A stretch of 64,000 nucleotides of DNA from Bacilli bacterium (GTDB taxonomy: Bacteria; Bacillota_I; Bacilli_A; RF39; UBA660). The notes below the pieces were generated by a model that saw nothing but the letters and a program-made list of their open reading frames with translations, made no database searches and was not told where the DNA came from. A program made the translations under genes and the position numbers. The stretch lies in assembly GCA_045541255.1 (NCBI GenBank), contig JAZQIU010000045.1:2497-66496 (forward strand), given 5' to 3'. Below, in pieces: positions 1 through 64,000 of this stretch (positions are counted from its first letter, which is position 1; every line of letters begins with the position of its first letter).

Positions 1-497
1 GAGGAAGTTTTATAATTGGTATGGCTAAAAGCCACCCAAATATAAATTATATTGGTTTAGAATTAGATAAAAATCAAACTGCTGCTGCTGTAAAAAATGT
101 AGGAGATGAAAAACTTAAAAATTTAAAAATGATATGTGCTGATGCTAGTGAGATTGTTGAGTTTTTTGGTAAAGAAATTGATACTATTTATTTAACCTTT
201 TCTGAACCATGGCCTAAGAAACAAGATGAAAAGAAAAGATTTACATCATTTAATTATTTGAAATTGTATGATAGAATTTTTAAGAAACATAAACATATTA
301 TTTTAAAAACTGATAATAAAATATTATTTGCATCTAGTATGGAAACATTAAGTCAATATTGGTATTCTTTTGATAAAGTTAGTATGGATTTACATAATGA
401 TGAAAGAAAAATTGATAATATAATGACTGATTTTGAGAAACAATATTATAAAGAAAAAAGACAAATTTATTATGTTGATGCAAGTTTTAAAGAATAA
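1..497 (+). CDS. trmB: tRNA (guanine-N7)-methyltransferase, 5' end cut by window edge
   Basis: Frame of ORF 21..497 stays open to base 3 (GSFYNW-MAKSHPNINYIGLEL). 'INYIGLEL' and 'SEPWPKK' match TrmB SAM-methyltransferase motifs. Confidence 0.85.
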   Translation, partial: GSFIIGMAKSHPNINYIGLELDKNQTAAAVKNVGDEKLKNLKMICADASEIVEFFGKEIDTIYLTFSEPWPKKQDEKKRFTSFNYLKLYDRIFKKHKHIILKTDNKILFASSMETLSQYWYSFDKVSMDLHNDERKIDNIMTDFEKQYYKEKRQIYYVDASFKE

Positions 498-498
498 A

Positions 499-527
499 GT
501 ATTTAGTTGTATAAATACTTTTTTTTG
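499..527 (+). terminator. intrinsic terminator after trmB
   Basis: AGTATTTA-gttgta-TAAATACT stem followed by a T-run. Confidence 0.6.
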
Positions 528-564
528 TGGTTATTTTGTGGTAAAATTTCTTTAAGGTGATAAT

Positions 565-1236
565 ATGGGAAGACTAGACTTTTTAAATCGTTCAATTATT
601 GCCCATAGAGGTATATACAATAATATAACTATTTATGAAAATACTATAGAATCTATTATGTATGCTGTTAAAAATAATTTGTCTGTTGAAATAGATGTTA
701 GATTAACAGTAGATAATGAAGTGGTTGTATTTCATGATGAAGATGCTAGTAGAATGTTGAAGTTAAAAGATAATATAAATAGTTTAACATATGAAGAATT
801 AGAGTATTTATCTCCATATCATATCCCTACTTTAAATGAAGTTTTGAAATGTGTAGATAGTAAAGTTCCTATAGTTATAGAAGTTAAGGAAGATAATAAA
901 ATTATTAGAAATAAATTAATTGAAATATTAAATGATTATAAAGGTAATTATGTTATTCAAAGTTTTATTTATGATATAGTTAAATTTTTTAGGAAAAAGA
1001 ATTATATTGTTGGTTTATTGGTTGGAGATAAAAAAAATATAAAGTATTTAACAAAAAATATTGATGTAGATTTTTTTAATATAAAATATGATGCTGTTGA
1101 TAAAATTAGTTTAAATATATTAAAGAAAAAATATTATTTAATTGGTTATACTTTGAAAACTAGAAATGATGTTGAAGAGTATATTAAAGTATTTAATAAT
1201 TTAGTTATAGATAATATAGAAGAGGTGTTTAAGTAG
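565..1236 (+). CDS. glycerophosphodiester phosphodiesterase family protein
   Basis: 'IAHRG', 'ENT', 'EIDVRLTVDNEVVVFHDED' are GDPD-family signature residues. Confidence 0.75.
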   Translation: MGRLDFLNRSIIAHRGIYNNITIYENTIESIMYAVKNNLSVEIDVRLTVDNEVVVFHDEDASRMLKLKDNINSLTYEELEYLSPYHIPTLNEVLKCVDSKVPIVIEVKEDNKIIRNKLIEILNDYKGNYVIQSFIYDIVKFFRKKNYIVGLLVGDKKNIKYLTKNIDVDFFNIKYDAVDKISLNILKKKYYLIGYTLKTRNDVEEYIKVFNNLVIDNIEEVFK

Positions 1237-1237
1237 T

Positions 1238-1783
1238 ATGATAAAGACTTTTACTGGGCCAATGTTTAGTGGAAAAACAACAGCATTATTAACAACTTAC
1301 TTTAATATGTGGAATAAAGCTAATATAATGTGTTTTAAACCTAAAATTAATACTAGAGATGATGGTATAAAATCAAAAAATATAAAGGATAATGTAAGTG
1401 CTATAGAGATAAATGATTTATGTGAAATAAAAGAACATATAAAGAAAAATACTAAAACGATATTTATTGATGAAGCAAATTTTTTAGTAGGTGATGTAAA
1501 CGTTTTAGTTGAATTAAGTGTTGATAAAAATATAGATATTTATGTTTGTGGATTAAATATGACTGGTGAACAAAAACCTTTTGGCATAATGCCTCAAATA
1601 CTTGCTGTAAGTGATTATATTGATATAAAGAAGGGATATTGTACTGATTGTAATAGGGAAGCAGGATTTAGCTATTATATAGGTGGAAAAGATAAAGATA
1701 TTGTAGTTGGTGATAGTGGATATATTTCTTTATGCGAGGCGTGTTTACGTAAGAGAAGAAAGGGACAAAAAAATGAGAAGTAA
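1238..1783 (+). CDS. tdk: thymidine kinase
   Basis: P-loop 'GPMFSGKTT' and C-terminal Cys pairs 'CTDC...CEAC' typical of type II thymidine kinase. Confidence 0.9.
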   Translation: MIKTFTGPMFSGKTTALLTTYFNMWNKANIMCFKPKINTRDDGIKSKNIKDNVSAIEINDLCEIKEHIKKNTKTIFIDEANFLVGDVNVLVELSVDKNIDIYVCGLNMTGEQKPFGIMPQILAVSDYIDIKKGYCTDCNREAGFSYYIGGKDKDIVVGDSGYISLCEACLRKRRKGQKNEK

Positions 1784-3563
1784 TAAAAAGGGTTATACTT
1801 TAATTGAAATAATAGTTTGTATATTGCTTATTGTTTTAATAGGAACTATTTCTATAATTGTTGTAAAAAAGAATGAAAAAACTAATGATGATTTAAAAGT
1901 TGAGTATGTTGAAAAGATAAAATTGGATACAGCGGTTTATGTTGAGAAAAATAAAGAAAGTACATTATTTTCTGGTTTGAATTCCCCTGAAGATTATACT
2001 TATATTCAATTAAAAGATTTAATTAATTTAGGTATATTAGATGAAAATTTATATAATCCTATTTTTAATAATAGTAGTAAAAATCTTGGACATAGTTTAG
2101 TAAGGGTGTTTTTGGATAGTGAATCAAATATTGATATAGAATATCCTACAGTATATGAAGAAAAAATTAGAGAAGAGCTTCCTGAAGATACTCCACCAGA
2201 AGAAATAGAAGATAAGGTTAAGGATGAAATAGAAAATACTTTAAAAAATGTTTTTATCCATATTAGAGAAAATAATGAAAATGGTAATAAATTTATAATA
2301 CCCGATTCAAAAACAATGCTTAATGTTATTGATAGTTTAGTAAAAGATAAAACTTATAAAAGTAGTTATTATTTTTATAAAGCTTTAAAAGAAGGAGATT
2401 ATAACACTTATAATGATCCGGGGTATTATTTGGCTGATGCTGCTGGTAATATTATTAATACTACAGAAAATGATTGGTGTATAACAAAAGAAAAGATTTA
2501 TAGTGATAAAAAGAAAAAGAATTGGGATAATAAATGGAAATATACTTATGAAATATGTGAGAATAGTTCTATTTATAATGTTTATAAAAATGTAAATAGT
2601 GAAGATAATATAAGAATTGTTGAAATGGTTGATAATGATGCGCCTCTTTTATTATCAGAAAGTGATAATCGTGAATTTGTTAGTGGAGTTGATTATTTTA
2701 ATGCATTAGATAATTATTATTATGGATACTTAGATTTTTGGGCTATGTATTATTATAGTCAAGCATTTTATGTTTATGATAATTATGATGGTGCTAGTTA
2801 TGATGTGCCAGATCGTTTATCAAGTTTGAATTTTACTTATGATTTATTAACACAAGATTTATTATTAACTGATTCTAATAATAATAGTAGAATATATACA
2901 GTTGATGTTGCATTATCATATAATGAACAACCTTATGTTTATTATGATGGTCCTACTTATTTATATGAATATGATATTTATTATTCTAATGGAGAAATAT
3001 ATCCATTCTATGATTATATATATGCTTATGATTGGGATGATAATTTAGAATATACTTATTATTATTTATATGATGATTATGGAAATTATTATTATCCTTA
3101 TGATGATACATACATACCTACAGGCAATTATACTTTATCTGTAGAAGCTTGTGATACTTATTGGTATTGTGATTACCAAACTTATGAAATATATGTAGAT
3201 TATTATTACTATGAAGAACCTTGGTATGATGATTATTATGATGACTATTATGATTATGGATATGACGATTATTATTGTGGAGATGCTTGTATTATAGAGC
3301 AAATGCAGCAAAATTCTGAAGCTTGGTGGGGCGCTTCTCCAGAAGAGCAAGATAGGTTACATGAAGAGAATGAATGGTTAGCTGGCCAATTATCCGGAGA
3401 TACTTATTATACTGATGATGGATATTGGTATTATGATGATGGTTCTTATGTATATGGTGATGATTATTATAATGACTATTATGGTTACGATTATGGTTAT
3501 TATGACGATTATTATGGCTATGATGATTATTACTATGATTATGGATATGATTGTTGTTGGTAA
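1773..3563 (+). CDS. prepilin-type N-terminal cleavage/methylation-domain protein with extreme Tyr/Asp-rich C-terminal region
   Basis: Internal ATG at 1773 gives 'MRSNKKG/YTLIEIIVCILLIVLIG', a class of type IV pilin leader (G, then aromatic, E at +5, hydrophobic helix). The start overlaps the tdk stop by 11 nt. The C-terminus has runs such as 'YYDDYYDDYYDYGYDDYY'. Confidence 0.7.
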   Translation: MRSNKKGYTLIEIIVCILLIVLIGTISIIVVKKNEKTNDDLKVEYVEKIKLDTAVYVEKNKESTLFSGLNSPEDYTYIQLKDLINLGILDENLYNPIFNNSSKNLGHSLVRVFLDSESNIDIEYPTVYEEKIREELPEDTPPEEIEDKVKDEIENTLKNVFIHIRENNENGNKFIIPDSKTMLNVIDSLVKDKTYKSSYYFYKALKEGDYNTYNDPGYYLADAAGNIINTTENDWCITKEKIYSDKKKKNWDNKWKYTYEICENSSIYNVYKNVNSEDNIRIVEMVDNDAPLLLSESDNREFVSGVDYFNALDNYYYGYLDFWAMYYYSQAFYVYDNYDGASYDVPDRLSSLNFTYDLLTQDLLLTDSNNNSRIYTVDVALSYNEQPYVYYDGPTYLYEYDIYYSNGEIYPFYDYIYAYDWDDNLEYTYYYLYDDYGNYYYPYDDTYIPTGNYTLSVEACDTYWYCDYQTYEIYVDYYYYEEPWYDDYYDDYYDYGYDDYYCGDACIIEQMQQNSEAWWGASPEEQDRLHEENEWLAGQLSGDTYYTDDGYWYYDDGSYVYGDDYYNDYYGYDYGYYDDYYGYDDYYYDYGYDCCW

Positions 3564-3579
3564 GTGGGAGGAGTAAATT

Positions 3580-4029
3580 ATGAAGAAAAAAATATTATTG
3601 ATAATAATTAGTGTATTAATTTTAGTTGGTTTGGGAGTTTTAATTTTCTTATTGGTAGATAAAGATGATAAAAAAGTTACTACTGAAAATAAAACTGAAG
3701 AAAAGGAATATTATTTGGCTATGCATAAAAGAATGTATGATTATTATAAAATTATGTATAAGAATATAGATGTTCCTGAAGATAAAAAAGATTCTACTAT
3801 AAGAATAAATTTAGGTACTTTAAAAAGAGAAGGTTTTCCAATGGAAGAATTTGTTAGTTTTGATGGTAAAGATGAATGTGATTTGGCAATGAGTTATGCA
3901 GTTAGAAAAGTTGTAAATAATAAATATCAAATAGAAGTTTATTATAAATGTGGTACAACTGCAAATTATGATTATACAAAAGTAAGTACTACAAAGAAAA
4001 TTAATACAACAACTAAGAGTGGGAGTTAA
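3580..4029 (+). CDS. membrane-anchored hypothetical protein
   Basis: N-terminal TM 'ILLIIISVLILVGLGVLIFLLV', GGAGG RBS upstream. No recognisable family. Confidence 0.55.
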   Translation: MKKKILLIIISVLILVGLGVLIFLLVDKDDKKVTTENKTEEKEYYLAMHKRMYDYYKIMYKNIDVPEDKKDSTIRINLGTLKREGFPMEEFVSFDGKDECDLAMSYAVRKVVNNKYQIEVYYKCGTTANYDYTKVSTTKKINTTTKSGS

Positions 4030-4031
4030 TA

Positions 4032-4715
4032 ATGAGTAGAGGTAAATTAATTGTAATTGAAGGTACTGATTGTAGTGGTAAAGAAACACAAGCTAAACTA
4101 TTGTTAGAGAAATTAAGAAACAAAGGTATTAAAATAGAGGAAAGAGGTTTTCCAATGTATGATACTCCTACTGGATATATAGTTGGTGCTTGTTTGTTAG
4201 GTAAACCTCATATGGGAGAAAGTATTTTTGAAGAAGGAACAACTAATGTTCCGCCTAAGGTTGCTGCATTATATTATGCAGCAGATAGATTGTATAATAT
4301 AGAATCTATTAACAAAATGTTAGATGATGGTGTAAATGTTATTTTAGATAGATATGTTGAAAGCAATATGGGACATCAAGCAGGTAAATTAAAAGATAAA
4401 CATGATAAACTAAATATGATGAATTGGTTAGAAAAATTAGAATATGATTTATTAGAACTTCCTAAGCCTGATATAGTAATGTTTTTATATATGCCATATC
4501 AATATTCTGTTGAGTTAAGGAATAAACGTGCTGAAGCAGCTGATGGTGCTGAAAGAGATGTTGAACATTTAAAAAATGCTGAAGCTACATATTCTTTAAT
4601 GGCTGAAAAGTATAATTATAATATAATACATTGTGTTAAAGATGATAAAATAAGAACTATAGAAGAAATAAATGAAGATATATATTCTTTAGTAATTGAA
4701 AAGTTAAAGGATTAG
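4032..4715 (+). CDS. tmk: thymidylate kinase
   Basis: 'IVIEGTDCSGKETQ' P-loop and 'LDRY' motif. Confidence 0.9.
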   Translation: MSRGKLIVIEGTDCSGKETQAKLLLEKLRNKGIKIEERGFPMYDTPTGYIVGACLLGKPHMGESIFEEGTTNVPPKVAALYYAADRLYNIESINKMLDDGVNVILDRYVESNMGHQAGKLKDKHDKLNMMNWLEKLEYDLLELPKPDIVMFLYMPYQYSVELRNKRAEAADGAERDVEHLKNAEATYSLMAEKYNYNIIHCVKDDKIRTIEEINEDIYSLVIEKLKD

Positions 4716-4764
4716 TTGATTGACTAATTCTTTTTTATGTCATATTATATTTTTGGTGATATAT

Positions 4765-5445
4765 ATGAAATATGTATTAGTTACAGGAGGAGCACAAGGT
4801 TTAGGTAAAGAAATAGTTAAAGAATTATCTAAGTGTTCTTATAATGTTATTATTGGATATTTAACTAATGAAGATATGGCAAAAGAATTATGTACATATT
4901 TGAATGGTAAATATAATGTTAATAACATTGTAAAGAAAATTGATATAACTTGTGAAGAATGTGTAAAGAGTATATTTGAAGAATATGATATAGAAATTCT
5001 TATAAATAATGCTAGTTTATCTAATGATAATTATATAGATAATAAAAGTTTTGATGAATTTATGGATGTTGTTAAAGTAAATTTAGGTGGAACTTATTTA
5101 ATGTGTAAGTATGCTAAAAATACACAAACAATAATTAATATTAGTAGTAAAGATGGCATTGATACATATAATCCTATTAGTTTAGATTATTCAAGTAGTA
5201 AAGCAGGTATAATTAATTTAAGTAAGAATTTAAGTTTATATTATAAAGATAAGAAAATATATTGTGTGTGTCCTGGATGGATTAATACTGAGAGTGTTAT
5301 GAATATGAATCCGAATTATTTAAAATCTGAAATGAATAGAATAGGACAAAATGAATTGTTAGATAGCAAGTATGTAGCTACTAAAATAGTAGATTTAATT
5401 AATAGTAATAAAAAAAGTGGAAGTGTGGTAGTTATAGATGAATAG
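4765..5445 (+). CDS. SDR-family oxidoreductase
   Basis: ATG at 4765 gives 'MKYVLVTGGAQGLGKEI' (TGxxxGxG) and catalytic 'YSSSK'. The ORF-track TTG start at 4720 is probably an artefactual extension. Confidence 0.8.
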   Translation: MKYVLVTGGAQGLGKEIVKELSKCSYNVIIGYLTNEDMAKELCTYLNGKYNVNNIVKKIDITCEECVKSIFEEYDIEILINNASLSNDNYIDNKSFDEFMDVVKVNLGGTYLMCKYAKNTQTIINISSKDGIDTYNPISLDYSSSKAGIINLSKNLSLYYKDKKIYCVCPGWINTESVMNMNPNYLKSEMNRIGQNELLDSKYVATKIVDLINSNKKSGSVVVIDE

Positions 5446-6673
5446 ATTAGAAATAAAAGAGTTAATTAATAATTGTGAAAAAGAATTAACAAGTGAGTTT
5501 GATAAAGTTAATAAGTTATGTGAAGAAAATACTTTTAAAGTAATGGAGTCTTTCAAAAAAAATGGTGTAAGTGAAATACATTTTAATAGTACAACAGGTT
5601 ATGGATATAATGATATTGGTAGAGAAGTCATAGAAAGAGTTTACGCTGATATATTTGGTGCAGAAGCAGCTTTAGTACGCAATCAATTTATAAGTGCTAG
5701 TCATGCTTTGAATGTTGTTTTATTCGCTTGTTTACGTCCAGGTGATACTATGCTCTGTATTACAGGATTGCCTTATGATACTATGCATGAAGTAATTGGT
5801 TTAAAAGAAAATGGTAGTAGTTTAAAAAGTTTTGGAATAAATTATGAACAAATAGATTTAATAGATGATGATTTTGATTATGATAAAATATCAAATACTA
5901 TAAAGAATGCAAAATATAAATTAATACATATACAAAGAAGTAAAGGTTATAGTGAAAGAAAAAGTATTACGATAGAAAAGGTTGAAAAAGTTATAGATTT
6001 AATTAAATCTATTGATAAAGATATTATTGTTATGGTTGATAATTGTTACTGTGAAATGGTTAATAATCAAGAACCTAGTCATGTTGGAGCAGATTTAGTG
6101 GTAGGTTCATTGATTAAGAATTTAGGTGCTGGAATTGCTTCTAATGGAGCATATGTTGTGGGTAAAAAAGATTTAATAGAACTATGTGGTGAAAGATTAA
6201 CATTACCTGGGGAAGGTAATGAAGTAGGCCCTAGTTTAGGAGCTAATAAGGAATTTTTGAAAGGTTTATTTTTTGCTCCAAGTGTAGTAGCGTCTAGTTT
6301 AAAAGTTGCTATCTTAACTAGTAAAGTTTTAGAAAAATTAGGTTATAAAGTTGAACCAAAATATAATGATGATAGAGCTGATATAGTTCAAAATATTATA
6401 TTTGAAGACAGAGATTTGTTAATTAAATACTGTCAAGGGATACAGAGTGGGTCACCAATAGACTCTAATGCTTTACCTATACCAACAGATATGCCAGGCT
6501 ATGATGATGAAATAATTATGGCTAGTGGTTCATTTACTCAAGGATCTAGTATTGAAATTAGTTGTGATGGTCCTTTAAGAAGTCCATATATAGCATATCA
6601 ACAAGGCGGTTTAACTTACGAAAGTGGAAAATATGCTTTGATTAGTGCAATTGATTATTTATTAAATAAGTAA
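5438..6673 (+). CDS. PLP-dependent 'aluminium resistance'/YnbB-like (Met gamma-lyase family) protein
   Basis: 'GYGYNDIGREVIERVYADIFGAEAALVRNQFISASHAL' resembles the YnbB/aluminium-resistance family N-terminus. Confidence 0.65.
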   Translation: MNRLEIKELINNCEKELTSEFDKVNKLCEENTFKVMESFKKNGVSEIHFNSTTGYGYNDIGREVIERVYADIFGAEAALVRNQFISASHALNVVLFACLRPGDTMLCITGLPYDTMHEVIGLKENGSSLKSFGINYEQIDLIDDDFDYDKISNTIKNAKYKLIHIQRSKGYSERKSITIEKVEKVIDLIKSIDKDIIVMVDNCYCEMVNNQEPSHVGADLVVGSLIKNLGAGIASNGAYVVGKKDLIELCGERLTLPGEGNEVGPSLGANKEFLKGLFFAPSVVASSLKVAILTSKVLEKLGYKVEPKYNDDRADIVQNIIFEDRDLLIKYCQGIQSGSPIDSNALPIPTDMPGYDDEIIMASGSFTQGSSIEISCDGPLRSPYIAYQQGGLTYESGKYALISAIDYLLNK

Positions 6674-6680
6674 AAAAAAC

Positions 6681-6708
6681 TTGCATAAATCATATATTAT
6701 GTTATAAT
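6681..6708 (+). promoter_or_regulatory. sigma-A type promoter upstream of rpsO
   Basis: TTGCAT (6681-6686), 16-nt spacer, TATAAT (6703-6708). Confidence 0.55.
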
Positions 6709-6794
6709 AGCATTGTAAAAGTTTTTACTTGGTTTTGATTTTCTCCAAATTATTACTAAGTTTAAACGGATATTAGAAATAGGGAGGATTTAAA

Positions 6795-7064
6795 ATGGCA
6801 ATTTGCAAAGAAAGAAAAGCTGAACTTGTTAAAAAGTTTGGTAAAAACGAACAAGATACTGGTTCTACAAAAGTTCAAATAGCTATATTAACTGATGAAA
6901 TCAATGATTTAACTGAACATTTAAAAGTTCATAAACATGATTATCATTCAAAACGTGGATTATTAATGAAAGTTGGTAAAAGACGTAGTTTATTAGACTA
7001 TTTAAAGGAAAACGATGTAGTAGCATATCGTGAGTTAATTAAAGAATTAAATATTAGAAAGTAG
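6795..7064 (+). CDS. rpsO: 30S ribosomal protein S15
   Basis: 89 aa with '[29 protein letters not shown]', a canonical S15 sequence. Confidence 0.95.
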
Positions 7065-7090
7065 GCACTTTATTTTTGGTGCCTTTTTTT
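7063..7090 (+). terminator. intrinsic terminator after rpsO
   Basis: AGGCAC ... GTGCCT stem followed by T7. Confidence 0.65.
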
Positions 7091-7108
7091 ATTGGAGGGT
7101 TTATATTA

Positions 7109-7678
7109 ATGAAATTAAAAAATATTTATGTTGGTACTACAAAAGATGGTAAACATAGAGTTTTAGAAAAAAGATTTAGAGTACATGATGGAAGTAGTTA
7201 TACAGTTTATGTTGATTTAAAAACAAAAGATGAATTTACTGCTATAGATATCGATACTGATACTTTAATACCTTTTGGTCAATCTGTTTCAGATAAAAAG
7301 CATGCAACAAAAAGAAAAGTTATAAAAGCTTTTAAGACAGATATGAAGTTAAAGTATCATGTGGATAACTTATTTATATGTGATAAATGCAAAGTAGATT
7401 GGACTACTAGTCCGTATATATCAAGATATTATAGTAAAAAGCCTATGTCTGTAGAACCTGTTGGATATAATTTGCTTTTTGTAAAGATTAATGGTGAGTA
7501 TAAAGATTTAGGGACTTCAAAAATTTATAAAGCTGAAGGAGATCCAACTTTGGAAATAGGAGATTTTTGTGTTAATAATATAAGAAATGTTACAGAAGAG
7601 TTAGGTTTACAAGGTGTTGTTAGTAAAAATTTTGCTTTAAGATTACATTATAATAAATTTAAAAGAAAAAATAATTAA
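7109..7678 (+). CDS. hypothetical protein inserted between rpsO and pnp
   Basis: ATG at 7109 preceded by GGAGGG. 189 aa with no recognisable motif. Confidence 0.5.
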
Positions 7679-7704
7679 AATATATTTTAAAAGGAGTTGA
7701 AGTA

Positions 7705-9885
7705 ATGAAGAATATTTTTGAATTAGATTTTGATGGAAGAAAATTAGTTGTAGAAAATGGAGAACTTGCAAAACAAAGTAATGGTTCTGTATTAGTTAGA
7801 TATGGAGATACAGTAATATTAACTGCTGCTGTTATGAGTAATAATGTATCTACTGCAGATTTTTTCCCTTTAACAGTTGTATATAATGAAAAGTTATATT
7901 CAGTTGGTAAAATACCAGGTGGTTTTATAAAAAGAGAAGGTCGTCCTTCTGAAAATGCTACATTAGCGGCTCGTTTAATAGATAGACCAATAAGACCTAT
8001 GTTTGATGAGAATTTTAGAAATGAAGTACAAGTTATAAATACTGTATTATCTGTTGATCCTGATAATAGTCCTGAAATGACTGCACTATTTGGTTCAAGT
8101 TTAGCATTAGGTATATCTAATATCCCATTTGATGGTCCTGTTGCTGGAGTTGTAGTTGGTAAGATTGGTAAAAAATTTATTATTAATCCCACTACTGAAG
8201 AAATGGAACAAAGTGAATTAGTTTTAACTGTTGCAGGTACTGAAACTGATATTTGTATGATAGAAGCCGGCTCTAAACAAGTTAATGAACAAGTTATGTT
8301 AGATGCTTTAGAATTTGGGCAAAAAGCAATTAAAAAGTTATGTAAATTTCAAAAGAAAATAATTAAAGAAATAGGTTTAGAAAAATGCGAAGTAGAATTA
8401 GCTCAAATAGATCCTGAACTAGAAAAAGCTGTTAGAGAATATTCAACTAAAGATATGTTAGAAGCAATTCAAATTAAAGATAAGTTAGAAAAATATGCAA
8501 GAATAGATGAAGTTAAAGAAGAAGCTGTTAATCATTTTGCTGAAGTATATGCTGAAGACGAAGAAGTGGAAAGTATTTTAAAGACAGTTAAGAAGATTGC
8601 AGATATGATTGAAGCTGATGAAGTTAGAAGATTAATAACTGATGAAAAAATTAGACCTGATGGAAGAAAGATGGATGAAATAAGACCTTTAAGTGCTGAT
8701 ATTGATTTATTACCACGTACACATGGTTCAGCTTTATTTACAAGAGGACAAACACAAGCTTTATCAACAACAACTTTAGGTGCTATTGGAGAACATCAAA
8801 TTTTAGATGGTTTAGGTTTAGAAGATTCAAAAAGATTTATGCTTCATTATAATTTCCCTGCATTCAGTGTTGGAGAAACTGGAAGATATGGTGCTCCTGG
8901 AAGACGTGAAATTGGTCATGGTGCTTTAGGAGAAAGAGCTTTATTACAAGTTATTCCTAGTGAAGAAGAATTCCCATATACAATACGTGTTGTAAGTGAA
9001 ATACTAGAAAGTAATGGAAGCAGTAGTCAAGCAAGTATTTGTGCTGGATGTTTATCTTTAATGGCTGCTGGTGTTCCAATTAAAGCTCCAGTTGCTGGTA
9101 TTGCAATGGGATTAATTACAAAGGGTAAAAATTATACTATTTTAACTGATATTCAAGGTTTAGAAGACCATATGGGTGATATGGACTTTAAAGTTGCAGG
9201 TACTAGAGATGGTATTACTGCTTTACAAATGGATATTAAAATTAAAGGTGTTACTCGTGAAATCTTAAAAGAAGCTTTAGAACAAGCTAGAAAAGCAAGG
9301 TTTGAAATATTAGATTTAATGGAAACTGTTATTGCAGGTCCTAGAAGTGAATTAAGTGAGTATGCTCCAAAAATTGAAACATTTAATATTGATCCAGAAA
9401 AGATTAAAGATGTAATTGGCCGTGGTGGAGAAATGATTACTAAGATAATATTAGAAGCTAGTAATGTAAAAACTGTTAATGATAAAGACGCTGTTAAAGT
9501 AGATTTAGAAGATGATGGTAGAGTAATCATTTATCATACTGATAAAGAAGTTATCGCTAAAACTGCTGAAATGATAAAAAATATTGTTAGAGTAGTTGAA
9601 GACGGAAAAATATATGATGCTAAAGTAGTTAAAGTAGAAGACTTTGGATGCTTTGTTGAATTATGGCCTGGTTGTGAAGGATTAGTTCATGTATCTCAAT
9701 TAGATCATGAAAGAGTTAATAAACCAAGTGATATAGTAAAAGTTGGAGATGAAATAATAGTTAAATCTTTAGGATACGATAATAGAGGAAGATTAAACTT
9801 ATCAAGAAAAGAAGCAATACCTGCTCCTAAGAAAAAAGAAATAAAAGAAAAGAAAGATAAAAAAGAAACAAAAGGAGATAAATAA
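7705..9885 (+). CDS. pnp: polyribonucleotide nucleotidyltransferase (PNPase)
   Basis: Full-length duplicated RNase PH core, with KH ('[12 protein letters not shown]') and S1 ('[19 protein letters not shown]') domains. Confidence 0.95.
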
Positions 9886-10224
9886 ATGGGGCAAAATATA
9901 AGAATTGGAGATTTTTGTAAACATTTTAAAGGTAAAACTTTAGTTGAAAAAAATATATATAAAATTCTTTTATTAAATGTAATATATTCAGGTGATAATT
10001 CAACTAAAAAACTAAATGATTTAGTTGTATATGAAAATATATTTGATGGTAAAATTTTTACTAGGGAAGCGAGTGATATTTTTACTGAATTATCTATGGA
10101 AAAACAAGAAGAATTTAATCAACTTTATAAGGTGCAAAAATTAACAGAGGAAGAATTATCTCAAATTCAAACTGATGATTATAGAGTAAAAAAATTAGAA
10201 TATATTAGAAATAAAAATAAATAG
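9886..10224 (+). CDS. small conserved protein, DUF1653-like
   Basis: 'FCKHFKGK...VVYENIFDGKIFTRE' resembles DUF1653. Recognition by eye only. Confidence 0.45.
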   Translation: MGQNIRIGDFCKHFKGKTLVEKNIYKILLLNVIYSGDNSTKKLNDLVVYENIFDGKIFTREASDIFTELSMEKQEEFNQLYKVQKLTEEELSQIQTDDYRVKKLEYIRNKNK

Positions 10225-10256
10225 AGATTATTAAAAGTATAATAATCTCTTTTTTT
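10223..10256 (+). terminator. intrinsic terminator
   Basis: AGAGATTATT-aaaagtat-AATAATCTCT followed by T6. Confidence 0.7.
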
Positions 10257-10287
10257 ATACATATAAATTAGTAAAAGGAGGAATTAT

Positions 10288-10911
10288 ATGAATAATTTTA
10301 TAATTAATATGATGAATAAATATGGTTATTTTGGAATATTATTTTTGATTACTGTGGAAAATATATTTCCTCCTATACCTAGCGAGGTAATACTTACATT
10401 AGGTGGTTTTATGACTAGTCAAGAAACTTGTACAATGAGTTTATTTGGTGTAATTATTTTTTCTACTTTAGGTTCTATATTAGGAGCTATTATTTTATAT
10501 TATATAGGTTATATATTAAATATAGATAAATTAATAAAATTATGTGATTCTAGAGTAGGTAAGATTTTATGTTTAAAAAAAGAAGATATTAGTAAGAGTT
10601 ATGATAAATTTAATGAAAAGGGAAATTTAACAGTTCTTTATTCTAGATTTGTTCCAATATTAAGAAGTTTAATTAGTATACCAGCTGGTATGAATAAAAT
10701 GAAATTCAGTTTATTTATGATATATACATCTATAGGTTCTTTGATTTGGAATATAGTATTATGTAGTTTAGGTAAGTTAGTAGGTCAAAATTATATGATG
10801 GTTGCTAATGTATTTAGTAAGTATTCTAAGATTATTTGGTATGCTTTAATACTATGGATAATATATAAAATAGTAATGAAAGTTATTAAAAAGAAAAAGA
10901 AAATGTGTTAA
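10288..10911 (+). CDS. DedA-family membrane protein
   Basis: 'YGYFGILFLITVENIFPPIPSEVILTLGG' matches the DedA/SNARE-associated signature. Confidence 0.8.
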   Translation: MNNFIINMMNKYGYFGILFLITVENIFPPIPSEVILTLGGFMTSQETCTMSLFGVIIFSTLGSILGAIILYYIGYILNIDKLIKLCDSRVGKILCLKKEDISKSYDKFNEKGNLTVLYSRFVPILRSLISIPAGMNKMKFSLFMIYTSIGSLIWNIVLCSLGKLVGQNYMMVANVFSKYSKIIWYALILWIIYKIVMKVIKKKKKMC

Positions 10912-10930
10912 ACTAAATTTGTGATGTTTT

Positions 10931-11650
10931 ATGAAGTTAGAAGATATATCAAATATAAAGTGGTGTAAAGAAAGTTATAAAGAATTTGTAGAGTTTTTGT
11001 TAAGTTTACAAGACTTAAAATATAAAGAATTTCATAGTGGATTAACTACTACTAATTATGAGATTATAGGAGTAAGAGTTCCAATACTAAAAAGTATTGC
11101 AAAAAAGATATTAAAGACTGATGTGGAAAAGTTTTTTAGTTTAGTGAGTGATAAATACTATGAGGAAGTTTTTATAGAAGGGATAGTTTTAGCAAATAGT
11201 GGTGAAGAAATATTAGATAAATATTTAGTTAAATTTATAAAAAAAATTGATAATTGGGCAATATGTGATAGTTTTTGTAGTAGTTTAAAAATTGTAAGTA
11301 AAAAACAAGGTAAATATTGGATATATTTTACTGGTTTAATAGATTCTACTAAAGAGTTTCAAACAAGAGTAAGTTTAGTTGTATTAATGAATTATTATTT
11401 GAATGCCAATTATATAGATAGAGTGTTAAAAATAGTAAGTAGTATAAAAAGTGATTATTACTATATAAATATGGCAATTAGTTGGTTACTTAGTGTTGCA
11501 ATTATAGATTATAAAGATAAAGTTATGAAGTTATTAGAGAGTAAATGTTTATGTAAATTCGTTCAAAATAAAACTATAAGTAAGATTCAGGATTCTTATA
11601 GGATAGATAAAGAAACAAAAGAGTTTGTTAAAAAATATAGAATAAAGTAA
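10931..11650 (+). CDS. DNA alkylation repair (AlkD-like HEAT repeat) protein
   Basis: Size and 'FHSGLTTTNYEIIGVRVPILKSIAKK' resemble the DNA alkylation repair enzyme family. Confidence 0.6.
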   Translation: MKLEDISNIKWCKESYKEFVEFLLSLQDLKYKEFHSGLTTTNYEIIGVRVPILKSIAKKILKTDVEKFFSLVSDKYYEEVFIEGIVLANSGEEILDKYLVKFIKKIDNWAICDSFCSSLKIVSKKQGKYWIYFTGLIDSTKEFQTRVSLVVLMNYYLNANYIDRVLKIVSSIKSDYYYINMAISWLLSVAIIDYKDKVMKLLESKCLCKFVQNKTISKIQDSYRIDKETKEFVKKYRIK

Positions 11651-11728
11651 TAGATTAATTTCTATTATTTTTTATTTTGTCCTTTAAAAAAGTATATTTA
11701 TCGTTTATAATTGATAATAGGTGATAAT

Positions 11729-12853
11729 ATGATATATTTAGATTATTCTGCTACTACACCAGTATTGCCTGAAGTATTAGATAGTTATAATAAAGTTACT
11801 AATGAGTATTTTGGTAATCCTAATAGTTTACATAACTTAGGTTTGAAATCTCGTGAATTATTAGAGAGTGCAAAGAAACAAGTTAGTGAACTTTTAAATA
11901 TAGATATGAGTGAATTTAGTTTTACTAGTGGCGCAACTGAGAGTAATAATCTTGCTTTAATAGGTGCTTGTATGGCTAATAAAGGAAATGGCAATCATAT
12001 AATAGTTTCTAAATTAGAACATCCTAGTATTTATGCTATAGTTGATTATTTGGTTAGTATTGGTTATAAGGTTAGTTATGTTAATAATACTGAAGAAGGC
12101 GTTATTGATTTTGAAGATCTTAAAAGTAAACTAAATGAAGATACTATTTTAGTAAGTATATGTGCTGTTAATAGTGAAACAGGTGTAAGACAACCTTTGA
12201 GAACTATTAAACAAGTTATTAATAAATATAATAAAGATATAATACTTCATAGTGATATTACTCAAGCTTTAGGTAAAATTTCAATTAATTTTAATGATTT
12301 TGATTTAGCAAGTGCAAGTGGGCATAAAATATATGCACCAAAAGGAATAGGTTTATTTTATAAAAAGAAAAATGTTAAATGTCAAAAATTATTGCATGGT
12401 AATAAAGATGAATTTCATCCAGGCACTCCAGCTTTACCTTTAATAGTTTCTTTTGCTAAGGCTTTAAGAATATCTTTACATGAGTTAGATAAAAAAGTCG
12501 ATATAGTAACTAAATGGAATGAAAAAGTTATTAAAAATATAAGTAAGTTTGAGGGTATTAAAATTAATAATAGTAAGTATTGTATTCCACATATAATAAA
12601 TGTAAGTTTAATGGATATAAAACCAGAAACATTTATACATGCTATGGAAAGACATGAAATATATATTTCTAGTAATACAGCATGTAGTAGTGGAAAATTA
12701 TCTACAAGTGTTATGGCTTTATATAATGATAGAAAAAGAGCAGAAACTACAATACGTATAAGTTTATCATGTTTAACTAAATTAGAAGAGATAACAGTGT
12801 TCTTAAATACTTTTAATGGAGTATATGAAAAACTACATTCTTTAAATGATTAG
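11729..12853 (+). CDS. cysteine desulfurase (NifS/IscS class V aminotransferase)
   Basis: ATG at 11729 gives 'MIYLDYSATTP'. PLP lysine 'SGHKIYAPKGIG' and active-site Cys region 'SSNTACSSG' are present. Confidence 0.85.
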   Translation: MIYLDYSATTPVLPEVLDSYNKVTNEYFGNPNSLHNLGLKSRELLESAKKQVSELLNIDMSEFSFTSGATESNNLALIGACMANKGNGNHIIVSKLEHPSIYAIVDYLVSIGYKVSYVNNTEEGVIDFEDLKSKLNEDTILVSICAVNSETGVRQPLRTIKQVINKYNKDIILHSDITQALGKISINFNDFDLASASGHKIYAPKGIGLFYKKKNVKCQKLLHGNKDEFHPGTPALPLIVSFAKALRISLHELDKKVDIVTKWNEKVIKNISKFEGIKINNSKYCIPHIINVSLMDIKPETFIHAMERHEIYISSNTACSSGKLSTSVMALYNDRKRAETTIRISLSCLTKLEEITVFLNTFNGVYEKLHSLND

Positions 12854-12993
12854 AATGTAGTTTTTATATGAAATATAATATAAAATATTGTTGTTATTTT
12901 ATATAGATGTATGTTATTATAAATGTTGATATATTTAACATGCGTTAGTTGCACTCCTTAAAATTAAATTTTTAATTTTAAGGAGGTGAGTGT

Positions 12994-13071
12994 ATGACTA
13001 TAAGAGAGAAAACTCTATATTTCATAATACTTCTTCTATTTATTTTAGTATTTATACTATTATTTAGATAG
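12994..13071 (+). CDS. 25-aa hydrophobic peptide (candidate type I toxin)
   Basis: AAGGAGG RBS then ATG gives MTIREKTLYFIILLLFILVFILLFR. The RBS lies in the hairpin CTCCTTAAAATTAAA/TTAATTTTAAGGAG. The peptide is conserved in copy B. Confidence 0.5.
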   Translation: MTIREKTLYFIILLLFILVFILLFR

Positions 13072-13146
13072 AAAAAAAGCACACTAACGGGTTTTGGTTT
13101 AAGTTAGTGTGCACAAACCAATTTAGGAGTGTACCTAACATCCCAC
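13072..13146 (-). ncRNA. candidate antisense RNA overlapping the 3' UTR of the 25-aa ORF
   Basis: Hairpin GCACACTAAC/GTTAGTGTGC (13079-13112) is preceded on the + strand by A7, so it is an intrinsic terminator on the - strand. A TATACT -10-like hexamer sits at 13153-13158 on the - strand. The 5' end is a guess. Confidence 0.4.
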
Positions 13147-13225
13147 ATGTTAAGTATATCCTTTTTTATTTTATGCAAAATTTCTTGCTAAATACATATT
13201 ATCATATTAGTATTATTTAGTCAAT

Positions 13226-13642
13226 TTAACTAAATAAGTTTTCATGATATCTTATATCATATTCACTTTGAATAATACATAAGTCATTTTTTTGTTTAAA
13301 TGTATGAAATATGTTGTTTGAATTTATTATAAATGGTAGTGAATTACCATTTTTAAAATTTATAATAATACTTTCTATATTTTTTTCTTCTTTAATTAAA
13401 TTAAATGCATTTTCTTCTAATTGTTTATTTGTTAAATTATATTCAATTATTTTATTTTTTAATTTTATCATAAAGAAGTTACTTATTAATGAATGATTGT
13501 AATCATCTTCTTTGTATGGTATTTCATCTCCATTATCATCTATATTTGATATATATAGATTACTAAACATTTTGTTATTGGCGATAATTGTTTTATTATT
13601 TTCAAGATTGATAATTATATTTTCTATTGATTCATTACTCAT
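13226..13642 (-). CDS. hypothetical protein
   Basis: 138-aa ORF with an RBS-like GGTGAT upstream and no recognisable motif. Confidence 0.45.
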   Translation of the reverse strand: MSNESIENIIINLENNKTIIANNKMFSNLYISNIDDNGDEIPYKEDDYNHSLISNFFMIKLKNKIIEYNLTNKQLEENAFNLIKEEKNIESIIINFKNGNSLPFIINSNNIFHTFKQKNDLCIIQSEYDIRYHENLFS

Positions 13643-13784
13643 ATTATCACCTAATTAAATTATAGTACAAATTGTTTCTTTTTGTCTATTAAAAAGGTAA
13701 AAAAGTTGAAAAAAACCTAAAATAAATTTAGGGGTTTATTTTTTTTAGAAAGTATGTTATATTATACAAGTAAATTTTATTTGT

Positions 13785-13861
13785 GCGCTCTTAGCTCAAT
13801 TGGATAGAGCGTTAGACTACGGATCTAAAGGTTAGGGGTTCGACTCCCTTAGGGCGCACCA
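13785..13861 (+). tRNA. tRNA-Arg (anticodon ACG)
   Basis: Cloverleaf folded by hand: acceptor GCGCTCT/AGGGCGC, D-arm GCTC/GAGC, anticodon stem TTAGA/TCTAA with loop CTACGGA, T-arm AGGGG-TTCGACT-CCCTT, encoded CCA. Confidence 0.9.
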
Positions 13862-13962
13862 TATGTTTTTAAACTCATGATTGTAGTGAGGTTAGAGATG
13901 ACTAAATATTAGTCATTTTTTTATTGACTTTATAGATGTTTAATATATAATATTCTAATGAA

Positions 13963-15090
13963 ATGAGGGGTTTTGTGAAAAAAACAATAAAAGTTTTTAT
14001 AGATAATGAATGGATTAATGGTAATACTTGTATAAATAGTATTAGTGATTTTTATGAAAGAATCCGTGCTAAAATGGCTATAACAAAAATGAGAAGTGCT
14101 TTTGTAAAAAAATTAGAAAATGAAGGTTATAGTATAATAACGGATAGAAGATTAATTGATGAGCAAACAATATTTTTTATTATGGATGATAAGTATTTAT
14201 GTGATGATTCTGTATCTTTAGAAGAGTATAAAAAAATTTTTGATCAGAGGATGTTTTTGATGGGTGGTAAACTTTTGAATTATCCGCAAACTTTAAATTT
14301 TTATGATTATCTAAAAAATCCTTTTTATCCAGCAGTATTAAAAAATGAATTAGCTAATGGAGGAGTAGATAAATTTTTAATTGAAACTAGAGAACAAGTT
14401 GAAATAATAAAAAAGTTTTATCAAGATAAATGTAGGGATATTAATATACAAGAATTATTTAATTCTTGTATATTTCAACAATATATTGAAACACCATCTT
14501 TATACGATTCATACATAAGAGTTCTTGCAGCATCTAGTGGTGATATAATGGGAGCAAGTTTAAGATACTCAAATGTTTTTTTTCCAAAAAAAGAAATTGT
14601 AGGTGAATTAGAAAAATATTTTTTAGATTCAAAATCATCATATTATTTAAATTGTAAAACAATGTTTAATTATTATTCAGAAGGGAATATTATTTATTTT
14701 AACCAGCCTGGTTTTTCTAAACAAAAGAAAAATATACTTGATGCTCATTTGATAGACTCTAATAATCCTATTATTCCAAGCGATATAGTTGATGTAGTTA
14801 CTTCAATAATGAAAAATTGTAATAGAGAATTAGGATTAATATGTGGTTTTGATTTTATAATGAATAAGCATGATAATAAGTGGTATTATTTAGAAAATCA
14901 ATCTTTTCCAGCTATAGATGAATGGGCTCAAACAAAAAATATAAAAATTCCTAAAAGTAAAGATTTAAATGGTTATATAAAATATTTAGAATTGGATATG
15001 TATGCTAGATATGAGGCATTAAATCTTTATTTAAATAAATTATTAGAAGCAGAAGAAAATAATATTAAATTATCGAAAAGTTATAATTAA
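13963..15090 (+). CDS. ATP-grasp-fold-like protein (family unclear)
   Basis: 'PAVLKNELANGGVDKFLIETREQ', 'FQQYIE...YIRVLAASSGDIMGASLRYS' and 'GLICGFDFIMNKHDNKWYYLENQSFPAI' follow the order of ATP-grasp motifs. The start may instead be the GTG at 13975. Confidence 0.45.
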   Translation: MRGFVKKTIKVFIDNEWINGNTCINSISDFYERIRAKMAITKMRSAFVKKLENEGYSIITDRRLIDEQTIFFIMDDKYLCDDSVSLEEYKKIFDQRMFLMGGKLLNYPQTLNFYDYLKNPFYPAVLKNELANGGVDKFLIETREQVEIIKKFYQDKCRDINIQELFNSCIFQQYIETPSLYDSYIRVLAASSGDIMGASLRYSNVFFPKKEIVGELEKYFLDSKSSYYLNCKTMFNYYSEGNIIYFNQPGFSKQKKNILDAHLIDSNNPIIPSDIVDVVTSIMKNCNRELGLICGFDFIMNKHDNKWYYLENQSFPAIDEWAQTKNIKIPKSKDLNGYIKYLELDMYARYEALNLYLNKLLEAEENNIKLSKSYN

Positions 15091-15146
15091 TTTTGTTGCT
15101 ATTAAATTTATTTAATTATAAAATAAATTTGAGTTAAGGTGATAAT

Positions 15147-15983
15147 ATGTTAAAAGTTAAAAATATAAAAAATTTAGATTTAGAAAATACTATAACTTGT
15201 GGACAAATATTTAGATTTATTAAGGAAGAAGATAATAGTTTTACAATAGTTGTTAGTGATAGAGTTATTAATATAAAATATGATAAAGATACTTTATATG
15301 TTGAGTCTAATAAAGAGGATAATTTAGAAGAAGTTATCAAAGATTATTTAGATTTAGATAGAGATTATATAAGTATTATTAATAATATAAAAAGTATGGA
15401 TAATAAGCTAGGAGAATATTTAGATAGTTCTATAGGTTTAAAGATGATTAAACAAAATCCGCTTGAATGTATTATATCTTATGTTATTAGTCAAAATAAT
15501 AGTGTAAGAAATATACAAAATAGTTTGAATTTAATAAGTGAAAAATATGGTGAAAAAGTTATATTTAGAAATAAAGAATATTATTTATTTCCTAAATTAG
15601 ATAAATTAATAAATATAACTGAAGAAGAGTTTAGACAATGTAAAGTAGGTTTTAGAGATAAATATTTAGTTGGTATTATAAAGTCTATAAATAACAAAGA
15701 GTTAGATATTAATAAGATATATGAAATGAATTCTGTTGATGCAATAAATTATTTAATGAGTTTTAAAGGAATAGGTATGAAAGTCGCTAGTTGTATCTTA
15801 TTGTTTGCATATCAAAAATTTGATGTTTATCCTGTAGATACTTGGGTTAAAAAATTTATGTTAGAAGATTATGGTATTGAAGGTGAGGCAAACATAAGAC
15901 AGTTTGCTAGTGAAACATATAAAGAATATTGTGGTTTAGCTATACAATATATGTTTAATAGTAAAAGAAACAAAGATATTTAG
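15147..15983 (+). CDS. ogg: 8-oxoguanine DNA glycosylase/AP lyase (Ogg, HhH-GPD)
   Basis: 'LENTITCGQIFRF' N-terminus and HhH-GPD region 'FKGIGMKVASCILLFAY...PVDTWV'. Confidence 0.8.
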   Translation: MLKVKNIKNLDLENTITCGQIFRFIKEEDNSFTIVVSDRVINIKYDKDTLYVESNKEDNLEEVIKDYLDLDRDYISIINNIKSMDNKLGEYLDSSIGLKMIKQNPLECIISYVISQNNSVRNIQNSLNLISEKYGEKVIFRNKEYYLFPKLDKLINITEEEFRQCKVGFRDKYLVGIIKSINNKELDINKIYEMNSVDAINYLMSFKGIGMKVASCILLFAYQKFDVYPVDTWVKKFMLEDYGIEGEANIRQFASETYKEYCGLAIQYMFNSKRNKDI

Positions 15984-15997
15984 TATGTAAAATTTAA

Positions 15998-16029
15998 AAG
16001 CAAATATGTAAAAAATATATTGCTTTTTT
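15998..16029 (+). terminator. intrinsic terminator after ogg
   Basis: AAGCAAATAT ... ATATATTGCTT followed by a T-run. Confidence 0.55.
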
Positions 16030-16036
16030 ATTTTCT

Positions 16037-16066
16037 TTGTATTATGATTTATGTATAAGGTATGAT
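16037..16066 (+). promoter_or_regulatory. candidate promoter of orphan pilin gene
   Basis: TTGTAT, 18-nt spacer, TATGAT. Confidence 0.4.
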
Positions 16067-16094
16067 AATACTTATAAGAAAGGTAGGAAAAATA

Positions 16095-16556
16095 ATGAAA
16101 AGATTAAATAAGAAAGGTTTTACATTAGTTGAATTATTAGCAGTAATCGTTGTATTAGCTTTATTAATGGTTGTTGCTGCAAGTAGTATTGGTACTGCTT
16201 TAGACAATTCTAAGAAAAAAGCTTTATTAACTGAAACTCAAAAATTAATTACTAATATTACTGGTGAAGCTCAATCTTTAAAATTAATGGGAAGCTTAAA
16301 TGCTACTAATAAATTAGGTAGTGCATATAATGGTAAAGATGGAGATTATGCGTATAGTGTTACAGTTAATACTCATGGATATATTACTGCATTAACAGTA
16401 TGTTATGGTACTGATTATAAAGCAGTAGCTGAAATTACAACATCTAGTGATGGGTATACAACTACAGTAAAAGCTCCAGCAACAGCAACTGAAATTGCTT
16501 CTGGAGAAACTGTTTGTACTAGTTCATTTGCTGGAAGCGTTACAATTAGTGACTAA
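16095..16556 (+). CDS. type IV pilin / ComGC-like pseudopilin (prepilin-type N-terminal methylation domain)
   Basis: ATG at 16095 gives 'MKRLNKKG/FTLVELLAVIVVLALLMVVA', a canonical G/FTLxE prepilin leader. Confidence 0.85.
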   Translation: MKRLNKKGFTLVELLAVIVVLALLMVVAASSIGTALDNSKKKALLTETQKLITNITGEAQSLKLMGSLNATNKLGSAYNGKDGDYAYSVTVNTHGYITALTVCYGTDYKAVAEITTSSDGYTTTVKAPATATEIASGETVCTSSFAGSVTISD

Positions 16557-16581
16557 ATAATAATAAAAAATGAAAAAATGT

Positions 16582-16610
16582 TTGCATAAATTTAAAACAT
16601 ATGCTATATT
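16582..16610 (+). promoter_or_regulatory. promoter of tRNA-Pro
   Basis: TTGCAT (16582-16587), 17-nt spacer, TATATT (16605-16610). Confidence 0.55.
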
Positions 16611-16643
16611 ATTAAGTAGTTAAGTAATTAACTGCTTTTTTAT

Positions 16644-16720
16644 CGAGAAGTAGCACAGCTTGGTAGTGCACTTGGTTTGGGACCAAGGGGTCGCAGGTTC
16701 GAATCCTGTCTTCTCGACCA
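16644..16720 (+). tRNA. tRNA-Pro (anticodon TGG)
   Basis: Acceptor CGAGAAG/CTTCTCG, anticodon stem CTTGG/CCAAG with loop TTTGGGA, T-loop GGTTCGAATCC, encoded CCA. Confidence 0.9.
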
Positions 16721-16733
16721 TTTATGATTTTAG

Positions 16734-16757
16734 CAACACAAATTGTGTTGTTTTTAT
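16734..16757 (+). terminator. intrinsic terminator after tRNA-Pro
   Basis: CAACAC-aaatt-GTGTTG followed by a T-run. Confidence 0.6.
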
Positions 16758-16909
16758 TTTTACCTTGGTTTCAAATAATGCTAAAAAAGTTTTTATTAAT
16801 TAATGTTTCATAATTGCAGTTCTTTAGATATGTCATAGGGCAGTGTAAATAGTAAAAAAAATATTGATAAATGATCTTTAAAATGTTATTTTTATAATGA
16901 GATGGTATT

Positions 16910-17416
16910 ATGGAAGAAAATAAAAAGATAAATACGCAAATTGTTATTATGGTAATAATAGTTATCATTTTAATTTTGTCATTATTAGGAATGTTATTGT
17001 ATGTAGTTAATGAAAATAAAGTATTAGAAAACAATAAAAATAGTACTACAACAAGTACAAGTACAACCACAACTACTATGCCAGTTATAGAAGATAATAA
17101 GTCTATTGTTGAGAATGTAATTGAAGAATATTTATTATCATTAAAAAGTTCAGGTAAAATAGATAGTTATCAATATGAAGTATCTTTATTAAATGAAGAA
17201 GATTATTGTCCTGGTAAAGAGTATTATCCAGAGAAAATATATGCTCAAGTAGATATTACATATAAAAGATTAGACGAAATGTTTAAAATAAATAATAATG
17301 ATAATGATAATAATACTGATACTGAAAGTGACGATGTTTTTGAAACAACTTCTACATATATAATTAGTAAGATGGATGATAAATATCAAATAGAAGACTC
17401 TTATTTAGAATGTTAA
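16910..17416 (+). CDS. membrane-anchored hypothetical protein with Thr-rich linker
   Basis: N-terminal TM 'IVIMVIIVIILILSLLGMLLYVV', then 'TTTSTSTTTTT'. Confidence 0.5.
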   Translation: MEENKKINTQIVIMVIIVIILILSLLGMLLYVVNENKVLENNKNSTTTSTSTTTTTMPVIEDNKSIVENVIEEYLLSLKSSGKIDSYQYEVSLLNEEDYCPGKEYYPEKIYAQVDITYKRLDEMFKINNNDNDNNTDTESDDVFETTSTYIISKMDDKYQIEDSYLEC

Positions 17417-17673
17417 AATATTTGTTATTAATAAACTTAATTTCTTTTATTCTTTATGGAATTGATAAGTTTTTGTCTATAAAACAAAAATATAGAATAA
17501 GTGAGTTTATATTACTTTGTTTTGGTTTTATAGGAGGGATTTTTGGGTCTTTATTAGGAATAAAAATATTTAATCATAAGACTAAAAAGATTAAGTTTAA
17601 AATATATTTGATTATGTATAGTTTATTGTGGATTTTTATTTATTTGATTTATAAAGGTTATTTATTTAAATAA
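17410..17673 (+). CDS. DUF1294-family membrane protein
   Basis: 'YGIDKFLSIKQKYRISE...GGIFGSLLGIKIFNHKTKKIKF' matches the DUF1294 pattern. Confidence 0.7.
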   Translation: MLKYLLLINLISFILYGIDKFLSIKQKYRISEFILLCFGFIGGIFGSLLGIKIFNHKTKKIKFKIYLIMYSLLWIFIYLIYKGYLFK

Positions 17674-17740
17674 CCTTTTAAATTTGACTATTTTTATTTT
17701 TTATAGTAAAATATTTTCTGTTTGAAAAAGGGGGGTTAAT

Positions 17741-18367
17741 ATGAAAGAGGTATATGTTCCTGAAAAATTTAATTTGGCTGATAATGTTGAAAAAATACAA
17801 GGAAAAATCAATATAAAGGATTTTTTGAAAAAGAGATTTCCAGAATGTTTAGGTATAATTATAGGAACAGCTATATCAACGTTTTTTACTAAAGGGCTAA
17901 ATGTAATGGGAGTATTGGTTTTTGGTACTTACGAAGGGTTTATATTATTAAGTGAAAGATATAAGAATCGTGAAATTGCTAAGCAAAGTTTAAAACATAG
18001 TATGCTTGTAGATGGATATACAGATTTAATAGATGATTTAGATTCAAGGGATTTGAAAAATGCTGTTATACATTCTAGAAAGCCCAAATATGATAAATGG
18101 TGGCTTTTAGATGGGAAAGGTAGAGTAGACAATAAAAAAGTTGTATCTTATATTGCTATTCCTAAAAAGCATAAGTTAATAGTTTTTAAACAAATATTAA
18201 ATCAATATAAATATGAAAATAAAGAAATGAAGGATGCTATGGATGCTCAAATATTTTTATTAGAGGAAGAGGATTTAATAAAAGGTGGAATTATAACTGA
18301 AGATGGGTATTTAAATGAGCAAAATCCATTAGGAAAAAAATTAATAAATTCTAATTTTTATAGATAA
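17741..18367 (+). CDS. hypothetical membrane protein
   Basis: Preceded by promoter TTGACT-17-TAAAAT (17686-17714) and a GGGGGG RBS. Two predicted TM helices. Confidence 0.5.
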   Translation: MKEVYVPEKFNLADNVEKIQGKINIKDFLKKRFPECLGIIIGTAISTFFTKGLNVMGVLVFGTYEGFILLSERYKNREIAKQSLKHSMLVDGYTDLIDDLDSRDLKNAVIHSRKPKYDKWWLLDGKGRVDNKKVVSYIAIPKKHKLIVFKQILNQYKYENKEMKDAMDAQIFLLEEEDLIKGGIITEDGYLNEQNPLGKKLINSNFYR

Positions 18368-18451
18368 GTCAAGAAAAAATTATTTAACTTAATAGTTTAC
18401 AATAATTTTTTTTTTTGCTATAATTTTTTATAGAATAGGAAGGTTGTTATT

Positions 18452-20113
18452 ATGGATAGTTTGATCAAGGAAATAAATGCTAATTTAAAAACTATAATTG
18501 ATACTACAAAAGAAAATTTGGATAATTCTATCTCGACTTTAGATAATATTCAAATACAAATGGATAAGAAAGTAGAGGAAGCTAAAAAGTATAAAATACA
18601 AGTAGATACTGCTAAAGATAAAATAAAAGAATTAGAAGCAGATAATAAATCTTTAGAACTTTCTTTGAATGAATTAAGTGAGAGATATGGAAAATTAAAT
18701 CTAGTATCAGTAGTTGAAGCAGGTAATCGTGAAATAAAACTTAAGATTAATGACAACTTAAAAGAGATTAATAAACAAAAAGAACATATTGCAGAACTAA
18801 CAAATAAAGCAAGAACAATAAAAGATTTATTGATAAATTTAAAAAAAGATAAAACTATAAAAGAAGAAAGATTAGAAAAATTAAAAGTTGTTTATAGTTA
18901 TTATAATGAAAGATTAAATGAAATAATTGATTATGCTTTTGATCACGCTGAAAATTTGATGGATTATAGAAGTAACATATCTTTTGTAGATTATGATGAA
19001 GAAGAATCAGAATCTACAGGAGAAGCAAAATCTATCGAATTAGAAAATACTATGGTATTTGATGAAATAGCTAATATTGATGAAAATAAAAATTTTAAAG
19101 ATGAAATGACATTTATAAGTAATCAAATAGATGAAGAAATTAATAATGAACATAATGATATAAATGAAATTATTAAAAAAAGTTTAGAAGAATTTGAAAA
19201 TAGAAATAAAGTAGAAATTACTGATGAAACATTACTTGAAGAAGAAAAAGAAGTTAAATTAGAAGAAGATACTCAAGTTTTTGATACAATTATAAATGAT
19301 AATTTTGAGGATATAATTGTGGATGAAAATCCTGTTGAAGAAGAAATAAAAGAAGATGCTGAAGAAAATAGTGAAGAAGAGATATCTTTGTTGAATACTG
19401 ATTTAGGAACTGATATATCTAATGCCAATGATGCAGATATTGTAAGTGTAGATGAAGATAAATTTTTAGATGAAGAAAATGAAAATAGAATAAATAAAAT
19501 AAATGATTTGTTTTCAAATTTTGAAAATACCAATTTAATACCAACTGGAGAAATTAGACCTATATCAAATATAGAAACTAAGATAGATAATGCTTATATG
19601 GATGTTTTTGGACAACCTTTAGATTCTGATGATTTGAATAAAAAAGATCCAACTTTAACTGATATATTTGGTAATCCAATAAAAAGAGAAGAATTAAGTG
19701 AAGATGTTAAGATTAGTAAAAAAATAGAAGATTTATTTGTAGAAAATGGCATTGATTTTAATAAATTTAAAGAAGATGAAAAGAATTATTTAAAAGAAAT
19801 ATATGATGAAGAAAAATTTATTAATGTTTTAGAAACATTAAAGAGAAATAAAATAAATTTAGATAATATATATAATGCTTTTAATATATTTGGAGAAATA
19901 AGTGCTAATGAATTAGAAAATTTAATTAATAAATTGCTTAATGTAGGACAAAGTGTAGAGGCTATAGGTGTGGTTTTGGAAAAGTTACCAAAAGTTAAAA
20001 AATATAATTTAGATGATGCTATTATGAGTTATGGTGATTATGTTAAAGATATTGATATAAGTGAACTTATAATTAAAGCTAAAGAATTATATAAAAATGG
20101 AGGTAATAATTAA
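18452..20113 (+). CDS. coiled-coil / acidic protein with helical-repeat C-terminus
   Basis: N-terminal heptad-like K/E-rich region, then a D/E-rich middle. The C-terminus has 'LLNVGQSVEAIGVVLEKLPKV'-type repeats. A TTTACA ... TGcTATAAT promoter lies upstream. Confidence 0.5.
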   Translation: MDSLIKEINANLKTIIDTTKENLDNSISTLDNIQIQMDKKVEEAKKYKIQVDTAKDKIKELEADNKSLELSLNELSERYGKLNLVSVVEAGNREIKLKINDNLKEINKQKEHIAELTNKARTIKDLLINLKKDKTIKEERLEKLKVVYSYYNERLNEIIDYAFDHAENLMDYRSNISFVDYDEEESESTGEAKSIELENTMVFDEIANIDENKNFKDEMTFISNQIDEEINNEHNDINEIIKKSLEEFENRNKVEITDETLLEEEKEVKLEEDTQVFDTIINDNFEDIIVDENPVEEEIKEDAEENSEEEISLLNTDLGTDISNANDADIVSVDEDKFLDEENENRINKINDLFSNFENTNLIPTGEIRPISNIETKIDNAYMDVFGQPLDSDDLNKKDPTLTDIFGNPIKREELSEDVKISKKIEDLFVENGIDFNKFKEDEKNYLKEIYDEEKFINVLETLKRNKINLDNIYNAFNIFGEISANELENLINKLLNVGQSVEAIGVVLEKLPKVKKYNLDDAIMSYGDYVKDIDISELIIKAKELYKNGGNN

Positions 20114-20400
20114 TGGAATATTTGTTTGATTTAGGCTTTTCTTTAGAAGAAGTTAATAATATTAAAAATAAATATAAAAATAATGAAATTGAAAAGTTAG
20201 AGTTTTTTCCAAGACTAGTTAAAGAAAATTATAATTATTTAAAATCTTATGGTATAAAAAATATTAAAGAATGTTTTATAAATCACATAAATATGTTTTT
20301 TATGAATCCAGATAAATTTAGAAGTATATTTAATAAATATGATAGAGCTGATTTAGTAAGATGTATTGAAAAAAATGATGCTGTATTAGAGAAATTGTAA
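20113..20400 (+). CDS. small helical-repeat protein (mTERF-like motif by eye)
   Basis: Start overlaps the upstream stop (ATGA-type coupling). Contains 'LFDLGFSLEEVNNIKNKY' and 'LKSYGIKNIKECF'. Confidence 0.4.
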   Translation: MEYLFDLGFSLEEVNNIKNKYKNNEIEKLEFFPRLVKENYNYLKSYGIKNIKECFINHINMFFMNPDKFRSIFNKYDRADLVRCIEKNDAVLEKL

Positions 20401-20500
20401 AGAAATGTATATTAATTATATTTCTTTTTTTCTTTTGAAAAAAATTGTAGAATATTGTGATATAATTATTATGAATAATTATGGTAGTGGAGGTGTTAAT

Positions 20501-22240
20501 ATGAAATTAATAAAGAATATAATTTTAATTTTTATATTAAATTTTATATTTATTTTAAATGTTAATGCTGAAACTGGTTATGTTACAGATAGTACTGGTG
20601 CTAATATGAGAGATAAACCTAGTACTAAAAATAGTAATGTTTTAATAGAAATTCCTTATAATGCTGAATTTTATATAAGTGATATAAATGCTGGGACTGG
20701 TAATGGGTGTAGTAAAACATGGTATTATGTGTATTATGGAAATAATTATGGTTATGTTTGTTCTAATTTAGTAAGAATTGTTGGAGAAACTGTTACTACT
20801 TATGGTAGACCTTGGACTAGTCCTAAAAAAGCGATAGTAGGTGGAGCTGAATATATTAGTAAAGGATATATTGCTAAGGGACAATATACTTCATATTTGA
20901 AGAAGTTTAATGTTAATCCTAATGGGTATTATCCTGTTTATAATCATCAATATATGGCTAATTTACGTGCGCCTATGAGTGAAGCAAGTACGACTTATAA
21001 TTCAATGAAAGATAATGGTTTATTAGATAATGCTTTAAATTTTGTTATACCAGAATTTACTAATATGCCTGAAACCACATATAATCAAAATATAAAAAAT
21101 ACTGAAAGACAAATTGCAGATATACAAGATGAGGCTTTTGAAATAAGTATTCAAGAATTTCATGATAGTTATAAACCTTATTTAAGATATTTACATACGA
21201 TTCATCCTAATTGGACGTTTACAGTTTTAAAAACTAATTTAGATTTTGAAGCAAGTTATTTAAGTGAAAAAGCAGTTAGTAGTATTGAAATAAGTTCTGG
21301 TTTTTGTGAACAAGACCCTTACTATGTAACTGAAAGTGGTTGGTGTATTGGGAATGAAGCATCTACTAAATTTTTCTTAGATCCTAGAAATTTCTTAAGT
21401 GAAAAATATATATTTATGTTTGAAAATTTGGGGTTTAGTGAATTGTATAATGAGTCTGTAGTTCAAAGTGTAATTAATAATACTTTTATGAGTGGTATAT
21501 CAGTTTTAGATAACCAATCATATGCTAGTATTTTTGTAGAAGCTGGTAGAAATGCAAATATATCTCCATTATATTTAGCAAGTTTAGCAAGACAAGAGAG
21601 CGGTACAAAAGAAAGTAGTACAACGAGTGGTGCCGAATTTACTTATGATGGTTATACATATAAAGGAGTATATAATTTCTTTAATATAGGTGCTAGTAGT
21701 AGTGCATCAAATCCTGCAAAGGCGGGGCTAGTATGGGCCAATGGTGGAAAAGGAGCAAATGGTGCAGTTAGCAACAATAATATAGGTAATGGTGGCAATA
21801 ATAATCCTACTAATGTAAGTAATGATTTTATATCAATGTTACAAGTGAGTAAAACAGGGGATTATTTAAAAGGATATAGTTTAGGAACAACAGTTAGTGA
21901 AATTAAATCTAAAGTTGGAACTATTGCTAATGTTGTTATAAAAGATTCTAATGGAAATATTAAAAGCGATTTAGATGCTATTGGTACTGGTTATATTATA
22001 GATATAAGTAATAGTGCTGGAAGTAATTCATATACTTATGTTATGTATGGGGATGTAAGTGGAGATGGAGAAATAAATTCAGCTGATTTACTTAAAATAA
22101 GGCAATATTTATTAGGTCAAATAAATTTAGATGGAGCTTTCAAAACTAGTGCTTATATAAGTGGAGATGGAGAAATAAATTCAGCTGATTTATTAAAGTT
22201 AAGACAACATTTATTAGGAACAAGTTTTATTAGTCAATAG
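20501..22240 (+). CDS. secreted SH3b + N-acetylglucosaminidase-like peptidoglycan hydrolase with C-terminal dockerin-like repeats
   Basis: ATG at 20501 after GGAGGTG and a signal peptide. SH3b-like 'GYVTDSTGANMRDKPS'. Glucosaminidase-like 'ISPLYLASLARQESG'. Duplicated 'SGDGEINSADLLK(I/L)RQ(Y/H)LLG'. Confidence 0.7.
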   Translation: MKLIKNIILIFILNFIFILNVNAETGYVTDSTGANMRDKPSTKNSNVLIEIPYNAEFYISDINAGTGNGCSKTWYYVYYGNNYGYVCSNLVRIVGETVTTYGRPWTSPKKAIVGGAEYISKGYIAKGQYTSYLKKFNVNPNGYYPVYNHQYMANLRAPMSEASTTYNSMKDNGLLDNALNFVIPEFTNMPETTYNQNIKNTERQIADIQDEAFEISIQEFHDSYKPYLRYLHTIHPNWTFTVLKTNLDFEASYLSEKAVSSIEISSGFCEQDPYYVTESGWCIGNEASTKFFLDPRNFLSEKYIFMFENLGFSELYNESVVQSVINNTFMSGISVLDNQSYASIFVEAGRNANISPLYLASLARQESGTKESSTTSGAEFTYDGYTYKGVYNFFNIGASSSASNPAKAGLVWANGGKGANGAVSNNNIGNGGNNNPTNVSNDFISMLQVSKTGDYLKGYSLGTTVSEIKSKVGTIANVVIKDSNGNIKSDLDAIGTGYIIDISNSAGSNSYTYVMYGDVSGDGEINSADLLKIRQYLLGQINLDGAFKTSAYISGDGEINSADLLKLRQHLLGTSFISQ

Positions 22241-22252
22241 AAAGGGTAGTTT

Positions 22253-23506
22253 ATGAAAAATTTGAAAATATTTTTAGTATCTATATTTGTATTTTTTGTA
22301 AGTTCTATTTGTGTTAGTGCAGCAGGAAGTGCAAGTATAAGTGTTAGTAAATCAACAATTGAAAATGGAAGTAAGGTTACTGCAAGTGTAACAGTAAAGA
22401 ATACTGCTGCTTGGAATGTAACTATTACAAGTAGTGGTTCAACAGGTGGTTGTACACAAAAATTTGTAGGAGATTCTGGTACTGGTAATAATACTACAAA
22501 AACTTTTTCTGTAACTTGTAAATCAACTAGTACAGGAATAATAAACTTCGTAATGAGTGGAGATATTACAAGTAGTGATGGTGTTAATACTAAAATAAGT
22601 GGAAGTAAAAGTGTTACAGTAGTAACACCTCGTGAAAAATCTACAAACAATGATTTAAAAAGTTTAAGTGTTGAGGGTTATGAAATAAGTCCTGCATTTG
22701 ATAAAGATGTTAATGAGTATTCAGTTAATGTACCATCTACTGTAGATAAAATTAATATAGTTGCAAAAAAGGCGGATAGTTATTCAAGTGTAGAAGGTAC
22801 GGGAGAAAAAACTGTTGAAGAAGGAGTTAACACATTTGAGATAGTTGTTACAAGCGAAACAGGAGTTAGTAATATATACAAATTAACAGTTAATGTAGAA
22901 GATCAAAATCCTATAGAAGTAGTTATTGATGGTAAAAAATATACTGTTGTTAAAGTTGCTAAAAATTTAGAAAAACCTGAGTTATTTGATGAAACAACAA
23001 TTAAAATTGATGAGTATGAAATACCGGCTTTTAAAAATGAAGTTAGCAATTATACTTTAGTGGGTTTAAAAGATGAAGCTGGTAATATTGGTTTATATAT
23101 ATATGATAAAGGTGAATATATTAAATATAATGCTTTTGTATCAGATAAGTTATCTATAATATTTTTAGAAATAGATAAGGTTCCTACTAATTATAAAAAA
23201 ACTACAGTAAGTATAAACGATCAAAAAGTAGTAGGTTACAGAGTTAGTGATGATAGTAGATTATTGGTATATGGTGTTAATTTAGCAACTGGTAAAAAGA
23301 ATTATTATACTTATGATAATAATGAAAAAACTTTGCAAATATTTGATTTAGATAATTATGAAAAAAATATTAAAGAAAGTAAAAATAATCAATATATGGT
23401 TTATGGTTTATCTATAGCTTGTGTATTTTCGTTTATATTGATGATATTGTTTATGATAAAATCTAGTAAATTAAAAAAATTAGTTAATTTAAAAGGTGAT
23501 AAATAA
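22253..23506 (+). CDS. surface protein: N-terminal Ig-like domain, cadherin-like beta-sandwich repeat, C-terminal TM anchor
   Basis: Signal peptide. 'NDLKSLSVEGYEISPAFDKDVNEYSVNVPSTVDKINIVAKKAD' is the cadherin-like beta-sandwich signature. C-terminal TM 'YGLSIACVFSFILMILFMI'. Confidence 0.65.
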   Translation: MKNLKIFLVSIFVFFVSSICVSAAGSASISVSKSTIENGSKVTASVTVKNTAAWNVTITSSGSTGGCTQKFVGDSGTGNNTTKTFSVTCKSTSTGIINFVMSGDITSSDGVNTKISGSKSVTVVTPREKSTNNDLKSLSVEGYEISPAFDKDVNEYSVNVPSTVDKINIVAKKADSYSSVEGTGEKTVEEGVNTFEIVVTSETGVSNIYKLTVNVEDQNPIEVVIDGKKYTVVKVAKNLEKPELFDETTIKIDEYEIPAFKNEVSNYTLVGLKDEAGNIGLYIYDKGEYIKYNAFVSDKLSIIFLEIDKVPTNYKKTTVSINDQKVVGYRVSDDSRLLVYGVNLATGKKNYYTYDNNEKTLQIFDLDNYEKNIKESKNNQYMVYGLSIACVFSFILMILFMIKSSKLKKLVNLKGDK

Positions 23507-23573
23507 TCATCTTTTTTAGTTATTTATTGACGAACAAAAGTACATATTATATAATTTTTATAAGGTGAATTTC

Positions 23574-24341
23574 ATGAAGATAGATAAATTTAAAAAAGAT
23601 AAAGGTAATACTTATAAAGTGTATTTTATAAATGATGAAACTATTTCTTTATATGATGATGTTATAGTTAAATACAATTTATTGGTAAATAAAGAAATAG
23701 ATAAGAAAAAATTTGATGAAATTGTTAAATATAATGATTTTTTAGATGGTTATTATAAATCTATAAAATATATAAATAAAAAATTAAGAACTGAGTTAGA
23801 AATAGAAAAATATTTAAAAAAACTGGATATAAAAAGTACTAACATTAAAAAAATTATTGATTTACTTTATAAGGATGGTTATTTAAATAAAGAAAATTAT
23901 CTTAAGGCTTATATCAGTGATCAATATAATTTAACAATGAATGGACCTTTAAGAGTAAAAAAGGATTTAATTAATTTAGGTTATGAATATAAAGAGTTTG
24001 AAGAATATTTATATAAATTTGAATGGAATATAAGAATAGAAAAAATTATAGATAAAAAAGTTAAATTAAATCATAAATTAAGTAATAATGCTTTAAAAAC
24101 TAAAATATTAAATGATATAATAAAAATGGGTTATCAAAAAGAGGATATTGTTTATTATTTAGAAAAACTTGAGTTTGGTAATGATGAAGAGTATTTAAAA
24201 AAAGAATTATATAAAATAAAAAACAAATATTCTAAGAAGTATGAAGGTAATGAGTTAGAATATAAAGTCATTAATTATTTATATAAAAAGGGTTTTAATT
24301 TAGAAGATATTAAGAGGTGTTATGATGAAGACTTTTTATGA
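23574..24341 (+). CDS. recX: RecX-family regulator
   Basis: Repeated three-helix motifs 'IEKYLKKLDI...IIDLLYKDGYLNKENYLKAYISDQ' and 'GPLRVKKDLINLGY'. A TTGACG-17-TATAAT promoter lies upstream. Confidence 0.65.
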   Translation: MKIDKFKKDKGNTYKVYFINDETISLYDDVIVKYNLLVNKEIDKKKFDEIVKYNDFLDGYYKSIKYINKKLRTELEIEKYLKKLDIKSTNIKKIIDLLYKDGYLNKENYLKAYISDQYNLTMNGPLRVKKDLINLGYEYKEFEEYLYKFEWNIRIEKIIDKKVKLNHKLSNNALKTKILNDIIKMGYQKEDIVYYLEKLEFGNDEEYLKKELYKIKNKYSKKYEGNELEYKVINYLYKKGFNLEDIKRCYDEDFL

Positions 24342-24651
24342 AAGAATGAGTAAGAACGAAAAACGTGAACTTTATAAAGAATATAAAATTGAGAAAGCAA
24401 CTTTTTCGAAAAAAATGGAAAAAATGTTTTTATTATGTTATTTAGGTATGGGATATGCGTTAATGGTATTTATTTATGATTTTTTTTATAAGAAGAGTAC
24501 TGTTAGTTATATATTAGATATAATCGTTTTTGTATTTTGTTTATTAGCATTATTTAAGTTAATATCTACTAAAAAGGACTTGTTAAATAATTTTGCTTTG
24601 AAGAAAGATAAGGAAAAGAAACAAAATATTGTTAAGAAATATAAAAAATAA
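24322..24651 (+). CDS. small two-TM membrane protein
   Basis: Overlaps the recX end. Hydrophobic segments 'MFLLCYLGMGYALMVFIYDFF' and 'ILDIIVFVFCLLALFKLI'. Confidence 0.45.
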   Translation: MMKTFYERMSKNEKRELYKEYKIEKATFSKKMEKMFLLCYLGMGYALMVFIYDFFYKKSTVSYILDIIVFVFCLLALFKLISTKKDLLNNFALKKDKEKKQNIVKKYKK

Positions 24652-24663
24652 AAAGAACTAATT

Positions 24664-24963
24664 TTAATTATTAGTTCTTTTATCTTGTAATAGTTTTCTT
24701 TTTTGATTTTTAACTTTTTGTTTGTAGTTATTGTATAAAATAATCATTTCTACTTTTTTTGTTAAGAATCTTTTATTATCAATATCAAATACTTTATCTA
24801 TCTTTTTTTCGATGTCACTATTTAGTACAAGGAATACGTATTTGTTATCACAATATATTTGATGGCTATTACCTCTAGTTAATTCTATCTTTTTCCCATT
24901 TTCATATACTACATAACAAATATTTTTTCCATTTTCATTTGTAAATGTTAATTCGCATTTCAT
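24664..24963 (-). CDS. hypothetical protein
   Basis: ATG at 24963 is preceded by GGGGGA on the - strand. A bidirectional hairpin lies at 24653-24682. Confidence 0.45.
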   Translation of the reverse strand: MKCELTFTNENGKNICYVVYENGKKIELTRGNSHQIYCDNKYVFLVLNSDIEKKIDKVFDIDNKRFLTKKVEMIILYNNYKQKVKNQKRKLLQDKRTNN

Positions 24964-24986
24964 GATTATATCCCCCAAAAACTATT

Positions 24987-25988
24987 TTAGTTAGTAGCTG
25001 TAGTTGATGTATTGTAATAATTATATAAAGAATTTATATATTTATTATAATTGCTTTTTAGTTCACTATCTTCAATTTTCATACCTTTATCTTTTCTTAA
25101 TTCAGTTAAGGCAGTAATTGAAATAGTTCCATTAGTCTTAATTAGTTCATCAGCTAAAGTTTTGATAATTTCTTCTTTAACATTTTCTAAAGTATCTTTA
25201 TCATGTTCTTTTGTTTTTTTGATGATATGATATCCATATGATGTTTTTACTGGTTCTTTAGTATATTCATTAACTTTTAGTTTATACGCTGCAGTTTCAA
25301 AACTACTTTCCATATCTCCTTTATTAAATTTACCTAAAGCTCCACCTTCATTTTTGTTTGAATCATCTTTTGAATATGTTTTTGCTAATTTGGCAAAATC
25401 TTCACCATTATTTAATTTTTCGATAATTTGTTCAGCTTCTTTTTTTGCTTTTGCTTCAGCTTTTTCTTTTTCATCTTCAGTAGCATCATCTTTAACATCA
25501 ACAGTAATTAATATATGACTTGCTTCAATATCTCCAACTATATCACTTTCATAATAACTTTCAATTTGTTTATCAGTTATTTGTGATTTTGCATAGTCAG
25601 TAGTAGCTAAATCTCTAAAGTAATTTAATTCAATGTATTCTTTAAATTCTTTTATTGTTTGATATCCGTAATAGCTATTGATTGCGTTAAGAAGTTCTTC
25701 TTCGCTTTCATAGCTTTCTTTTAAAGCATCAATTTGTTCATCAGCATAATCCTCAGCATCTTTTATTTTATCTTTATATTCTTTGAAAAGTATTTCTTTA
25801 TCTATCATATCTATTAAGATACTAACTGCATATCTATCTTTTATATTATCATAAAGATTATCAACACTAATACTTTCCATTCCTTCAAAACTTACAACTG
25901 CATCTTTACCATCACTAAGCTTAGATACTTTTCCACAACCACACATACAAAGTGCAATTAAGCTAATTAATAAAATTTTCTTTTTCAT
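24987..25988 (-). CDS. prsA: PrsA-like peptidyl-prolyl isomerase (parvulin) lipoprotein
   Basis: ATG at 25988 after GGAGGA. Signal 'LLISLIALCMCGCG'. Parvulin 'ASHILI...GGALGKFNKGDMESSFETAAYKL...SYGYHII'. Confidence 0.8.
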   Translation of the reverse strand: MKKKILLISLIALCMCGCGKVSKLSDGKDAVVSFEGMESISVDNLYDNIKDRYAVSILIDMIDKEILFKEYKDKIKDAEDYADEQIDALKESYESEEELLNAINSYYGYQTIKEFKEYIELNYFRDLATTDYAKSQITDKQIESYYESDIVGDIEASHILITVDVKDDATEDEKEKAEAKAKKEAEQIIEKLNNGEDFAKLAKTYSKDDSNKNEGGALGKFNKGDMESSFETAAYKLKVNEYTKEPVKTSYGYHIIKKTKEHDKDTLENVKEEIIKTLADELIKTNGTISITALTELRKDKGMKIEDSELKSNYNKYINSLYNYYNTSTTATN

Positions 25989-26108
25989 ATATCCTCCTTT
26001 AATTAACAATTAATATTATATCTTGATAATTTTAAAATTACAATAAAATACTCACAAAAAAGTTAATTTAACCATAAAATAAAGTGAGTAATGAAAAGGA
26101 GGGGTTTT

Positions 26109-26210
26109 ATGAGCCACGGAACTTGCGGTCAAAATGGTGGTATAAGTGCTGCTGCATTTATATTAGTACTATTCATTTTATTAATTATCATTGTAGGGGC
26201 TTTTATTTAA
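26109..26210 (+). CDS. tiny TM protein, YjcZ-like family
   Basis: GGAGGGG RBS then MSHGTCGQNGGISAAAFILVLFILLIIIVGAFI. The Gly-rich head plus 'FILVLFILLII' tail matches the YjcZ tiny-TM pattern. Confidence 0.6.
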   Translation: MSHGTCGQNGGISAAAFILVLFILLIIIVGAFI

Positions 26211-26222
26211 GGAGGGAATGCT

Positions 26223-26345
26223 ATGAATAAACCATCTTGTAATAATAATAGTACTTGCAATAATAATAGATTTGGAGACTTATTTATTATTTTAGTTTTA
26301 TTTATTTTGTTAGCTATTATTGTTAGTGCTGTGTTTACTTATTAA
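26223..26345 (+). CDS. tiny TM protein, YjcZ-like family (tandem paralogue)
   Basis: GGAGGG RBS then MNKPSCNNNSTCNNNRFGDLFIILVLFILLAIIVSAVFTY. Confidence 0.55.
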   Translation: MNKPSCNNNSTCNNNRFGDLFIILVLFILLAIIVSAVFTY

Positions 26346-26409
26346 AGAGGGAAACCTCTTTTTTTTTATAGTTCATTATGTTAAAATTAATATGATAGAG
26401 GGTGCTAAT

Positions 26410-28164
26410 ATGTTTGGACAATTATTAGATGTTTATGATAATTATGCAATAATAGAAAATAAAACTGGACAAATTGAAACTAATTATTTAAATTTGCATG
26501 TTATATTTCATGATAATAACAGAAAAGTAGTAGGAGAGATAGTTTCTATTGATAAGAGTACTATTAAAATATTGTTAATTGGAGAAATAGTTAATGATAT
26601 TTTTATAAATGGTATTGTTAGAAAACCAAATTTAAGTGGTGGTTGTAGAATAATATATAAGAGTGAAGTAGAGTTATTATTGGGTAACCAAGAAATAGAT
26701 TCTGTTGATTCATTTTATATAGGAAAATCATTAGTATATGATGGTTTTAATATTACTAGTAAGTTTAATGATTTTTTTTCAAATCATTTTGCAATAATAG
26801 GGAATACTGGTAGTGGTAAGAGTTGTGGAGTTGCTAGAATATTGCAAAATATATTTTATAAAAGTAATTCAAATATGCCAAAAAATGCACATATAGTTTT
26901 GTTTGATGTTTATGGTGAATATAATAAGGCTTTTAATGAATTAAATAGTATAAATGGTATGGGATTTAGAAATTATTCTTCTAAAGTAGATTTAAGTGAA
27001 GGGGAATTAATTAATATTCCAGCATATTTCTTAGGAGTAGATGATTTAGCTTTACTTTTAAATGTTACTAGTCCTAATCAATTACCTATTTTAGAAAAAA
27101 CATTAAAATTAGTTTATATTTTTAAAAATGTTGATGAAAATATTAGTAAATATAAAAATGATATTATTGCAAACTGTTTATTAGATATTTTAACTAGTGG
27201 TAGAACTAGTACACAAATAAGAGATCAAATTATTGCTGTATTAACAAGATATAATACTGATACATTAAATTTAGATACAGAAATAGCACAACCTGGTTAT
27301 ACTAGAACTATTAGACAATGTTTAAATATAGATAATACAGGGAAAATGAATTCTGTTCAATATGTTGTAGATTTATTAGAAAAATATACTAAGTTAGATT
27401 TGGGTAATATTAATGGTATACCTAATTTCATTTATACTTTAGATGATATATATTATGCGTTAGATTTTGCTCTTATAAGCGAAGGGGTTTTAAAGAGCGA
27501 TAAAATGTATGATGAATATAATCAATTAAAAGTACGTTTACAACAAATTATTAATAGTGATTATAAACATTTCTTTAATGTAAGTGAATTTATTTCTAAG
27601 GGAGAATATGTTAGAAATTTGTTTAATAGTAATAAGAGTTATCAGATAATTAATTTTAATTTAAATTGTATAGATGAACGTTTTGCTAAAAAGTTAACTA
27701 AAATATATTCTAAATTATTCTTTGATTTTTCTACTTTTATAGAGGATAGAGGAAGTTTTCCAATACATATAATTTTAGAAGAAGCACATAGATATGTACA
27801 ACATGATACTGATATAGATGTATTAGGGTATAATATTTTTGATAGAATTACTAAAGAGGGTAGAAAGTATGGTGTTCTACTTGGGATGATTACTCAAAGA
27901 CCTAGTGAATTGTCTATCACTGCTTTAAGTCAATGTTCAAACTTTATAGTTTTAAGAATGTTTTATCCAGATGATTTAAATATAATTAAATCTATTACTA
28001 GTAATTTGACTGATAGTACTTATGAGAAGATAAAATCATTTTTACCTGGAAATGCTTTAGTATTTGGTACATCATTCAAATTACCTTTAATGGTAAAATT
28101 AGATTTACCTAATCCAATGCCTGAAAGCACTAGTGTAAATATTAGTGATAGTTGGTATAAGTAA
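26410..28164 (+). CDS. HerA/FtsK-superfamily (DUF87-type) ATPase
   Basis: ATG at 26410 after GAGGG. Walker A 'IIGNTGSGKS', Walker B 'IHIILEEAHRYV', and the HerA-like tail 'EGRKYGVLLGMITQRPSELSITALSQCSNFIVLRM'. Confidence 0.75.
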   Translation: MFGQLLDVYDNYAIIENKTGQIETNYLNLHVIFHDNNRKVVGEIVSIDKSTIKILLIGEIVNDIFINGIVRKPNLSGGCRIIYKSEVELLLGNQEIDSVDSFYIGKSLVYDGFNITSKFNDFFSNHFAIIGNTGSGKSCGVARILQNIFYKSNSNMPKNAHIVLFDVYGEYNKAFNELNSINGMGFRNYSSKVDLSEGELINIPAYFLGVDDLALLLNVTSPNQLPILEKTLKLVYIFKNVDENISKYKNDIIANCLLDILTSGRTSTQIRDQIIAVLTRYNTDTLNLDTEIAQPGYTRTIRQCLNIDNTGKMNSVQYVVDLLEKYTKLDLGNINGIPNFIYTLDDIYYALDFALISEGVLKSDKMYDEYNQLKVRLQQIINSDYKHFFNVSEFISKGEYVRNLFNSNKSYQIINFNLNCIDERFAKKLTKIYSKLFFDFSTFIEDRGSFPIHIILEEAHRYVQHDTDIDVLGYNIFDRITKEGRKYGVLLGMITQRPSELSITALSQCSNFIVLRMFYPDDLNIIKSITSNLTDSTYEKIKSFLPGNALVFGTSFKLPLMVKLDLPNPMPESTSVNISDSWYK

Positions 28165-28244
28165 TATTTGTTAAATTTTATAATTTATAATACAATGTAT
28201 TTAGCAAGAGAGCTTGCATAAAATAAAAAGGATATACTTAACAT

Positions 28245-28319
28245 TTGCGGTGTTAGGTACACTCCTAATATTTGGTTGTGCACACTAACTTAAACCAAAA
28301 CCCGTTAGTGTGCTTTTTT
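28245..28319 (+). ncRNA. candidate antisense RNA to the 3' UTR of the 28320..28397 ORF
   Basis: TATACT hexamer (28233-28238), then hairpin GCACACTAAC/GTTAGTGTGC (28280-28313) followed by T6. This is an intrinsic terminator ending at the ORF stop codon. Confidence 0.4.
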
Positions 28320-28397
28320 CTATCTAAATAATAGTATAAATACTAAAATAAATAGAAGAAGTATTATGAAATAAAAAGTTTTTTCTCTAGTAGTCAT
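28320..28397 (-). CDS. 25-aa hydrophobic peptide (candidate type I toxin), paralogue of 12994..13071
   Basis: MTTREKTFYFIILLLFILVFILLFR. It differs from copy A at I3T and L8F plus one synonymous change. The hydrophobic core is identical. Confidence 0.5.
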   Translation of the reverse strand: MTTREKTFYFIILLLFILVFILLFR

Positions 28398-28515
28398 AAC
28401 CTCACCTCTTTAAAATTAATTGTAAGGAGTGCAACTAACGCATGTTAAACATATCATTGAATATGATTATATACTTGTATTTTTATACAAGTTATTTTTA
28501 TGTAATTTTACAAAT

Positions 28516-28537
28516 AAAAAACGAAGATATTCTTCGT
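28516..28537 (-). terminator. intrinsic terminator of rpmB
   Basis: On the - strand: ACGAAGA-ata-TCTTCGT followed by T-rich 'TTTTTTATTT'. Confidence 0.65.
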
Positions 28538-28541
28538 ATTA

Positions 28542-28736
28542 TTAAGCAGCTTTTTCTTCAGTTTTTTTTGTTTCAGCTTTTCTCATTGTTCTTGCTTCTC
28601 TTGCAGTTAATTTAACTTTTTGTCCATCAATTGTATATGTTTGTAAATTTGGATTTTGACGCATCTTTGTTGCATTTAATGCATGAGATCTTTTATTTCC
28701 AAATAAAGGTTTTTTAGTTGTAACTTTTGTTGCCAT
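28542..28736 (-). CDS. rpmB: 50S ribosomal protein L28
   Basis: 'GNKRSHALNATKMRQNPNLQ' is a canonical L28 sequence. Confidence 0.95.
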   Translation of the reverse strand: MATKVTTKKPLFGNKRSHALNATKMRQNPNLQTYTIDGQKVKLTAREARTMRKAETKKTEEKAA

Positions 28737-28767
28737 ACTTTTCCCTCCTTAATAAGAATTCTAGTTG

Positions 28768-28796
28768 AGTTTATCATATAAAATTCCAAAAGTCAA
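28768..28796 (-). promoter_or_regulatory. promoter of rpmB
   Basis: On the - strand: TTGACT, 17-nt spacer, TAAACT. Confidence 0.5.
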
Positions 28797-28864
28797 ATAA
28801 ACTTTGATAAAAATGCTTAAAAATATTTATTATTTATTATATAATAGGCTTAGAGGTGGTAATC

Positions 28865-31714
28865 GTGAATTATATTTATTTAGGTGTAGTTACTGATTAC
28901 ACTTTACTTTCTAGTTTAATAAAAATAGATGATTTAATTAATTATTTAAAAAGTAATAATATAAATACTGTAGGTATATTAAATGATAATTTATATAGTA
29001 CTATGGAATTTTATAATAAATGTAAAAAAAATAATATTAAACCTATAATAGGTTATATAAGAAAAATAGACGATAAAAAGTTTTATATTTATCCTAAAAA
29101 TTATAATGGGTTAATAGATTTATTTAATGAAAGATATGAGACTAATAATTTAATGTGTGTAATACCTTTAGAATATAAAGAATTATTTAATGAATTAGAG
29201 TATGAGGATAAATATATTAGTTATAAAAATAAAGATGAATTAAAGAATGCATTGTTAATAACTAGTAATGTATTATGTGTAAATGAAATATATGCTTTTA
29301 GTAAAGAGGATGCAAAGTATGTCAATTATTTACATATGATAGATAAAGGGTATACAATTAGTAATTATAATTTTAATGATTATACTAATAATACTTTCAT
29401 AGAAAATGTAGATGATTTTGATATAAGTACTACAAATAAATTTGCTGATTTAATAGATTTAAGTATAAGCACAAGTATTAAATATATTCCTAAGTATTGT
29501 GATAATTCTTTTGAATATTTAAAGAATTTGAGTATAAAAGGATTAAAAAAACGACTTGGGGATAATATTACTAATGATTATAAAAAACGTTTATTGTATG
29601 AATTAAATGTAATAAATGATATGGGATATGTAGACTATTTTTTAATAGTTTTTGATTATGTTAAATTTAGTAAAACAAATGATATATTAGTTGGACCTGG
29701 GAGGGGAAGTGCAGCAGGTTCTTTGGTATCTTATAGTTTAGGTATAACTGAGATTGATCCTATAAAGTATGATTTATTATTTGAAAGATTTTTAAATCCT
29801 GAAAGAATTACAATGCCTGATATTGATATAGATTTTGATGCTTTAAAGCGATATAAAGTAATAGATTATGTTACTGAAAAATATGGTAAAGATTCTGTTA
29901 GTAATATAATGACTTATTCTACATTAAGTAGTAAACAAGTACTTAGAGATGTATCTAAATGTTTAGAAGTGGATTCTAAGATTATAGATAAATTATGTTC
30001 TTATGTAGAAGCGAAGTTAAGTTTAAAAAATAATTTAAATGATAGTGTTAAAGAATTATTGAATCAATTTAGTAATTTGAAGAGTGCTTATATGGTAGCT
30101 ATGAAGTTAGAAGGTTTGAAAAGACAAATAGGTACACATGCAGCCGGTGTTGTAATAAGTAGCGAAAAATTAACAAATGTTATTCCTGTTATTAAAAATG
30201 GTGAAAATAATTTAACTGGTTACACTATGGAATATTTAGAAGAATTAGGTTTATTAAAAATGGACTTTTTAGCTATAAAAGATTTAAGTATTTTAGATGC
30301 CATTATTAAAAGTATAGAAGAAAGATTGGGTAGAAAAATAAATATTCATTCTATACCATTAGATGATGAAAAAACTTATTTTGAGTTTGTAAGAGGTAAT
30401 ACAAGTGGAGTATTCCAATTTGAAAGTAGTGGAATGAAAAATTTCTTACGTAAATTAAAACCAAATTGTTTTCAAGATTTAATTGCAGCATTAGCATTAT
30501 TTAGACCAGGACCTATGGGTAATATAGATACCTATATTGCACGTAAAAATGGTAAGGAAGAAGTTATATATCCACATGAAAGTTTAGAACCTATATTAAA
30601 AGATACTTATGGAATTATTATTTATCAAGAACAAATAATGCAAATTTTATCTAAAATGGCTAATTATAGTTATGCAGAAAGTGATTTAATTAGAAGAGCA
30701 ATTAGTAAGAAGAAATTAAATGTAATAGAAGAAGAAAAAAGTAAGTTTGTTAATAATTCAGTTAAGAATGGATATAGTGAAGAGGTAGCGAATGAAGTCT
30801 ATGAATTAATTGTTAAGTTTGCTAATTATGGCTTTAATAAATCTCATTCTGTTGCGTATGCTTTAATAGGTTATGAAATGTGTTTTTTAAAGACACATTA
30901 TCCAATATATTTTTATACTGCTTTATTAAACTTTAATATTGGTAGTGAAAGTAAAACAAAAGAATATTTAGATTGTTTAAAACGCTTAAAAATTAGTATT
31001 TGTAAACCTGATATTAATTTAAGTACTAATAAGTATCAAGTAGTGGATAATAAGTTATTATTGCCAATAAATATAATTAAGAATGTTGGGTCTAGTGTTG
31101 TTGATATTATAGTTAAAGTACGTGATAAAAAGTTTGAAGATTATTTTGATTTTGTAAAAAAAGTTAATGTTAACAATTTTGGTAAAAAAACTATGGAATT
31201 ATTAATTATGGCTGGATGTTGTGATAGTTTTGGAATTAATAGGCATACTATGATTCAAAATTTAGATGATGCTATTACTTATAGTGAGTTGAGTAGTGAT
31301 TTAGACGATATGCTAGTTAGTAAACCAAATTTAAAAGAATTTGAAGAATATTCAAATAGTGAACTTGTTAAAAATGAAAAAGAATTATATGGTTTTTATT
31401 TATCGGATCATCCTGTTACTAAATATAATAATAGTGTTAAATTAATTAGTTTAAATCAATATTTTGATAAAACTATTAATATGTATGTTTATGTTGAAGA
31501 GGTTAGAAGAATAAAAACAAAAAGTAAAGATAGTATGGCATTTATGATATGTAGTGATGAAACTGAAATAATGGATTTTATAGTATTCCCAAACAAATTT
31601 AATTTGATAAAAGATATTAAAGTTGGAGATATTATAAGAGTTTATGGTAAAGTTGAAAGAAGATATGATAAATTTCAAATACTTGTTAATGATGTGCAAA
31701 AAGTTCTCGAATAG
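28865..31714 (+). CDS. dnaE: DNA polymerase III alpha subunit (DnaE type), short form with degenerate PHP motif
   Basis: 'GPGRGSAAGSLVSYSLGITEIDPIKYDLLFERFLNPERITMPDIDIDF' is the Pol III alpha core. The likely start is the GTG at 28865, after AGAGGTGG. The N-terminus reads 'YLGVVTDYTLL' where the HxH motif is expected. Confidence 0.9.
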   Translation: MNYIYLGVVTDYTLLSSLIKIDDLINYLKSNNINTVGILNDNLYSTMEFYNKCKKNNIKPIIGYIRKIDDKKFYIYPKNYNGLIDLFNERYETNNLMCVIPLEYKELFNELEYEDKYISYKNKDELKNALLITSNVLCVNEIYAFSKEDAKYVNYLHMIDKGYTISNYNFNDYTNNTFIENVDDFDISTTNKFADLIDLSISTSIKYIPKYCDNSFEYLKNLSIKGLKKRLGDNITNDYKKRLLYELNVINDMGYVDYFLIVFDYVKFSKTNDILVGPGRGSAAGSLVSYSLGITEIDPIKYDLLFERFLNPERITMPDIDIDFDALKRYKVIDYVTEKYGKDSVSNIMTYSTLSSKQVLRDVSKCLEVDSKIIDKLCSYVEAKLSLKNNLNDSVKELLNQFSNLKSAYMVAMKLEGLKRQIGTHAAGVVISSEKLTNVIPVIKNGENNLTGYTMEYLEELGLLKMDFLAIKDLSILDAIIKSIEERLGRKINIHSIPLDDEKTYFEFVRGNTSGVFQFESSGMKNFLRKLKPNCFQDLIAALALFRPGPMGNIDTYIARKNGKEEVIYPHESLEPILKDTYGIIIYQEQIMQILSKMANYSYAESDLIRRAISKKKLNVIEEEKSKFVNNSVKNGYSEEVANEVYELIVKFANYGFNKSHSVAYALIGYEMCFLKTHYPIYFYTALLNFNIGSESKTKEYLDCLKRLKISICKPDINLSTNKYQVVDNKLLLPINIIKNVGSSVVDIIVKVRDKKFEDYFDFVKKVNVNNFGKKTMELLIMAGCCDSFGINRHTMIQNLDDAITYSELSSDLDDMLVSKPNLKEFEEYSNSELVKNEKELYGFYLSDHPVTKYNNSVKLISLNQYFDKTINMYVYVEEVRRIKTKSKDSMAFMICSDETEIMDFIVFPNKFNLIKDIKVGDIIRVYGKVERRYDKFQILVNDVQKVLE

Positions 31715-31755
31715 AGAACTTTTTTTGATAAAGAAAAAACAGATAATAGTTTTTA

Positions 31756-32358
31756 TTATCTGTTGTAGAATTCAACGATTAATGATTCATTAATTTCAGC
31801 GTTAAGTTCATTTCTTTCTGGTAATCTAACAAAAGTACCTGTTAATTTTTTGTTATCAAATTCAACAAATGCTGGAGTTTTGATATTTAATTCTATAGTA
31901 TTTAAAATAGCTTTATGTTCTTTAGAATTTTCTCTAACAGCGATTACATCACCAGGTTTACAAATATAACTAGGAATATCTACTTTAATTCCATTAACTT
32001 CGATATGTCCATGGTTTACGATTTGTCTAGCAGCACGTCTAGTAGTTGCAAGACCCATTCTATAAACTAAGTTATCTAATCTACTTTCTAATAGTTTTAA
32101 GAAGTTTTCACCAGTTATACCTTTCATTTTAGAAGCTTTATCAAAAGTTCTTCTAAATTGTTTTTCATTTAATCCATACATAAATCTAACTTTTTGTTTT
32201 TCTTGTAATTGGATTCCGTATTCACTTACTTTTTTTCTTCTAGAAGTTCCATGAATTCCAGGAGCGTAAGGTCTACGTGCTAATTCTTTTCCATTTTCTA
32301 ATGTAGAAAAACCAAGTCTACGAGATTTTTTGTATGCAGGACCTGTATATCTTGACAT
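31756..32358 (-). CDS. rpsD: 30S ribosomal protein S4
   Basis: ATG at 32358 gives '[16 protein letters not shown]...'. A terminator hairpin ACAGATAATA/TATTATCTGT overlaps the stop. Confidence 0.95.
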
Positions 32359-32597
32359 AATATTTCTCCTTCCTTTAATTTTACGATTCATGTAATAATA
32401 TTATTAATAGGGTGTTATTTATTCTTTCACTTTGGCAGTCAAGCTACTAGATACAAGAAATAAACACATTATTAAAATTATTATTAATCTGCCACAAATA
32501 CGCAATATAAATTATACATTATTTTTTTTATTTGTCAAATATTATTGGATTATATTTATATTTATGTTATTATATTTTGGAATTAAGGAGTGATTTT

Positions 32598-33347
32598 ATG
32601 TCATTAAATGATACTATAAAGTATAATGAAACAATTAAAAGATTACAAAATACATATAAAAAATTTCAAACTAAAGAGGATTTGTGGTATGGGAAAGTAG
32701 TATCTGTTGTTATTCCAGTACCTTATATTAATGATGAAGGTATATTAGCTTATCAAGATCAAACTATGTATAATATTGTATCTTATAATGGTGGTTATCT
32801 AATGCATGATTGTTTTTATAAATATAAGATTAATGAAAGTAGACAATGTATTGTAGCATATTTGAAGAAACCAGATGATGTTGCTCGTACTATTAAAGAG
32901 GAGAAAGCTAGTACAGTTTTAGGTAAACTTAATAAAGGATATAAATATAGCTATGGTGCTTTAAATGAATATGGTACTATGATAATACAACCTTTATTTG
33001 ATGGTATAGAATTTGGTGGAGATAATACTTTTATATGTGAATATAAAGGGAAATATGGGTATTTAGATTCTTTTGGTAGACAACTAACTCCTATAAAATA
33101 TAATTTTGCTTATAAGTTTAATGATGGTGTAGCTAGAGTTAAAACTTGGCGAAATCAAACAGGGTATATTGACATTGAATCACCAATAAATAATATATTT
33201 GATGAAACACAATATATAAAGTTTGGCAATTTTGTTGGAACAGATTTTGAAAATGGTAGTTTTGTTATTTATCAACTAGGAACCAAAGTACGTTATGATA
33301 GAAAAGGTAATTATTTAGAAGCTGGACCAACAAAAATTTATAGATAA
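32598..33347 (+). CDS. WG-repeat (KWG) containing protein
   Basis: ATG at 32598 after AAGGAG. Repeats 'YGYLDSFGRQLTPIKYNFAYKFNDGVARVK'. Confidence 0.6.
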   Translation: MSLNDTIKYNETIKRLQNTYKKFQTKEDLWYGKVVSVVIPVPYINDEGILAYQDQTMYNIVSYNGGYLMHDCFYKYKINESRQCIVAYLKKPDDVARTIKEEKASTVLGKLNKGYKYSYGALNEYGTMIIQPLFDGIEFGGDNTFICEYKGKYGYLDSFGRQLTPIKYNFAYKFNDGVARVKTWRNQTGYIDIESPINNIFDETQYIKFGNFVGTDFENGSFVIYQLGTKVRYDRKGNYLEAGPTKIYR

Positions 33348-33353
33348 TAAATC

Positions 33354-33382
33354 TTTACAAAGTAAATTTGGTTTGTTATAAT
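33354..33382 (+). promoter_or_regulatory. promoter of the rimP-nusA-ylxR-infB operon
   Basis: TTTACA, 17-nt spacer, TGtTATAAT (extended -10). Confidence 0.6.
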
Positions 33383-33397
33383 ACATTTGACAGATTT

Positions 33398-33426
33398 AAG
33401 TGGGCAGAATATCCCACTTTTATTTA
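33398..33426 (+). promoter_or_regulatory. leader hairpin + U-tract (possible attenuator) ahead of rimP
   Basis: AAGTGGG-cagaatat-CCCACTT followed by TTTATTTATGTTTT, located between the promoter and the rimP RBS. Confidence 0.4.
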
Positions 33427-33442
33427 TGTTTTGGAGGGAACT

Positions 33443-33694
33443 ATGGATAGTGTTTTAGAAAAAATTAAAGAATTAATAAGTGAACCAATTAGTAAATTAG
33501 ATTTAGTTGTAGATTCTATCGAATATGTAAGTGTTGGGAAGAATAATTTTTTAAACATTGTATTAGATAGAATAAATGGTATTGATTTAGATACTATAGT
33601 TGAAGCAACTAATATAATTAATCCTATAATAGACGAATATGATTTAATTGATGATGAATATATCTTAGATATTTCTAGTAAGGAGAGAGGTTAA
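33443..33694 (+). CDS. rimP: ribosome maturation factor RimP, N-terminal domain only (83 aa)
   Basis: Position immediately 5' of nusA. 'LEKIKELISEPISKLDLVVDSIEYVSVGKNNFLNIVLD' resembles the RimP N-domain. Stop at 33692-33694, nusA ATG at 33696. Confidence 0.6.
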   Translation: MDSVLEKIKELISEPISKLDLVVDSIEYVSVGKNNFLNIVLDRINGIDLDTIVEATNIINPIIDEYDLIDDEYILDISSKERG

Positions 33695-33695
33695 A

Positions 33696-34817
33696 ATGAA
33701 TGGTAAAGAATTTATAAAAGCAGTTAAATTAATTACTGAGGAAAAAGGTATAAGTGAAGATGTAGTATTTGAAGGAATGGAACAAGCTTTAATTACTGCA
33801 TATAAAAAGAATTTTAAGAAACAAACTAATGTTAAAGTAGATATTAATAGAACTACAGGGGATATTAAAGTATTTAAATATTTTGTAGTTGTTGACGAAT
33901 ATCATGAAGGAGAAGAATACATCGATGAGGAAGGTAATACTAAATTTACTGAACCAGATATTAATGAAGATGCACAAGTATTGTTAGAAGATATTGTTGA
34001 GAAATATCCAGATGCTAAAGTTGGAGATGTTATTCAAGAAGAAGTAACTCCACAAGATTTTGGTAGGATTGCAACAAGTACTGCTAAACAAGTTTTAACT
34101 CAAAAGGTAAGAGAAGCTGAAAGAGCAAGTATTATGGCTGATTTTGAAGATAAACAAGATGAAATTATGGTTGGTAATCTTGCAATGGAAGATGCAAAAA
34201 ATTATTATGTTGATTTAGGTAGAAGTAGAGGAATTCTTCCTAAGAGTGAAATAATTCCTGGTGAAACTTTGAAAATGGGAAGTAGTATAAGAGTATATAT
34301 TAGTAAAATAGAAGAAACTACTAAAGGACCTTTAATTCTTTGTACTAGAAAACATTATGGTTTTGTTAAAAGATTATTTGAAAGTATTGTTCCAGAATTT
34401 AAAGATGGTATTTTATTATTACATGGTGTAGCTCGTGAAGCTGGTGTAAGAAGTAAAGTTGCTGTTTCAAGTTTAAATCCTAATATAGATCCTATTGGAG
34501 CTTGTATTGGTGAAAGAGGAAGCAGAATTGCTTCTATCTTAGCAGAATTAAATGGAGAAAAAGTTGATTTAGTTTTATATAGCGAAGATAATGCTGAATA
34601 TATTAAGAATGCTTTAAGTCCTGCAAAAGATGTTATTGTAAGTATTATTGATGATACTAAAAATCGTGAAGCTTTAGCAGTTGTTAATGATGAAAATCAA
34701 AGATTAGCAATTGGTAAAGGTGGTATAAATATTAAACTTGCTAGTAAATTAACTAAGTTTAGAATAAACATAAAAACTATGGAACAAATTAATGAAGAAG
34801 GAAATAAAGATGAATAA
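33696..34817 (+). CDS. nusA: transcription termination/antitermination factor NusA
   Basis: S1 and KH domains, 'ACIGERGSRIASILAELNGEKVDLV'. Confidence 0.95.
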   Translation: MNGKEFIKAVKLITEEKGISEDVVFEGMEQALITAYKKNFKKQTNVKVDINRTTGDIKVFKYFVVVDEYHEGEEYIDEEGNTKFTEPDINEDAQVLLEDIVEKYPDAKVGDVIQEEVTPQDFGRIATSTAKQVLTQKVREAERASIMADFEDKQDEIMVGNLAMEDAKNYYVDLGRSRGILPKSEIIPGETLKMGSSIRVYISKIEETTKGPLILCTRKHYGFVKRLFESIVPEFKDGILLLHGVAREAGVRSKVAVSSLNPNIDPIGACIGERGSRIASILAELNGEKVDLVLYSEDNAEYIKNALSPAKDVIVSIIDDTKNREALAVVNDENQRLAIGKGGINIKLASKLTKFRINIKTMEQINEEGNKDE

Positions 34818-35067
34818 AAAAATTCCTATGCGTACTTGTGTAGTTACAAAAGAAAAACTTCCTAAAAAAGAACTTATAAGAATTGTACGTAATAAAGATG
34901 GGGAAGTAAGTGTTGATGAAACAGGTAAACAAAATGGTAAAGGTGTTTATTTAAAACGTGATTTAGAAGTTGTTAATAAAGCTAGAAGTAATAAATCTTT
35001 AAATAGATATTTAGAGTGTGAGGTTAATGATTCTATATATGAAGAATTACTTGAATTAATAAAATAA
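34810..35067 (+). CDS. ylxR: YlxR/RnpM family (DUF448) RNA-binding protein
   Basis: 'PMRTCVVTKEKLPKKELIRIV...GKGVYL'. Confidence 0.85.
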   Translation: MNKKIPMRTCVVTKEKLPKKELIRIVRNKDGEVSVDETGKQNGKGVYLKRDLEVVNKARSNKSLNRYLECEVNDSIYEELLELIK

Positions 35068-35084
35068 TAGAAAGAAGGTATTTT

Positions 35085-37196
35085 ATGACAGTAAAAGATT
35101 ATGCTAATGAGTCTGGTTTTACAGTTCAAGAAGTATTAGAAAAATGTAGAGAGTTAGATATTAAATGTAATAATGCTGATGATTATTTAGATGATGATGG
35201 AATTATTATGTTGGATAATTGCATGCATTTAATTAGTACTGAAACAGAAATGGATTATGAAGCGATAGATGAATTAGATGAAGCAGTTGAAAATATAATG
35301 TTAGATTCTAATTTAGCGACTAAAGAAAAAAACACTGTAGTAAAGAAACAAAAAGTAAAGAAAAAAGGCGTTAATGAAAATGCTAAGAGTGAGTATTTGA
35401 AAAATAAGAAAGCTATGTATAAGAACAAAGAAAAATTATCTACTAATGAGGTTGATGAAAATGTTGTTTTATACAAAGAAGGAATGTCTTTAGGTGAACT
35501 TGCTAATGCATTAAATGTTTCTGCTGCTGAATTAATGAAGAAATTATTTAATATGGGTATGATGATTACTATTAATCAATCTATAGATTTTGAAAATGCA
35601 GAAATAGTTTCATTAGAATATGGTAAAACTTTAAAAAGAGAAGAAACTCAAGATATTTCAAATTTTGAAGAATATGAAATAGTTGATAATGAAAATGATT
35701 TAGTTAATCGTCCTCCAGTTATAACTATTATGGGACATGTAGATCATGGTAAAACAAGTTTATTAGACTATATTAGAAATAGTCATGTGGTTGATAAAGA
35801 ATTTGGTGGAATAACACAACATATTGGTGCATATCAAATTAATTATAATGATAATAAGATTACTTTTATAGATACTCCAGGACATGCTGCATTTACAGAA
35901 ATGCGTGCTAGAGGAGCAAGTATAACAGATATAGTTATTATCATTGTCGCTGCAGATGATGGGGTTATGCCTCAAACTAAGGAAGCAATAGATCATGCTT
36001 TAGCAGCTAATGTTCCTATAGTAGTTGCAGTTAATAAAATTGATAAACCAGAAGCAAATGTTGAAAGAATTAAAACGCAAATGGCTGAACATAATATTAC
36101 TCCTGAAGAATGGGGTGGAAATATACCATTTGTTGAAATTAGTGCAAAAACTGGTCAAGGTATAGATAATTTATTAGATACATTATTAGCAATAAGTGAA
36201 ATGGAAGAATTAAAAGCTAATCCAAATCGTTATGCAGTAGGTACTGTTATAGAATCTCGTGTTGATAAATCTATAGGTGGAGTTGCTACATTATTAATTC
36301 AAAATGGTACTTTAAGATTAGGTGATCCTATAGTTGTAGGTACTGCACATGGTAGAGTTAGAACATTTAAAAATGATTTAGGAGAAAATATTGTTGAAGC
36401 TGGTCCAAGTACTCCAGTTGAAATTACTGGTCTTTCAGATAATCCATCTGCTGGAGATAAATTTATGGCTTTTGAAACTGAAAAACTTGCTCGCGAAATT
36501 GCAGAAAAGAGATTAATTCAATCTAAAGCATCAATTAAGAAAGAAGTAGTTAACTTTGAAAATTTATTTGCTCAAATGCAATCAGGTGTTAAAGAAATTA
36601 ATGTAGTTTTAAAATGTGATGTTCGAGGCTCAGAAGAAGCTGTTAAAAATGCGTTAGAAAAAATTGATGTTGAAGGTGTTAGAGTAAAAATTATAAGAAG
36701 TGGTATTGGAACTATTACTGAATCAGATATAGTTTTAGCGAATGCTAGTAATGCAATTGTAATTGGATTTAATGTTGTTCCTAGTGCAATAACTAAAGAA
36801 GTAGCTAAAGAATATAGCGTTGAATTAAGACTATATACTATTATTTATAAATTAGTTGAAGAAATGGAACTTGCTATGAAAGGTATGTTAGATCCTGAAT
36901 ATGAAGAACAAGTAATTGGTAGTGCTGAAGTTAGAAGAATATTTACATTCTCTAAAGTTGGTAAGATTGCTGGAGTTATGGTAACAGATGGAATTATTAA
37001 ATCAACTGCTAATGTTAGAGTTGTTCGTGATGGTGTTATCATATATGATGGTAAAGTTGGAAGTTTACAACGTGAAAAAGATTCTGTAAAAGAAGTTAAA
37101 CGTGGATTCGAATGTGGTGTTACTATAGACGGATATAGTGATATTAAAGAACAAGATGTATTTGAATTCTATGAAAATGTTTTGGTAAAAAGATAA
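35085..37196 (+). CDS. infB: translation initiation factor IF-2
   Basis: G-domain '[12 protein letters not shown]', 'DTPGH', 'NKID'. Confidence 0.95.
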
Positions 37197-37221
37197 AAAG
37201 TTGTTTGTTAACAACTTTTTT
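37195..37221 (+). terminator. intrinsic terminator after infB
   Basis: AAAAGTTGTT-tgtt-AACAACTTTT followed by a T-run. Confidence 0.7.
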
Positions 37222-37230
37222 TGTATTGTT

Positions 37231-37259
37231 TTGTCAAATGATTTGAAATAAATTATAGT
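37231..37259 (+). promoter_or_regulatory. sense promoter of family-2 element copy 1
   Basis: TTGTCA (37231-37236), 17-nt spacer, TATAGT (37254-37259). Confidence 0.6.
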
Positions 37260-37336
37260 TAGTTTATAATAACTAACCGAACATTCAATTAGTTAATGCC
37301 TGCCTCATACTTGAAAGATAGAAAGAGGTTTGATAT

Positions 37337-37423
37337 ATGAGTATAAAAAGTTTCTTGATAAAAGTACTTGATAGACTTATTATCATTTTATCTTTAATCC
37401 TCCTACAAGGGTTTTGGAGATAA
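37337..37423 (+). CDS. 28-aa hydrophobic peptide (candidate type I toxin)
   Basis: AAGAGG RBS then MSIKSFLIKVLDRLIIILSLILLQGFWR. The peptide is identical in copy 2 despite two nucleotide changes, both synonymous. Confidence 0.55.
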   Translation: MSIKSFLIKVLDRLIIILSLILLQGFWR

Positions 37424-37503
37424 AAAAACGACATTAACCGATGGTTAATGTCTAACCCAATGAGGTAGACATTCAACTTGGACATTGAATGTTCTATCTT
37501 CAT
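37422..37503 (-). ncRNA. candidate antisense RNA (about 80 nt) to the 3' UTR of the 28-aa ORF
   Basis: A - strand promoter lies at 37510-37538. The - strand terminator is GACATTAACC-atc-GGTTAATGTC followed by T-rich 'GTTTTTTT', ending at the ORF stop. Confidence 0.5.
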
Positions 37504-37509
37504 AAGTTA

Positions 37510-37538
37510 ATTTTAACATATTATAAATATTGTGTCAA
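37510..37538 (-). promoter_or_regulatory. antisense promoter of family-2 element copy 1
   Basis: On the - strand: TTGACA (37538-37533), 17-nt spacer, TAAAAT (37515-37510). Confidence 0.6.
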
Positions 37539-37582
37539 AAAGTTATTAATGGTAAAATATAGATAGAAATGAGGGAAAAATC

Positions 37583-37933
37583 ATGAATCAAATTAAGTTA
37601 AAAAGAATTGCTTCTCAAATAATTAGAGAAGTTAGTGATATATTACAAAATGAAGCGAGAGACAGATTGATGCATACTATAACAATTACTGGATGTGATG
37701 TTAGTAGTGATTTAGGATATGCTAAGATTTATTTTACTTGTGTTTTAGATATTGAAAAACGCGATATAGAACGCGAATTAGAAGAAGCTTCCGGATATAT
37801 TAGAAGAGAGTTAGCAGAGAGAATAGATGTACGACATACTCCTAAATTAGTTTTTAAATTTGATGAATCAGTAGAATATGGTAATCATATAGATAATATA
37901 ATAGAAAAAATACATGATAAGGAAAATGTTTAG
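37583..37933 (+). CDS. rbfA: ribosome-binding factor A
   Basis: 'LKRIASQIIREVSDIL...ITGCDVSSDLGYAKIYF...RHTPKLVFKFD'. Confidence 0.9.
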   Translation: MNQIKLKRIASQIIREVSDILQNEARDRLMHTITITGCDVSSDLGYAKIYFTCVLDIEKRDIERELEEASGYIRRELAERIDVRHTPKLVFKFDESVEYGNHIDNIIEKIHDKENV

Positions 37934-37957
37934 TAATAAACATTTTTTTGGTAAGTT

Positions 37958-38797
37958 ATGAACGGTATATTAGTTGTTAACAAAGAAAAAGGATATACAT
38001 CTCGTGATGTTGTTAATATAGTTTCTAAAGTTTTAAACACAAAAAAGATTGGACATACTGGTACTTTAGATCCTATTGCAGAAGGTGTATTGGTTTTAAC
38101 TATTGGAAAATGTACTAAATTATGTGATTATTTAACTAGTAATTATAAAGAATATATTGCAGAATTTGAATTAGGATATGAAACTGATACTTTAGATAAT
38201 ACAGGTAAAGTTTTAAAAACTATTGATAAACAAGTTAGTGAAGAAGATATTGTTAATGTTGTAAAAAGTTTTGTTGGTGAATATAATCAAGAGGTCCCTA
38301 AATATAGTGCTGTGAAGATTAATGGTAGAAAATTATATGAGTATGCTAGAAATGAAGAAGAAGTGTCTTTGCCTAGTAGATTAGTTGATATTAAAAATGT
38401 TGAAGTGATAGATGTTGGTAAAGTTATTAAAATAAAGTGTATGGTTTCTAAAGGAACCTATATTAGAAGTTTAATAAGAGATATAGGTTTAAAATTAGGT
38501 ACTTATGCTACTATGACTAGTTTGTTGAGAACTATGCAAGGTGAGTTTTCTATAAATAATAGTTATAGCTTGGATGATATTAAAAACGGTAACTTTAAAT
38601 TACTAAGTATAGAAGAACTATTTAAAGAATATCCTAAAATTTATTTAGATGAATATAGTTATAAAAAAGTATCTAATGGTTGTATATTAGAGAATAATTA
38701 TGATAGTGAATATATATTATTTTATTATCAAGATAATTTAGTTAGTATTTATAAATGTATTGAAAATAAAAAGATTAAACCATTTATTATGTTTTAA
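37958..38797 (+). CDS. truB: tRNA pseudouridine(55) synthase
   Basis: 'GILVVNKEKGYTSRDVV...GHTGTLDPIAEGVLVL'. Confidence 0.9.
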   Translation: MNGILVVNKEKGYTSRDVVNIVSKVLNTKKIGHTGTLDPIAEGVLVLTIGKCTKLCDYLTSNYKEYIAEFELGYETDTLDNTGKVLKTIDKQVSEEDIVNVVKSFVGEYNQEVPKYSAVKINGRKLYEYARNEEEVSLPSRLVDIKNVEVIDVGKVIKIKCMVSKGTYIRSLIRDIGLKLGTYATMTSLLRTMQGEFSINNSYSLDDIKNGNFKLLSIEELFKEYPKIYLDEYSYKKVSNGCILENNYDSEYILFYYQDNLVSIYKCIENKKIKPFIMF

Positions 38798-38803
38798 TCT
38801 TTT

Positions 38804-39472
38804 TTATATCTCTTCTTTATCAAATTTTGATTTTATTATAAATATTATTGTTGTTATTATTGTAAATATTATAACTATTACAAAGTTACTTGTTAAGTTA
38901 GTTATCATTTTATTAAATTCAGTTATTTTAAATACATCATTTATTGTTACATAACATAAAGTATCTAAAGCATATGGAATGAACATTGCTAATGAAAAAG
39001 CTATAAATTTTTTTGTATATGGTTCCATTGCTTCATATAATATTAAAATTAATGTATGACTAAAATAATATAATAGTGTAAATGATATTAAATTTAATAT
39101 ATTTGGATAGTATATTGGTTGATTATTTATTAAGAAATAATTTGGTGTTAAAACTTGTTTAAGTGCTAAGTCAACATCTCTTGAATAATAATTTCCTGGA
39201 ATGCTATTAAATATAGAAATAATTAAATTAAATATTAAAAATATTAATGCAGTTTTTAAAATAACTTTATGAGTTTCTTTAAAATTTGTTTTTTTACAAA
39301 TTAATATTATAAATAGAAATGTAAATGGATATAGTAAGTTTGATAAACTAACTTCTAATACATTATTTGGTTCTATAAATATTGTTTTATATCTAAAAAT
39401 ACCACATATTATTATAAAAATAATTAATAAGTATGTGATAAATGTGTTTGTATTTTTACCCTTTTTATTCAT
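38804..39472 (-). CDS. polytopic membrane protein (family unclear)
   Basis: ATG at 39472 gives 'MNKKGKNTNTF...'. About 6 hydrophobic segments. A distant VUT/YhhQ-like impression only. Confidence 0.5.
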   Translation of the reverse strand: MNKKGKNTNTFITYLLIIFIIICGIFRYKTIFIEPNNVLEVSLSNLLYPFTFLFIILICKKTNFKETHKVILKTALIFLIFNLIISIFNSIPGNYYSRDVDLALKQVLTPNYFLINNQPIYYPNILNLISFTLLYYFSHTLILILYEAMEPYTKKFIAFSLAMFIPYALDTLCYVTINDVFKITEFNKMITNLTSNFVIVIIFTIITTIIFIIKSKFDKEEI

Positions 39473-39687
39473 ACTATCACCTATAATAAATATTAACATA
39501 TTAATAATATTTAGTCTAGTTATTTTTCCAAATGTAATATATTGATAAGTTATGTCGATTGACTTGATATTAAAATATTTTTCTTTATTATAGTATCTCG
39601 AGCGTTAGGACCGGTGTCTACTATTTATACTTTGTGTTCTATCTTTCTTAATCTTTCTAGTGAGGAGTTTTGGTAAGTAGTACGGAG

Positions 39688-39822
39688 GTGTTTATAGTTT
39701 TGTTAGAAGTAATTTTAACAATATTAAAAAGTCTACTTAGTAGACAAAATAAAAAGACATCAAAATCTATTGTTATCCAAATGGGTAAAATAGAGATTAA
39801 TGTCAACAACCAAAAATTGTAG
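39688..39822 (+). CDS. candidate small ORF (40-44 aa, start uncertain: GTG 39688 or TTG 39700)
   Basis: GGAGG at 39684-39688. Translation is (M)FIVLLEVILTILKSLLSRQNKKTSKSIVIQMGKIEINVNNQKL, a hydrophobic N-terminus followed by a basic tail. Confidence 0.3.
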   Translation: MFIVLLEVILTILKSLLSRQNKKTSKSIVIQMGKIEINVNNQKL

Positions 39823-39846
39823 GCATTAAATTCCTAACGCTCTACT
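39726..39846 (-). ncRNA. candidate antisense RNA overlapping the 3' half of the small ORF
   Basis: The - strand promoter is TTGATT (39880-39875), 16-nt spacer, TGaTATAAT (-10 at 39858-39853). The - strand terminator is GTCTACTAAGTAGAC (39745-39731) followed by T5. Confidence 0.45.
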
Positions 39847-39944
39847 AAATTAATTATATCAAATATTTATTATAAATCAATAAAATAAAAGTTCTAGTAA
39901 TTTTATTATAATTTTGTTATTATATAGTTGTTTTGGAGGTACTT

Positions 39945-41129
39945 ATGGAAAAAATAATAATTATTAAGTATGGTGAATTAACGACAAAAAAAGATAATAT
40001 AAATTATTTTTTATCTTGTTTAAAAGATAATATACGTAATTTTATTGGTAATGATGCTAGTATTAAATTTGATAGAGGAAGAATGTTTATTACTAGTGAA
40101 GAAGAAAAGTATGAAGATATAATAAAAAAATTAAAATGTGTTTTTGGTATACATGAAATTAATTTGGGATATAAATTAGATAGTAATGATATTGAGACAA
40201 TTGAAAATAATTTAAAAGAATTAATTCAATATAAGAGTTTTAAGACATTTAAAGTAGAAACTAAGAGAAGTTATAAAAATTATCCTATGAATAGTATGGA
40301 AGTTAGTAGATATTTAGGTGGCGTAGTTTTAAAGACTATGAAAACAGTTAGTGTTGATGTACATAATCCTGAAGTTACTATAAATATAGAAATAAGAGAT
40401 AGAAGTTCATATATATATTTTGATAAAATTGAAGGTATAGGTGGATATCCTGTAGGTAGTTTAGGTAAAGGAATGTTAATGCTTAGTGGTGGGATAGATA
40501 GTCCTGTTGCTGGATATCTGGCTTTAAAACGTGGCGTTAGAATAGAAGGAGTTTATTTTGAGAGTCCTCCTCATACTAGTGAAGCAGCTAAAAATAAAGT
40601 AATGGAGTTAACTCGTAAACTTACAAATTATTCAGGATATGTTAAACTTCATGTTGTTAATTTTACTAATATTCAAGAAACTATATATAAAAATGTACCT
40701 CATGAGTATTTAATAACTATTATGAGAAGAATGATGTATAGAATTAGTGAAAGATTAGCAAAGAGAAATAATTGTAAAGTAATTATAAATGGAGAAAGTA
40801 TAGGGCAAGTAGCAAGTCAAACTTTAACTAGTATGGCTAGTATTAATAGTGTAACAAATATGCCTGTTATAAGACCTGTTGCTTGTTTAGATAAATTAGA
40901 AATTATAGATATTGCTAAAAGAATAGATACATATGAAACAAGTATATTACCTTTTGAAGATTGTTGTACTATATTTGTACCTGAACATCCTGTAATTAAT
41001 CCAGTATTAGAAAAATGTTTAGAGTATGAAAAATTAATAGATGTTGATAGTTTGATTAAAGAAGCTATAGATAATACAGAAACTATAAGAATAGAAAATA
41101 AAGTTAAAGTTTTTGATGATGTATTATAG
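39945..41129 (+). CDS. thiI: tRNA 4-thiouridine(8) synthase
   Basis: THUMP N-terminus 'IIKYGELTTKK' and PP-loop 'LSGGIDSPVA'. Confidence 0.9.
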   Translation: MEKIIIIKYGELTTKKDNINYFLSCLKDNIRNFIGNDASIKFDRGRMFITSEEEKYEDIIKKLKCVFGIHEINLGYKLDSNDIETIENNLKELIQYKSFKTFKVETKRSYKNYPMNSMEVSRYLGGVVLKTMKTVSVDVHNPEVTINIEIRDRSSYIYFDKIEGIGGYPVGSLGKGMLMLSGGIDSPVAGYLALKRGVRIEGVYFESPPHTSEAAKNKVMELTRKLTNYSGYVKLHVVNFTNIQETIYKNVPHEYLITIMRRMMYRISERLAKRNNCKVIINGESIGQVASQTLTSMASINSVTNMPVIRPVACLDKLEIIDIAKRIDTYETSILPFEDCCTIFVPEHPVINPVLEKCLEYEKLIDVDSLIKEAIDNTETIRIENKVKVFDDVL

Positions 41130-41164
41130 TTAATAAATGGTTCCATAATAGTAATGGTGATATT

Positions 41165-41332
41165 ATGGAATTAGAGAAAAAAATTAATACTAAATTTAGT
41201 AATTTAAATCCGACTTGTATAAAAGATAATAATATGAATTGTGTTAATATATTTGATACAAGTTTAGGTGGTAAAAAGATTTTTGATGATGGATTTAAAA
41301 GTGTTACTAAGTTTAAGAGAAATTTTAAATAG
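41165..41332 (+). CDS. candidate 55-aa ORF
   Basis: GGTGA RBS then MELEKKINTKFSNLNPTCIKDNN..., followed by a hairpin and T-run. No family recognised. Confidence 0.3.
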   Translation: MELEKKINTKFSNLNPTCIKDNNMNCVNIFDTSLGGKKIFDDGFKSVTKFKRNFK

Positions 41333-41414
41333 AGAAATAAGTTTTTATCTCTCTTTTTTAATTGTTTTTGGTGTTGATTTAATGTATAATACTTTTTAGA
41401 AGGAGCGATATTTT

Positions 41415-42611
41415 ATGAAAATATTAAGTGTTAATGCAGGTAGTTCTTCATTAAAATTTACATTATTTGAAATGCCTGCTGGAATTGAATTAATTGGGGG
41501 ATATTTTGAAAAGATTGGTTTAGAAGATAGTTTTTATTCTATAAAGATGAATGGTGAAAAAACTAAAAAGAGCGCTAAAGTTAGTAATCATGCTGATGCT
41601 GTTAAATTTTTAATTGATGAATTAATAGATAACAAAGTTATTAGTTCATTAGATGAATTAGATGGTGTTGGTCATAGATTAGTTCACGGTGGTGAAAAAT
41701 ATACTGATTCAGTAGTTATTAATGAAGATGTTATTAATACAGTAACTGAGTTAATACCTTTAGCGCCATTACATAATCCAGCAAACTTGACTGGTGTTAA
41801 GGCTTTTATGGATGTTTTAAAAGATACTCCAAATGTTGGTGTATTTGATACTGCTTTTCATCAAACTATGAAAAAAGAACAATATTTATATGGTGTTCCT
41901 TATAGTTGGTATGAAAATTATAAAGTTCGTAAATATGGATTTCATGGTACTAGTCATAAATTTATTACTAAAACTATGAAGGAAATGTTAGGTAAAGATG
42001 ATGTTAATTTAATTATTTGTCATATTGGATCTGGTGGTTCTTTATGCGCTGTTAAAGATGGTAAGAGTTTTGATACTACAATGGGCTTTACTCCTAATGC
42101 TGGTATAATGATGGGAACTCGTTCTGGAGATATCGATTATTCATTAATACCTTATGTGATGAAGGAATCTGGTATGAGTTTAACAGAAGTGGATAATATG
42201 TTAAATAAGCAAAGTGGTCTTCTTGGTGTAAGTGGTGTAAGTAGCGATTCAAGAGATATTGAAGAAGCTGTTGCAACTGGTAATGAAGGTGCAATATTAG
42301 CTAATGAAATGTATGTAAACAAAATTGCTAAATATATAGCAGAATATTATGTTGAATTAAATGGTAAAGTAGATGCTTTAGTATTAACTGCTGGTTTGGG
42401 TGAAAATGCTATAGAATTTAGAGAAAATTTATTAACTAGATTAGAGTGTTTAGGAATTAAATTAGATAAAGACGTTAATAATACTATTGCAGGTTATAAG
42501 AGTGTTCAAAGTGGTATTATTAGTACTAATGATTCAGTTGTTCCTGTTTATGTAGTTCCAACTAATGAAGAATTAATGATTGCAACTGATACTTATGAAT
42601 TAATAAAATAG
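41415..42611 (+). CDS. ackA: acetate kinase
   Basis: 'ILSVNAGSSSLKF', 'GHRLVHGG', 'FDTAFHQTM', 'GFHGTSH'. Confidence 0.95.
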   Translation: MKILSVNAGSSSLKFTLFEMPAGIELIGGYFEKIGLEDSFYSIKMNGEKTKKSAKVSNHADAVKFLIDELIDNKVISSLDELDGVGHRLVHGGEKYTDSVVINEDVINTVTELIPLAPLHNPANLTGVKAFMDVLKDTPNVGVFDTAFHQTMKKEQYLYGVPYSWYENYKVRKYGFHGTSHKFITKTMKEMLGKDDVNLIICHIGSGGSLCAVKDGKSFDTTMGFTPNAGIMMGTRSGDIDYSLIPYVMKESGMSLTEVDNMLNKQSGLLGVSGVSSDSRDIEEAVATGNEGAILANEMYVNKIAKYIAEYYVELNGKVDALVLTAGLGENAIEFRENLLTRLECLGIKLDKDVNNTIAGYKSVQSGIISTNDSVVPVYVVPTNEELMIATDTYELIK

Positions 42612-42624
42612 AAAGTGTGAAAAT

Positions 42625-43590
42625 ATGAACATTGTAATGAAACAAATAATAAGAAAGATAAAGGAATATGATAATATTGTTATTGCTAGACATATAGGTC
42701 CAGATCCTGATGCTTTAGCAAGTGAGATAGCTTTAAGAGATTCTATTAAATTAACTTTTCCTAAAAAAAATGTTTATGCTGTAGGAAATTCAGTTTCTAA
42801 GTTTAGATATTTTGGTGATTTAGATAGAATTGATGATAGAAATTTAGATAAACCTTTACTTATTATTTTAGATGTTCCAAATAAATCTAGAATTGATGGA
42901 ATAAATTATGATGTTTATGATTATGTTATAAGAATTGATCATCATCCTAATGTAGAAGATGTTGCCAATTTAGAGATGGTTAATGATTCTTCTAGTAGTA
43001 CTTGTGAGTTGATTACTGAGCTTATTGTTAATACTAAATTAAAAATGAATGAAAAAATTGCATCAAATTTATTTTTAGGTATTGTGGCTGATAGCGATAG
43101 ATTCTTACTATCTTATACTACTCCAAATACTTTTAAAATAGTAACTATGTTAATTGAAGATTATAAATTAGATATTGCTAAATTATATGATAATTTATAT
43201 GAAAGACCATTAAATGAAGTTAAGTTTCAATCTTATATAACTTTAAATATGAATGTTACTGAAAATAATTTTGGATATATAAAATTAGATAAAAAAATAA
43301 TGGATGAATTTGGTGTAGATGCATCTGCTGCTAGTAATATGGTTAATAATTTTAATTTTATAAAAGAATTATATTGTTGGGCTTTTAGTAGTTATGATGA
43401 GAAAAATGATATTTATAAAATTAATATTAGAAGTCGTGGACCAGTTATAAACACTGTTGCTAGTAAATATAATGGCGGAGGACATATATTTGCAAGTGGT
43501 GCTAGAATAAAAGCTGAAACTGATGTTGATAGTCTATTTAAAGAATTAGATGAAGCAACGAAAGAATATAAAGATAGTTTAAAGGGATAA
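42625..43590 (+). CDS. nrnA: DHH/DHHA1 phosphoesterase (NrnA-like oligoribonuclease/pAp phosphatase)
   Basis: 'IARHIGPDPDALAS', 'IDHHPN', 'GGGHIFASGA'. Confidence 0.8.
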   Translation: MNIVMKQIIRKIKEYDNIVIARHIGPDPDALASEIALRDSIKLTFPKKNVYAVGNSVSKFRYFGDLDRIDDRNLDKPLLIILDVPNKSRIDGINYDVYDYVIRIDHHPNVEDVANLEMVNDSSSSTCELITELIVNTKLKMNEKIASNLFLGIVADSDRFLLSYTTPNTFKIVTMLIEDYKLDIAKLYDNLYERPLNEVKFQSYITLNMNVTENNFGYIKLDKKIMDEFGVDASAASNMVNNFNFIKELYCWAFSSYDEKNDIYKINIRSRGPVINTVASKYNGGGHIFASGARIKAETDVDSLFKELDEATKEYKDSLKG

Positions 43591-43649
43591 TCATGTGATT
43601 ATCCTTTTTTAATATTTGAAAATATACTATAATATTATTAGGTGGTTAT

Positions 43650-46208
43650 ATGAAAAGAATAGTACTTATAGATGGTAATAATTTAATGTTTAGGAGTTTT
43701 TATGCAACTGCTTATACAGGTAATTTAATGAAAAATAGTAAAGGCTTTTATACTAATGCTTTATATGGTTTTGTTAATATGATAAATAAAATTATTGAAG
43801 AAGAAAAACCAGAGTATATGGCTGTTGCGTTTGATATAGGTAAAAATTTTAGAAAAGATATATATAGTGAATATAAAGATGGTAGAAAACCAACTCCAGA
43901 AGAATTAAAAATGCAAATGCCTGTTGCAAGAAAAATATTAGATGCTATGGGTATTAAATATTATGAAGTTGAGAATTATGAAGCAGATGATATTATTGGA
44001 ACTTTATCTTATAGAGCATTAGTTGATCCAGATTATGTTGCGACAGTAATAAGTAGCGATAAGGATTTATTACAATTAATAAATGAGCAAGTAGAAGTTA
44101 AATTATTAAAATCTAAGGATTATATAAGATATAATAAAGAAACATTTATGAATGATTATGGCTTTGATCCTATTAGAATAATAGATTTAAAAGCTTTGAT
44201 GGGTGATGCTAGCGATAATATTCCTGGAGTTAAAGGTATAGGTGAGAAGACAGCTATAAAATTAATTCAAGAATATGATACTATAGAAAATTTATATGAA
44301 AATATAGATGATATAAAAGGTAAATTAAAAGAAAAATTAGTATTAGATAAAGAAAATGCTTTCTTTTCTAAGAAGATAGCGACTATATATTTAAGTGTTC
44401 CAATAATAGATGATTTTGACGCTATGAAATATACTGGTGAAGATATAGATAAATTAACTAGTATTTTTGAAGAGTTAGAATTCTATAGTTTTATGAAAAA
44501 ATTTGTTAAAAAATCTATAGATATTAACAATAATATTGAGTATAAAACTTTAGAAAATGTTAGTGAAATAAATAAAGAAAATATTATTAGTTATTATATA
44601 GAGTGTGATAAAGTTAATTATCATTATGGTAATATTCTTGGTATGGGTTTATATGATAATAGTAATTTATACTTTGTTAAACCTGATATGGTAAATGAAG
44701 TTTTGGAATATATAAAAGATTCGGTTAAATATACTTTTGATTTAAAAAAGAATAATTGTTTAGTAGGAAAAATAATAGATAATACTATTTATGATCATAT
44801 GATAGTTGCTGATTTGTTAAATTATAATTTTAAAGAAGATTTAAGTATTCTTATGAAAAATGATGGTATCAATATTGATGAATATAGTGTGTTTTTGAAG
44901 ACACAAGAAAATTTAGAATTTAATGTTGTTAGTAAAGCAAAATATATTTATGATATTAGAGATGAATATATAAAAAAATTAAAGTTAGAAAATATGTATG
45001 ATTTATTTATTGATGTTGAAATGCCTTTAATTAGTACTTTAACTAGAATGGAATTAAATGGTATTAAAGTGGATAAAGATATATTACATAATATGGGTGA
45101 AGAATTATCTGTTAAGATAGATGAATTAAAAAATGATATTTATGCTTTTGCTGGAGAAGAATTTAATATAGCAAGTCCTAAACAATTAGGTAATATTTTA
45201 TTTGAAAAGTTGGGTTTGAAACATGGTAAAAAGATAAGAAGTGGGTATTCTACTGATAGTAAAGCATTAGAAAAAATAATGAGTGATCATCCTATAGTAC
45301 CTTTAATTGTTGAATATAGAAATTTAACTAAGATATATGGAACTTATATTGAGGGTTTATCTAATTATGTTATGGAAGATGGTAAGATACATACTATTTA
45401 TAAACAAACAATGACTAGAACTGGTAGACTTTCGAGTGTAGAGCCAAATTTACAAAATATACCAGCTAGAGATGAGTTAGGTAAAATGGTTAGACGTGCA
45501 TTTATACCAACTAATAATGTATTCTTAAGTGCAGATTATTCTCAAATAGAGTTAAGAATATTAGCGCATATAAGTGATTCTAAAGATTTGATAGATGCTT
45601 ATATTAATGGAGAAGATATTCATACTAAGGTTGCTAGTGATATATTTGCAGTTCCTAAAAGTGATGTTAGTAAAGAAATGCGTAGTGCAGCAAAAGCTGT
45701 TATATTTGGAATAGTTTATGGTATTAGTGGCTTTGGTTTGGGAGAAAATATAGGTTTAAGTGCGAAAGAAGCAAAAGTTTTTATAGAAAAATATTATGAA
45801 TTGTATCCTGGCGTAAAAAACTATATGGAAACAATCGTTCATGAAGCCTATATGGATGGTAGTGTAAGAACTTTATTTAATAGAAAAAGAGTTATAGATG
45901 AATTAAATAGTAGTAATTATATGGTAAGAATGAGTGGAGAAAGAATAGCTTTAAATACTCCTATACAAGGAACTAGTGCTGATATAATAAAAATGGCTAT
46001 GGTAAAAATAGATGAGGAATTTATTAAACGTGGAATAAAGAGTAAAATGTTATTACAAATACACGATGAATTAGTATTTGATATAGTTGAAAGTGAAAAA
46101 GAAGAAGTGACAAATTTAGTAATGAATACTATGAAAAATATAGTTAGTTTAAAAGTCCCTTTAGAAGTAAGTTGTGATTATGGTACTGATTTATATGAAA
46201 CAAAATAA
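43650..46208 (+). CDS. polA: DNA polymerase I
   Basis: 5' nuclease 'LIDGNNLMFRSFYA' and polymerase motifs 'DYSQIELRILAH', 'RSAAKAVIFGIVYG', 'LQIHDELVF'. Confidence 0.95.
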   Translation: MKRIVLIDGNNLMFRSFYATAYTGNLMKNSKGFYTNALYGFVNMINKIIEEEKPEYMAVAFDIGKNFRKDIYSEYKDGRKPTPEELKMQMPVARKILDAMGIKYYEVENYEADDIIGTLSYRALVDPDYVATVISSDKDLLQLINEQVEVKLLKSKDYIRYNKETFMNDYGFDPIRIIDLKALMGDASDNIPGVKGIGEKTAIKLIQEYDTIENLYENIDDIKGKLKEKLVLDKENAFFSKKIATIYLSVPIIDDFDAMKYTGEDIDKLTSIFEELEFYSFMKKFVKKSIDINNNIEYKTLENVSEINKENIISYYIECDKVNYHYGNILGMGLYDNSNLYFVKPDMVNEVLEYIKDSVKYTFDLKKNNCLVGKIIDNTIYDHMIVADLLNYNFKEDLSILMKNDGINIDEYSVFLKTQENLEFNVVSKAKYIYDIRDEYIKKLKLENMYDLFIDVEMPLISTLTRMELNGIKVDKDILHNMGEELSVKIDELKNDIYAFAGEEFNIASPKQLGNILFEKLGLKHGKKIRSGYSTDSKALEKIMSDHPIVPLIVEYRNLTKIYGTYIEGLSNYVMEDGKIHTIYKQTMTRTGRLSSVEPNLQNIPARDELGKMVRRAFIPTNNVFLSADYSQIELRILAHISDSKDLIDAYINGEDIHTKVASDIFAVPKSDVSKEMRSAAKAVIFGIVYGISGFGLGENIGLSAKEAKVFIEKYYELYPGVKNYMETIVHEAYMDGSVRTLFNRKRVIDELNSSNYMVRMSGERIALNTPIQGTSADIIKMAMVKIDEEFIKRGIKSKMLLQIHDELVFDIVESEKEEVTNLVMNTMKNIVSLKVPLEVSCDYGTDLYETK

Positions 46209-46233
46209 AAGATAGTTTTTTCTATCTTTTTTT
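46208..46233 (+). terminator. intrinsic terminator after polA
   Basis: AAAGATAG-tttttt-CTATCTTT followed by a T-run. Confidence 0.7.
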
Positions 46234-46241
46234 GTAATGTT

Positions 46242-46270
46242 TTGTCGAATAATTTGAAATAAATTATAGT
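46242..46270 (+). promoter_or_regulatory. sense promoter of family-2 element copy 2
   Basis: TTGTCG, 17-nt spacer, TATAGT. Confidence 0.55.
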
Positions 46271-46348
46271 TAGTTTATAATAACTAACCGAACATTCAAT
46301 TAGTTAATGCCTGCCTCTTATTTAAAAAAAAGAAAAGAGGTTTGATAA

Positions 46349-46435
46349 ATGAGTATAAAAAGTTTCTTAATAAAAGTGCTTGATAGACTTATTATCATTT
46401 TATCTTTAATCCTCCTACAAGGGTTTTGGAGATAA
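46349..46435 (+). CDS. 28-aa hydrophobic peptide (candidate type I toxin), identical to 37337..37423 product
   Basis: MSIKSFLIKVLDRLIIILSLILLQGFWR. Codon 7 is TTA vs TTG and codon 10 is GTG vs GTA; both changes are synonymous. Confidence 0.55.
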   Translation: MSIKSFLIKVLDRLIIILSLILLQGFWR

Positions 46436-46510
46436 AAAATGACATTAACCAAAGGTTAATGTCTCACCACTTGAGGTAGGCATTCAATCTTCGCAATTGA
46501 ATGTTCTACT
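46434..46510 (-). ncRNA. candidate antisense RNA, copy 2
   Basis: The - strand promoter is TTGACA (46545-46540), 17-nt spacer, TACTAT (46522-46517). The terminator is GACATTAACC-ttt-GGTTAATGTC followed by T-rich 'ATTTTTT' on the - strand. Confidence 0.5.
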
Positions 46511-46516
46511 AATTAA

Positions 46517-46545
46517 ATAGTATCAAAGAAGAGTTGTGTTGTCAA
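46517..46545 (-). promoter_or_regulatory. antisense promoter of family-2 element copy 2
   Basis: TTGACA-17-TACTAT on the - strand. The position is equivalent to copy 1 although the sequence differs. Confidence 0.55.
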
Positions 46546-46611
46546 ATCTTCTTTTTTTTGTTATAATCAATATACCTTTTAAAACTTTTATTAATTATTT
46601 TTTAGAAAGAG

Positions 46612-48252
46612 ATGAATTTTATGAATAAAATTAAGATAGTTAGTTTAGGTGGACTAAACGAAAATGGTAAAAATACTTATGTAGTTGAAATAGATGGTAA
46701 AATATTTATATTTGACTGTGGTTTAAAATATGCTAATGATACTATGTATGGTATCGATTATATAATACCTGATTATAGTTATTTAGAAAAAAATAAAGAT
46801 AATATAGTAGGGATATTTTTAACTCATGCTCATCCTGAGAATATGGGTGGTGTTAGTGATTTATGTGAATTGTTACCTGATGTAAAAGTATATTGTACTA
46901 AATATACAAAAAAATATTTAGAGTTGGATGGTTTTAAAGGTAATATTTATGAGATACAAGCTCATAAAAAGATTACTTTTGGTGATTTATCATTATTTCC
47001 TATTAGTGTAACTCATTCAGTGCCTGATGCAGTTATGTATGTAATAAATACTAAAGATGGTGCTATAGTTTATACAGGAGACTTTATTATAGATCCTTCT
47101 ATGAAAGGGAAATATAATATGGACATAGGTAAGATTGCTTATATAGGTAAACAAGGTGTTTTATGTATGATGAGTGATTCAGCTTTTTCAGAACATGATG
47201 GGCATACTAGTCCTAATCATAGACTTACAAGTTTCTTTAGAGATTGTATAAATAGAACACAAAATAGATTAATATTTACTGTTTTGCCAATACATTTATT
47301 TACAATAGAGGAAATATTTGAGGCTGCTAAAAATAGTCATAGAAAAATTGTAGTAATGGGTAAAAAGTTACAAAATGTTATTAATATGGCTATTGAAGAA
47401 GGATATTTAAGTATTGATAAAGATATATTAGGTGATTTAAGTAATATAAATGATAGTAATGTTATTTTGTTAGTTTGTGATGATAAAGAAAAACCATATG
47501 CTGCTATAGATAGAATAGTAGGAGGGTATGATAAATTCATTAAATTAAAGAGTGATGATACTATAGTTTTTGCAGAACCTAGATATGATGAAAATGAGAA
47601 AATTATAGTTAGATTAGAGAATGAAATTGCTATGTTGGGTGCTGAAACAATAAATATTCCTAAAGGTAAAGAGATATCTCAACACGCATCACGCGAAGAT
47701 TTAATGTTAATGATAGATTTATTAAAACCTAAATATTATATGCCTGTTGAAGGGGAATATAGATATATGGTTAATAATGCTAATTTAGCTAATGGTTTAG
47801 GTATAGATAGTAATAATATAATACTTAAAACCAATGGTGAAGTTGTTAAAATAGAAAATAAGAAACTTATAGAATGTTTTGATAAGATAGAAATTAACGA
47901 TGTATTAATAGATGGTAATAGTAATGATGATATAGGTGAATTAGTTATAAAAGATAGAGAAATGTTAGGAGAAAATGGGATTGTTTTAATTAGTGCTACT
48001 TTATCTAAAGAAGATAAAAAAGTATTAGTTGGACCAGAAGTAACTACAAGAGGTTTTATATATATTAAAGATAGTAAAGAAATGATAGATAATATAAAGA
48101 AGATATCTTTGGAAATTATAGAAAATAATGTTAATAATAATTATGTTGATTATAATAATATTAAGATGGAAATTAGAGATAGTTTAAGTAAATATTTTTA
48201 TAATGAAACAGAATGTAAACCTATGATTATTGCTGTTATACAAGAAGTATAG
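46612..48252 (+). CDS. rnj: ribonuclease J family protein with non-canonical metal motif
   Basis: Beta-lactamase/beta-CASP layout: 'VSLGGLNENGKN', 'SVTHSVPDA', 'YTGDF', 'MSDSAFSE'. The HxHxDH position reads 'HAHPEN'. The start could be 46621. Confidence 0.8.
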   Translation: MNFMNKIKIVSLGGLNENGKNTYVVEIDGKIFIFDCGLKYANDTMYGIDYIIPDYSYLEKNKDNIVGIFLTHAHPENMGGVSDLCELLPDVKVYCTKYTKKYLELDGFKGNIYEIQAHKKITFGDLSLFPISVTHSVPDAVMYVINTKDGAIVYTGDFIIDPSMKGKYNMDIGKIAYIGKQGVLCMMSDSAFSEHDGHTSPNHRLTSFFRDCINRTQNRLIFTVLPIHLFTIEEIFEAAKNSHRKIVVMGKKLQNVINMAIEEGYLSIDKDILGDLSNINDSNVILLVCDDKEKPYAAIDRIVGGYDKFIKLKSDDTIVFAEPRYDENEKIIVRLENEIAMLGAETINIPKGKEISQHASREDLMLMIDLLKPKYYMPVEGEYRYMVNNANLANGLGIDSNNIILKTNGEVVKIENKKLIECFDKIEINDVLIDGNSNDDIGELVIKDREMLGENGIVLISATLSKEDKKVLVGPEVTTRGFIYIKDSKEMIDNIKKISLEIIENNVNNNYVDYNNIKMEIRDSLSKYFYNETECKPMIIAVIQEV

Positions 48253-48254
48253 TT

Positions 48255-48680
48255 ATGAAAAGAATATTTATATTAATAAGTATATTATTATTAGCTAGTT
48301 GTACTAACTATAATAGTGTAGAAGAAACCGTTGAAGAAAGTAATAACGTATTATTTTGTTATAAAGAATATAAAGATTATGAAGAATATGTAGAATTTAG
48401 CTATAACGATAATGTTGTAGAATATATTAATTTTAGTTATAATTTTAATAAAAATATAAAAGAATATAATGAATTAGATGAATATCAAGATTATATAAAA
48501 TATCAAGATAAAACTATTGATTTAATATTTGAAAGTATAGATATTGATTTATATAAACGTTTAAAAAATAAGGTTGTAACTTTATATAATTTAGAACAAG
48601 ATAAATATAATTATATAGAAAATAATGTTATAAAATATGATTTATTTAGAAATTATTTAGAAGACTATTCGTGTGAATAG
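48255..48680 (+). CDS. small lipoprotein
   Basis: Lipobox 'LLLASC'. The rest is acidic and Tyr-rich. Confidence 0.6.
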   Translation: MKRIFILISILLLASCTNYNSVEETVEESNNVLFCYKEYKDYEEYVEFSYNDNVVEYINFSYNFNKNIKEYNELDEYQDYIKYQDKTIDLIFESIDIDLYKRLKNKVVTLYNLEQDKYNYIENNVIKYDLFRNYLEDYSCE

Positions 48681-48698
48681 TCTTTTTAAATTTATATC

Positions 48699-48727
48699 TT
48701 GAACTATTTTGATAAGTATAGTATTAT
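48699..48727 (+). promoter_or_regulatory. promoter of the surface-protein unit
   Basis: TTGAAC, 17-nt spacer, TATTAT. Confidence 0.5.
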
Positions 48728-48762
48728 TAAGATGTATAAAATAGAAAGTGAGAGGTTTTAAT

Positions 48763-51700
48763 ATGTGTAAAAAAACTTTCGATAAACTAAAATTAAATAA
48801 AATATTATTAGGAGTTTTGGTGTTTTTTGTAGCTAGTATAGTAGCTAGCGCTGGAAGTAATACATTAAGTTATTCAAATAATGTATTAAAATGGGAAATA
48901 GATGGTGGTAATGCAGCTTTTTGGGGAAATTCTAGGTGTTATAAAGATATTTATGTTCAATGTTCTGTTGTAGATAAAGCTTCTTCTAGTATAAGATTAG
49001 ATGCTAAGCCCTCTGATTCTAACAACGATTATTGTATTTCGACTGGAGGTTATACATGGGCAACTGGAAGTATAAATGTAAAAGACTATATTAATAATAC
49101 AGTATTACCAAATGGTGGTAAGGTTGTATGCTCTTTAAGTGCTTATAATTCTAAAAAAAACACTGAAAAGAAATTTGCTGAAACTTCTTTTACAATAGAA
49201 AAATCAACTTCTGCAGAAAAACCTTCTAATCAAACAGGAACAGATACTAATAAAAATCCTGTTAATAAAGTTCCACCAGTGTCAGAGGAACAAAAATGTA
49301 AAAATAATGGAAATTATTGGAATACTGATACTTCAAAAGCAAGTAAAGGTTGTTATAAATTAGATAAAGATAATTGTAATATTTTAGGATTATGTGGAAA
49401 AGAATCTAAATGCGATTCATATTGTAATGTTAAAGTTGTATTTGATCAAAATTATGGTTATGGGTTAGCATGTGATGCTGGTTTCACAGTTCCTACTGCT
49501 GGTGTGTGTGAAAAAACAGGAGTAACAGTAGGAAGCAGTGTTAATTTTCCAACTAGTTCATCAAATATGTATAGAAACGATCAAGGTCAATTAATAGGAT
49601 GGACTAGTGTTGTAACAAATGGTGTTCCAGATTGCTCTCATGGAGTAGTTAAAACAGATTTGTCAAAAGGAAATACTATTAATGCAAGTGTTGCGTTTTA
49701 TGCTTGTTATCAAGAAATATTTAATGCAACTCGTTATATTCAAAAAGATGCTGCTGCAGATGGTGGCACTGAAATTGAATGCGGTTTAGGTGTTGAAATA
49801 AAATATTGTAATAAAGAAAATGGTGTTGGTTATTGTTATTTTACTGATTCAGCTAATAATTCAAGAAAAGTTTACAGAAATAAATTAGCTAGCACACCAG
49901 CTGGTGCAGAAGCTACTTGTGATGGTAATGCAGAAGCTGTTGTAGAAGAAGAAGTAACTGATGATGAAATGGCTAAGAAGTTAAAAGCGTGTATTAGTAA
50001 TAATATGGTAAATAATCCAGAACCAAGTTATCGTACTTCTTATGAATATGATTTTTGTTATAATGAAAAATCTAAAGAAACTAATAGTTACGATAAAAGA
50101 TTAGAGAAAGTTTTAACTTTATTTACTTGTGATACTAAAAATGGTTATAGACTAGATGAGACATCTATAGATGAAGAAAAATATTGTAAAGATGGCAAAT
50201 GTGTTGCAACTTATTCTTTAGAATGTATAAAAGGTGAAAGAGGAGAAAGTAAACGTCCTACATTAGAGGTTACTCCAGCAAAAGCATCTGGTGGTGTTGG
50301 GTATATTGGAGTAAAAGCTAATGCTAAAGTGGGAAAAATTGTTGCATATTATGCAAGTAATGATTATTTAGCTCCTACAAATTCTAGTAGAGGTTGGGAA
50401 ACAGTATCATCAAATAGTTTTAAAATAGAAGCTACGCCTGGTGTTGTATATATTTGGGTTAAAGATAGTGAAGGTAATATAAGTAATGTAGTTAGTGGAG
50501 CGGTAATAGATACAGAAAATGCTAATACTACATTAAGAAATGTTGCAGTATATGATGCTAATGGTAATATTCAATCTTTAGCAGGATCTGGAACAGCATA
50601 TAAAGTAAATGATGTAACAGATAATAAATATGTAAGATTATCAAATGAATTAAACAAAGATAGTGAGATAATTGCTGATGGATTTAATCCATATGATATG
50701 GAATATAAGTTAGAAGTTAGTTCACCAACTGTTTCTGTTTATGCAACATTAACAAGTACTGACTCTAATTATGTAGCAGGTTATGAACCTAGAACTGTAA
50801 ATTTAAATTATGGTATTAATACAGTATTAATAAAAATAGTAAATAAAGAAGGTATAACAAGAACTTATACAATTTTAGTTACTAGAACAGATGATAGAAA
50901 AAGTGATAATACTTTAAGCGATATAAGTTTAAGTGTTGGTGAAATTAACTTTAATGCTAATGTAACTGATTATAAAATAGAAGTACCTAAAACAACAACT
51001 AGTATTGATGTAAATGCGACTATAGCAAGTGATAAAGCAAGTTATGTTAGTGGGTATGAACCTGAAAATGTTTTAATGGTGGGAAATACAACAGTTAAAT
51101 TAATAACAGTTAAAAGTGAAACAGGAAGAACAAGAACTTATGTATTAACTTTTGTAAAGGAAGGTACTGATACAATAACTAAAGAATCTTTACAATTGGA
51201 ATCATTAAAGATACCTGGCGTTAATGTAGCATTTGAAGAAGATGTTGCAAATTATAGTTTAAGTGTTGGATATGAAACTGATGTAATAGATATTAATACA
51301 GTTTTAAAAGATGATAATAGTATTATAGCTGTAAGTTTAAAGAAAAAGAATGATAGTGAATACAAAGTTGTTTCTAGTAAAGGTCTAGGATTAGATGTTG
51401 GAGAAAACTTTGTTGATATAAAAATTGTAGATAATGAAAATGAAGAAAGTCATTATAGATTGACTATTATCAGAAAAGAATTTGGTTTGGATATATCAAA
51501 AGATACATCATTAAAAGATTTAAGAGTTTTAAATCATGATATAGATTTTGATCCAAATAAAAAAGAATATACAATTAAAATCAAACAAGAAAAAAGTTTA
51601 GTAATTACTGCTGTTCCAAATAGCAATAGAGCAGAAGTATTTATAAGAGGAAATGATGAATTAACAGGCTTTAGTACTGTTAGAGTTAAAGTTGTTGCAG

Positions 51701-51867
51701 AAAATGGTGAATTTGAAACATATTCAATCGATATAAAGAAAGACGCATTTAATAAGACTATAGAGATTGCTTCAATAGTTGCTGGAGTTGTAATAATTTT
51801 AATAAGTAGTGGCATAATAATAGTAAAGAAAAAAGCTAAAGCTAACAGAGAGTATTTTGAGGAATAA
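48763..51867 (+). CDS. giant surface protein: Cys-rich N-region, several cadherin-like beta-sandwich repeats, C-terminal TM anchor
   Basis: ATG at 48763 and signal/TM 'ILLGVLVFFVASIVASA'. Repeats include 'DNTLSDISLSVGEINFNANVTDYKIEVPKTTTSIDVNATIASDKA' and 'TSLKDLRVLNHDIDFDPNKKEYTIKIKQEKSLVITAVPN'. C-terminal 'IASIVAGVVIILISSGIIIVKKK'. Confidence 0.7.
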   Translation: MCKKTFDKLKLNKILLGVLVFFVASIVASAGSNTLSYSNNVLKWEIDGGNAAFWGNSRCYKDIYVQCSVVDKASSSIRLDAKPSDSNNDYCISTGGYTWATGSINVKDYINNTVLPNGGKVVCSLSAYNSKKNTEKKFAETSFTIEKSTSAEKPSNQTGTDTNKNPVNKVPPVSEEQKCKNNGNYWNTDTSKASKGCYKLDKDNCNILGLCGKESKCDSYCNVKVVFDQNYGYGLACDAGFTVPTAGVCEKTGVTVGSSVNFPTSSSNMYRNDQGQLIGWTSVVTNGVPDCSHGVVKTDLSKGNTINASVAFYACYQEIFNATRYIQKDAAADGGTEIECGLGVEIKYCNKENGVGYCYFTDSANNSRKVYRNKLASTPAGAEATCDGNAEAVVEEEVTDDEMAKKLKACISNNMVNNPEPSYRTSYEYDFCYNEKSKETNSYDKRLEKVLTLFTCDTKNGYRLDETSIDEEKYCKDGKCVATYSLECIKGERGESKRPTLEVTPAKASGGVGYIGVKANAKVGKIVAYYASNDYLAPTNSSRGWETVSSNSFKIEATPGVVYIWVKDSEGNISNVVSGAVIDTENANTTLRNVAVYDANGNIQSLAGSGTAYKVNDVTDNKYVRLSNELNKDSEIIADGFNPYDMEYKLEVSSPTVSVYATLTSTDSNYVAGYEPRTVNLNYGINTVLIKIVNKEGITRTYTILVTRTDDRKSDNTLSDISLSVGEINFNANVTDYKIEVPKTTTSIDVNATIASDKASYVSGYEPENVLMVGNTTVKLITVKSETGRTRTYVLTFVKEGTDTITKESLQLESLKIPGVNVAFEEDVANYSLSVGYETDVIDINTVLKDDNSIIAVSLKKKNDSEYKVVSSKGLGLDVGENFVDIKIVDNENEESHYRLTIIRKEFGLDISKDTSLKDLRVLNHDIDFDPNKKEYTIKIKQEKSLVITAVPNSNRAEVFIRGNDELTGFSTVRVKVVAENGEFETYSIDIKKDAFNKTIEIASIVAGVVIILISSGIIIVKKKAKANREYFEE

Positions 51868-51879
51868 GGAGTGGTTATT

Positions 51880-52482
51880 ATGAAAAAGAAAATATTATTA
51901 AGTTTATTAATTATGGGATTGGTTGCTGCAAAAGTAAATGTTAATGCAGCAACTAGTGCTACTCCTGGTGATACAAACTATTCAACATTACAATCTTCTT
52001 ATAATGCTGGAATACAAAGTAAAACAATTTCAAGTGGGGATTGGATTACTATATATGGTAAATCAGTTTGTGATTCAAATGGAAGTTGTGAACATAGTTA
52101 TGTAACAGGTTTGAAAAAAAGGGAAGATGTATTAAGTAAAACAGTAAAATGTTCTGGTGGAGAAAAAAATATATCTTTTGATACAAATATAAGTAGTGGA
52201 CAAGCAGATAGTTATACAGATACAAGTGGGAATGCTGTTAAAAGTGCAACAGTATACTGGAGTGAAGATATATATGTAACATGTACTAGTGATAGTAATG
52301 GTAATATTCCATCTGCTAATGAAGGTACTACAAATATAGAAAATAATTATTCTGGTGCTACAACAACACAAAATCCACAAACTGGTGTAAATACATATTT
52401 TATAATTTTAAGTGTAGTTGCTGTTATATCTTATGCATTTATGATATTTGTAAAAAAATTCAATTTATTTAAAAAGATTTGA
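51880..52482 (+). CDS. secreted protein with sortase-type cell-wall sorting signal (NPQTG)
   Basis: Signal peptide 'LLSLLIMGLVAAKVNVNA'. The C-terminus has 'NPQTG', hydrophobic 'YFIILSVVAVISYAFMIFV' and basic 'KKFNLFKKI'. Confidence 0.65.
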   Translation: MKKKILLSLLIMGLVAAKVNVNAATSATPGDTNYSTLQSSYNAGIQSKTISSGDWITIYGKSVCDSNGSCEHSYVTGLKKREDVLSKTVKCSGGEKNISFDTNISSGQADSYTDTSGNAVKSATVYWSEDIYVTCTSDSNGNIPSANEGTTNIENNYSGATTTQNPQTGVNTYFIILSVVAVISYAFMIFVKKFNLFKKI

Positions 52483-52536
52483 TTTTATTAATAAAATAGT
52501 TTATCATATTTATATAGAATATGATTGAGAAACTTT

Positions 52537-52565
52537 AGAAGATAATCATATTATCTTCTTTTTTT
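52537..52565 (+). terminator. intrinsic terminator
   Basis: AGAAGATAAT-cat-ATTATCTTCT followed by T6. Confidence 0.75.
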
Positions 52566-52578
52566 AGGAGTTGAAAAT

Positions 52579-53592
52579 ATGAAAAAAAATATATTATTAT
52601 TTATTATAGGTTTTTTACTTTTTCCTAATTTAATAAATGCAGAGCAAGTTAGTTATAGTGTAACAGCTAGTTGTAAAAGCAATTATAATTATGAATTTGT
52701 ATATGATAATCCTAGAAATTATTATTGTGCAAATGGTAATTCTTCTCCATATACAACTACTATACAAGATAGTTGTAATGATTTAAGAAATAGAATATGT
52801 AAGAACGATGTTCAAAAATGCTATATTGTTTTAGATTATGATTGTTCTAGAACTAGTAGTGGTGCTAAATTTAATACAACTACTAAGAAAACAACAACTA
52901 AGACTAGAACTACTAAAACTACCACAACAACTACTACAACTGTTCCAGTCAAAAGTAATACTAAATTGAAATCATTGACTTTATCGAGTGGTAGCATAGT
53001 ATTTAATTCAGACACTTATGAATATTCAATAAATGTTGAATCTACTGTAAATTCTATAGATGTTACGGCAGTACCTGAAGATGATACAAGTAAAGTAGAA
53101 ATAAAGGGTAATACTAATATAGATAATGGTAGTATTATTAGTATTATAGTTACTGGTAGTGATAATAGTACTAGTGAATATAAAATTAATGTAATGAAAG
53201 AAACTTATATTATGTCTAGTAATGCGAAATTAAGTTCTTTAAGTGTTAAAGGTTATGATATACCATTTAATTCTAAAATTTCTGATTATACTATTATTTT
53301 AGATTCTGAGGTTAGTGAATTAGATATTGATTATGAAGCAGAAGATGAAAAAGCTGTAGTTACTATAACTGGTAATTCTAATTTAACTAATGGTAGTAAA
53401 ATTGTTATTACGATAACTGCTGAAGATGGTACTGAAAATGTTTATAATTTAAATATTACTATGAAACAAAAATCTAATGCATTTACTATTTTGTTTATAA
53501 TCATCTTAATATTAGCGATTATTGCTGGTGGTTATTATGTTTATAAAAAATTTATACAAAGTAAGATGGGGGATAAATATGAATATGAATAA
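52579..53592 (+). CDS. surface protein: Cys-rich head, Thr-rich linker, two cadherin-like repeats, C-terminal TM
   Basis: Signal peptide. 'TTTKKTTTKTRTTKTTTTTTTT'. 'TKLKSLTLSSGSIVFNSDTYEYSINVESTVNSIDVTAVPEDD' and 'AKLSSLSVKGYDIPFNSKISDYTIILDSEVSELDIDYEAEDE'. TM 'FTILFIIILILAIIAGGYYVY'. Confidence 0.65.
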   Translation: MKKNILLFIIGFLLFPNLINAEQVSYSVTASCKSNYNYEFVYDNPRNYYCANGNSSPYTTTIQDSCNDLRNRICKNDVQKCYIVLDYDCSRTSSGAKFNTTTKKTTTKTRTTKTTTTTTTTVPVKSNTKLKSLTLSSGSIVFNSDTYEYSINVESTVNSIDVTAVPEDDTSKVEIKGNTNIDNGSIISIIVTGSDNSTSEYKINVMKETYIMSSNAKLSSLSVKGYDIPFNSKISDYTIILDSEVSELDIDYEAEDEKAVVTITGNSNLTNGSKIVITITAEDGTENVYNLNITMKQKSNAFTILFIIILILAIIAGGYYVYKKFIQSKMGDKYEYE

Positions 53593-54025
53593 AAAAAGAA
53601 TATTATTATTAAGTTTATTTATATTTTCATTTTTAGTGTTAGTACCTAGTGTGTTAGCTGATACTACTCAAGCAGTTGAATATGTTGCTGAGAATCCATG
53701 TGATGAAAATTCAATTAAAACTGTTATGAGATTATTTGGGTATGTATTATTAGTAGCGAGAATTGCAGTGCCATTAATAATAATAGGTTTGGGAACATTT
53801 GATTTATTTAAATCAGTTGTTGATAAAGATGAGAAGAGTTTAATGAAACAAATGAAACAATTAGGTATTCGAATATTAGCTGGTTTGATTGTTTTCTTTG
53901 TACCGAATATAGTAGCTGTAGTATTTAGTATGAGCGATAAATTAAATATTATTGAGACTGGGCAATATCAAACTTGTGCTGATTGTTTATTAAAACCATC
54001 ATCTTGTAGTGTTGTTGAAGATTAA
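53579..54025 (+). CDS. VirB2/TrbC-like two-TM pilin-like protein, paralogue 1
   Basis: ATG at 53579 overlaps the upstream gene end. It has a signal peptide, then TM-loop-TM 'VPLIIIGLGTFDLFKSVVDKDEKSLMKQMKQLGIRILAGLIVFFVPNIV'. Cys are present at both mature termini. Confidence 0.55.
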   Translation: MNMNKKRILLLSLFIFSFLVLVPSVLADTTQAVEYVAENPCDENSIKTVMRLFGYVLLVARIAVPLIIIGLGTFDLFKSVVDKDEKSLMKQMKQLGIRILAGLIVFFVPNIVAVVFSMSDKLNIIETGQYQTCADCLLKPSSCSVVED

Positions 54026-54058
54026 TGTTAATAAGTTTGTAAAAACTAAATTAAATAC

Positions 54059-54086
54059 TTGTATAAAGGTTTAGTTTTGATATAAT
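54059..54086 (+). promoter_or_regulatory. promoter of the Flp-like/TadE-like/ParA-like unit
   Basis: TTGTAT, 16-nt spacer, TGaTATAAT (extended -10). Confidence 0.5.
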
Positions 54087-54120
54087 ATAAGTATAAAATA
54101 GGAAAGGATTTGATATATAT

Positions 54121-54381
54121 ATGAAAGAAGCAAGTGGAGAATTAAGTATGACTGCTATCGCAGTAGTTGCTATAGCTGCTGTTGGAGGTATTTTTATGAC
54201 ATTTGTTTGGCCACAATTAAAAGGTTCAATGATTGCAAAAACAAAATGTCAAAGTGCATATAATTGTACTGCTTGTACTGGTGCTGCTGCTGGAAAGGCT
54301 GGTACAAAAACTTGTACAGGTTACTATGATGCAGATGGTAAATCACAAACTGATGCTGCTGGATTTACTTGTGATTGTTAA
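54121..54381 (+). CDS. small Flp-like (class III signal peptide-like) Cys-rich protein
   Basis: 'MKEASG/ELSMTAIAVVAIAAVGGIF' resembles Flp-type prepilin heads ('G-xSMxEYGLLVALIAVV'). The tail carries 6 Cys and is Gly/Ala/Thr-rich. Confidence 0.4.
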   Translation: MKEASGELSMTAIAVVAIAAVGGIFMTFVWPQLKGSMIAKTKCQSAYNCTACTGAAAGKAGTKTCTGYYDADGKSQTDAAGFTCDC

Positions 54382-54409
54382 TAATTTATTTTAAGAGAGG
54401 TTATGTAAT

Positions 54410-54886
54410 ATGAGAGAGGCTATTGGAGGAACTTGGTTATTTGGTTTGGTAATAACATTTATAGTGTTCTTTGCCTCTTTTTTAGCTGTTTCAATAAATT
54501 ATGCAAAGGCATTTGATATTAAAAATAATATTGTTGATTTAATTGGAAAATATGAAGGAAATAATGCTTGTGCTAGACAAAAAATAGGTGAATATTTAAA
54601 AGGTGTAGGTTATTTAGTTCCGGGGTATTGTCCAACTACTGATGAAGATGAGAATCCTTATGAATATATAGGTTATAATCTTGATGGAACTAAGGTAACT
54701 AGTGGAAAAGCATATTATTGTGTATCTAAGGATAGTGTAGATAGTACTACAGTAATTGACAAAAAGTTTTATAGAGTAGTTATATTTTTTAGAATTGATT
54801 TGCCTATGCTAGAAGAAATTACAACTTTTAGAATAAAGGGTGAGACTGAGTCAATATATTTTGCAAATGAATCTACAACATGTTAA
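54410..54886 (+). CDS. TadE/TadG-like pseudopilin-like protein
   Basis: N-terminus 'MREAIGGTWLFGLVITFIVFFASFLAVSINYAKAF' has the charged head, single TM and aromatic pattern of TadE-like proteins. Confidence 0.35.
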   Translation: MREAIGGTWLFGLVITFIVFFASFLAVSINYAKAFDIKNNIVDLIGKYEGNNACARQKIGEYLKGVGYLVPGYCPTTDEDENPYEYIGYNLDGTKVTSGKAYYCVSKDSVDSTTVIDKKFYRVVIFFRIDLPMLEEITTFRIKGETESIYFANESTTC

Positions 54887-54900
54887 AGGTGGGTTAAAAT

Positions 54901-55935
54901 ATGAATGTTATAGTAAGTAATGAAAGAAAGAATGAACTTAATAATTTAAATATAGATATTATAAAAAGTGTAGATGGTGTTTATACAGCAGAAGAATTAA
55001 TAGATATGTTTAATAATTTTTTCTTTAATAAGATGATTTTAGATATAACTTCTATTAAAGAGTATAGAGAATATAGTAATTTAAAGAAATTATTTGAAAG
55101 TATAGATAGTAAAAAAGTAATATTATATTTAAATGATATAAGTAATGATAAAGAATTTATAAGCGATTTAGTAACATTAGGAGTATATAATTTCACTATT
55201 AATTATAATGAACTTATAGAATTATTTAATAATCCTAGAGAGTTTAAAGATGTATCTAATTTACAAATTAGTAAAAGTTCTTATGAAATAAATAAAGAAA
55301 TAGATGAAGAATTAGGAATAAATCAATCTAAAGAATTTACTTTTGAAGATTTTACTTTACCAGATAAGTATGATGGTAATAAGAAAATTATAGGTGTTGT
55401 TAATTTAACAGAACATGCTGGGGCTACTACATTAGTTGTACAAATGATTAAACAATTAAATGTAGATTATAAAGCTATTGGTATTGAGATGAATAAGCAA
55501 GATTTTATTTTCTTTAATATCCCTAATTTATATTCTTGTACATCTAAGGAAGATGTTTTAAAGAAAATAAAAGAACATCAAGATGTAGATGCAGTAATCG
55601 TTGATTTAAATAATATAGATAGTAAAGAATTTTGTACTGATGTTATATACTTAATAGAGCCTGGTACTATTAAAATGACAAAGTTAATAAAAAGAAATGG
55701 AAAGATTTTTGAAGAACTTAGTGGTGAGAAGATTATTCTTAATAGAACTAATATGGATGAAAGTCAGGTTGCTGAGTTTGAGGTTGAAAGTAAAATAAAA
55801 GTATTTAGTGTTATTTCTAATTTTAGAGATAATTTAGATAGAGTTATAAGTGTTGATAAATTATTAGTAAAGTTAGGATATACTAAATGTGGAAAAAAAT
55901 TAAAAAAACGTGGTTTATTTGGTAAAAGATTTTAA
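54901..55935 (+). CDS. ParA/MinD-fold protein with degenerate P-loop and N-terminal receiver-like domain (TadZ/CpaE-like layout)
   Basis: 'KKIIGVVNLTEHAGATTLVVQMIKQL' sits where the deviant Walker A (KGGxGKT) is expected. 'DAVIVDLN' is Walker B-like. Confidence 0.35.
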   Translation: MNVIVSNERKNELNNLNIDIIKSVDGVYTAEELIDMFNNFFFNKMILDITSIKEYREYSNLKKLFESIDSKKVILYLNDISNDKEFISDLVTLGVYNFTINYNELIELFNNPREFKDVSNLQISKSSYEINKEIDEELGINQSKEFTFEDFTLPDKYDGNKKIIGVVNLTEHAGATTLVVQMIKQLNVDYKAIGIEMNKQDFIFFNIPNLYSCTSKEDVLKKIKEHQDVDAVIVDLNNIDSKEFCTDVIYLIEPGTIKMTKLIKRNGKIFEELSGEKIILNRTNMDESQVAEFEVESKIKVFSVISNFRDNLDRVISVDKLLVKLGYTKCGKKLKKRGLFGKRF

Positions 55936-55940
55936 AAAGG

Positions 55941-55969
55941 TTGACAATAAAGTTTATATTTTTTAAAAT
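55941..55969 (+). promoter_or_regulatory. consensus-like promoter of pilin-like paralogue 2
   Basis: TTGACA, 17-nt spacer, TAAAAT. Confidence 0.65.
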
Positions 55970-55998
55970 ATTGTTATAAAGAAAGAAGAGGTATTGAT

Positions 55999-56352
55999 AT
56001 GAATTTATTTAGTTTAGCTGCAGGATTTGATATTGGATCATTTTGTACTCAAATGAAAGATATAGTTCAAATTATAGGATATATTTTATTAGTATTTAAA
56101 ATAGCTATTCCTTTATTAATTATAGCTTTAGGTATATTTGATTTTGGTAAAGCAGTTATAGCAGAAAAAGAAGATGAAATTAAGAAACAAACTAAGAGAT
56201 TAGTTTATAGAGTTATTGCTGGTATAGTAATATTCTTAATTCCAAATCTAGTAATATGGATATTCACTACATTTGTTGATGATTATTCAGCAGATGCAGA
56301 AAACTTTGAAACTTGTAAGAATTGTTTCTTATATCCAAGTAGTAAATGTTAA
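55999..56352 (+). CDS. VirB2/TrbC-like two-TM pilin-like protein, paralogue 2 (monocistronic)
   Basis: 'IPLLIIALGIFDFGKAVIAEKEDEIKKQTKRLVYRVIAGIVIFLIPNLV'. Terminal Cys: 'GSFCTQ' and 'ETCKNCFLYPSSKC'. Confidence 0.55.
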   Translation: MNLFSLAAGFDIGSFCTQMKDIVQIIGYILLVFKIAIPLLIIALGIFDFGKAVIAEKEDEIKKQTKRLVYRVIAGIVIFLIPNLVIWIFTTFVDDYSADAENFETCKNCFLYPSSKC

Positions 56353-56366
56353 TTAAATAATAAAAC

Positions 56367-56392
56367 AAACAACTTTACTGTTGTTTTTTTTT
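56367..56392 (+). terminator. intrinsic terminator after paralogue 2
   Basis: AAACAAC-tttact-GTTGTTT followed by a T-run. Confidence 0.65.
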
Positions 56393-56440
56393 ATGATATA
56401 CTTTATACGTATAATGCTAATTTTAGATTGAGGAATTTTT

Positions 56441-56794
56441 ATGAAAAGTAATAAGAAATTTATATATATATTTATGATTATGTTTTTAGTAATGTTTGGT
56501 TTTAAAACTATTGTTTTTGCAGAAGGGTTAAGTTGTAATAGTTGGGGGACTGTTCTTAAAGATTTACAAAATGTTTTTGATTTTGTAAAAATAATTGTTC
56601 CTTTATTAATAATTGGTTTAAGTACTTATGATTTTATTAAAGCAGTAACTGCTAAAGATGATAAGGGATTAAAAAAAGCTTTTCAAATACTTTTAAAAAG
56701 ATTTGTATATGCAATAATACTTTTCTTTTTACCAGTATTAATAAATCTACTTTTAGAATTAGTAGCTGTAAATAGTAATGTTTGTATAGAATAG
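56441..56794 (+). CDS. VirB2/TrbC-like two-TM pilin-like protein, paralogue 3
   Basis: Signal peptide 'FIYIFMIMFLVMFGFKTIVFA', then 'VPLLIIGLSTYDFIKAVTAKDDKGLKKAFQILLKRFVYAIILFFLPVLI'. Cys in 'GLSCNS' and 'SNVCIE'. Confidence 0.55.
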   Translation: MKSNKKFIYIFMIMFLVMFGFKTIVFAEGLSCNSWGTVLKDLQNVFDFVKIIVPLLIIGLSTYDFIKAVTAKDDKGLKKAFQILLKRFVYAIILFFLPVLINLLLELVAVNSNVCIE

Positions 56795-56804
56795 AGGTGA
56801 CAAA

Positions 56805-59114
56805 ATGAATTTATTTAGTTTAGGTGGTTTTTTTAGTGATATTTGGATGAGCATTTGGCTAAGTTTAAATGATTTTGTTTATTCTATAATAAGTGTTTTA
56901 TATCAAGTGTTTGAAGGTGTGGCAAATGTCAATTTGTTTAGTGAAGAGGTATTTAAAGATATCACTTCAAGAATTTATATAATAATGGGAATAGCAATGC
57001 TATTTATTTTTGCGTATAATTTAATTTTGATGATTATAAATCCAGAAGAAAAAAAGAGTACAGGTCAAACTACTAAGATAGTAAAAGAAACTATTATATC
57101 TTTAGTTTTGGTTATTTTATTACCTACAATTTTTAATTATATGAGTATATTTCAAAAACACATATTAGAATCTCAAATTATATCTCAAATAATATTGGGG
57201 GATTCAGGTGGCACCAATGCTGAAGAATGTGATTTTTCTGAATATACAATTTATAATGAATATAATATAGGTAATGTAGAAGACACTTCTTTCTTAAATT
57301 GGAAATCATGGGCTTCTTTAGGAATATATCAAATATATTTAAGTACTAAAGATTCTACTCCAACTACTATGTTGACTGAATCTTGCGAATATTATAGTGA
57401 AGAATTGACTCCATCTCAAAGGGGTGCATATGCTTTGCCAACAACTATATTTCAAGCTTTTTACCATCCTACTAGAGTAGATTATAATTCTTGTGAGGAG
57501 TGGATTGAAACTTGTAAAGATGATAAAAGTTGTGATGCCGCTGGTATAACAGAAGATGAAGATAAAGAAATGTGTGCATATTATGTATATGATGTAAAAT
57601 TAGCTAAATATATGGGAAATATTGCTCCATTTAATAGCGAATCTAAATTTTATAGTAAAGTTAAGGCTGATGATGGTACATTTGAATTTAATGGATTAAT
57701 GGCATTAGCGGCTGGTGTTTTAGGTTTATATATGTTTGTTTGTTATACAATTGCAATCGGTACACGTGTTGCTAAACTAGGTTTTTTACAATTAATATCA
57801 CCAATCGCTGTTATGATGAGAATTATACCTAAACAGAAAGAGGCTATGTTTGACAAATGGTTGAAACATTTAATAAATACATATTTAGATGTATTTATAA
57901 GATTAATGATTATATATTTCTCTTTATTTGCAATTAGTTTAGTTCCTGATGTAATTGATGCTTTATTTGAAAGTATTGAAGGAAGTTGGTATGTTGCTGC
58001 ATTATCAGCAGTGGTAGTTATATTAGGTATATTAATGTTTGCTCAAAAAGCTCCAGATTTATTTAAAGAATTCTTTGGTAATAGTGGAAACTTTGCTCTT
58101 AAGAGTCCTAGTAAACAACTTGGTGAAAACAAGTATGCTATGGGAGCTTTAGGTGCTATAGGAGGAGCAGCATCTGGAGCTGTTAAAAATTTTGGTAAGG
58201 GAAATGTTTTTGGCGGTTTTGGCTCTGGTTTAGTTCGTGGAGCACGAGCAGGTTATAAGTCTCAAAATTTTAGAGATTTAAAATATAATACTTCTTCTGC
58301 TGTAGATCGTGTATTACAAGCAAGAGATGAAAGAGATATCAGACAAGAATATGATAAGAAGAATGGTTGGGGAGCATATAGAGCTAAAGCTTTGAAAAAT
58401 TCTTTTGAAAGATGGACTTCAGGAGATTCTTTTGCATCTTTAACTGCTAAAAGTAATGATGTTAAAAAAATGCAACAAGCTTATGATAGTATATTAAAGT
58501 TAGTAGAAGGTAAAATAGATGAGTTGCCGGATGCCTTTTCATTTGGAGGTAGAAGCTACGGGTATTATAAAAGAGAGGCTGACAGTGCGGTAGCGGCACA
58601 TGAAAATTTTGATAGTAGTAGATATGCGCAAGAATACAAAAAAACTCATTCAGTTTCTGATAGTGCTGCACAAATTGCGGCTGAAAGAGAAAAAGATAGA
58701 TTAAATCTTGCGGCAGGAGTGGCCCAAGAGAATGCTCGATTAGTTAGAGAAGCTATTGCTGATGCTGTAATTGCAGAAAGAGGCGGTGGACCAAATGGTA
58801 TATCGTCTAAACCAATAAAAATTGAAGGTATGCAAACTGTTTCGTTGGATTCTGAAGGAATTGCAACTATTGAGAAAACTATTAAAGATGGAATGGTTAG
58901 TACTGCTAAAGAAGTTAAGGGTGTTGGAGATAAAATTGAAGAAGCTAATAGTTTATTTGAAAAAAATTCTGTTATGCTTAGTGAGAACGCTAGAAATGAT
59001 ATAGAATCACACCGAGATGAGATTAGAAAAAATAATGGCATTTTAAAAGGAGAACTTGGACATATTAGTTCAGAACTTGCAAAATTATCTGAATTGAAAA
59101 AAAGTGATAAATAG
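56805..59114 (+). CDS. VirB6/TrbL-like polytopic membrane protein with long soluble Gly-rich/coiled C-terminus
   Basis: Multiple TM segments lie in the first ~430 aa. It sits between the pilin-like gene and the VirB3/VirB4-like genes. The C-terminal half is hydrophilic ('GALGAIGGAASGAVKNFGKG...'). Confidence 0.55.
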   Translation: MNLFSLGGFFSDIWMSIWLSLNDFVYSIISVLYQVFEGVANVNLFSEEVFKDITSRIYIIMGIAMLFIFAYNLILMIINPEEKKSTGQTTKIVKETIISLVLVILLPTIFNYMSIFQKHILESQIISQIILGDSGGTNAEECDFSEYTIYNEYNIGNVEDTSFLNWKSWASLGIYQIYLSTKDSTPTTMLTESCEYYSEELTPSQRGAYALPTTIFQAFYHPTRVDYNSCEEWIETCKDDKSCDAAGITEDEDKEMCAYYVYDVKLAKYMGNIAPFNSESKFYSKVKADDGTFEFNGLMALAAGVLGLYMFVCYTIAIGTRVAKLGFLQLISPIAVMMRIIPKQKEAMFDKWLKHLINTYLDVFIRLMIIYFSLFAISLVPDVIDALFESIEGSWYVAALSAVVVILGILMFAQKAPDLFKEFFGNSGNFALKSPSKQLGENKYAMGALGAIGGAASGAVKNFGKGNVFGGFGSGLVRGARAGYKSQNFRDLKYNTSSAVDRVLQARDERDIRQEYDKKNGWGAYRAKALKNSFERWTSGDSFASLTAKSNDVKKMQQAYDSILKLVEGKIDELPDAFSFGGRSYGYYKREADSAVAAHENFDSSRYAQEYKKTHSVSDSAAQIAAEREKDRLNLAAGVAQENARLVREAIADAVIAERGGGPNGISSKPIKIEGMQTVSLDSEGIATIEKTIKDGMVSTAKEVKGVGDKIEEANSLFEKNSVMLSENARNDIESHRDEIRKNNGILKGELGHISSELAKLSELKKSDK

Positions 59115-59125
59115 GAGGAATAAAA

Positions 59126-59440
59126 ATGGGTAATAATGGATATTTGATACCAGCGAATTCGAAGAAGTCTATGTTGATACTTGGCTTCTTTAATCCTACT
59201 GATTTAGTTATATTTGGTACTGGTTGTGTTATAACATTCTTATTGTTATTTATAATGGATACAAGCAATTTAAAGCAAGCTTTTATGATAATAACTCCTG
59301 CTTTAATAAGTGCTTTCTTGGTACTTCCAGTACCAAATCATCATAATATAAGAACTTTTATAGGTAATGTTTATAAATACTTTACTAATAGAAGAAGTTA
59401 TTATTGGAGAGGTTGGTGTATGAATCGTGGCGAAAAATAA
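59126..59440 (+). CDS. PrgI/VirB3-like small membrane protein
   Basis: 104 aa. 'YLIPANSKKSMLILGFFNPTDLVIFGTGCVITFLLLF' plus a second TM. Position is immediately 5' of the VirB4-like genes. Confidence 0.5.
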   Translation: MGNNGYLIPANSKKSMLILGFFNPTDLVIFGTGCVITFLLLFIMDTSNLKQAFMIITPALISAFLVLPVPNHHNIRTFIGNVYKYFTNRRSYYWRGWCMNRGEK

Positions 59441-59987
59441 TAATACTAGCAAATATACAGAAGATTGGGTTCCTATTAAAAATATAAAGAATGGTATGAT
59501 ACAGTTAGATAATGATTATTATGTGACTGGAGTTAGAATAGAACCTAAAAATATATTTATTCTTGATTATCAAGAACAAAATAATATTATATTTAATTTA
59601 AGAAATTTTTATAATGTAATTGATTATGAATTTTGGTTGGTTGTTTGTGATAGACCCGTTGATATAAATATGTATTTAGCACAATTACAATTAATGTATA
59701 ATAATGTTCAAAGTCAACAAATAAGAAAATTAATTAAACAAGATATAGATAAAGGTGAAATGTTTAGAAATACAACTGTAAATGCAGTTGATACTGAATA
59801 TTATATTTTGTTTAGAGATAAGAAAACTGAAGTATTACAAAAGAGAATTCATACTTTAATAAGTAATTTAGCAACAAGTGGTTTAAATTCGAGACAAGTA
59901 AGTGATGAAGATTTAAGAGTAGTAATAGATAGTTTCTTTAATGGGAATATGAGATCAGAGTTTGGGACGGTGATGAGTAGTGTCTAA
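59427..59987 (+). CDS. 186-aa protein resembling a detached N-terminal domain of Gram-positive VirB4 ATPases
   Basis: GTG start overlaps the upstream gene by 14 nt. 'EDWVPIKNIKNGMIQLDNDYYVTGVRIEPKNIFILDYQEQNNIIFNLRNFY' follows the 'PIKxIxxGxIxxxDxxYxxxIxIxPxNfxL' pattern I associate with VirB4/PrgJ/TcpF N-termini. Confidence 0.45.
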   Translation: MAKNNNTSKYTEDWVPIKNIKNGMIQLDNDYYVTGVRIEPKNIFILDYQEQNNIIFNLRNFYNVIDYEFWLVVCDRPVDINMYLAQLQLMYNNVQSQQIRKLIKQDIDKGEMFRNTTVNAVDTEYYILFRDKKTEVLQKRIHTLISNLATSGLNSRQVSDEDLRVVIDSFFNGNMRSEFGTVMSSV

Positions 59988-61782
59988 TACATTTAAGAGT
60001 GAAATAGCTCCAAAGGGAATAGATTTTAAATTAAATGATTTTGTAATAAGTGATAAATATTGTACTATTTTAACAATTATTAATTATCCTAAATTAATAG
60101 GTCCTGGATTTTTAAGTAATGTTACTAATTTACCTGGTGTAAAAGTGGTTGTTAAACATATTCCAATTGAATTTAGTACAATGAGTAAAATGATTAATAA
60201 AGAGATAGCTGATTTAAAAGAAAGATATCAACATGAAAATGATAGAACAATGCAAGAAAGTATTCGTCAAGATTATGAATCTTTAGAAAGTTTTGTTTCT
60301 ATGTTAGCAGCTACTCAATCTAAAATCTTTGATTTTCAAATGCATGTAATGTTATCTGCTGATTCTAAAGAAGAATTAGAAATGAAAAAGATGCAAACTA
60401 GAAATTATTTAGATGCTTTAGGTATGCGTGGTATTCCTATGATGTTTGAACAAGAAAAAGTTCTTAAATCTATGATACCAATATTTCCTAAACAAGATAT
60501 AGAAGAAAGAGTTGGTATTCCTATACCAAGTCCAACTATAGCAGCAATGTATCCATTTGTATTTGATAGTATAAAAGATCCGGGAGGAGAATTTACCGCT
60601 CCAACTTTATTAGGAGTAGATTTCTCAGGTGGTGTTGTATTATTTAATCAATTCTTATATCAAACTAAAAAAGAATTTAATAGAAATAATGCTAATTTAA
60701 TTATTTTGGGTACAAGTGGTAGTGGTAAATCAACAGCTGCAAAATTAATGCTTAGAACTCATATTAGAAATGGGTGTCAATTAATTTGTATTGACCCGGA
60801 AGGTGAGTTAGAAGAAATGGCCAAATCTTTTGGTGGAGACTTTATTGATTTAGGTAAAGGTGGTCAGTTTGGTATTATAAATCCATTAGAAGTAGTTGTT
60901 GATGCTGATGAAGAAGAATTAAAGAACGGTTTAGGATATACTGTATTAACTCGTACTTTACAATCTTTAAAAGCATTCTTGAAATATTATAGTCCTGATA
61001 TAGAAGAAGATGTTCTTGCTATGTTTAGTGAGGTTGTTCAAGATACTTATAAACGTTTTAAAATAGATTTTAATACTGATTTTAGTGGTTTTACTTCTAA
61101 AGATTATCCAACATTTGATGATGTATATAGTACTATTAAAGGTAAACTTTTATCTATGCCTGAAGCAACTCGTGAAAAAGATGTAATGGAAAGATTAGAG
61201 TTAAAGATTCGTCCTTTTGTTAAGGAATTAAGATATTACTTTAATGGTCATACTACTATAAGTCAAGATAGTGACTTTATGGTATTTAATATTCGTGAAT
61301 TAATGAATAGTGATGAAAGTATTAGAAATGCATTATTCTTTAATATATTAAAATATGCTTGGGGATTATGTTTAGATCCTAGTGTTAATACTGTATTAAT
61401 GGTAGATGAAGCCCATGTATTATTAAGTGGTAGAAATGAATTAGGTGCTGAGTTCTTAGCTCAAATGCAAAGACGTAGTAGAAAGTATAATACTGGTACT
61501 ATAATAATTACTCAACAACCTACAGATTTTGCTGCTGATAATGTTATAGTTCATGGTAAAGCAATATTTGACAATGCTTCATATTATTTAGTTATGGGAT
61601 TAAAAAAACAAGCAGTTGAAGATTTATCTAGATTAATAGATTTAAATGATAACGAAAAAGAAAGTATTAAAGGTTATAGTCAAGGAGAAGCATTATTTGT
61701 ATGTGGAAGTAGACGTATGAGAATTAATGTTGTCCTTACTCAAGAAGAATTAGATTCGTTTGGTTCTGGTGGAGGATTTTAA
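59980..61782 (+). CDS. VirB4-like (TraE/PrgJ/ConE class) T4SS ATPase
   Basis: 'IAPKGIDFKLNDFVISDKYCTILTIINYP' entry motif. Walker A 'ILGTSGSGKST', Walker B 'VLMVDEAHVLL', and 'IIITQQPTDF'. It overlaps the upstream ORF by 8 nt in a different frame. Confidence 0.75.
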   Translation: MSNTFKSEIAPKGIDFKLNDFVISDKYCTILTIINYPKLIGPGFLSNVTNLPGVKVVVKHIPIEFSTMSKMINKEIADLKERYQHENDRTMQESIRQDYESLESFVSMLAATQSKIFDFQMHVMLSADSKEELEMKKMQTRNYLDALGMRGIPMMFEQEKVLKSMIPIFPKQDIEERVGIPIPSPTIAAMYPFVFDSIKDPGGEFTAPTLLGVDFSGGVVLFNQFLYQTKKEFNRNNANLIILGTSGSGKSTAAKLMLRTHIRNGCQLICIDPEGELEEMAKSFGGDFIDLGKGGQFGIINPLEVVVDADEEELKNGLGYTVLTRTLQSLKAFLKYYSPDIEEDVLAMFSEVVQDTYKRFKIDFNTDFSGFTSKDYPTFDDVYSTIKGKLLSMPEATREKDVMERLELKIRPFVKELRYYFNGHTTISQDSDFMVFNIRELMNSDESIRNALFFNILKYAWGLCLDPSVNTVLMVDEAHVLLSGRNELGAEFLAQMQRRSRKYNTGTIIITQQPTDFAADNVIVHGKAIFDNASYYLVMGLKKQAVEDLSRLIDLNDNEKESIKGYSQGEALFVCGSRRMRINVVLTQEELDSFGSGGGF

Positions 61783-61797
61783 TAGGTAGGTGATAAT

Positions 61798-63867
61798 ATG
61801 AAAAAAAAGTTATTTAAAAGTTTACTTGTTTTAAGTTTTCTTTTAATAACGTTTTTTTCTATTAAAGTTAGTGTTTATGCAGCAAATTTTGCATATTCTA
61901 ATTTTGATTGGGATAAACTGTTAAAACAAAATCAAAATTTTTGGACTTCTGTTTGTCCTAAAGATGATACAGAATGTGTTGATGAAGTTTTAAAAACTAA
62001 AGAAAAATTTTATACAAGATTATATGAAATATTGGATCAAGTTCAACGAAAATATGGTTATGTAGATGATAATATAATTATTGCTACTGTATTTTATGGT
62101 TTAAATGCAGATTCGTTTGCTGATCCAAATATAAATGATTATAATCCTTATAATTTAGATGAAGATGAGAATACAAAAAATAAATTCATTGGTAGTGATG
62201 ATGGAGATAGAAATACAGCAAAATCTTATTTTGATAAAGAAACAGATAGTTTAAAAAGTTTGATAAATAATTTTATTGGGTATAGTACTATTTGTTATGG
62301 AGAAGCTGATGAATCTCCTCAAACTTATACTGATTCAAATGGAAATGCTTATCAAGCATGTTCAATTTCAACAATAAAAGTTTTAGATGGAAAATGCGTT
62401 GCTGAAATAGATAAATATAAAGGAACCTTTTTTGACTCATTAGGTCTGTCTTTTTTAGGAACAGAAAATGAAAAAAAATGTACAGAAGCCGCTAGTGAAT
62501 TAGGTTATAAAGCTCCTTATTTGAAAACGACTAAAGAAAAAGAAGTTAGTGAAGAATTTTTTTATGATTTTTTAGAAACAAGTGATTATTTTGATAATAA
62601 AAAACATTTAAGAAGTTATTTTGCTGTAGTATTACAACATAGTGGATATGAAACAATGGAAGAATTTTATAAAGCAGCAGAAAATGATCCTGAATTGTTA
62701 GAAAAATATAAAAATGATATTATTGAAGCAAGAAAAAATATTATACAAGGTATTAAGGATGTCCTTAAAATGTATGGTGAATTTTCTAAAGTTTCTGAAT
62801 CATTTAATAATGCTAGTTCTAATCTTTATTGGTGGCCTATAGGAAGTAATGAAACTACTGAATCTGGTGGAACTTTAATGGCTATTGGAGAACCAGCAAA
62901 AACGTCTATCTCTAGTAAATATGGTTATAGAACACATCCTGTAACAGGAGCATTAAATTCTAAACATAATGGAATCGATATTCTTGGAGAACAAGGTGTT
63001 ACTAATGTAATTGCCAGCAAAGATGGAGTAGTTTATAAATCTTCTAAAAGTGATGGTATTGTATGTGAAGATGGTGGAGATAAATCTTGTGGTGGTGGTT
63101 TTGGTAACTATGTAATTATTCAACATGTTGATAATAATTTTACAGTTTACGCACATTTAGCAAAAGACAGTATTACTGTTGAAATGGGAGATAGTGTTAC
63201 AAGAGGTCAAGTTATCGGTAAAGTTGGTAATAGTGGTAGTTCTACAGGAGCACATTTACATTTTGAAGTAAGAGTAGGTGGAAGTGATTCGTCTTCTACA
63301 CAAGATCCTTTAAATTTTGTTTCTGCTGATAATCCAAGGCCTACAGGAGCAGGAAGTCAATTATTAGAATGGATTGGAAGTATGGAAGGTACTGGGCCTG
63401 TTGAAGGCGATTATTATAAGGTTTACCAAAATAAAGGTGATATTCCTACAGTTGGGCATGGTATAACATTAAAATATAATGCTGATGCATTTAGAGCACA
63501 CGGTATAAATCCAGCCACTTTATCTGTTGGAAGTTTAGTACCTAAAGCAATTGTGGATGCTATTTATTTTGAAGATGTAGAAGGTAGATTAAATAATATA
63601 AGAGGTATGTTATCTACTAAAGGTGTTACTTTAAATGAAAATCAAATTGGTGCTTTAGCGAGTTTACAATTTAACTGTGGAAATATAAATGGGTTCTTTG
63701 AAGCTTATGAAAAATATAGTTCTACAGAAGCATTATGTAGTAATTGGTGGGAACAAAAAGCTTTACATGATTCGTCAGGTACTTATTTGCCTGGTTTAAA
63801 GAAAAGAAGAATAGCAGAATGTGATTTATTTGTAAATGGTACTTATAATATGAACGTTTATGGATAA
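61798..63867 (+). CDS. secreted bifunctional cell-wall hydrolase: M23 peptidase + lysozyme-like domain (VirB1 functional analogue)
   Basis: Signal peptide. M23 motifs 'HNGIDI', 'GNYVIIQH', 'GNSGSSTGAHLHFEV'. C-terminal 'MEGTGPVEGDYYKVYQNKGDIPTVGHGITL' resembles the phage-type lysozyme catalytic region. Confidence 0.75.
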   Translation: MKKKLFKSLLVLSFLLITFFSIKVSVYAANFAYSNFDWDKLLKQNQNFWTSVCPKDDTECVDEVLKTKEKFYTRLYEILDQVQRKYGYVDDNIIIATVFYGLNADSFADPNINDYNPYNLDEDENTKNKFIGSDDGDRNTAKSYFDKETDSLKSLINNFIGYSTICYGEADESPQTYTDSNGNAYQACSISTIKVLDGKCVAEIDKYKGTFFDSLGLSFLGTENEKKCTEAASELGYKAPYLKTTKEKEVSEEFFYDFLETSDYFDNKKHLRSYFAVVLQHSGYETMEEFYKAAENDPELLEKYKNDIIEARKNIIQGIKDVLKMYGEFSKVSESFNNASSNLYWWPIGSNETTESGGTLMAIGEPAKTSISSKYGYRTHPVTGALNSKHNGIDILGEQGVTNVIASKDGVVYKSSKSDGIVCEDGGDKSCGGGFGNYVIIQHVDNNFTVYAHLAKDSITVEMGDSVTRGQVIGKVGNSGSSTGAHLHFEVRVGGSDSSSTQDPLNFVSADNPRPTGAGSQLLEWIGSMEGTGPVEGDYYKVYQNKGDIPTVGHGITLKYNADAFRAHGINPATLSVGSLVPKAIVDAIYFEDVEGRLNNIRGMLSTKGVTLNENQIGALASLQFNCGNINGFFEAYEKYSSTEALCSNWWEQKALHDSSGTYLPGLKKRRIAECDLFVNGTYNMNVYG

Positions 63868-63880
63868 TGGGGTTGATAAA

Positions 63881-64000
63881 ATGGAAAAAAAGAAAGATTA
63901 TACTTTATTAATAATCATTTGTGTTATTTTATTGTGTATAGTTGTATTATTATTTTTAAATAATGATTCTAGTGATAGTAATATTTTGAGTGAAGAACCT
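63881..64000 (+). CDS. membrane-anchored protein, 3' end beyond window
   Basis: MEKKKDYTLLIIICVILLCIVVLLFLNNDSSDSN... is a single N-terminal TM. Its position after the hydrolase is where VirB8-like/TcpC-like proteins occur in Gram-positive T4SS loci. Confidence 0.4.
   Translation, partial: MEKKKDYTLLIIICVILLCIVVLLFLNNDSSDSNILSEEP

What the first reader, a model, noticed from the sequence alone, without database searches (positions are those of the whole stretch)
1773..3563. Prepilin-leader protein with an extraordinary Tyr/Asp-rich domain, wedged between tdk and tmk
Seen: the N-terminus is 'MRSNKKG/YTLIEIIVCILLIVLIG', a type IV prepilin-like cleavage/methylation site. A ~300-aa ordinary region follows. 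From about nt 2709 onward the sequence is dominated by Tyr and Asp, for example 'YYYGYLDFWAMYYY', 'YYDDYYDDYYDYGYDDYY' and the ending 'YYDDYYGYDDYYYDYGYDCCW'. This is interrupted by one normal segment, 'CGDACIIEQMQQNSEAWWGASPEEQDRLHEENEWLAGQL'. The start codon overlaps the tdk stop, and the gene is followed by a small TM protein and then tmk. So it lies inside a nucleotide-salvage gene string, far from any pilus assembly gene. Inference: it could be a pseudopilin-anchored adhesive or cation/mineral-binding tip, or a low-complexity surface fibre. I know of no described pilin with such a domain.
Basis: partly seen in the sequence, partly recalled or inferred. Interest (0 to 1): 0.6.

Follow-up and report, generated by a model that had tools for sequence, protein, structure and literature searches.

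The report
Tyrosine-rich modular type IV pilin
This is a real, conserved pilus subunit of an uncultured gut bacterium whose outer part is an unusually tyrosine- and aspartate-rich, very acidic stalk ending in a small module otherwise seen in phage tail tape-measure proteins, so it is probably a pilus adhesin of a new design.

Summary
Window 1773-3563 (+) encodes a 596-aa protein with a prepilin leader (MRSNKKG|YTLIE) and a C-terminal half rich in Tyr and Asp. It is the strongest Tyr outlier among the genome's long ORFs. It is not a misassembly: two metagenome contigs from separate studies span it without length change. An 86%-identical ortholog and about a dozen remoter relatives keep the same design.

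The "Tyr/Asp domain" has four parts:
- Ig-like beta-sandwich domains predicted as folded, the last with 35% Tyr.
- A 24-aa disordered poly(Y/D) linker.
- A 59-aa helical-hairpin plus beta-hairpin module. It shows 0 non-synonymous against 15 synonymous changes versus the ortholog. It recurs in phage tape-measure proteins, in proteins with cell-wall hydrolase domains and in an unrelated modular pilin.
- A 34-aa disordered Y/D/G tail ending in CCW.

Residues 385-596 hold one basic residue.

The genome encodes a PilD-like peptidase, a PilB/GspE-type ATPase, a PilC/GspF-type platform and 15 scattered prepilin ORFs. The pilin/small-membrane-protein/tmk arrangement recurs in the genus with different cargos.

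Best reading: a modular minor pilin, probably a tip adhesin. It is a new variant of a known kind. Its ligand is unknown.

The parts
1773..3563 (+). Whole gene: 596-aa modular type IV prepilin (P0001), stop codon included
   Evidence: ORF and translation. Ortholog at 86% identity in G010 in the same synteny. Metagenome relatives at 28-58% identity.
1773..1793 (+). Class III (prepilin) leader MRSNKKG; predicted cleavage after Gly7
   Evidence: G7, T9 and E12 are invariant in 13 family members. Pfam N_methyl scores 20.9 bits against a cut-off of 21.2. TIGR02532 scores 15.7 against 16.3. The six-frame search scores the same place 25.6 bits, over the cut-off.
1773..2162 (+). Pilin module (residues 1-130): long N-terminal helix plus a small beta-sheet
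   Evidence: AF2 gives helices 10-31 and 38-59 and strands 75-79, 109-114 and 120-123, with pLDDT mostly 78-91. 41% identity to the paralog at G000:C17 over residues 2-162.
2163..2423 (+). Helical/mixed connector (residues 131-217)
   Evidence: AF2 helices 127-135, 142-157, 179-191 and 198-206.
2424..2699 (+). Beta domain A (residues 218-309), ending in the conserved VDNDAP motif
   Evidence: AF2 strands with pLDDT 80-92. D287 and P291 are invariant. Fold hits are tandem Ig-like/cadherin-like arrays.
2700..2924 (+). Beta domain B (residues 310-384), 19% Tyr, with the invariant FDNYDG motif
   Evidence: D336, N337, D339 and G340 are invariant. AF2 strands. Composition.
2925..3209 (+). Beta domain C (residues 385-479): 35% Tyr, 14% Asp, no Lys or Arg, predicted folded
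   Evidence: Composition. AF2 strands 388-476 with pLDDT 65-92. dN/dS 0.45 against the G010 ortholog.
3210..3281 (+). Poly(Tyr/Asp) linker 1 (residues 480-503), ending in the first Cys of CGDAC
   Evidence: 42% Tyr, 29% Asp. pLDDT below 50 for residues 480-502. Composition is kept in 7 relatives measured while sequence and length vary. dN/dS 0.14.
3282..3458 (+). Conserved 59-aa module (residues 504-562): helix-turn-helix hairpin plus beta-hairpin; core pattern M-x-x-N-S-x-x-W ... L-x-x-x-N ... G-x-W ... G-x-x-L-Y
   Evidence: Against G010 there are 0 non-synonymous and 15 synonymous differences. The segment is identical in P0004, which is 44% identical overall. It recurs in 46 non-family proteins. 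Modelled alone it gives pLDDT 82.8 and pTM 0.70.
3459..3560 (+). Poly(Tyr/Asp/Gly) tail (residues 563-596), ending in CCW
   Evidence: 47% Tyr, 29% Asp, 12% Gly. pLDDT below 50 for residues 567-596. The tail is 25-46 aa in 7 relatives measured. dN/dS 0.02 over 25 alignable codons.
3580..4029 (+). Cassette partner P0002: 149-aa protein with one TM helix and two invariant Cys
   Evidence: 34% identity (E 6e-25) to the small ORF that follows the paralogous pilin on C17. Homologs lie directly downstream of large family pilins in G007, G010, G012, G013 and G015. Alignment A3.
1238..1783 (+). tdk (thymidine kinase); its last 11 nt overlap the pilin start
   Evidence: Pfam TK, 99.5 bits.
4032..4715 (+). 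tmk (dTMP kinase), the conserved downstream neighbour of the cassette
   Evidence: Pfam Thymidylate_kin, 72.9 bits. The same neighbour is found in G007, G010, G012, G013 and G015.

Best explanation
The gene encodes a modular type IV (minor) pilin.

Inferred steps:
- It is made as a prepilin and cut after Gly7 by the genome's PilD-like peptidase.
- It is loaded into a filament built by a minimal PilB/GspE-type ATPase and PilC/GspF-type platform.
- With about 465 residues of cargo on a roughly 130-residue pilin module, it most likely sits at the filament tip.

Predicted cargo, from the inside outwards:
- A helical connector.
- Three Ig-like beta-sandwich domains that become steadily richer in Tyr.
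- A 59-aa helical-hairpin/beta-hairpin module of unknown function, shared with phage tape-measure proteins and with proteins carrying cell-wall hydrolase domains.
- Two short disordered poly(Tyr/Asp) stretches that bracket this module.

From residue 385 to the end there is a single basic residue and a net charge of about -51.

Proposed mechanism (inference): the beta-sandwich stalk projects the terminal module as the specific binding element. The Y/D stretches are flexible, polyanionic, aromatic spacers that are conserved by composition. They hold the module out and may add weak multivalent stickiness or Ca2+ binding. The small membrane protein encoded downstream belongs to the same cassette and probably acts with the pilin in assembly or as a partner.
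For: Leader and fold:
- Gly at -1 and Glu at +5 are invariant in 13 of 13 family members.
- N_methyl scores sit at the cut-off, like those of the genome's other large pilins, which score 20.4-27.3 bits.
- AF2 predicts a pilin-like N-terminal helix plus sheet.

Machinery in the same genome:
- Peptidase_A24, 51.9 bits.
- An ATPase scoring 474 bits to GspE and 464 bits to PilB.
- A platform protein with two T2SSF domains.
- 15 prepilin ORFs, 8 of them 422-749 aa. One carries a VWA domain as Streptococcus sanguinis PilB does.

Cassette:
- The pilin/small-protein/tmk order is found in G000, G007, G010, G012, G013 and G015, with cargos up to an ORF of 1958 aa.
- A paralogous pilin/small-protein pair lies next to the ATPase gene.

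Folded against disordered parts: pLDDT is below 50 only at residues 1-5, 24-33, 310-319, 480-502 and 567-596. Fold hits are tandem Ig-like/cadherin-like adhesin and S-layer arrays, with 6 hits at E <= 1e-3.

Constraint:
- Whole gene dN/dS is 0.13.
- The module has 0 non-synonymous against 15 synonymous changes.
- The tail is 0.02 and linker 1 is 0.14.
- In the 7 relatives measured, the Y/D linker and tail keep 28-50% Tyr and 9-35% Asp at 38-86% overall identity.

Module elsewhere:
- 53 proteins match at E <= 1e-3 among 1.84 billion representatives. 46 of them match only around the module.
- 36 of these were scanned with Pfam. 8 carry PhageMin_Tail over the cut-off, 4 carry peptidoglycan-hydrolase domains, and 1 (P0060) is an unrelated modular pilin that ends with the same module after a Ser/Gly linker.

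Background: modular pilins as tip-displayed adhesins are established for S. sanguinis PilB (PMC8179133, passages read).
Against: - No experimental evidence of expression, cleavage or piliation. No RNA run was laid.
- PilM and PilN were not found. No PilT-like second ATPase appeared among the three T2SSE hits. The genome is 92.7% complete.
- N_methyl and TIGR02532 fall just under their curated cut-offs in hmmscan. The residue at +1 is Tyr where most prepilins have Phe.
- The cargo has no Pfam, NCBIfam or PHROG family.
- The Ig-like assignment rests on a model built from only 13 sequences and on weak Foldseek hits (TM 0.11-0.19).
- The module has no informative structural neighbour: best Z is 6.9, within the range the tool calls common for helical models. 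Its binding role is therefore a guess.
- 'Spacer' and 'adhesive element' cannot be told apart for the Y/D stretches by computation.
- Alignment inside the repeats is ambiguous, so the dN/dS values over 24-25 codons are rough.
Confidence: 0.6

Rival explanations
1. The Tyr/Asp stretches, together with the 35%-Tyr beta domain, are themselves the working part. They would form a polyanionic aromatic surface that binds Ca2+ or mineral, or that sticks to polysaccharide such as plant fibre or mucin by aromatic stacking. The terminal module would be secondary. This is.
For: - Composition is conserved across 7 relatives measured while sequence and length drift, and dN/dS is low.
- Net charge is about -51 with one basic residue over residues 385-596.
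- Invariant Asp-rich motifs (VDNDAP, FDNYDG) lie at domain junctions. They recall cadherin-type Ca2+ sites; that resemblance is from memory.
- Near-identical contigs occur in animal and bovine gut metagenomes.
- Type IV pili mediate adhesion of Ruminococcus albus to cellulose in ruminants (PMC4471445, passage read).
Against: - The remoter family members P0050 and P0053 keep the stalk and the module but have only 10-12% Tyr in these stretches.
- The pilins in the same genomic slot in G007, G013 and G015, and the unrelated pilin P0060, have Pro/Thr-, Ser/Glu/Thr- or Ser/Gly-rich stretches in the same positions. This is what ordinary linkers look like.
- The module is the most constrained part of the protein.
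- No cadherin, carbohydrate-binding or Ca-binding family was detected.
Confidence: 0.25
2. The Tyr residues are sites of post-translational modification, such as O-glycosylation or oxidative cross-linking. The Y/D stretches would then be the counterpart of the Ser/Thr-rich acidic tails on the pilins in the same slot of related genomes.
For: The slot-equivalent pilins end in acidic stretches rich in hydroxyl amino acids, for example Ser/Glu/Thr repeats in G013 and G015. Here Tyr takes the place of Ser/Thr next to acidic residues.
Against: No glycosyltransferase, peroxidase or similar gene lies in the operon: its genes are GDPD, tdk, the pilin, the small protein, tmk and an SDR. The organism is probably a gut anaerobe, which argues against oxidative dityrosine chemistry. 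There is no direct evidence of any kind.
Confidence: 0.12
3. The prepilin-like N-terminus serves only as a membrane anchor or export signal. The protein stays at the cell surface, or is released, and is never built into a filament.
For: HMM scores lie just under the curated cut-offs. The cargo is very large for a filament subunit. PilM, PilN and PilT were not found. The gene lies in a housekeeping operon.
Against: Gly at -1 and Glu at +5 are invariant. Glu5 is the hallmark of subunits that pack into filaments; this is established knowledge. The peptidase, ATPase and platform are present. A canonical 153-aa pilin is encoded in the same window. Large modular pilins are known to be displayed on filaments (PMC8179133).
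Confidence: 0.1
4. The Tyr/Asp runs are neutral products of AT-biased codon drift and replication slippage, or of misassembly, and have no function.
For: TAT and GAT are AT-rich codons in a 25.5% G+C genome. The runs differ in length between species by in-frame indels.
Against: - The protein is a lone outlier in its own genome.
- Two independent deep contigs agree on repeat length.
- dN/dS is 0.02-0.14 in the runs.
- Composition is kept down to 38% overall identity.
- The DNA repeats are imperfect: 66-90% matches and a longest exact word of 17 nt.
Confidence: 0.05

Closest known systems
Modular type IV pilins such as Streptococcus sanguinis PilB (vWA cargo) and PilC (lectin cargo). Raynaud et al. 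2021, PMC8179133, passages read. Shahin et al. 2023, PMC9934059, search listing and abstract only.
   Same: An N-terminal pilin module with a class III leader and a bulky functional cargo grafted at its C-terminus. Tip display is expected. The host is a monoderm. The same genome also encodes a vWA-bearing modular pilin.
   Different: The cargo has no recognised domain family. It consists of Tyr-rich Ig-like domains, two poly(Tyr/Asp) disordered stretches and a module shared with phage proteins. The gene sits in a housekeeping operon, not in a pil locus. PilM, PilN and PilT were not found.
ETEC CofB and Vibrio cholerae TcpB, tip minor pilins with beta-repeat and beta-sandwich domains behind a flexible linker, as summarised in PMC8179133.
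   Same: A pilin module followed by beta-rich domains that project from the pilus tip. The role is to present a binding function.
   Different: There is no detectable sequence relation. Those proteins belong to type IVb systems of diderms. Nothing in them is comparable to the Y/D stretches or the terminal helical-hairpin module.
C-terminal repeats of tape-measure proteins of uncultured Firmicutes phages. These are PF10145-bearing proteins of 1592-3229 aa found.
   Same: They carry the same module of about 57 aa: a helix-turn-helix hairpin plus a beta-hairpin, with invariant Met, Asn and Ser and conserved Trp, Leu, Asn and Gly.
   Different: The window's protein has one copy, no PhageMin_Tail domain and a pilin N-terminus. 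The phage proteins have 2-3 tandem copies ending 87-166 aa before their C-terminus. The module has no name in Pfam, NCBIfam or PHROGs.
Tyr/Asp/Lys-rich spore-coat proteins CotC and CotU of Bacillus subtilis (recalled from memory; the search gave only listings).
   Same: Extreme Tyr and Asp content in an extracytoplasmic structural protein of a Firmicute.
   Different: Those proteins are small, Lys-rich and part of the spore coat. Here the stretch has no Lys or Arg, is strongly acidic and belongs to a pilin. No homology was tested or is claimed.
Type IV pili of Ruminococcus albus that mediate adhesion to cellulose in ruminants (PMC4471445, passage read).
   Same: A Gram-positive gut bacterium that uses type IV pili to attach. 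The habitat, animal and bovine gut, matches the runs that hold this gene.
   Different: In R. albus the adhesive subunit named in that passage is the major pilin. No sequence comparison was made here. The ligand of the present protein is unknown.

Membership tests
Type IV pilin / class III signal peptide (Pfam PF07963 N_methyl, TIGR02532) | Short basic leader ending in Gly at -1, a hydrophobic residue at +1 and Glu at +5, followed by about 20 hydrophobic residues | tested here: met
   The sequence reads MRSNKKG|YTLIE IIVCILLIVLIG. G7, T9 and E12 are invariant in 13 of 13 family members. The +1 residue is Tyr or Phe within the family.
Type IV pilin / class III signal peptide (Pfam PF07963 N_methyl, TIGR02532) | HMM score at or above the curated cut-off | tested here: inconclusive
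   hmmscan gives PF07963 20.9 bits against 21.2, and TIGR02532 15.7 against 16.3. The six-frame genome search gives 25.6 bits at the same place, flagged as over the cut-off. Of the genome's seven other large prepilin-leader proteins, six scored 20.4-27.3 bits and one gave no match.
Type IV pilin / class III signal peptide (Pfam PF07963 N_methyl, TIGR02532) | Prepilin peptidase, assembly ATPase and platform protein encoded in the genome | tested here: met
   Peptidase_A24 at 51.9 bits, G000:C10. T2SSE at 417.9 bits, G000:C17. Two T2SSF domains in a 541-aa protein next to the peptidase gene. NCBIfam places them nearest GspE/PilB and GspF/PilC, below the equivalog cut-offs.
Type IV pilin / class III signal peptide (Pfam PF07963 N_methyl, TIGR02532) | Pilin fold: a long N-terminal helix packed on a beta-sheet | tested here: met
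   This is a prediction only. AF2 gives helices 10-31 and 38-59 and strands 75-79, 109-114 and 120-123, with pLDDT about 78-91.
Type IV pilin / class III signal peptide (Pfam PF07963 N_methyl, TIGR02532) | Actual cleavage, N-methylation and incorporation into a filament | not testable with these tools
   This needs proteomics or microscopy of an uncultured organism or of a heterologous host.
Modular pilins (sensu Raynaud et al. 2021) | An N-terminal pilin module fused to one or more extra modules that are not part of pilus biogenesis | tested here: met
   Residues 1-130 form the pilin module. Residues 131-596 form separate predicted domains. One of them is a module that also occurs in non-pilin proteins.
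Competence (Com) pilins ComGC-ComGG | NCBIfam equivalog score at or above the cut-off | tested here: not met
   ComGE 16.8 against 49, ComGD 16.5 against 70, ComGF 12.9 against 80, ComGC 12.3 against 75. All matches cover only the N-terminal motif.
Cadherin-like / bacterial Ig-like adhesin domains | Match to a curated domain model, or a clear structural match to a beta-sandwich with Ca2+-binding linkers | tested here: inconclusive
   No Pfam match at E <= 1. Foldseek gives 6 hits at E <= 1e-3, all tandem Ig-like or cadherin-like arrays, but with TM of only 0.11-0.19. The likeness of VDNDAP and FDNYDG to Ca2+ motifs is recalled, not tested.
Phage tape-measure protein (Pfam PF10145 PhageMin_Tail) | Presence of the PhageMin_Tail domain and a long helical ruler | tested here: not met
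   P0001 has no PF10145 match. Only the 59-aa C-terminal module is shared.
Cell-wall / choline-binding repeats (Pfam CW_binding_1) and YD/Rhs repeats | Match to the repeat models | tested here: not met
   P0001 has no match at E <= 1. The resemblance of the GYW...DGS.Y hairpin is visual only.

The most novel reading that the evidence does not exclude
The pilus tip carries a domain exchanged with phage tape-measure proteins. That domain would be a previously unnamed module that targets the cell envelope. It sits at the distal end of tape-measure proteins, beside cell-wall hydrolase domains, on small phage-type membrane proteins and on at least three different modular pilins. Here it is held between two poly(Tyr/Asp) disordered stretches, a kind of low-complexity region not found described for pilins in the searches made here. 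If the module binds a component of Gram-positive envelopes, this reduced-genome gut bacterium would use its pili to grip other bacteria rather than the host or food particles. Phages and pili would then be sharing one recognition device.
Probability: 0.15. Interest if true: 0.75.

Novelty: new variant of a known kind. Interest (0 to 1): 0.5.

Why it matters
Modular pilins are thought to explain how simple type IV filaments gain many functions, but most cargo modules are unnamed. This case adds three things.

1. A lineage of uncultured, small-genome gut Bacilli keeps one genomic slot next to tmk for a pilin whose cargo is swapped between species.
2. It defines a compact, highly constrained module of about 57 aa, shared between pilins, phage tape-measure proteins and proteins with cell-wall hydrolase domains. 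The module has no family name or solved structure and can now be tested directly.
3. It shows a conserved poly(Tyr/Asp) disordered region free of Lys and Arg, and a beta-sandwich with 35% Tyr. This composition is unusual and may interest people who study adhesion, low-complexity sequences or protein materials.

None of this is shown experimentally.

Tried and rejected
- Complex prediction of P0001 residues 1-320 with P0002 (collected). It gave no verdict: score 0.20 against a mark of 0.32, and the controls were not run. It says nothing for or against binding.
- ESM Atlas search with residues 500-566 gave no usable hit.
- Sequence search of solved structures. With P0001 the only hit had E 0.93. 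With the module profile A4 the four hits had E 0.21-0.93. None is meaningful.
- Fold search with the module model. Foldseek found nothing at E <= 1e-3. VIA-align gave a best Z of 6.9 to generic helical hairpins. No fold assignment follows, and the fold is not thereby shown to be new.
- Isolate-phage collection. tblastn with the window's module and with P0027 found no match in 50,697 records.
- IMG/VR searches:
  - P0014 returned 3 loci. The two whose matched ORF I translated were unrelated coiled-coil peptides sharing only an EKQRLEEE word, so I discarded all three.
  - A degenerate 30-nt pattern found nothing.
  - The genomic context of the module in phages therefore remains unseen.
- The second homologous-protein search, with alignment A2, added no new members.
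- The genome-contig scan used only the N-terminal pattern. It returned 17 loci, all matching only N-terminal residues of the query. It was useful only for the kin's record titles: uncultured Bacilli, Tenericutes and Mollicutes MAGs.
- The promoter scan was uninformative: 53 sites found against 58.9 expected.
- The search of earlier findings, four look-ups: nothing bears on this gene.
- Low-depth runs X3 and X4 have contig breaks near 3480-3560. I do not read these as evidence of anything.


Full report
**1. The observation**

Window 1773..3563 (+) is an open frame of 596 codons. Its ATG overlaps the last 11 nt of a thymidine kinase gene (1238..1783; Pfam TK 99.5 bits). A 149-aa protein with one TM helix follows (3580..4029), then dTMP kinase (4032..4715). 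The N-terminus is MRSNKKG/YTLIEIIVCILLIVLIG.

The quoted Tyr/Asp strings and the 'normal' segment are all present.

The composition is not just AT bias. In the 1.37-Mb, 25.5% G+C genome the 1016 ORFs of at least 150 aa average 5.3% Tyr and 6.2% Asp. This protein is first for Tyr at 17.1%. Its richest 60-aa window is 63% Y+D, against 35% for the runner-up.

**2. Not an artefact**

Four runs from four studies hold at least 59% of the sampled words of 2400-3800. They are recorded as animal or bovine gut metagenomes.

When laid, X1 (depth 112) and X2 (depth 50) each give one contig over the whole stretch. They show 10-12 substitutions and no length difference in the repeats. The paired 1-bp indels at 3389-3395 turn 'tta tcc' into 'ctt agt', which is again Leu-Ser. 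I read this from the sequence. X3 and X4 are shallow and fragmented.

At DNA level the repeats are imperfect. TRF arrays match at 66-90% and the longest exact repeated word is 17 nt.

**3. Relatives**

A search of 41 related genomes found the N-terminal roughly 100-160 residues in 15 of 15 other genomes of the genus. Only one of them, G010, has a full-length ortholog. It is 86% identical and sits in the same gene order: GDPD, tdk, pilin, small protein, tmk, SDR.

The 5.8-billion-protein index gave seven further relatives at 28-58% identity. A profile search added none. The exhaustive search with the C-terminal 290 residues added P0010, P0011, P0015, P0050 and P0053.

In the 13-member alignment G7, T9 and E12 are invariant. 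So are D287 and P291 (motif VDNDAP) and D336, N337, D339 and G340 (motif FDNYDG).

**4. Anatomy**

AlphaFold2 on that alignment gave mean pLDDT 74.1 and pTM 0.48. It predicts:
- A pilin-like N-terminal helix and sheet, residues 1-130.
- A helical connector.
- Beta-rich domains from residue 218 to 476.

pLDDT is below 50 only at residues 1-5, 24-33, 310-319, 480-502 and 567-596.

Foldseek against the PDB gave six hits at E <= 1e-3. All are tandem Ig-like or cadherin-like arrays: S-layer SbsC and Sap, and the adhesin SiiE. Cadherins and RTX adhesins follow just above that threshold. TM scores are low, 0.11-0.19. I therefore call the stalk Ig-like with moderate confidence only.

Composition by segment:

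| Residues | Segment | Tyr | Asp | Lys+Arg |
|---|---|---|---|---|
| 310-384 | beta domain B | 19% | 13% | 3% |
| 385-479 | beta domain C | 35% | 14% | none |
| 480-503 | linker 1 | 42% | 29% | none |
| 504-562 | module | 12% | 12% | one Arg |
| 563-596 | tail | 47% | 29% | none |

From residue 385 to the end the net charge is about -51. The 'extraordinary domain' is therefore two things: a Tyr-laden but folded stalk, and two short disordered Y/D stretches that bracket a structured module.

**5. The 'normal segment' is a mobile module**

Of the 53 proteins matching the C-terminal 290 residues at E <= 1e-3 among 1.84 billion representatives, 7 are relatives of the whole region. The other 46 match only around residues 490-565, often in 2-3 stretches.

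In proteins of 1300 aa or more it occurs as 1-3 copies, mostly 2-3 in tandem, ending 87-166 aa before the C-terminus.

I scanned 36 of these proteins with Pfam:
- 8 carry PhageMin_Tail (tape-measure) over the cut-off.
- 4 carry peptidoglycan-hydrolase domains: Glucosaminidase, Amidase_5/NlpC_P60, M23 and SLT.
- 1 (P0060) is an unrelated 511-aa modular pilin that ends in a Ser/Gly linker, a CxxxC motif and this module.
- The remaining 23 gave no family over its curated cut-off; 19 of these had no hit at all at the thresholds used.

A group of small proteins has an N-terminal TM helix followed by 1-3 modules. The pilin in the same slot of G007 has at least three copies between Pro/Thr-rich linkers.

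The module has no Pfam, NCBIfam or PHROG name. It has no relative among solved structures by sequence.

Modelled alone with 34 rows it gives pLDDT 82.8 and pTM 0.70. The model is two helices in a hairpin followed by a beta-hairpin. Fold searches returned only generic helical hairpins: no Foldseek hit at E <= 1e-3, and a best VIA Z of 6.9.

**6. Constraint**

Against the G010 ortholog (dS about 0.6):

| Segment | dN/dS | Note |
|---|---|---|
| Whole gene | 0.13 | |
| Module | 0 | 0 non-synonymous, 15 synonymous differences |
| Tail | 0.02 | 25 alignable codons |
| Linker 1 | 0.14 | |
| 35%-Tyr domain | 0.45 | |

The module is identical in P0004 although that protein is only 44% identical overall.

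In the 7 relatives measured at 38-86% identity, linker 1 is 31-37 aa with 37-48% Tyr. The tail is 25-46 aa with 28-50% Tyr. The repeat unit changes between them: DDYY, DPYY, DSYY, GYDYY, EDDYY. The remoter P0050 and P0053 have only 10-12% Tyr there.

So composition is what is kept, not sequence. Values over 24-25 codons in repeats are rough.

**7. Pilus context**

The genome (92.7% complete) encodes:
- A Peptidase_A24 prepilin peptidase.
- Next to it, a 541-aa platform protein with two T2SSF domains.
- A 487-aa ATPase nearest GspE/PilB: 474 and 464 bits, below the equivalog cut-offs.
- A Tad-like locus.

PilM and PilN were not found. No second PilT-like ATPase appeared.

There are 15 N_methyl-type ORFs, 8 of them 422-749 aa. 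Most lie alone or in pairs among housekeeping genes. One carries a VWA domain at 40.9 bits. A canonical 153-aa pilin lies in this same window.

The position between tdk and tmk is therefore not an oddity of this gene.

**8. A conserved cassette**

The downstream small protein P0002 is 34% identical (E 6e-25) to the small ORF that follows the paralogous 617-aa pilin on C17. That pair lies beside the ATPase gene.

P0002 homologs were found in 8 of 15 other genomes of the genus and in none of 25 outside it. Those I inspected, in G007, G010, G012, G013 and G015-C7, lie immediately after a large ORF and before tmk. For G015-C7 I did not see the N-terminus of that ORF. By coordinates, the G015-C6 homolog lies immediately after a large family-pilin ORF; its own downstream neighbour was not examined. 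The C-terminal stretches of these pilins are Ser/Glu/Thr- or Pro/Thr-rich instead of Tyr/Asp-rich.

G009 has a 634-aa pilin in the slot without the small gene.

The picture is a fixed slot with a conserved pilin head, a conserved small partner and a fast-changing cargo.

**9. Mechanism proposed**

Shown by sequence or search:
- The prepilin signature.
- The machinery genes.
- The family, the cassette and the constraint.
- The sharing of the module with phage tape-measure proteins.

Predicted: the fold and the disorder pattern.

Inferred:
- Cleavage after Gly7.
- Display at the filament tip, by analogy with bulky modular pilins (PMC8179133, passages read).
- An adhesive role, with the terminal module as the specific binder and the Y/D stretches as flexible, polyanionic, aromatic spacers.

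Every context of the module is extracytoplasmic and close to a cell envelope. These contexts are the distal end of tape-measure proteins, proteins with wall-hydrolase domains, small membrane proteins predicted to face outwards, and pilin cargos. I therefore favour an envelope or glycan ligand, but nothing tests this.

Rivals are given with their odds in the fields above. They are: the Y/D stretches as the adhesive or Ca2+-binding element, Tyr modification, a mere membrane anchor, and neutral slippage.

**10. Comparison and novelty**

The protein is a member of the modular pilins. The leader, the fold and the machinery tests are met. The HMM cut-off test is borderline, as it is for this genome's other pilins.

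It is not a Com pilin; the equivalog scores are far below their cut-offs. It is not a tape-measure protein.

Two literature searches found no report of a pilin with a Tyr-rich domain:
- 'modular pilin / type IV pilin / module'.
- 'tyrosine-rich' with 'pilin', which returned 7 papers. I opened one of them. It describes a short Tyr-rich motif inside the vWA domain of Acinetobacter ComC.

These searches cover only the held open-access library.

I rate this a new variant of a known kind. The unnamed phage/pilin module and the conserved poly(Tyr/Asp) stretches are the new elements.

**11. Limits**

- The organism is uncultured. Its kin's records are titled uncultured Bacilli, Tenericutes or Mollicutes MAGs.
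- No RNA or protein evidence was examined.
- The alignments behind the models are shallow (13 and 34 rows).
- The neighbourhoods of the metagenomic relatives could not be seen.
- The supplementary datasets of PMC8179133, which list modular-pilin architectures, were not opened. A similar architecture could be listed there.

Noticed in passing
window 16095-16556 (+): A canonical 153-aa type IV pilin (leader MKRLNKKG|FTLVE; TIGR02532 29.4 bits) lies about 12.5 kb downstream in the same window, among unrelated genes. It is a candidate major subunit of the filament.
   Followed up: partly
G000:C17:32698-36475 (loci L064, L002): A paralogous cassette: a 617-aa pilin with Ala at -1 where Gly is usual, plus a 128-aa small membrane protein. 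It lies convergent with the only PilB/GspE-type ATPase gene. The pilin's C-terminal part is also Tyr-rich (9.1% Tyr overall).
   Followed up: partly
G000:C49:5840-7354 (locus L016): A 504-aa modular pilin with a VWA domain (Pfam 40.9 bits) and a DxSGS motif, the same architecture as Streptococcus sanguinis PilB. A similar 492-aa pilin on C10 did not reach the VWA threshold.
   Followed up: partly
G000, 15 places listed: Most pilin genes lie alone or in pairs among ribosomal, tRNA-synthetase and nucleotide-metabolism genes; no pil operon was seen. The platform and peptidase genes (C10) lie apart from the ATPase gene (C17).
   Followed up: partly
L025 (G007:C3), L056 (G013:C6), L057 (G015:C7), L058 (G012:C14): The pilin slot upstream of tmk holds very different cargos in sister species: ORFs from 634 to 1958 aa, with Pro/Thr-rich or (ETSSS)n-type low-complexity stretches and Cys-rich repeats. 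The locus looks like a hot spot of cargo turnover.
   Followed up: partly
proteins P0013, P0014, P0019, P0028, P0031, P0033, P0034, P0043, P0044: A family of 250-390-aa proteins has a charged N-terminus, one TM helix, a conserved 'PTGYDGYP' motif, a coiled-coil stretch and 1-3 copies of the module separated by Ser/Thr-rich linkers. Their origin (phage or cell) and role are unknown.
   Followed up: no
G000:C7:6309-10976: A Tad-like locus: a small Flp/TadE-like ORF, a ParA/CpaE-like gene, a CpaF/TadA-type ATPase (T2SSE 203.8 bits) and two T2SSF-domain proteins. This would be a second, separate filament system in a 1.37-Mb genome.
   Followed up: no
window 3386-3409: All four laid metagenome runs encode Leu-Ser of the module with 'ctt agt' where the window has 'tta tcc'. 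A Ser codon-family switch with no amino-acid change fits strong purifying selection.
   Followed up: yes

Follow-up and report, generated by a model that had tools for sequence, protein, structure and literature searches.

The question raised by this locus is what is encoded by a ~350-bp cassette that is present in two copies in the genome of a low-GC gut Bacilli bacterium. Both copies lie within the stretch of DNA analyzed here (64 kb, hereafter the window) and have unrelated flanks: copy A occupies 12891-13224 on the + strand and copy B 28168-28480 on the - strand, with 89% identity over 272 nt and a shared block that begins at 12927. Homologues of the two copies were found on other gut Bacilli contigs. 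A preliminary description had read copy A as a type I toxin-antitoxin (TA)-like module, and this reading was supported, with every prediction testable by sequence alone giving a positive result. The data favor a chromosomal type I TA locus of a previously undescribed sequence family as the probable identity of the module, the label "TA" being suggested by its architecture.

A promoter-like site, TTGTTA-18-TATTAT with TG before TATTAT, was located at 12891-12920 (+) and would start a transcript at ~12927-12928. In two divergent homologous loci, transcripts from the corresponding sites (TTGAAA-16-TATACT in L003 and TTGAAC-18-AATAAT in L002) would begin with the first base of helix I, described below. 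The Shine-Dalgarno (SD) sequence AAGGAGG (12980-12986, +), already reported in the preliminary description together with the ATG that it serves, is separated by a 7-nt spacer from that ATG at 12994, which opens a 25-codon ORF conserved in homologues (MTIREKTLYFIILLLFILVFILLFR, 12994-13071, +). The peptide has a short polar N-terminus, a single hydrophobic stretch of transmembrane (TM) length and a terminal R, and 19 of its 25 residues are hydrophobic; a hydrophobic or membrane peptide of <60 aa with its own ribosome-binding site, as expected of a type I TA toxin gene, is present. All intact homologues encode the pattern M-x-x-R-[ED]-x4-5-hydrophobic15-[KR] in 25 codons, including the variants MTLREK.. 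(L001), MKQRDNFLSFVIILLFILVFILLFR (L008/9), MTTREKTFYF.. (copy B), V19I (L006/7), MTNREISLFIIILLLFILVFIILFK (L003) and MTIRERSFFIIILLLFILVFILLFK (L002). Other tiny TM ORFs were seen in the window, for example at 26109-26210.

Conservation of the ORF, on which the preliminary description had staked its reading, was confirmed: the ORF is exactly 25 codons long in seven of eight homologous copies, some of them found independently of the ORF, and the 25-codon ORF and SD are both kept in copy A, L001, L008/9, copy B, L006/7, L003 and L002. L001 was retrieved through a non-coding motif and L004-9 through neighboring genes, whereas L002 and L003 were retrieved with a pattern forcing residues 11-21, so that conservation of the peptide core in these two is partly by construction. 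The divergent pairs demonstrated 78-87% identity in the ORF versus 52-64% in the untranslated regions (UTRs). In the unbiased pair, copy A and L008, identity was 81% in the ORF, no higher than in the UTRs (84%), and peptide residues 2-9 were nearly all replaced. The ATG, the SD spacing, the exact length and the stop codon are kept across copies with ~55-60% identical UTRs, and synonymous changes occur. The UTRs of L002 and L003, only 52-64% identical to those of copy A, still rebuild from other bases the predicted helices: a ~30-bp closure between the two mRNA ends, an anti-SD/SD hairpin and a terminator hairpin that serves the opposite strand only.

The predicted folding of the sense RNA keeps the SD out of reach. 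A hairpin formed by CTCCTTAAAATTAA (12954-12967, +) and TTAATTTTAAGGAG (12972-12985), with 14 bp, a 4-nt loop and -13.9 kcal/mol, buries the SD as had been claimed, and the SD bases pair in it with probabilities of 0.96-0.99. Equivalent SD hairpins with different sequences were found in L003 (CTCCTTTAC/GTAAAGGAG) and L002 (CCTTTCATGG/CTATGAAAGG). The anti-SD of this hairpin, CUCCU (12954-12958; anti-SD 1), is also the end of the 5' strand of helix II, and the two structures compete for it. While CUCCU sits in helix II, the predicted partner of the SD is anti-SD 2 (CUUCUUCU, 13030-13037, +), which lies within the ORF at codons 13-15 and was paired with the SD by RNAalifold (columns 71-78 with 118-125). 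The SD partners predicted for copy B, L006, L008 and L003 likewise fall at nt 95-111, and the anti-SD 2 position reads CUUCUCCU in L002 and CUCCUUCU in L003 through synonymous Leu codons. The predicted unpaired probability of the SD was 0.12-0.21 in copy A versus a median of 0.42 in 16 ordinary window genes; across homologues it was 0.01-0.26 for the SD and ≤0.24 for the AUG, with control medians of 0.42 and 0.51, and none of the 16 control genes was low on both. The SD and AUG are predicted to be paired in every conformer, and a translationally inert primary transcript, as expected of a type I TA system, is predicted in silico.

The two ends of the sense RNA are predicted to pair with each other. 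The 5' strand of helix I (GATATATTTAACATG, 12928-12942, +) is the extreme 5' end of the mRNA, and that of helix II (GTTAGTTGCACTCCT, 12944-12958, +) follows. Their partners are the two arms of the sense terminator: helix II takes the left arm (AGGAGTGTACCTAAC, 13125-13139, +), which contains the SD-like decoy AGGAG, and helix I the right arm (CATGTTAAGTATATC, 13146-13160), which together with the T6 after it extends over 13146-13167 (+). This terminator, an imperfect stem (13125-13139/13146-13160) followed by T6, had been described before and is present; the sense transcript is predicted to end at T6, at a length of ~240 nt. The alternative pairing of 12944-12958 with 13125-13139 that had been proposed is also real, and it is one half of a larger closure, in which 12928-12942 pairs with the other terminator arm. 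All 15 positions of helix I are paired in copy A (one G-U). The ~30-bp closure has -34.4 kcal/mol, compared to -11.3 kcal/mol for the terminator hairpin alone and -8.6 ± 2.3 in 1000 shuffles (z -11), and the whole transcript of copy A has an MFE z of -8.6 against shuffled sequence. Across five lineages the MFE z was -5.9 to -11.4, and the 5'-3' duplex (-22.7 to -37.2 kcal/mol) was reached by 0 of 1000 shuffles in seven of eight sequences; in each lineage the closure was significant. SD-like decoys also occur elsewhere, as GGAG in L003 and as GAAAGGAA in L002, where it pairs with the anti-SD TTCCTTTC.

RNAalifold recovered helices I and II, the pairing of the SD with anti-SD 2 and the post-stop hairpin unguided, with helix II independently placed at columns 34-48 and 217-231. 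Each of the four helices reappears in L002 and L003 with other bases, helix I having 13 bp and 10 bp there, respectively. Since MAFFT misaligns the 5' end of L003, helix counts for L002 and L003 were taken from a hand-made register, which means helices at equivalent places and not column-by-column homology; the unbiased control for the helices is the shuffle test in each lineage. Non-Watson-Crick helix positions on the sense strand were 21 G-U versus 2 A-C, pointing to RNA rather than DNA under selection.

On the opposite strand, the sequence after the stop codon was claimed to contain a terminator for an antisense transcript. The elements of this claim, A7 (13072-13078), GCACACTAAC (13079-13088), a 14-nt loop and GTTAGTGTGC (13103-13112), were all present on the + strand directly after the ORF. 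Read on the - strand they form a predicted intrinsic terminator (13072-13112) whose T7 follows the hairpin and abuts the toxin stop codon, and no T-run follows the hairpin on the + strand. A simple scan for terminators missed the copy A hairpin on account of its 14-nt loop; the homologous hairpin of L003, with a 6-nt loop, was flagged, with 0.0 expected by chance. The - strand terminator is kept in every homologue (GCGCGCTAATG/CATTAGCGTGC in L003 and CATCTGAG/CTCAGATG in L002), and in L008 the hairpin carries a compensatory C-G to U-A double change relative to its orthologue copy A. The sense RNA would fold these bases into a stem-loop whose loop is 14 nt long.

The predicted antisense (antitoxin) RNA would extend over 13072-13190 (-), ~118 nt with three stem-loops (MFE -32.1, z -3.9), and be fully complementary to the toxin mRNA in its 3' UTR, without overlapping the ORF; its predicted length across lineages is ~75-120 nt. 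Its start region is marked by a conserved motif, TTTTATG-N14-CTAAATACAT in + strand letters (13169-13197, -), with two matches in the window versus 0.01 expected. On the - strand this motif spans the predicted start and a 5' stem-loop (13175-13188). It is present in every intact module except L002 and in none of the other places among the loci; the cut-off L007 also lacks it. In this stretch copy A and L003 share 75% identity, compared to 60-63% for the UTRs, and its conservation continues past the end of the sense transcript. Upstream of it, a promoter-like site, TTGACT-17-TAATAT with TG before TAATAT, was located at 13196-13224 (-), and counterparts are found in every lineage 20-30 nt beyond the sense terminator: TTGACT-17-TACTAT in L008, TTGTTA-17-TACAAT in copy B, TTGTTT-17-TAATAT with TG in L003 and TTTACA-16-TATAAT in L002. 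Promoter-like hexamers are common in DNA of 25% GC (8 found versus 5.3 expected). The L003 module sits between two co-directional genes, with no convergent gene there to use the - strand terminator. Together, the module looks like it holds a convergent antisense RNA gene over the 3' end of the toxin mRNA. A conserved ORF on the antisense strand was considered and rejected, as the frame of the - strand ORF is not the same in copies A and B.

Related sequence was present in five RNA runs, as undirected Logan contigs of depth 2-4 that may include DNA. Metatranscriptome contigs of 184-236 nt on copy A covered 12933 to ~13168 and nothing beyond, and the longest ended at ~13168, short of the predicted antisense start at 13190. 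RNA contigs of the L003 family began at 2751, ≤7 nt from the predicted sense start. The 18 nt specific to the antisense RNA gave no sign in these undirected, low-depth (2-4) contigs. A ~40-nt antisense start module was also seen joined to other, unrelated bodies in metatranscriptomes.

Copy B carries the same organization on the opposite strand. Its sense transcript would start at ~28455 (-), helix I is formed by 28455-28442 with 28244-28231 and helix II by 28439-28425 with 28266-28252, and a weak SD, AAAGAGG (28411-28405), precedes the ORF MTTREKTFYFIILLLFILVFILLFR (28397-28320). A6 (28319-28314) and a hairpin (28313-28280) follow the ORF, all on the - strand, and the predicted antisense unit on the + strand comprises a promoter at 28168-28196 and an RNA at ~28203-28319. 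An 8-nt deletion lies within the anti-SD 1 hairpin of copy B, and the SD is then predicted to pair with anti-SD 2.

Alleles of the module were compared among related genomes. Sister strains have an empty site, and three deletion alleles were seen. Two independent deletions removed the promoter, the 5' UTR and most of the ORF (its 5' half) and kept the antisense region, while one removed both the toxin ORF region and the antisense region; no allele with an intact ORF and without the antisense region was found among these three deletion events, a pattern that gives the sole, indirect hint of toxicity. A single chromosomal site thus displayed intact, frameshifted, toxin-deleted, fully deleted and never-occupied alleles, a natural experiment on the gain and decay of the cassette; L004 carries a natural frameshift.

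Database searches yielded no match to a known family. In Pfam-A, hmmscan of four peptide variants at E ≤ 10 returned chance matches only (SNARE, Sarcoglycan), with no Fst, Ldr, HOK_GEF or any other toxin domain. Nothing meaningful for the module came from NCBIfam or PADLOC, and in Rfam only two tRNAs reached the gathering score, with chance matches alone at E ≤ 10. Three peptide variants were absent from 15 billion proteins by exact look-up. No match was obtained in a metagenome scan with a 22-nt 5' motif, in a viral-contig scan with a degenerate ORF pattern or in a plasmid collection; a phage collection gave two short AT-rich matches (43-55 nt) regarded as chance, and the peptide core was not found in a literature search.

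Three other explanations were weighed against a type I TA locus. The module could be an ordinary gene for a non-toxic small membrane protein, such as an accessory or regulatory micro-protein, whose mRNA is structured and stable by chance; the - strand hairpin would then terminate convergent neighbors, and antisense RNA would be read-through. Convergent genes do end 2-30 nt upstream of the putative antisense promoters (13226-13642, -, at copy A; 26320-28164, +, at copy B), these neighbors have had no other terminator since the module was inserted, and such a role would also explain why the deletion alleles keep exactly the - strand terminator; the other tiny TM ORFs of the window fit as well. 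However, L003 keeps the opposite-strand terminator and the start motif between co-directional genes, and a non-toxic gene gives no role to a motif conserved beyond the sense terminator. Doubly redundant SD occlusion with 5'-3' closure is unusual for a protein meant for production (0 of 16 controls), and the module is multi-copy, variably present and deletion-prone. We regard this explanation as unlikely. Less probable still is a gene for a toxin-like peptide whose control is exerted solely in cis, through mRNA folding, with activation by processing, an orphan type I-like toxin or stress-induced membrane peptide with no dedicated RNA antitoxin. Folding alone does predict a silent SD in every conformer, and the lack of the antisense-specific 18 nt from the RNA contigs fits, but the conserved - strand terminator and promoter-like site, unexplained by neighbors in L003, and the conserved start-region motif argue against it.

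It is very improbable that the module is a MITE-like mobile or repeat element, whose terminal inverted repeats mimic the 5'-3' helix and in which the ORF is incidental or the unit is a structured non-coding RNA. The strands of helix I do form inverted repeats close to both ends of the conserved block, the two copies have unrelated flanks with presence or absence at an orthologous site, and the inverted-repeat termini of transposons co-vary too. The conserved block, however, is asymmetric, extending ~40 nt beyond the right repeat and stopping at the left one, and no target-site duplication was seen by eye when filled and empty sites were compared. G-U outnumbers A-C by 21 to 2 on the sense strand, the ATG, SD spacing, length and stop are kept despite divergent UTRs, and phage, plasmid and viral-contig matches are lacking. 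The combination expected of a MITE-like element, with inverted repeats terminal at both ends, a target-site duplication and no ORF under selection, was not found.

For the type I TA locus, we propose the following sequence of events. Transcription from the promoter at ~12891-12920 would yield an mRNA of ~240 nt, and the single-helix membrane peptide of 25 residues that it encodes would presumably be the toxin. In the nascent mRNA, the upstream CUCCU would fold onto the SD in the 14-bp hairpin and prevent translation. After synthesis of the 3' end, the initial ~31 nt may pair with both terminator arms in the ~30-bp closure, burying the 5' end and passing CUCCU to the SD-like decoy of the 3' UTR; the real SD would then pair with the second anti-SD inside the ORF. 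The full-length RNA would be stable and translationally inert as a consequence of the closure and of the pairing of the SD with anti-SD 2. The antisense RNA of ~118 nt would be made from a convergent promoter that lies 20-30 nt past the sense terminator; it would end at the terminator next to the toxin stop codon and have perfect complementarity to the entire 3' UTR. [quoted passage not shown] That the elements exist, are conserved and co-vary was observed; antisense transcription, the order of folding, the RNases involved and the toxicity of the peptide are inferred.

The antisense RNA might do more than trigger decay. In a three-partner relay, one CUCCU would be shared by the real SD and the 3' UTR decoy within the 30-bp closure, and the antisense RNA, by covering the decoy, would hand the anti-SD back to the SD and uncap the 5' end. 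When the 3' UTR was blocked to mimic antisense binding, the predicted SD accessibility barely shifted, since every state already has the SD paired. An antisense effect on translation is thus a matter of plausibility in the model, the SD being sequestered with or without the block, and the relay, which we consider doubtful, is therefore kept only as a possibility. If true, it would mean remote translational control through a circularized mRNA, joining the Gram-negative hok/aapA lock with a Gram-positive 3' antisense RNA. A role of the antisense RNA at the mRNA 5' region, in the style of Fst or SprA1, was rejected, as complementarity was no better than chance: with RNAduplex in four lineages, pairing of the predicted antisense RNA with the first 80-90 nt of the mRNA was not above shuffled sequence (z -0.9 to +0.5). 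Any interaction would therefore proceed via the 3' overlap; the only pair of opposite-strand terminator and promoter lies over the 3' UTR.

In Gram-positive type I families, 3'-side antisense RNAs are the rule (PMC8594479), and the hallmarks of type I toxin mRNAs are a non-translatable primary transcript, anti-SDs and a 5'-3' interaction (PMC6733600). The module resembles bsrG/SR4, txpA/RatA, bsrE/SR5 and yonT/SR6 of Bacillus subtilis in its Firmicute host and small hydrophobic toxin. A convergent 3'-side antisense RNA acts through the overlap in these families (PMC8594479, PMC6562991), and the layout predicted here is alike, so that the predicted antisense RNA has the 3'-side convergent arrangement of TxpA/RatA, BsrG/SR4, BsrE/SR5 and YonT/SR6. 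For bsrG/SR4, the first contact is between the antitoxin terminator loop and an mRNA loop, and binding at the 3' end alters pairing at the distant SD (PMC3834814). By analogy, the complementary 14-nt loops and the CUCCU common to the SD and the 3' decoy invite the idea of the same kind of relay. The peptide has 25 aa, compared to 29 aa for bsrH, the smallest in a review table, and 58 aa for YonT (PMC6562991, PMC5848175), and the predicted antisense RNA ends at the stop codon, whereas it overlaps the end of the ORF in the B. subtilis families (PMC8594479). The module has no sequence or profile similarity to these families in Pfam, NCBIfam or Rfam. A ~30-bp closure of the mRNA 5' and 3' ends is not known from them.

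The inert primary transcript predicted here is shared with aapA/IsoA of Helicobacter pylori and hok/Sok of plasmid R1. In those systems successive anti-SDs, upstream of and inside the ORF, mask the SD during and after transcription (PMC6733600), and a similar arrangement was found here; in both cases an anti-SD constrains synonymous positions of the ORF. The long-distance 5'-3' interaction and anti-SD hairpins that characterize AapA/IsoA and Hok/Sok are present in the module. These are proteobacterial families, unlike the module, and their antisense RNAs lie within the 5' part of the mRNA or the ORF (PMC8594479), whereas that predicted here lies over the 3' UTR. The long-distance interaction of aapA has the anti-SD itself as its 3' partner, while here an SD-like decoy takes that place and would capture the upstream anti-SD. 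Activation by 3' trimming, shown for aapA/hok, is only conceivable here. The Gram-positive Fst/RNAII (par of pAD1) and SprA1/SprA1as systems have a 3'-side antisense RNA without ORF overlap (PMC8594479) and a toxin mRNA with an SD-sequestering stem-loop, as here, but their functional interaction takes place outside the overlap, at the mRNA 5' region (PMC8594479), for which the module gave no indication. The peptide matched no toxin profile of the Fst/Ldr superfamily, and par uses a shared bidirectional terminator whereas the post-stop hairpin of the module terminates one strand only.

Type I toxins are too short for gene callers. The preliminary description had placed the module (family 1) beside another, family 2, of like design and unrelated sequence. 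The family-1 profile had no match at family-2 loci, indicating that the two are unrelated at the sequence level, and the common layout was seen by eye; the ~40-nt start module on unrelated bodies hints at a wider cassette superfamily, including family 2, in uncultured low-GC gut Bacilli. Discoveries of type I TA systems are to date confined to Proteobacteria, Firmicutes and Tenericutes, as a 2025 paper states (PMC12390103), and few have been experimentally characterized (PMC8594479). If the type I TA reading is true, the module would be a new family from Bacilli of rumen and gut that are uncultured and very AT-rich, and its proposed toxin (25 aa) would be among the shortest. One Gram-positive locus would then combine a 5'-3' lock of the hok/aapA type and two anti-SDs with a 3'-overlapping antitoxin of the Bacillus type, solutions that are usually separate, and its conserved motifs would provide a handle to annotate such loci in metagenome-assembled genomes.

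All elements that the preliminary description had listed for copy A, a small-ORF module on the + strand, were located in the sequence: the SD AAGGAGG (12980-12986), a 25-codon ORF (ATG at 12994, end at 13071), a 14-bp hairpin pairing CUCC-UUAAAAUUAA with the SD region (12954-12967/12972-12985), an A7 run immediately 3' of the stop codon, a 10-bp post-stop hairpin (13079-13112) with a T-run on the - strand only, and a sense terminator composed of an imperfect hairpin and a T-run (13125-13167). The alternative pairing proposed there (12944-12958/13125-13139) is present and makes up half of a larger feature, the other half being complementarity between the extreme 5' end (12928-12942) and the second terminator arm (13146-13160). 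The 5' end thus pairs with both terminator arms, so that the first 31 nt are able to zip onto the last ~37 nt of the transcript. The predicted closure duplex had an energy of -34.4 kcal/mol compared to -8.6 ± 2.3 in 1000 shuffles, and the whole transcript folded at -75.9 kcal/mol (z = -8.6).

The module is inserted just 3' of the terminator of a cysteine desulfurase gene, in place of the bidirectional terminator of empty-site strains. The gene ends within its own terminator hairpin (CTACATTCT...AGAATGTAG followed by a T-run; 12829-12866, +), with the stop codon in the stem, and this terminator is present in all strains. A tRNA-Arg(ACG) gene (13785-13861, +) lies ~600 nt 3' of copy A, followed by a prepilin-type N-terminal methylation protein gene (16062-16556) and tRNA-Pro(UGG) (16644-16720, +); no connection of these nearby genes to the module was seen.

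A second module, copy B (28195-28456, - strand), is 89% identical to copy A and has unrelated flanks in this window of 25.5% GC. Homologues were collected by several routes. A 24-mer of non-coding sequence taken from the post-stop hairpin was run against one genome per species and yielded L001, a single 'Bacilli bacterium' MAG with the module at copy A's place. Contigs encoding the L28 protein next to copy B yielded copy B orthologues (L004, L006 and L007), and contigs with close homologues of the cysteine desulfurase yielded another copy A variant (L008 and L009). Two far more distant members, L002 and L003, were retrieved from metagenomes by a degenerate pattern covering residues 11-21, so conservation of these residues in them is imposed by the search; the remaining homologues carry no such ORF-retrieval bias. 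Gut metagenome runs, including bovine and sheep ones, also contain related sequence. In L004 (985-1302), a 1-nt insertion (TTTATA to TTTAATA) rewrites the last five residues of the peptide, which now ends in LVFNTII, and two substitutions weaken helix II, one of the two 5'-3' pairings (duplex -22.7 versus -31.8 kcal/mol); decay of this copy or misassembly may account for these differences.

Lack of ORF conservation was one of the refuting outcomes that the preliminary description had named. The ORF was conserved in seven of eight copies, which retain the start codon ATG, the stop codon and a length of exactly 25 codons; SD-ATG spacing was 6-7 nt in the six copies with a counted spacer. The peptides are MTIREKTLYFIILLLFILVFILLFR in copy A, MTLREK... 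in L001, MKQRDNFLSFVIILLFILVFILLFR in L008/9, MTTREKTFYF... in copy B, a V19I variant in L006/7, MTNREISLFIIILLLFILVFIILFK in L003 and MTIRERSFFIIILLLFILVFILLFK in L002. Between distant pairs the ORF is 78-87% identical and the UTRs 52-64%; outside residues 11-21, the frame, R4, E/D5, the hydrophobic tail, a terminal K/R and the stop position are kept. In copy A and L008, a pair free of retrieval bias, residues 2-9 were mostly replaced and the hydrophobic core was retained, which argues for selection on a short polar head and one membrane-spanning helix rather than on precise sequence. Judged from this pattern, the ORF is a real gene. The peptides were absent from protein collections by exact look-up, and Pfam, NCBIfam and PADLOC gave no family match.

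Transcript folding was unusually stable in five lineages (MFE z-scores -5.9 to -11.4), and 5'-3' closure was stronger than all 1000 shuffles in 7/8 sequences; for L003, the 36-nt test window truncated part of the 5' strand. Given a plain sequence alignment, RNAalifold predicted helices I and II as well as the post-stop hairpin, and paired the SD with ORF-internal CUUCUUCU (codons 13-15). L002 and L003, whose UTRs cannot be aligned, nevertheless form each helix from different bases: helix I as GAAGATACGTTTT/AAAACGTATCTTC and GGATATACCT/AGGTGTATCC, the anti-SD hairpin as CCTTTCATGG/CTATGAAAGG and CTCCTTTAC/GTAAAGGAG, and the post-stop hairpin as CATCTGAG/CTCAGATG and GCGCGCTAATG/CATTAGCGTGC, respectively. 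Between orthologues A and L008, a C-G pair of the post-stop hairpin is cleanly replaced by U-A through changes on both sides. Non-Watson-Crick positions in the helices, read on the sense strand, comprised 21 G-U and 2 A-C, an excess suggesting that it is the sense RNA, not DNA repeats, that is under selection. The helix II 3' strand of each lineage contains an SD-like decoy (AGGAG in copy A, GGAG in L003, GAAAGGAA in L002) whose partner is the upstream anti-SD. The SD was predicted to be paired, with the upstream CUCCU (anti-SD 1) or its ORF-internal partner (anti-SD 2), whether the RNA was nascent, full-length or blocked at its 3' UTR. Predicted unpaired probabilities were 0.01-0.26 for the SD and ≤0.24 for the AUG, against medians of 0.42 and 0.51 in 16 ordinary window genes, none of which was low on both. 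As modelled, the mRNA is built for silence. A weaker SD, AAAGAGG (AAAGAGA in L006/7), is found in copy B and its orthologues (28405-28430, -), where the anti-SD 1 hairpin has also lost 8 nt; the ORF-internal site is the only predicted partner of this SD.

On the opposite strand, A6-7 precedes the post-stop hairpin in every homologue (ACAAAA in L002) and no T-run follows it, so the hairpin reads as a terminator for the - strand only. The antisense terminator proposed in the preliminary description thus recurs throughout, and in L003 it was called by a tool with 0.0 expected by chance. Each lineage has a promoter-like site 20-30 nt past the T-run of the sense terminator: TTGACT-17-TAATAT with TG in copy A and L001, TTGACT-17-TACTAT in L008, TTGTTA-17-TACAAT in copy B, TTGTTT-17-TAATAT with TG in L003 and TTTACA-16-TATAAT in L002. 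The predicted antisense RNA (75-118 nt) would fold into a 5' and a middle stem-loop followed by the terminator (fold z -3.1 to -4.8); it is the complement of the entire 3' UTR and ends at the stop codon of the ORF. Its complementarity to the mRNA 5' region was not above chance, so any antisense action would be via the 3' overlap. ORFs on the - strand fall in different frames in copy A and copy B, which indicates no coding potential there. A start-region motif, TTTTATG-N14-CTARATACAT, lies past the sense RNA end and was found only with modules; no other non-coding stretch is as well conserved between copy A and L003 (75% versus 60-63%). The ~40-nt stretch L003:2486-2525, with the same motif as 13169-13197 and 28195-28223, takes in the predicted antisense -10 box, start, 5' stem-loop and CATAAAATAT. 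Five short contigs from sequencing runs X36 (RNA) and X39 are alike only over this ~40-nt stretch and continue into four unrelated sequences; the stretch therefore seems common to further modules with other bodies.

RNA data were undirected Logan contigs. Three metatranscriptome contigs (184-236 nt) lie entirely inside 12933 to ~13168, the predicted sense transcript. In another RNA run, L003-like contigs start at 2751, ≤7 nt from the predicted start, and one continues beyond the weak sense terminator. These contigs support transcription of the sense unit only.

Alleles at the copy A site form a series. Strains with a desulfurase 86-89% identical (L010-L016) have only a 30-nt bidirectional terminator, representing the empty site (e.g., L010:11125-11155, L014:11125-11148); strains at 91-98% (the window, L001, L008/9) carry the module, and strains at 93-96% carry deletion alleles. 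Two independent deletions, in L026-29 (L026:2622-2830, L028:2622-2830) and L020 (2622-2810), took out everything from the sense promoter through most of the ORF, 5' UTR included, and left the 3' UTR and antisense region in place. In L021-23 (L021:2622-2775) nearly the entire module is deleted, with 5' UTR nt ~17 fused to the antisense 5' stem-loop. No copy-A-site strain has the ORF without the antisense region, which is what addiction logic would predict, although this pattern comprises three events only, and the convergent gene may make use of the terminator that was kept as well.

That last point would suit a gene for a non-toxic micro-protein whose opposite-strand hairpin merely terminates neighbour genes, an explanation we consider unlikely. 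In L003 the neighbour genes are co-directional with the module, so the opposite-strand terminator is not that of a convergent gene. This context, the conserved start motif, the G-U bias and the conserved ORF also stand against the two other explanations: a toxin-like gene under cis control without an antitoxin, which the SD occlusion alone could accommodate but which is less likely still, and a MITE-like repeat or non-coding RNA, which is very improbable.

For a type I toxin-antitoxin locus, the following course can be proposed. Anti-SD 1 would fold onto the SD in nascent RNA; after termination, the 5' end would invade the terminator hairpin (-11.3 kcal/mol) to form the far more stable closure (-34 kcal/mol), leaving the 5' end buried and the SD held by anti-SD 1 or anti-SD 2. 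Folding and covariation support these steps as modelled. Complementary 14-nt loops would then provide antisense/mRNA contact, followed by pairing along the 3' UTR that would open the closure and mark the duplex for RNase III; upon loss of the antisense RNA or mRNA processing, the 25-residue peptide would be made and inserted in the membrane. These later steps are drawn by analogy with bsrG/SR4, aapA3 and hok. In bsrG/SR4, a terminator loop meets an mRNA loop first and a distant SD helix changes (PMC3834814, PMC6562991), and aapA3 and hok combine a long-distance interaction with two anti-SDs, anti-SD 1 and anti-SD 2 (PMC6733600).

Family 2, two intergenic blocks (37200-37582 and 46212-46611, +) that are 88% identical, encodes an identical 28-aa peptide, MSIKSFLIKVLDRLIIILSLILLQGFWR, in both (37337-37423, 46349-46435). 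The design it was said to share with family 1 is borne out: a weak SD (AAAGAGG), a post-stop A-run followed by the hairpin GACATTAACC/GGTTAATGTC, 5' GAACATTCAAT complementary to 3' ATTGAATGTTC, and TTGACA downstream on the - strand. The sequences are indeed unrelated, as the family-1 profile had no match in the family-2 blocks. A strong SD precedes a third small hydrophobic ORF (26109-26210, +; 33 aa, MSHGTCGQNGGISAAAFILVLFILLIIIVGAFI), which had no Pfam match and looks like the very small YjcZ-like membrane proteins known from Bacilli.

In layout the module matches the Gram-positive families whose antisense RNA lies on the 3' side (PMC8594479). Its predicted antisense RNA leaves the ORF uncovered, a trait of Fst and SprA1 too; unlike those two, the module has no predicted 5'-region interaction, and its mRNA lock is similar to those of aapA and hok. 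No sequence or profile relationship to known toxin or antitoxin families was found in Rfam, Pfam, NCBIfam, PADLOC or a literature search for the peptide core. The module is probably a new family inside the known type I toxin-antitoxin class. New type I families turn up regularly; this one stands out by the quality of its structural conservation, its combined design and its natural allele series.

What the first reader, a model, noticed from the sequence alone, without database searches (positions are those of the whole stretch)
37221..37538. Type I toxin-antitoxin-like module (family 2, copy 1) inserted between infB and rbfA
Seen on the + strand: promoter TTGTCA-17-TATAGT, a ~70-nt leader, an AAGAGG RBS and a 28-aa ORF (MSIKSFLIKVLDRLIIILSLILLQGFWR). 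Seen on the - strand: promoter TTGACA-17-TAAAAT, and a hairpin GACATTAACC/GGTTAATGTC with a U-tract that terminates exactly at the ORF stop. This predicts an ~80-nt antisense RNA covering the 3' UTR. The leader segment GAACATTCAAT...AATGCCTGCCTCA is complementary to the 3' segment TGAGGTAGACATT...ATTGAATGTTC, so the mRNA ends can pair. The antisense RNA would therefore look like the mRNA's own leader. Established: convergent 3'-overlapping antisense RNAs (txpA/RatA, bsrG/SR4) and 5'/3' long-distance pairing (hok, aapA1) are hallmarks of type I TA systems. Inference: the peptide is a membrane toxin, and I do not recognise it as any named family. The element separates infB from rbfA-truB, genes that are commonly co-transcribed.
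Basis: partly seen in the sequence, partly recalled or inferred. Interest (0 to 1): 0.7.

Follow-up and report, generated by a model that had tools for sequence, protein, structure and literature searches.

The report
New bsrG/SR4-like toxin–antisense RNA module
Between infB and rbfA sits a small gene for a 28-residue hydrophobic peptide, with a convergent antisense RNA gene over its 3' end; it belongs to an unnamed multi-copy family of type I toxin-antitoxin-like modules in uncultured low-GC gut Bacilli, and its RNA layout matches the studied bsrG/SR4 system of Bacillus subtilis.

Summary
A second copy lies at 46226-46560, between polA and the RNase J gene.

A scan of public genomes and metagenomes, followed by a profile search, gave 21 related elements. 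They come from the window, 7 species-level Bacilli genome bins (MAGs) and 5 metagenome contigs.
- All 21 carry an intact 25-28-codon hydrophobic ORF with a strong ribosome-binding site (pN/pS 0-0.5).
- All 21 have a minus-strand terminator that abuts the stop codon.
- In 19 of 21, a promoter-like site sits just upstream of the mRNA 5' arm.
- Antisense promoters sit at positions fixed within each subfamily.
- All have a 26-30 bp pairing between the first nucleotides of the mRNA and its 3' UTR. This pairing is kept by compensatory changes: 15 pairs changed on both sides against 1-4 in controls.

No Rfam, Pfam or NCBIfam family matches. The architecture is not new: bsrG/SR4 has the same 5'-3' helix whose 3' strand is covered by the antisense RNA.

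Verdict: a real, new family of a known kind. Transcripts and toxicity remain untested.

The parts
37188..37227 (+). AT-rich hairpin plus T-run after the infB stop. It is probably infB's own terminator and marks the left boundary of the module.
   Evidence: Inverted repeat I1. Homology between copy 1 and copy 2 starts in this T-run.
37243..37270 (+). Toxin mRNA promoter TTGAAA-16-TATAAT, conserved across the family.
   Evidence: In 19 of 21 elements a promoter-like site has its -10 ending 5-10 nt before the 5' arm.
37279..37308 (+). 5' arm and leader strand of the long-range helix (GAACAUUCAAU.UAGUUAAUG.CCUGCCUCAU). The anti-SD GCCUC at 37302-37306 lies inside it.
37324..37328 (+). Shine-Dalgarno sequence AGAGG. 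It pairs with the anti-SD when the leader is not held by the 3' UTR.
37337..37423 (+). Toxin-like ORF, 28 aa: MSIKSFLIKVLDRLIIILSLILLQGFWR.
37420..37452 (-). Intrinsic terminator of the antisense RNA. The hairpin is at 37452..37430 and is followed by G+U7 ending at the toxin stop codon. There is no U-run on the plus strand.
   Evidence: Seven of its 10 pairs show compensatory change.
37460..37494 (+). 3' UTR strand of the long-range helix (AUGAGGUAG.ACAU.UCAACU...AUUGAAUGUUC).
37423..37503 (-). Predicted antisense (antitoxin) RNA of about 81 nt. It consists of a 5' hairpin, a single-stranded UUGGGUU linker and the terminator. It is fully complementary to the mRNA 3' UTR and resembles the mRNA leader.
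37510..37538 (-). Antisense promoter TTGACA-17-(TG)TAAAAT.
   Evidence: It is identical in the orthologous element L003.
46226..46560 (+). Copy 2, between polA and the RNase J gene. ORF 46349-46435 encodes the identical peptide. Arms are at 46290-46300 and 46496-46506. The antisense promoter has its -35 at 46545..46540 and its -10 TACTAT at 46522..46517. An AT-rich hairpin plus T8 at 46525-46559 is a possible terminator of the mRNA.
12928..13160 (+). The peptide is MTIREKTLYFIILLLFILVFILLFR. It has the same architecture with different arms: GATATATTTAACATG / CATGTTAAGTATATC.
28231..28455 (-). Second "family 1" copy. The peptide is MTTREKTFYFIILLLFILVFILLFR.

Best explanation
The locus is a chromosomal type I toxin-antitoxin-like module built like bsrG/SR4 of Bacillus subtilis.

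Inferred from the sequence:
- A promoter at 37243-37270 makes a mRNA of at least about 216 nt for a 28-aa hydrophobic peptide.
- A convergent promoter at 37538-37510 makes an antisense RNA of about 81 nt. It ends at a terminator that abuts the toxin stop codon, so it is complementary to the whole 3' UTR.

Shown by covariation:
- The first 30 or so nucleotides of the mRNA pair with its 3' UTR in a 26-30 bp helix.

Predicted by folding:
- While the mRNA is nascent, the anti-SD GCCUC closes the ribosome-binding site.
- Once the 3' UTR is made and no antisense RNA is present, the 3' UTR captures the leader, including the anti-SD. The ribosome-binding site then becomes partly accessible.
- If antisense RNA is present, it forms a duplex of about 72 bp with the 3' UTR. 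This expels the leader, and the anti-SD hairpin re-forms.

Inferred by analogy with bsrG/SR4 and txpA/RatA:
- The duplex is an RNase III substrate.
- The freed single-stranded 5' end is open to RNase J.
- The result is less translation and faster decay of the toxin mRNA.

The peptide is presumed to insert into the membrane and to be harmful when over-produced. This has not been tested.
For: - A second copy in the window is 91% identical and encodes the identical peptide; both ORF differences are synonymous.
- There are 21 family members. All have an intact 25-28-codon hydrophobic ORF with a GGAGG/AGAGG-type ribosome-binding site (GGAUG in one element) upstream of the start codon. pN/pS is 0-0.5 in all but two nearly identical pairs, which differ at only 1-4 sites. 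Second codon positions change least.
- The cognate leader/3' UTR duplex is -25 to -37 kcal/mol in all 21. Pairings between different arm classes give only -8 to -20.
- In the covariation count, 90.7% of cells are paired against 28-40% when partners are slid. Fifteen pairs changed on both sides against 1-4 in the slid controls. 0 of 500 shuffles reached the observed value.
- L009c has two compensatory changes in the outer arm.
- The plus-strand version of the helix is more stable than the minus-strand version in 15 of 21 elements, because of G-U pairs.
- An mRNA promoter-like site sits 5-10 nt before the arm in 19 of 21 elements. Antisense promoters sit at subfamily-fixed positions and score at least 10.5 in 17 of 21; 1.7-2.8% of random windows reach that score.
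- The ribosome-binding site is closed in the nascent and antisense-bound states and partly open in the full-length fold for W1, W2 and L008. P(unpaired) is 0.36-0.65 against 0-0.21.
- Orthologous elements sit at the same two sites in a related species. They are 89-90% identical (ORF 95%), while third codon positions of the flanking genes are 79-87% identical.
- Precedent: bsrG helix P1 joins nt 1-35 with nt 232-262. SR4 binding frees nt 1-33 and extends the helix over the ribosome-binding site from 4 to 8 bp (PMC3834814; PMC6562991).
Against: - There is no expression, toxicity or RNase data for any member.
- Opening of the ribosome-binding site by the long-range helix is predicted only for subfamily A, and weakly for C (8 to 5 bp). 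It is not predicted for subfamily B, where the site stays paired in both states. Translational control may therefore not be the common mechanism.
- The subfamily A peptide has only a 14-residue uncharged stretch, with D12 and R13 in the middle. This is less typical of a transmembrane toxin than the subfamily B-E peptides.
- Copy 1 has no recognisable plus-strand terminator before rbfA, so the 3' end of its mRNA is undefined.
- A strain variant (L001) carries a Q24stop as its only difference in 345 nt. This could mean inactivation of a toxin or weak constraint on the ORF.
- The invariance of the outer arm among subfamilies A-C is partly an artefact, because the search pattern required it.
Confidence: 0.7

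Rival explanations
1. The module encodes an ordinary small membrane protein that is not a toxin. A cis-antisense RNA tunes its expression. The architecture is the same, but there is no toxin-antitoxin (addiction or stress) biology.
For: - Toxicity is untested.
- The subfamily A peptide is only moderately hydrophobic (GRAVY 1.35; 14-residue uncharged run).
- The modules sit stably at the same chromosomal sites in two species.
- The window also has other small hydrophobic ORFs with no evident antisense partner.
Against: - The elements are multi-copy, dispersed and sometimes tandem: 4 in this 64-kb window, 3 in tandem in L009 and 2 in L006.
- The ribosome-binding site is tightly sequestered.
- The mRNA ends pair, and there is a dedicated strong antisense promoter with a perfect TTGACA.
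- All of these are typical of type I toxins and unusual for housekeeping small proteins.
Confidence: 0.17
2. The antisense RNA acts mainly by promoting decay, as RatA does on txpA. The 5'-3' helix serves only to stabilise the mRNA, by hiding the 5' end from RNase J, and perhaps to terminate it. There is no switching of the ribosome-binding site.
For: - In subfamilies B, D and E the anti-SD hairpin is separate from the long-range helix, and the ribosome-binding site stays paired in both states.
- In subfamilies B-E a U-run follows the 3' arm directly.
- RatA and SR5 act through decay only (PMC6562991).
Against: In the window's own subfamily the anti-SD GCCUC is part of the long-range helix. Folding and cofolding both predict a switch. 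This is a variant of the main explanation rather than a contradiction of it.
Confidence: 0.3
3. The element is a miniature inverted-repeat transposable element (MITE). The arms are terminal inverted repeats recognised by a transposase, and the ORF and RNA features are incidental.
For: - The 11-12 bp terminal inverted repeats are perfect.
- The elements are multi-copy, lie between genes, and have unrelated flanking genes.
Against: - Homology between copies extends about 55 nt beyond the 5' arm and into the antisense promoter.
- The arms differ completely between subfamilies yet stay complementary: GAATGTTCAAT, GATATATTTAACATG, ATGACACATTT.
- The ORF is conserved, with substitution patterns typical of coding sequence.
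- G-U pairs favour an RNA helix on the plus strand.
- No target-site duplication was seen at the boundaries of W1 and W2, and no transposase gene lies nearby.
Confidence: 0.03

Closest known systems
bsrG/SR4 (Bacillus subtilis SPbeta prophage type I toxin-antitoxin system)
   Same: - The antisense RNA is convergent and covers the 3' end of the toxin mRNA.
- The mRNA 5' end (nt 1-35) pairs with its 3' part (nt 232-262) in a long helix, P1.
- The ribosome-binding site lies in a stem on top of P1.
- Antisense binding frees the 5' strand and lengthens the helix over the ribosome-binding site from 4 to 8 bp.
- The duplex is cut by RNase III (PMC3834814, PMC6562991).
- The predicted behaviour of W1 and W2 is the same.
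   Different: - The peptide is unrelated in sequence and shorter: 25-28 aa here, against 38 aa for BsrG (length from my own knowledge).
- The antisense RNA is shorter, about 80-110 nt.
- The antisense terminator lies between the stop codon and the 3' strand of the helix.
- In subfamilies B-E the long-range helix is followed directly by a U-run, rather than by a separate terminator stem-loop.
- The modules are chromosomal, multi-copy and not in a prophage.
- The hosts are uncultured low-GC gut Bacilli.
txpA/RatA, bsrE/SR5 and yonT/SR6 (B. subtilis)
   Same: - They have convergent, 3'-overlapping antisense RNAs.
- They encode small hydrophobic toxins.
- The ribosome-binding site lies in a double-stranded region.
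- RNase III-dependent decay is the expected outcome (PMC6562991).
   Different: - Their overlaps are longer, 100-140 bp.
- No conformational change was seen for RatA or SR5.
- The toxins show no sequence similarity to these peptides.
hok/Sok and aapA/IsoA
   Same: [quoted passage not shown]
- They use anti-SD elements.
- A local 5' hairpin can form before the 3' end is transcribed. Here a CAUUCAA/UUGGGUG hairpin is predicted when the 3' region is unavailable. PMC9841398 describes the hok case.
   Different: - There, the antisense RNA targets the 5' region of a 3'-processed mRNA, and the long-distance helix keeps the ribosome-binding site closed.
- Here, the antisense RNA targets the 3' strand of that helix. 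In subfamily A the helix is predicted to open the ribosome-binding site rather than close it.
fst/RNAII (par of pAD1)
   Same: The RNAs are convergent, the peptide is small and hydrophobic, and the host is a Firmicute.
   Different: - par uses direct repeats, which make the 5' ends of the two RNAs complementary, and a shared bidirectional terminator.
- Here the repeats are inverted, so the two 5' ends are alike rather than complementary.
- Here the terminator works on one strand only.

Membership tests
Type I toxin-antitoxin system (generic) | A small (under 60 aa) hydrophobic peptide ORF with its own ribosome-binding site, conserved as coding sequence. | tested here: met
   21 of 21 ORFs are intact, 25-28 codons long, with a ribosome-binding site upstream. 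pN/pS is 0-0.5 in all but two nearly identical pairs. GRAVY is 1.35-2.57.
Type I toxin-antitoxin system (generic) | An antisense RNA gene with its own promoter and terminator, complementary to the toxin mRNA. | tested here: met
   This was tested in silico only. There is a minus-strand promoter with a score in the top 0.1-3% of random windows. The terminator is orientation-specific and covaries. Both are present in all members. The transcripts themselves have not been observed.
Type I toxin-antitoxin system (generic) | The peptide is toxic on over-expression and the RNA neutralises it. | not testable with these tools
   This needs an expression experiment.
bsrG/SR4-type architecture | The antisense RNA is convergent and overlaps the 3' end of the toxin mRNA. 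| tested here: met
   The antisense RNA at 37503..37423 covers the 3' UTR up to the stop codon.
bsrG/SR4-type architecture | A long helix joins the mRNA 5' end and its 3' part, and the antisense RNA covers the 3' strand of that helix. | tested here: met
   The helix is 26-30 bp and -25 to -37 kcal/mol in all 21 elements, with covariation.
bsrG/SR4-type architecture | Antisense binding increases sequestration of the ribosome-binding site. | tested here: inconclusive
   It is predicted for subfamily A (P(unpaired) falls from 0.36-0.65 to 0-0.21) and weakly for subfamily C. It is not predicted for subfamily B. This rests on thermodynamic prediction only.
BsrG/TxpA toxin protein families | Sequence homology of the peptide to these toxins. 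| tested here: not met
   No Pfam or NCBIfam family matched 6 representative peptides, even at E up to 10. No direct alignment to BsrG was run.
hok/Sok and aapA/IsoA | The antisense RNA pairs with the 5' UTR or translation-initiation region of a 3'-processed mRNA. | tested here: not met
   The antisense gene lies entirely downstream of the stop codon.
fst/RNAII (par) | Direct repeats make the 5' ends of the two RNAs complementary, and the two RNAs share a bidirectional terminator. | tested here: not met
   The repeats are inverted. A U-run follows the hairpin only on the minus strand.
Known RNA families (Rfam 15) | A match at the family's gathering score. | tested here: not met
   Across the whole window only two tRNAs matched. 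The best sub-threshold hit in the region was 24 bits against a gathering score of 60.
MITE | Terminal inverted repeats of fixed sequence that bound the repeated unit, target-site duplications, and no selected coding content. | tested here: not met
   Homology extends beyond the arms. The arms covary between subfamilies. The ORF is under purifying selection.

The most novel reading that the evidence does not exclude
The module may be wired into the expression of the housekeeping genes beside it.

Copy 1 has no recognisable plus-strand terminator between the 3' arm and rbfA, and infB has its own terminator upstream. In the other subfamilies the 5'-3' end-pairing helix is followed directly by a U-run.

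The long-range helix could therefore act as a long-range intrinsic terminator. Its formation would be blocked when the antisense RNA occupies the 3' strand. The ratio of toxin mRNA to antisense RNA would then decide between termination and read-through into rbfA-truB (copy 1) or the RNase J gene (copy 2). That would couple a toxin-antitoxin-like switch to ribosome maturation and RNA decay genes.
Probability: 0.1. Interest if true: 0.75.

Novelty: new member of a known kind. Interest (0 to 1): 0.58.

Why it matters
- It adds a previously unnamed, covariation-supported superfamily of type I toxin-antitoxin-like modules. The hosts are uncultured gut Bacilli with very low GC content. I did not look for earlier reports of such systems in this group.
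- The regulatory layout worked out experimentally for one B. subtilis prophage system (bsrG/SR4) recurs here with unrelated sequences. That layout is mRNA end-pairing whose 3' strand is the antisense target. The recurrence suggests it is a general design solution.
- The 21 natural variants carry different arm sequences. They form a ready-made set of compensatory mutants for testing how antisense RNA competes with mRNA end-pairing.
- The peptides are shorter than 30 aa, which by my knowledge is below common gene-caller length cut-offs, so standard annotation probably misses the family. The protein-search tools here refuse queries under 40 aa.

Tried and rejected
The protein databases could therefore not be interrogated.
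- Rfam gave no family at gathering or permissive thresholds. Pfam and NCBIfam gave none for the peptides.
- blastn of the element against the plasmid and phage collections gave no match.
- The arm-pattern scan of viral contigs gave one chance hit, L019. Four of the nine metagenome hits (L011, L013, L015, L017) were also chance matches, with no ORF and a different GC content.
I rejected it in favour of TTGAAA-16-TATAAT, because only the latter has a counterpart at the same distance from the arm in most other elements.
- I considered a general model in which the 3' UTR opens the ribosome-binding site. I rejected it as general because subfamily B keeps the site paired in both states.
- I considered direct binding of the antisense RNA to the ribosome-binding site in trans. 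I judged it unlikely, because only 4-5 nt of anti-SD are shared.
- I considered a MITE and a par-like direct-repeat design. Both are rejected (see the membership tests).
- MAFFT could not align the arms of the three most divergent members. The formal pair count therefore used 18 sequences, and the other three were assessed through the cross-duplex matrix.

Full report
**1. The observation**

The window has 25.5% GC. Pfam identifies nusA (33696-34817), ylxR, infB (35085-37196), rbfA (37583-37933) and truB (37958-38797).
- the ORF 37337-37423, preceded by AAGAGG;
- the plus-strand site TTGTCA-17-TATAGT;
- the minus-strand site TTGACA-17-TAAAAT (37538..37510, with TG before the -10);
- the hairpin 37430-37452, followed on the minus strand only by G+U7, which runs into the stop codon;
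- two blocks of inverted repeat that join 37279-37308 to 37460-37494.

The terminator is the only one called in 1 kb, where shuffles give 0.1. The 216-nt plus-strand RNA folds at -64.6 kcal/mol (z = -6.6). The 81-nt minus-strand RNA folds at -25.4 kcal/mol (z = -4.5).

**2. Copies and relatives**

A second copy, 91% identical and encoding the identical peptide, lies at 46226-46508 between polA and the RNase J gene. The only two differences inside the ORF are synonymous.

A pattern made of the two 11-nt arms was scanned against one genome per GTDB species. It found 9 elements in 7 "uncultured Bacilli bacterium" MAGs, from rabbit gut bins and other sources. In JGI metagenomes it found 5 true members and 4 chance hits. 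In viral contigs it found only a chance hit.

A profile built from these 16 elements was then run over all fetched DNA. It found five more members whose arms differ:
- L006:2275-2494;
- L009:3220-3432;
- L016:11892-12106;
- window 12928-13160 (+);
- window 28231-28455 (-).

Families 1 and 2 are therefore branches of one superfamily, and this 64-kb window carries four members.

**3. The ORF is a gene**

All 21 elements have an intact ORF of 25-28 codons. Twenty start with ATG and one with GTG. Each has a GGAGG/AGAGG-type ribosome-binding site (GGAUG in one element) upstream of the start codon.

The peptides fall into several types:
- MSIKSFL[IL]K[VF]LDRLIIILSLILLQGFWR: the window copies and their orthologues;
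- M[STN]KKD[FL][LI]I followed by about 19 hydrophobic residues;
- MTKK/REx-YFF types.

Within subfamilies pS exceeds pN in all but two nearly identical pairs (pN/pS 0-0.5), and second codon positions change least. GRAVY is 1.35-2.57. No Pfam or NCBIfam family matches.

One strain-level variant exists: Logan contig L001, whose RbfA is 100% and TruB 97% identical to the window's. It is identical over 345 nt except for C37406T, which turns Gln24 into a stop.

**4. The two promoters and the terminator are conserved**

In 19 of 21 elements a TTGnnn-16/18-TAnnnT promoter, often TG-extended, ends 5-10 nt before the 5' arm. The mRNA therefore starts at or just before G37279.

On the other strand every subfamily has a promoter at a fixed position:
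- Subfamily A: TTGACA-17-TAAAAT or TACTAT, 10-15 nt before the arm.
- Subfamily C: TTGCTA-17-TATAAT, 15 nt before the arm.
- Subfamilies B and D: TTGnnA-17-(TGn)TATTAT, 34-39 nt before the arm. Their antisense RNA gains a covarying 5' hairpin (AUGAAG/CUUCAU, GAGA/UCUC, GCAAG/CUUGC).

Seventeen of 21 score at least 10.5, a score reached by 1.7-2.8% of random windows from the same DNA.

The hairpin after the stop codon has a U-run only on the minus strand in all members. Seven of its 10 pairs show compensatory change.

**5. The 5'-3' helix is real**

In every element the first 28 or so nucleotides of the mRNA pair with the last 45 or so nucleotides before the end of the 3' arm. The helix is 26-30 bp and -25 to -37 kcal/mol.

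Between arm classes the sequences are unrelated but stay complementary:
- GAACATTCAAT/ATTGAATGTTC;
- GAATGTTCAAT/ATTGAACATTC in L009c;
- GATATATTTAACATG/CATGTTAAGTATATC in "family 1";
- ATGACACATTT/AAATGTGTCAT in L016b.

Cognate duplexes are about -31 to -34 kcal/mol. Non-cognate duplexes are -8 to -20.

On an 18-sequence alignment:
- 90.7% of cells pair, against 28-40% with slid partners;
- 15 pairs have changes on both sides, against 1-4 in the slid controls;
- 0 of 500 shuffles reach the observed value.

The plus-strand version of the helix is the more stable in 15 of 21 elements, because of G-U pairs. This points to the mRNA rather than to DNA or a minus-strand RNA.

The invariance of the outer 11 bp among subfamilies A-C is partly ascertainment, because the scan demanded it.

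**6. Mechanism**

The antisense RNA is complementary to the 3' strand of this helix. It therefore necessarily resembles the leader and competes with it.

For the window's subfamily the anti-SD GCCUC (37302-37306) is part of the leader strand.
- Nascent RNA, and RNA whose 3' region is blocked, fold GCCUC onto AGAGG (37324-37328). P(unpaired) for the ribosome-binding site is 0-0.21.
- In the full-length fold the 3' UTR takes the anti-SD, and P(unpaired) rises to 0.36-0.65 in W1, W2 and L008.
- Cofolding mRNA and antisense RNA gives a duplex of about 72 bp (a gain of -63 kcal/mol) and a re-closed ribosome-binding site.

In subfamily C the helix over the ribosome-binding site goes from 8 to 5 bp. 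In subfamily B no consistent change is predicted.

This is the behaviour shown experimentally for bsrG/SR4. Helix P1 joins nt 1-35 and nt 232-262. SR4 binding makes nt 1-33 single-stranded and extends the helix over the ribosome-binding site from 4 to 8 bp. RNase III cuts the duplex (PMC3834814; PMC6562991).

It differs from hok. There the 5'-3' helix keeps the ribosome-binding site closed, and the antisense RNA acts at the 5' end (PMC9841398).

My best account is therefore that the antisense RNA (i) triggers decay and (ii) at least in subfamily A, locks the ribosome-binding site. The helix, the promoters, the terminator and the ORF are shown by comparative analysis. The roles of the RNases, the toxicity and the switch are inferred.

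**7. Genomic behaviour**

The MAG JAZLAK01 (SGB_4643) has proteins 86-99% identical to the window's. It carries orthologous elements at the same two sites: nusA-ylxR-infB-[element]-rbfA-truB and polA-[element]-rnj. The elements are 89-90% identical overall: ORF 95%, leader 91%, 3' UTR 92%. Third codon positions of the neighbouring genes are 79-87% identical. This indicates mild purifying selection on the whole module.

Elsewhere the flanking genes are unrelated housekeeping genes. They include a class I tRNA synthetase, an ABC ATPase, a HAD hydrolase, Ham1, a WYL regulator, HD-domain proteins, a flavodoxin, an amylase, a class-V aminotransferase and ribosomal protein L28. No transposase or phage genes are present. 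Tandem arrays occur: three copies in L009 and two in L006. Nothing similar is found in the plasmid or phage collections.

**8. Verdict**

By sequence this is a new family: no RNA or protein family matches it. By architecture it is a known kind, and the closest known system is bsrG/SR4.

Open points:
- how the mRNA of copy 1 ends, and whether it reads into rbfA;
- whether the U-run after the helix in other subfamilies makes the end-pairing helix a terminator;
- the role of the conserved single-stranded ACCAA linker.

Noticed in passing
Each has a promoter, a 5' arm, an anti-SD hairpin, an ORF, a minus-strand terminator, a 3' arm, a U-run and an antisense promoter with a 5' hairpin. They match the family-2 profile at E of about 1e-6. 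The two families are one superfamily.
   Followed up: partly
L001:1-345 (Logan SRR28204439 contig), equivalent to window 37260-37604: This is a strain variant with identical RbfA. Its only difference across the element is C37406T, which makes Gln24 a stop in the toxin ORF. The contig also breaks inside the element, as expected for a repeat.
   Followed up: partly
L009:2501-3432 and L006:1909-2494: These are tandem arrays of three and two modules. The third L009 copy has a "family 1"-like peptide and arms with two compensatory base-pair changes.
   Followed up: partly
window 26109-26210 and 26223-26345 (+): Two tandem small ORFs (33 and 40 aa) have strong GGAGG sites and a shared ...FILVLFILL(I/A)IIV... 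hydrophobic core after a Gly/Asn/Cys-rich N-terminus. From memory they resemble the YjcZ / tiny-TM peptides of Bacilli. This was not tested.
   Followed up: no
window 54196-54381 (+): A 61-aa (or 50-aa) Cys/Thr/Gly/Ala-rich ORF lies in an 817-nt intergenic gap. It may be a ribosomally made peptide precursor (lantipeptide or bacteriocin-like). This was not examined.
   Followed up: no
window 37455-37461 and the equivalent position in most homologues: A conserved single-stranded (A)ACCAA motif lies between the antisense terminator hairpin and the 3' strand of the long-range helix. In the antisense RNA it reads UUGGU(U), which is YUNR-like. It could be the site where the two RNAs first make contact.
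   Followed up: no
window 46525-46559 (+): In copy 2 (and in L008) an AT-rich hairpin plus T8 could terminate the toxin mRNA. Its loop contains the -35 TTGACA of the antisense promoter. Copy 1 (and L003) has no counterpart before rbfA.
   Followed up: partly
window 37530-37558 (+): A possible rbfA promoter, TTGTGT-17-(TGg)TAAAAT, lies back-to-back with the antisense -35 and overlaps it. infB has its own terminator, so rbfA-truB must be driven either from here or by read-through from the toxin promoter.
   Followed up: no
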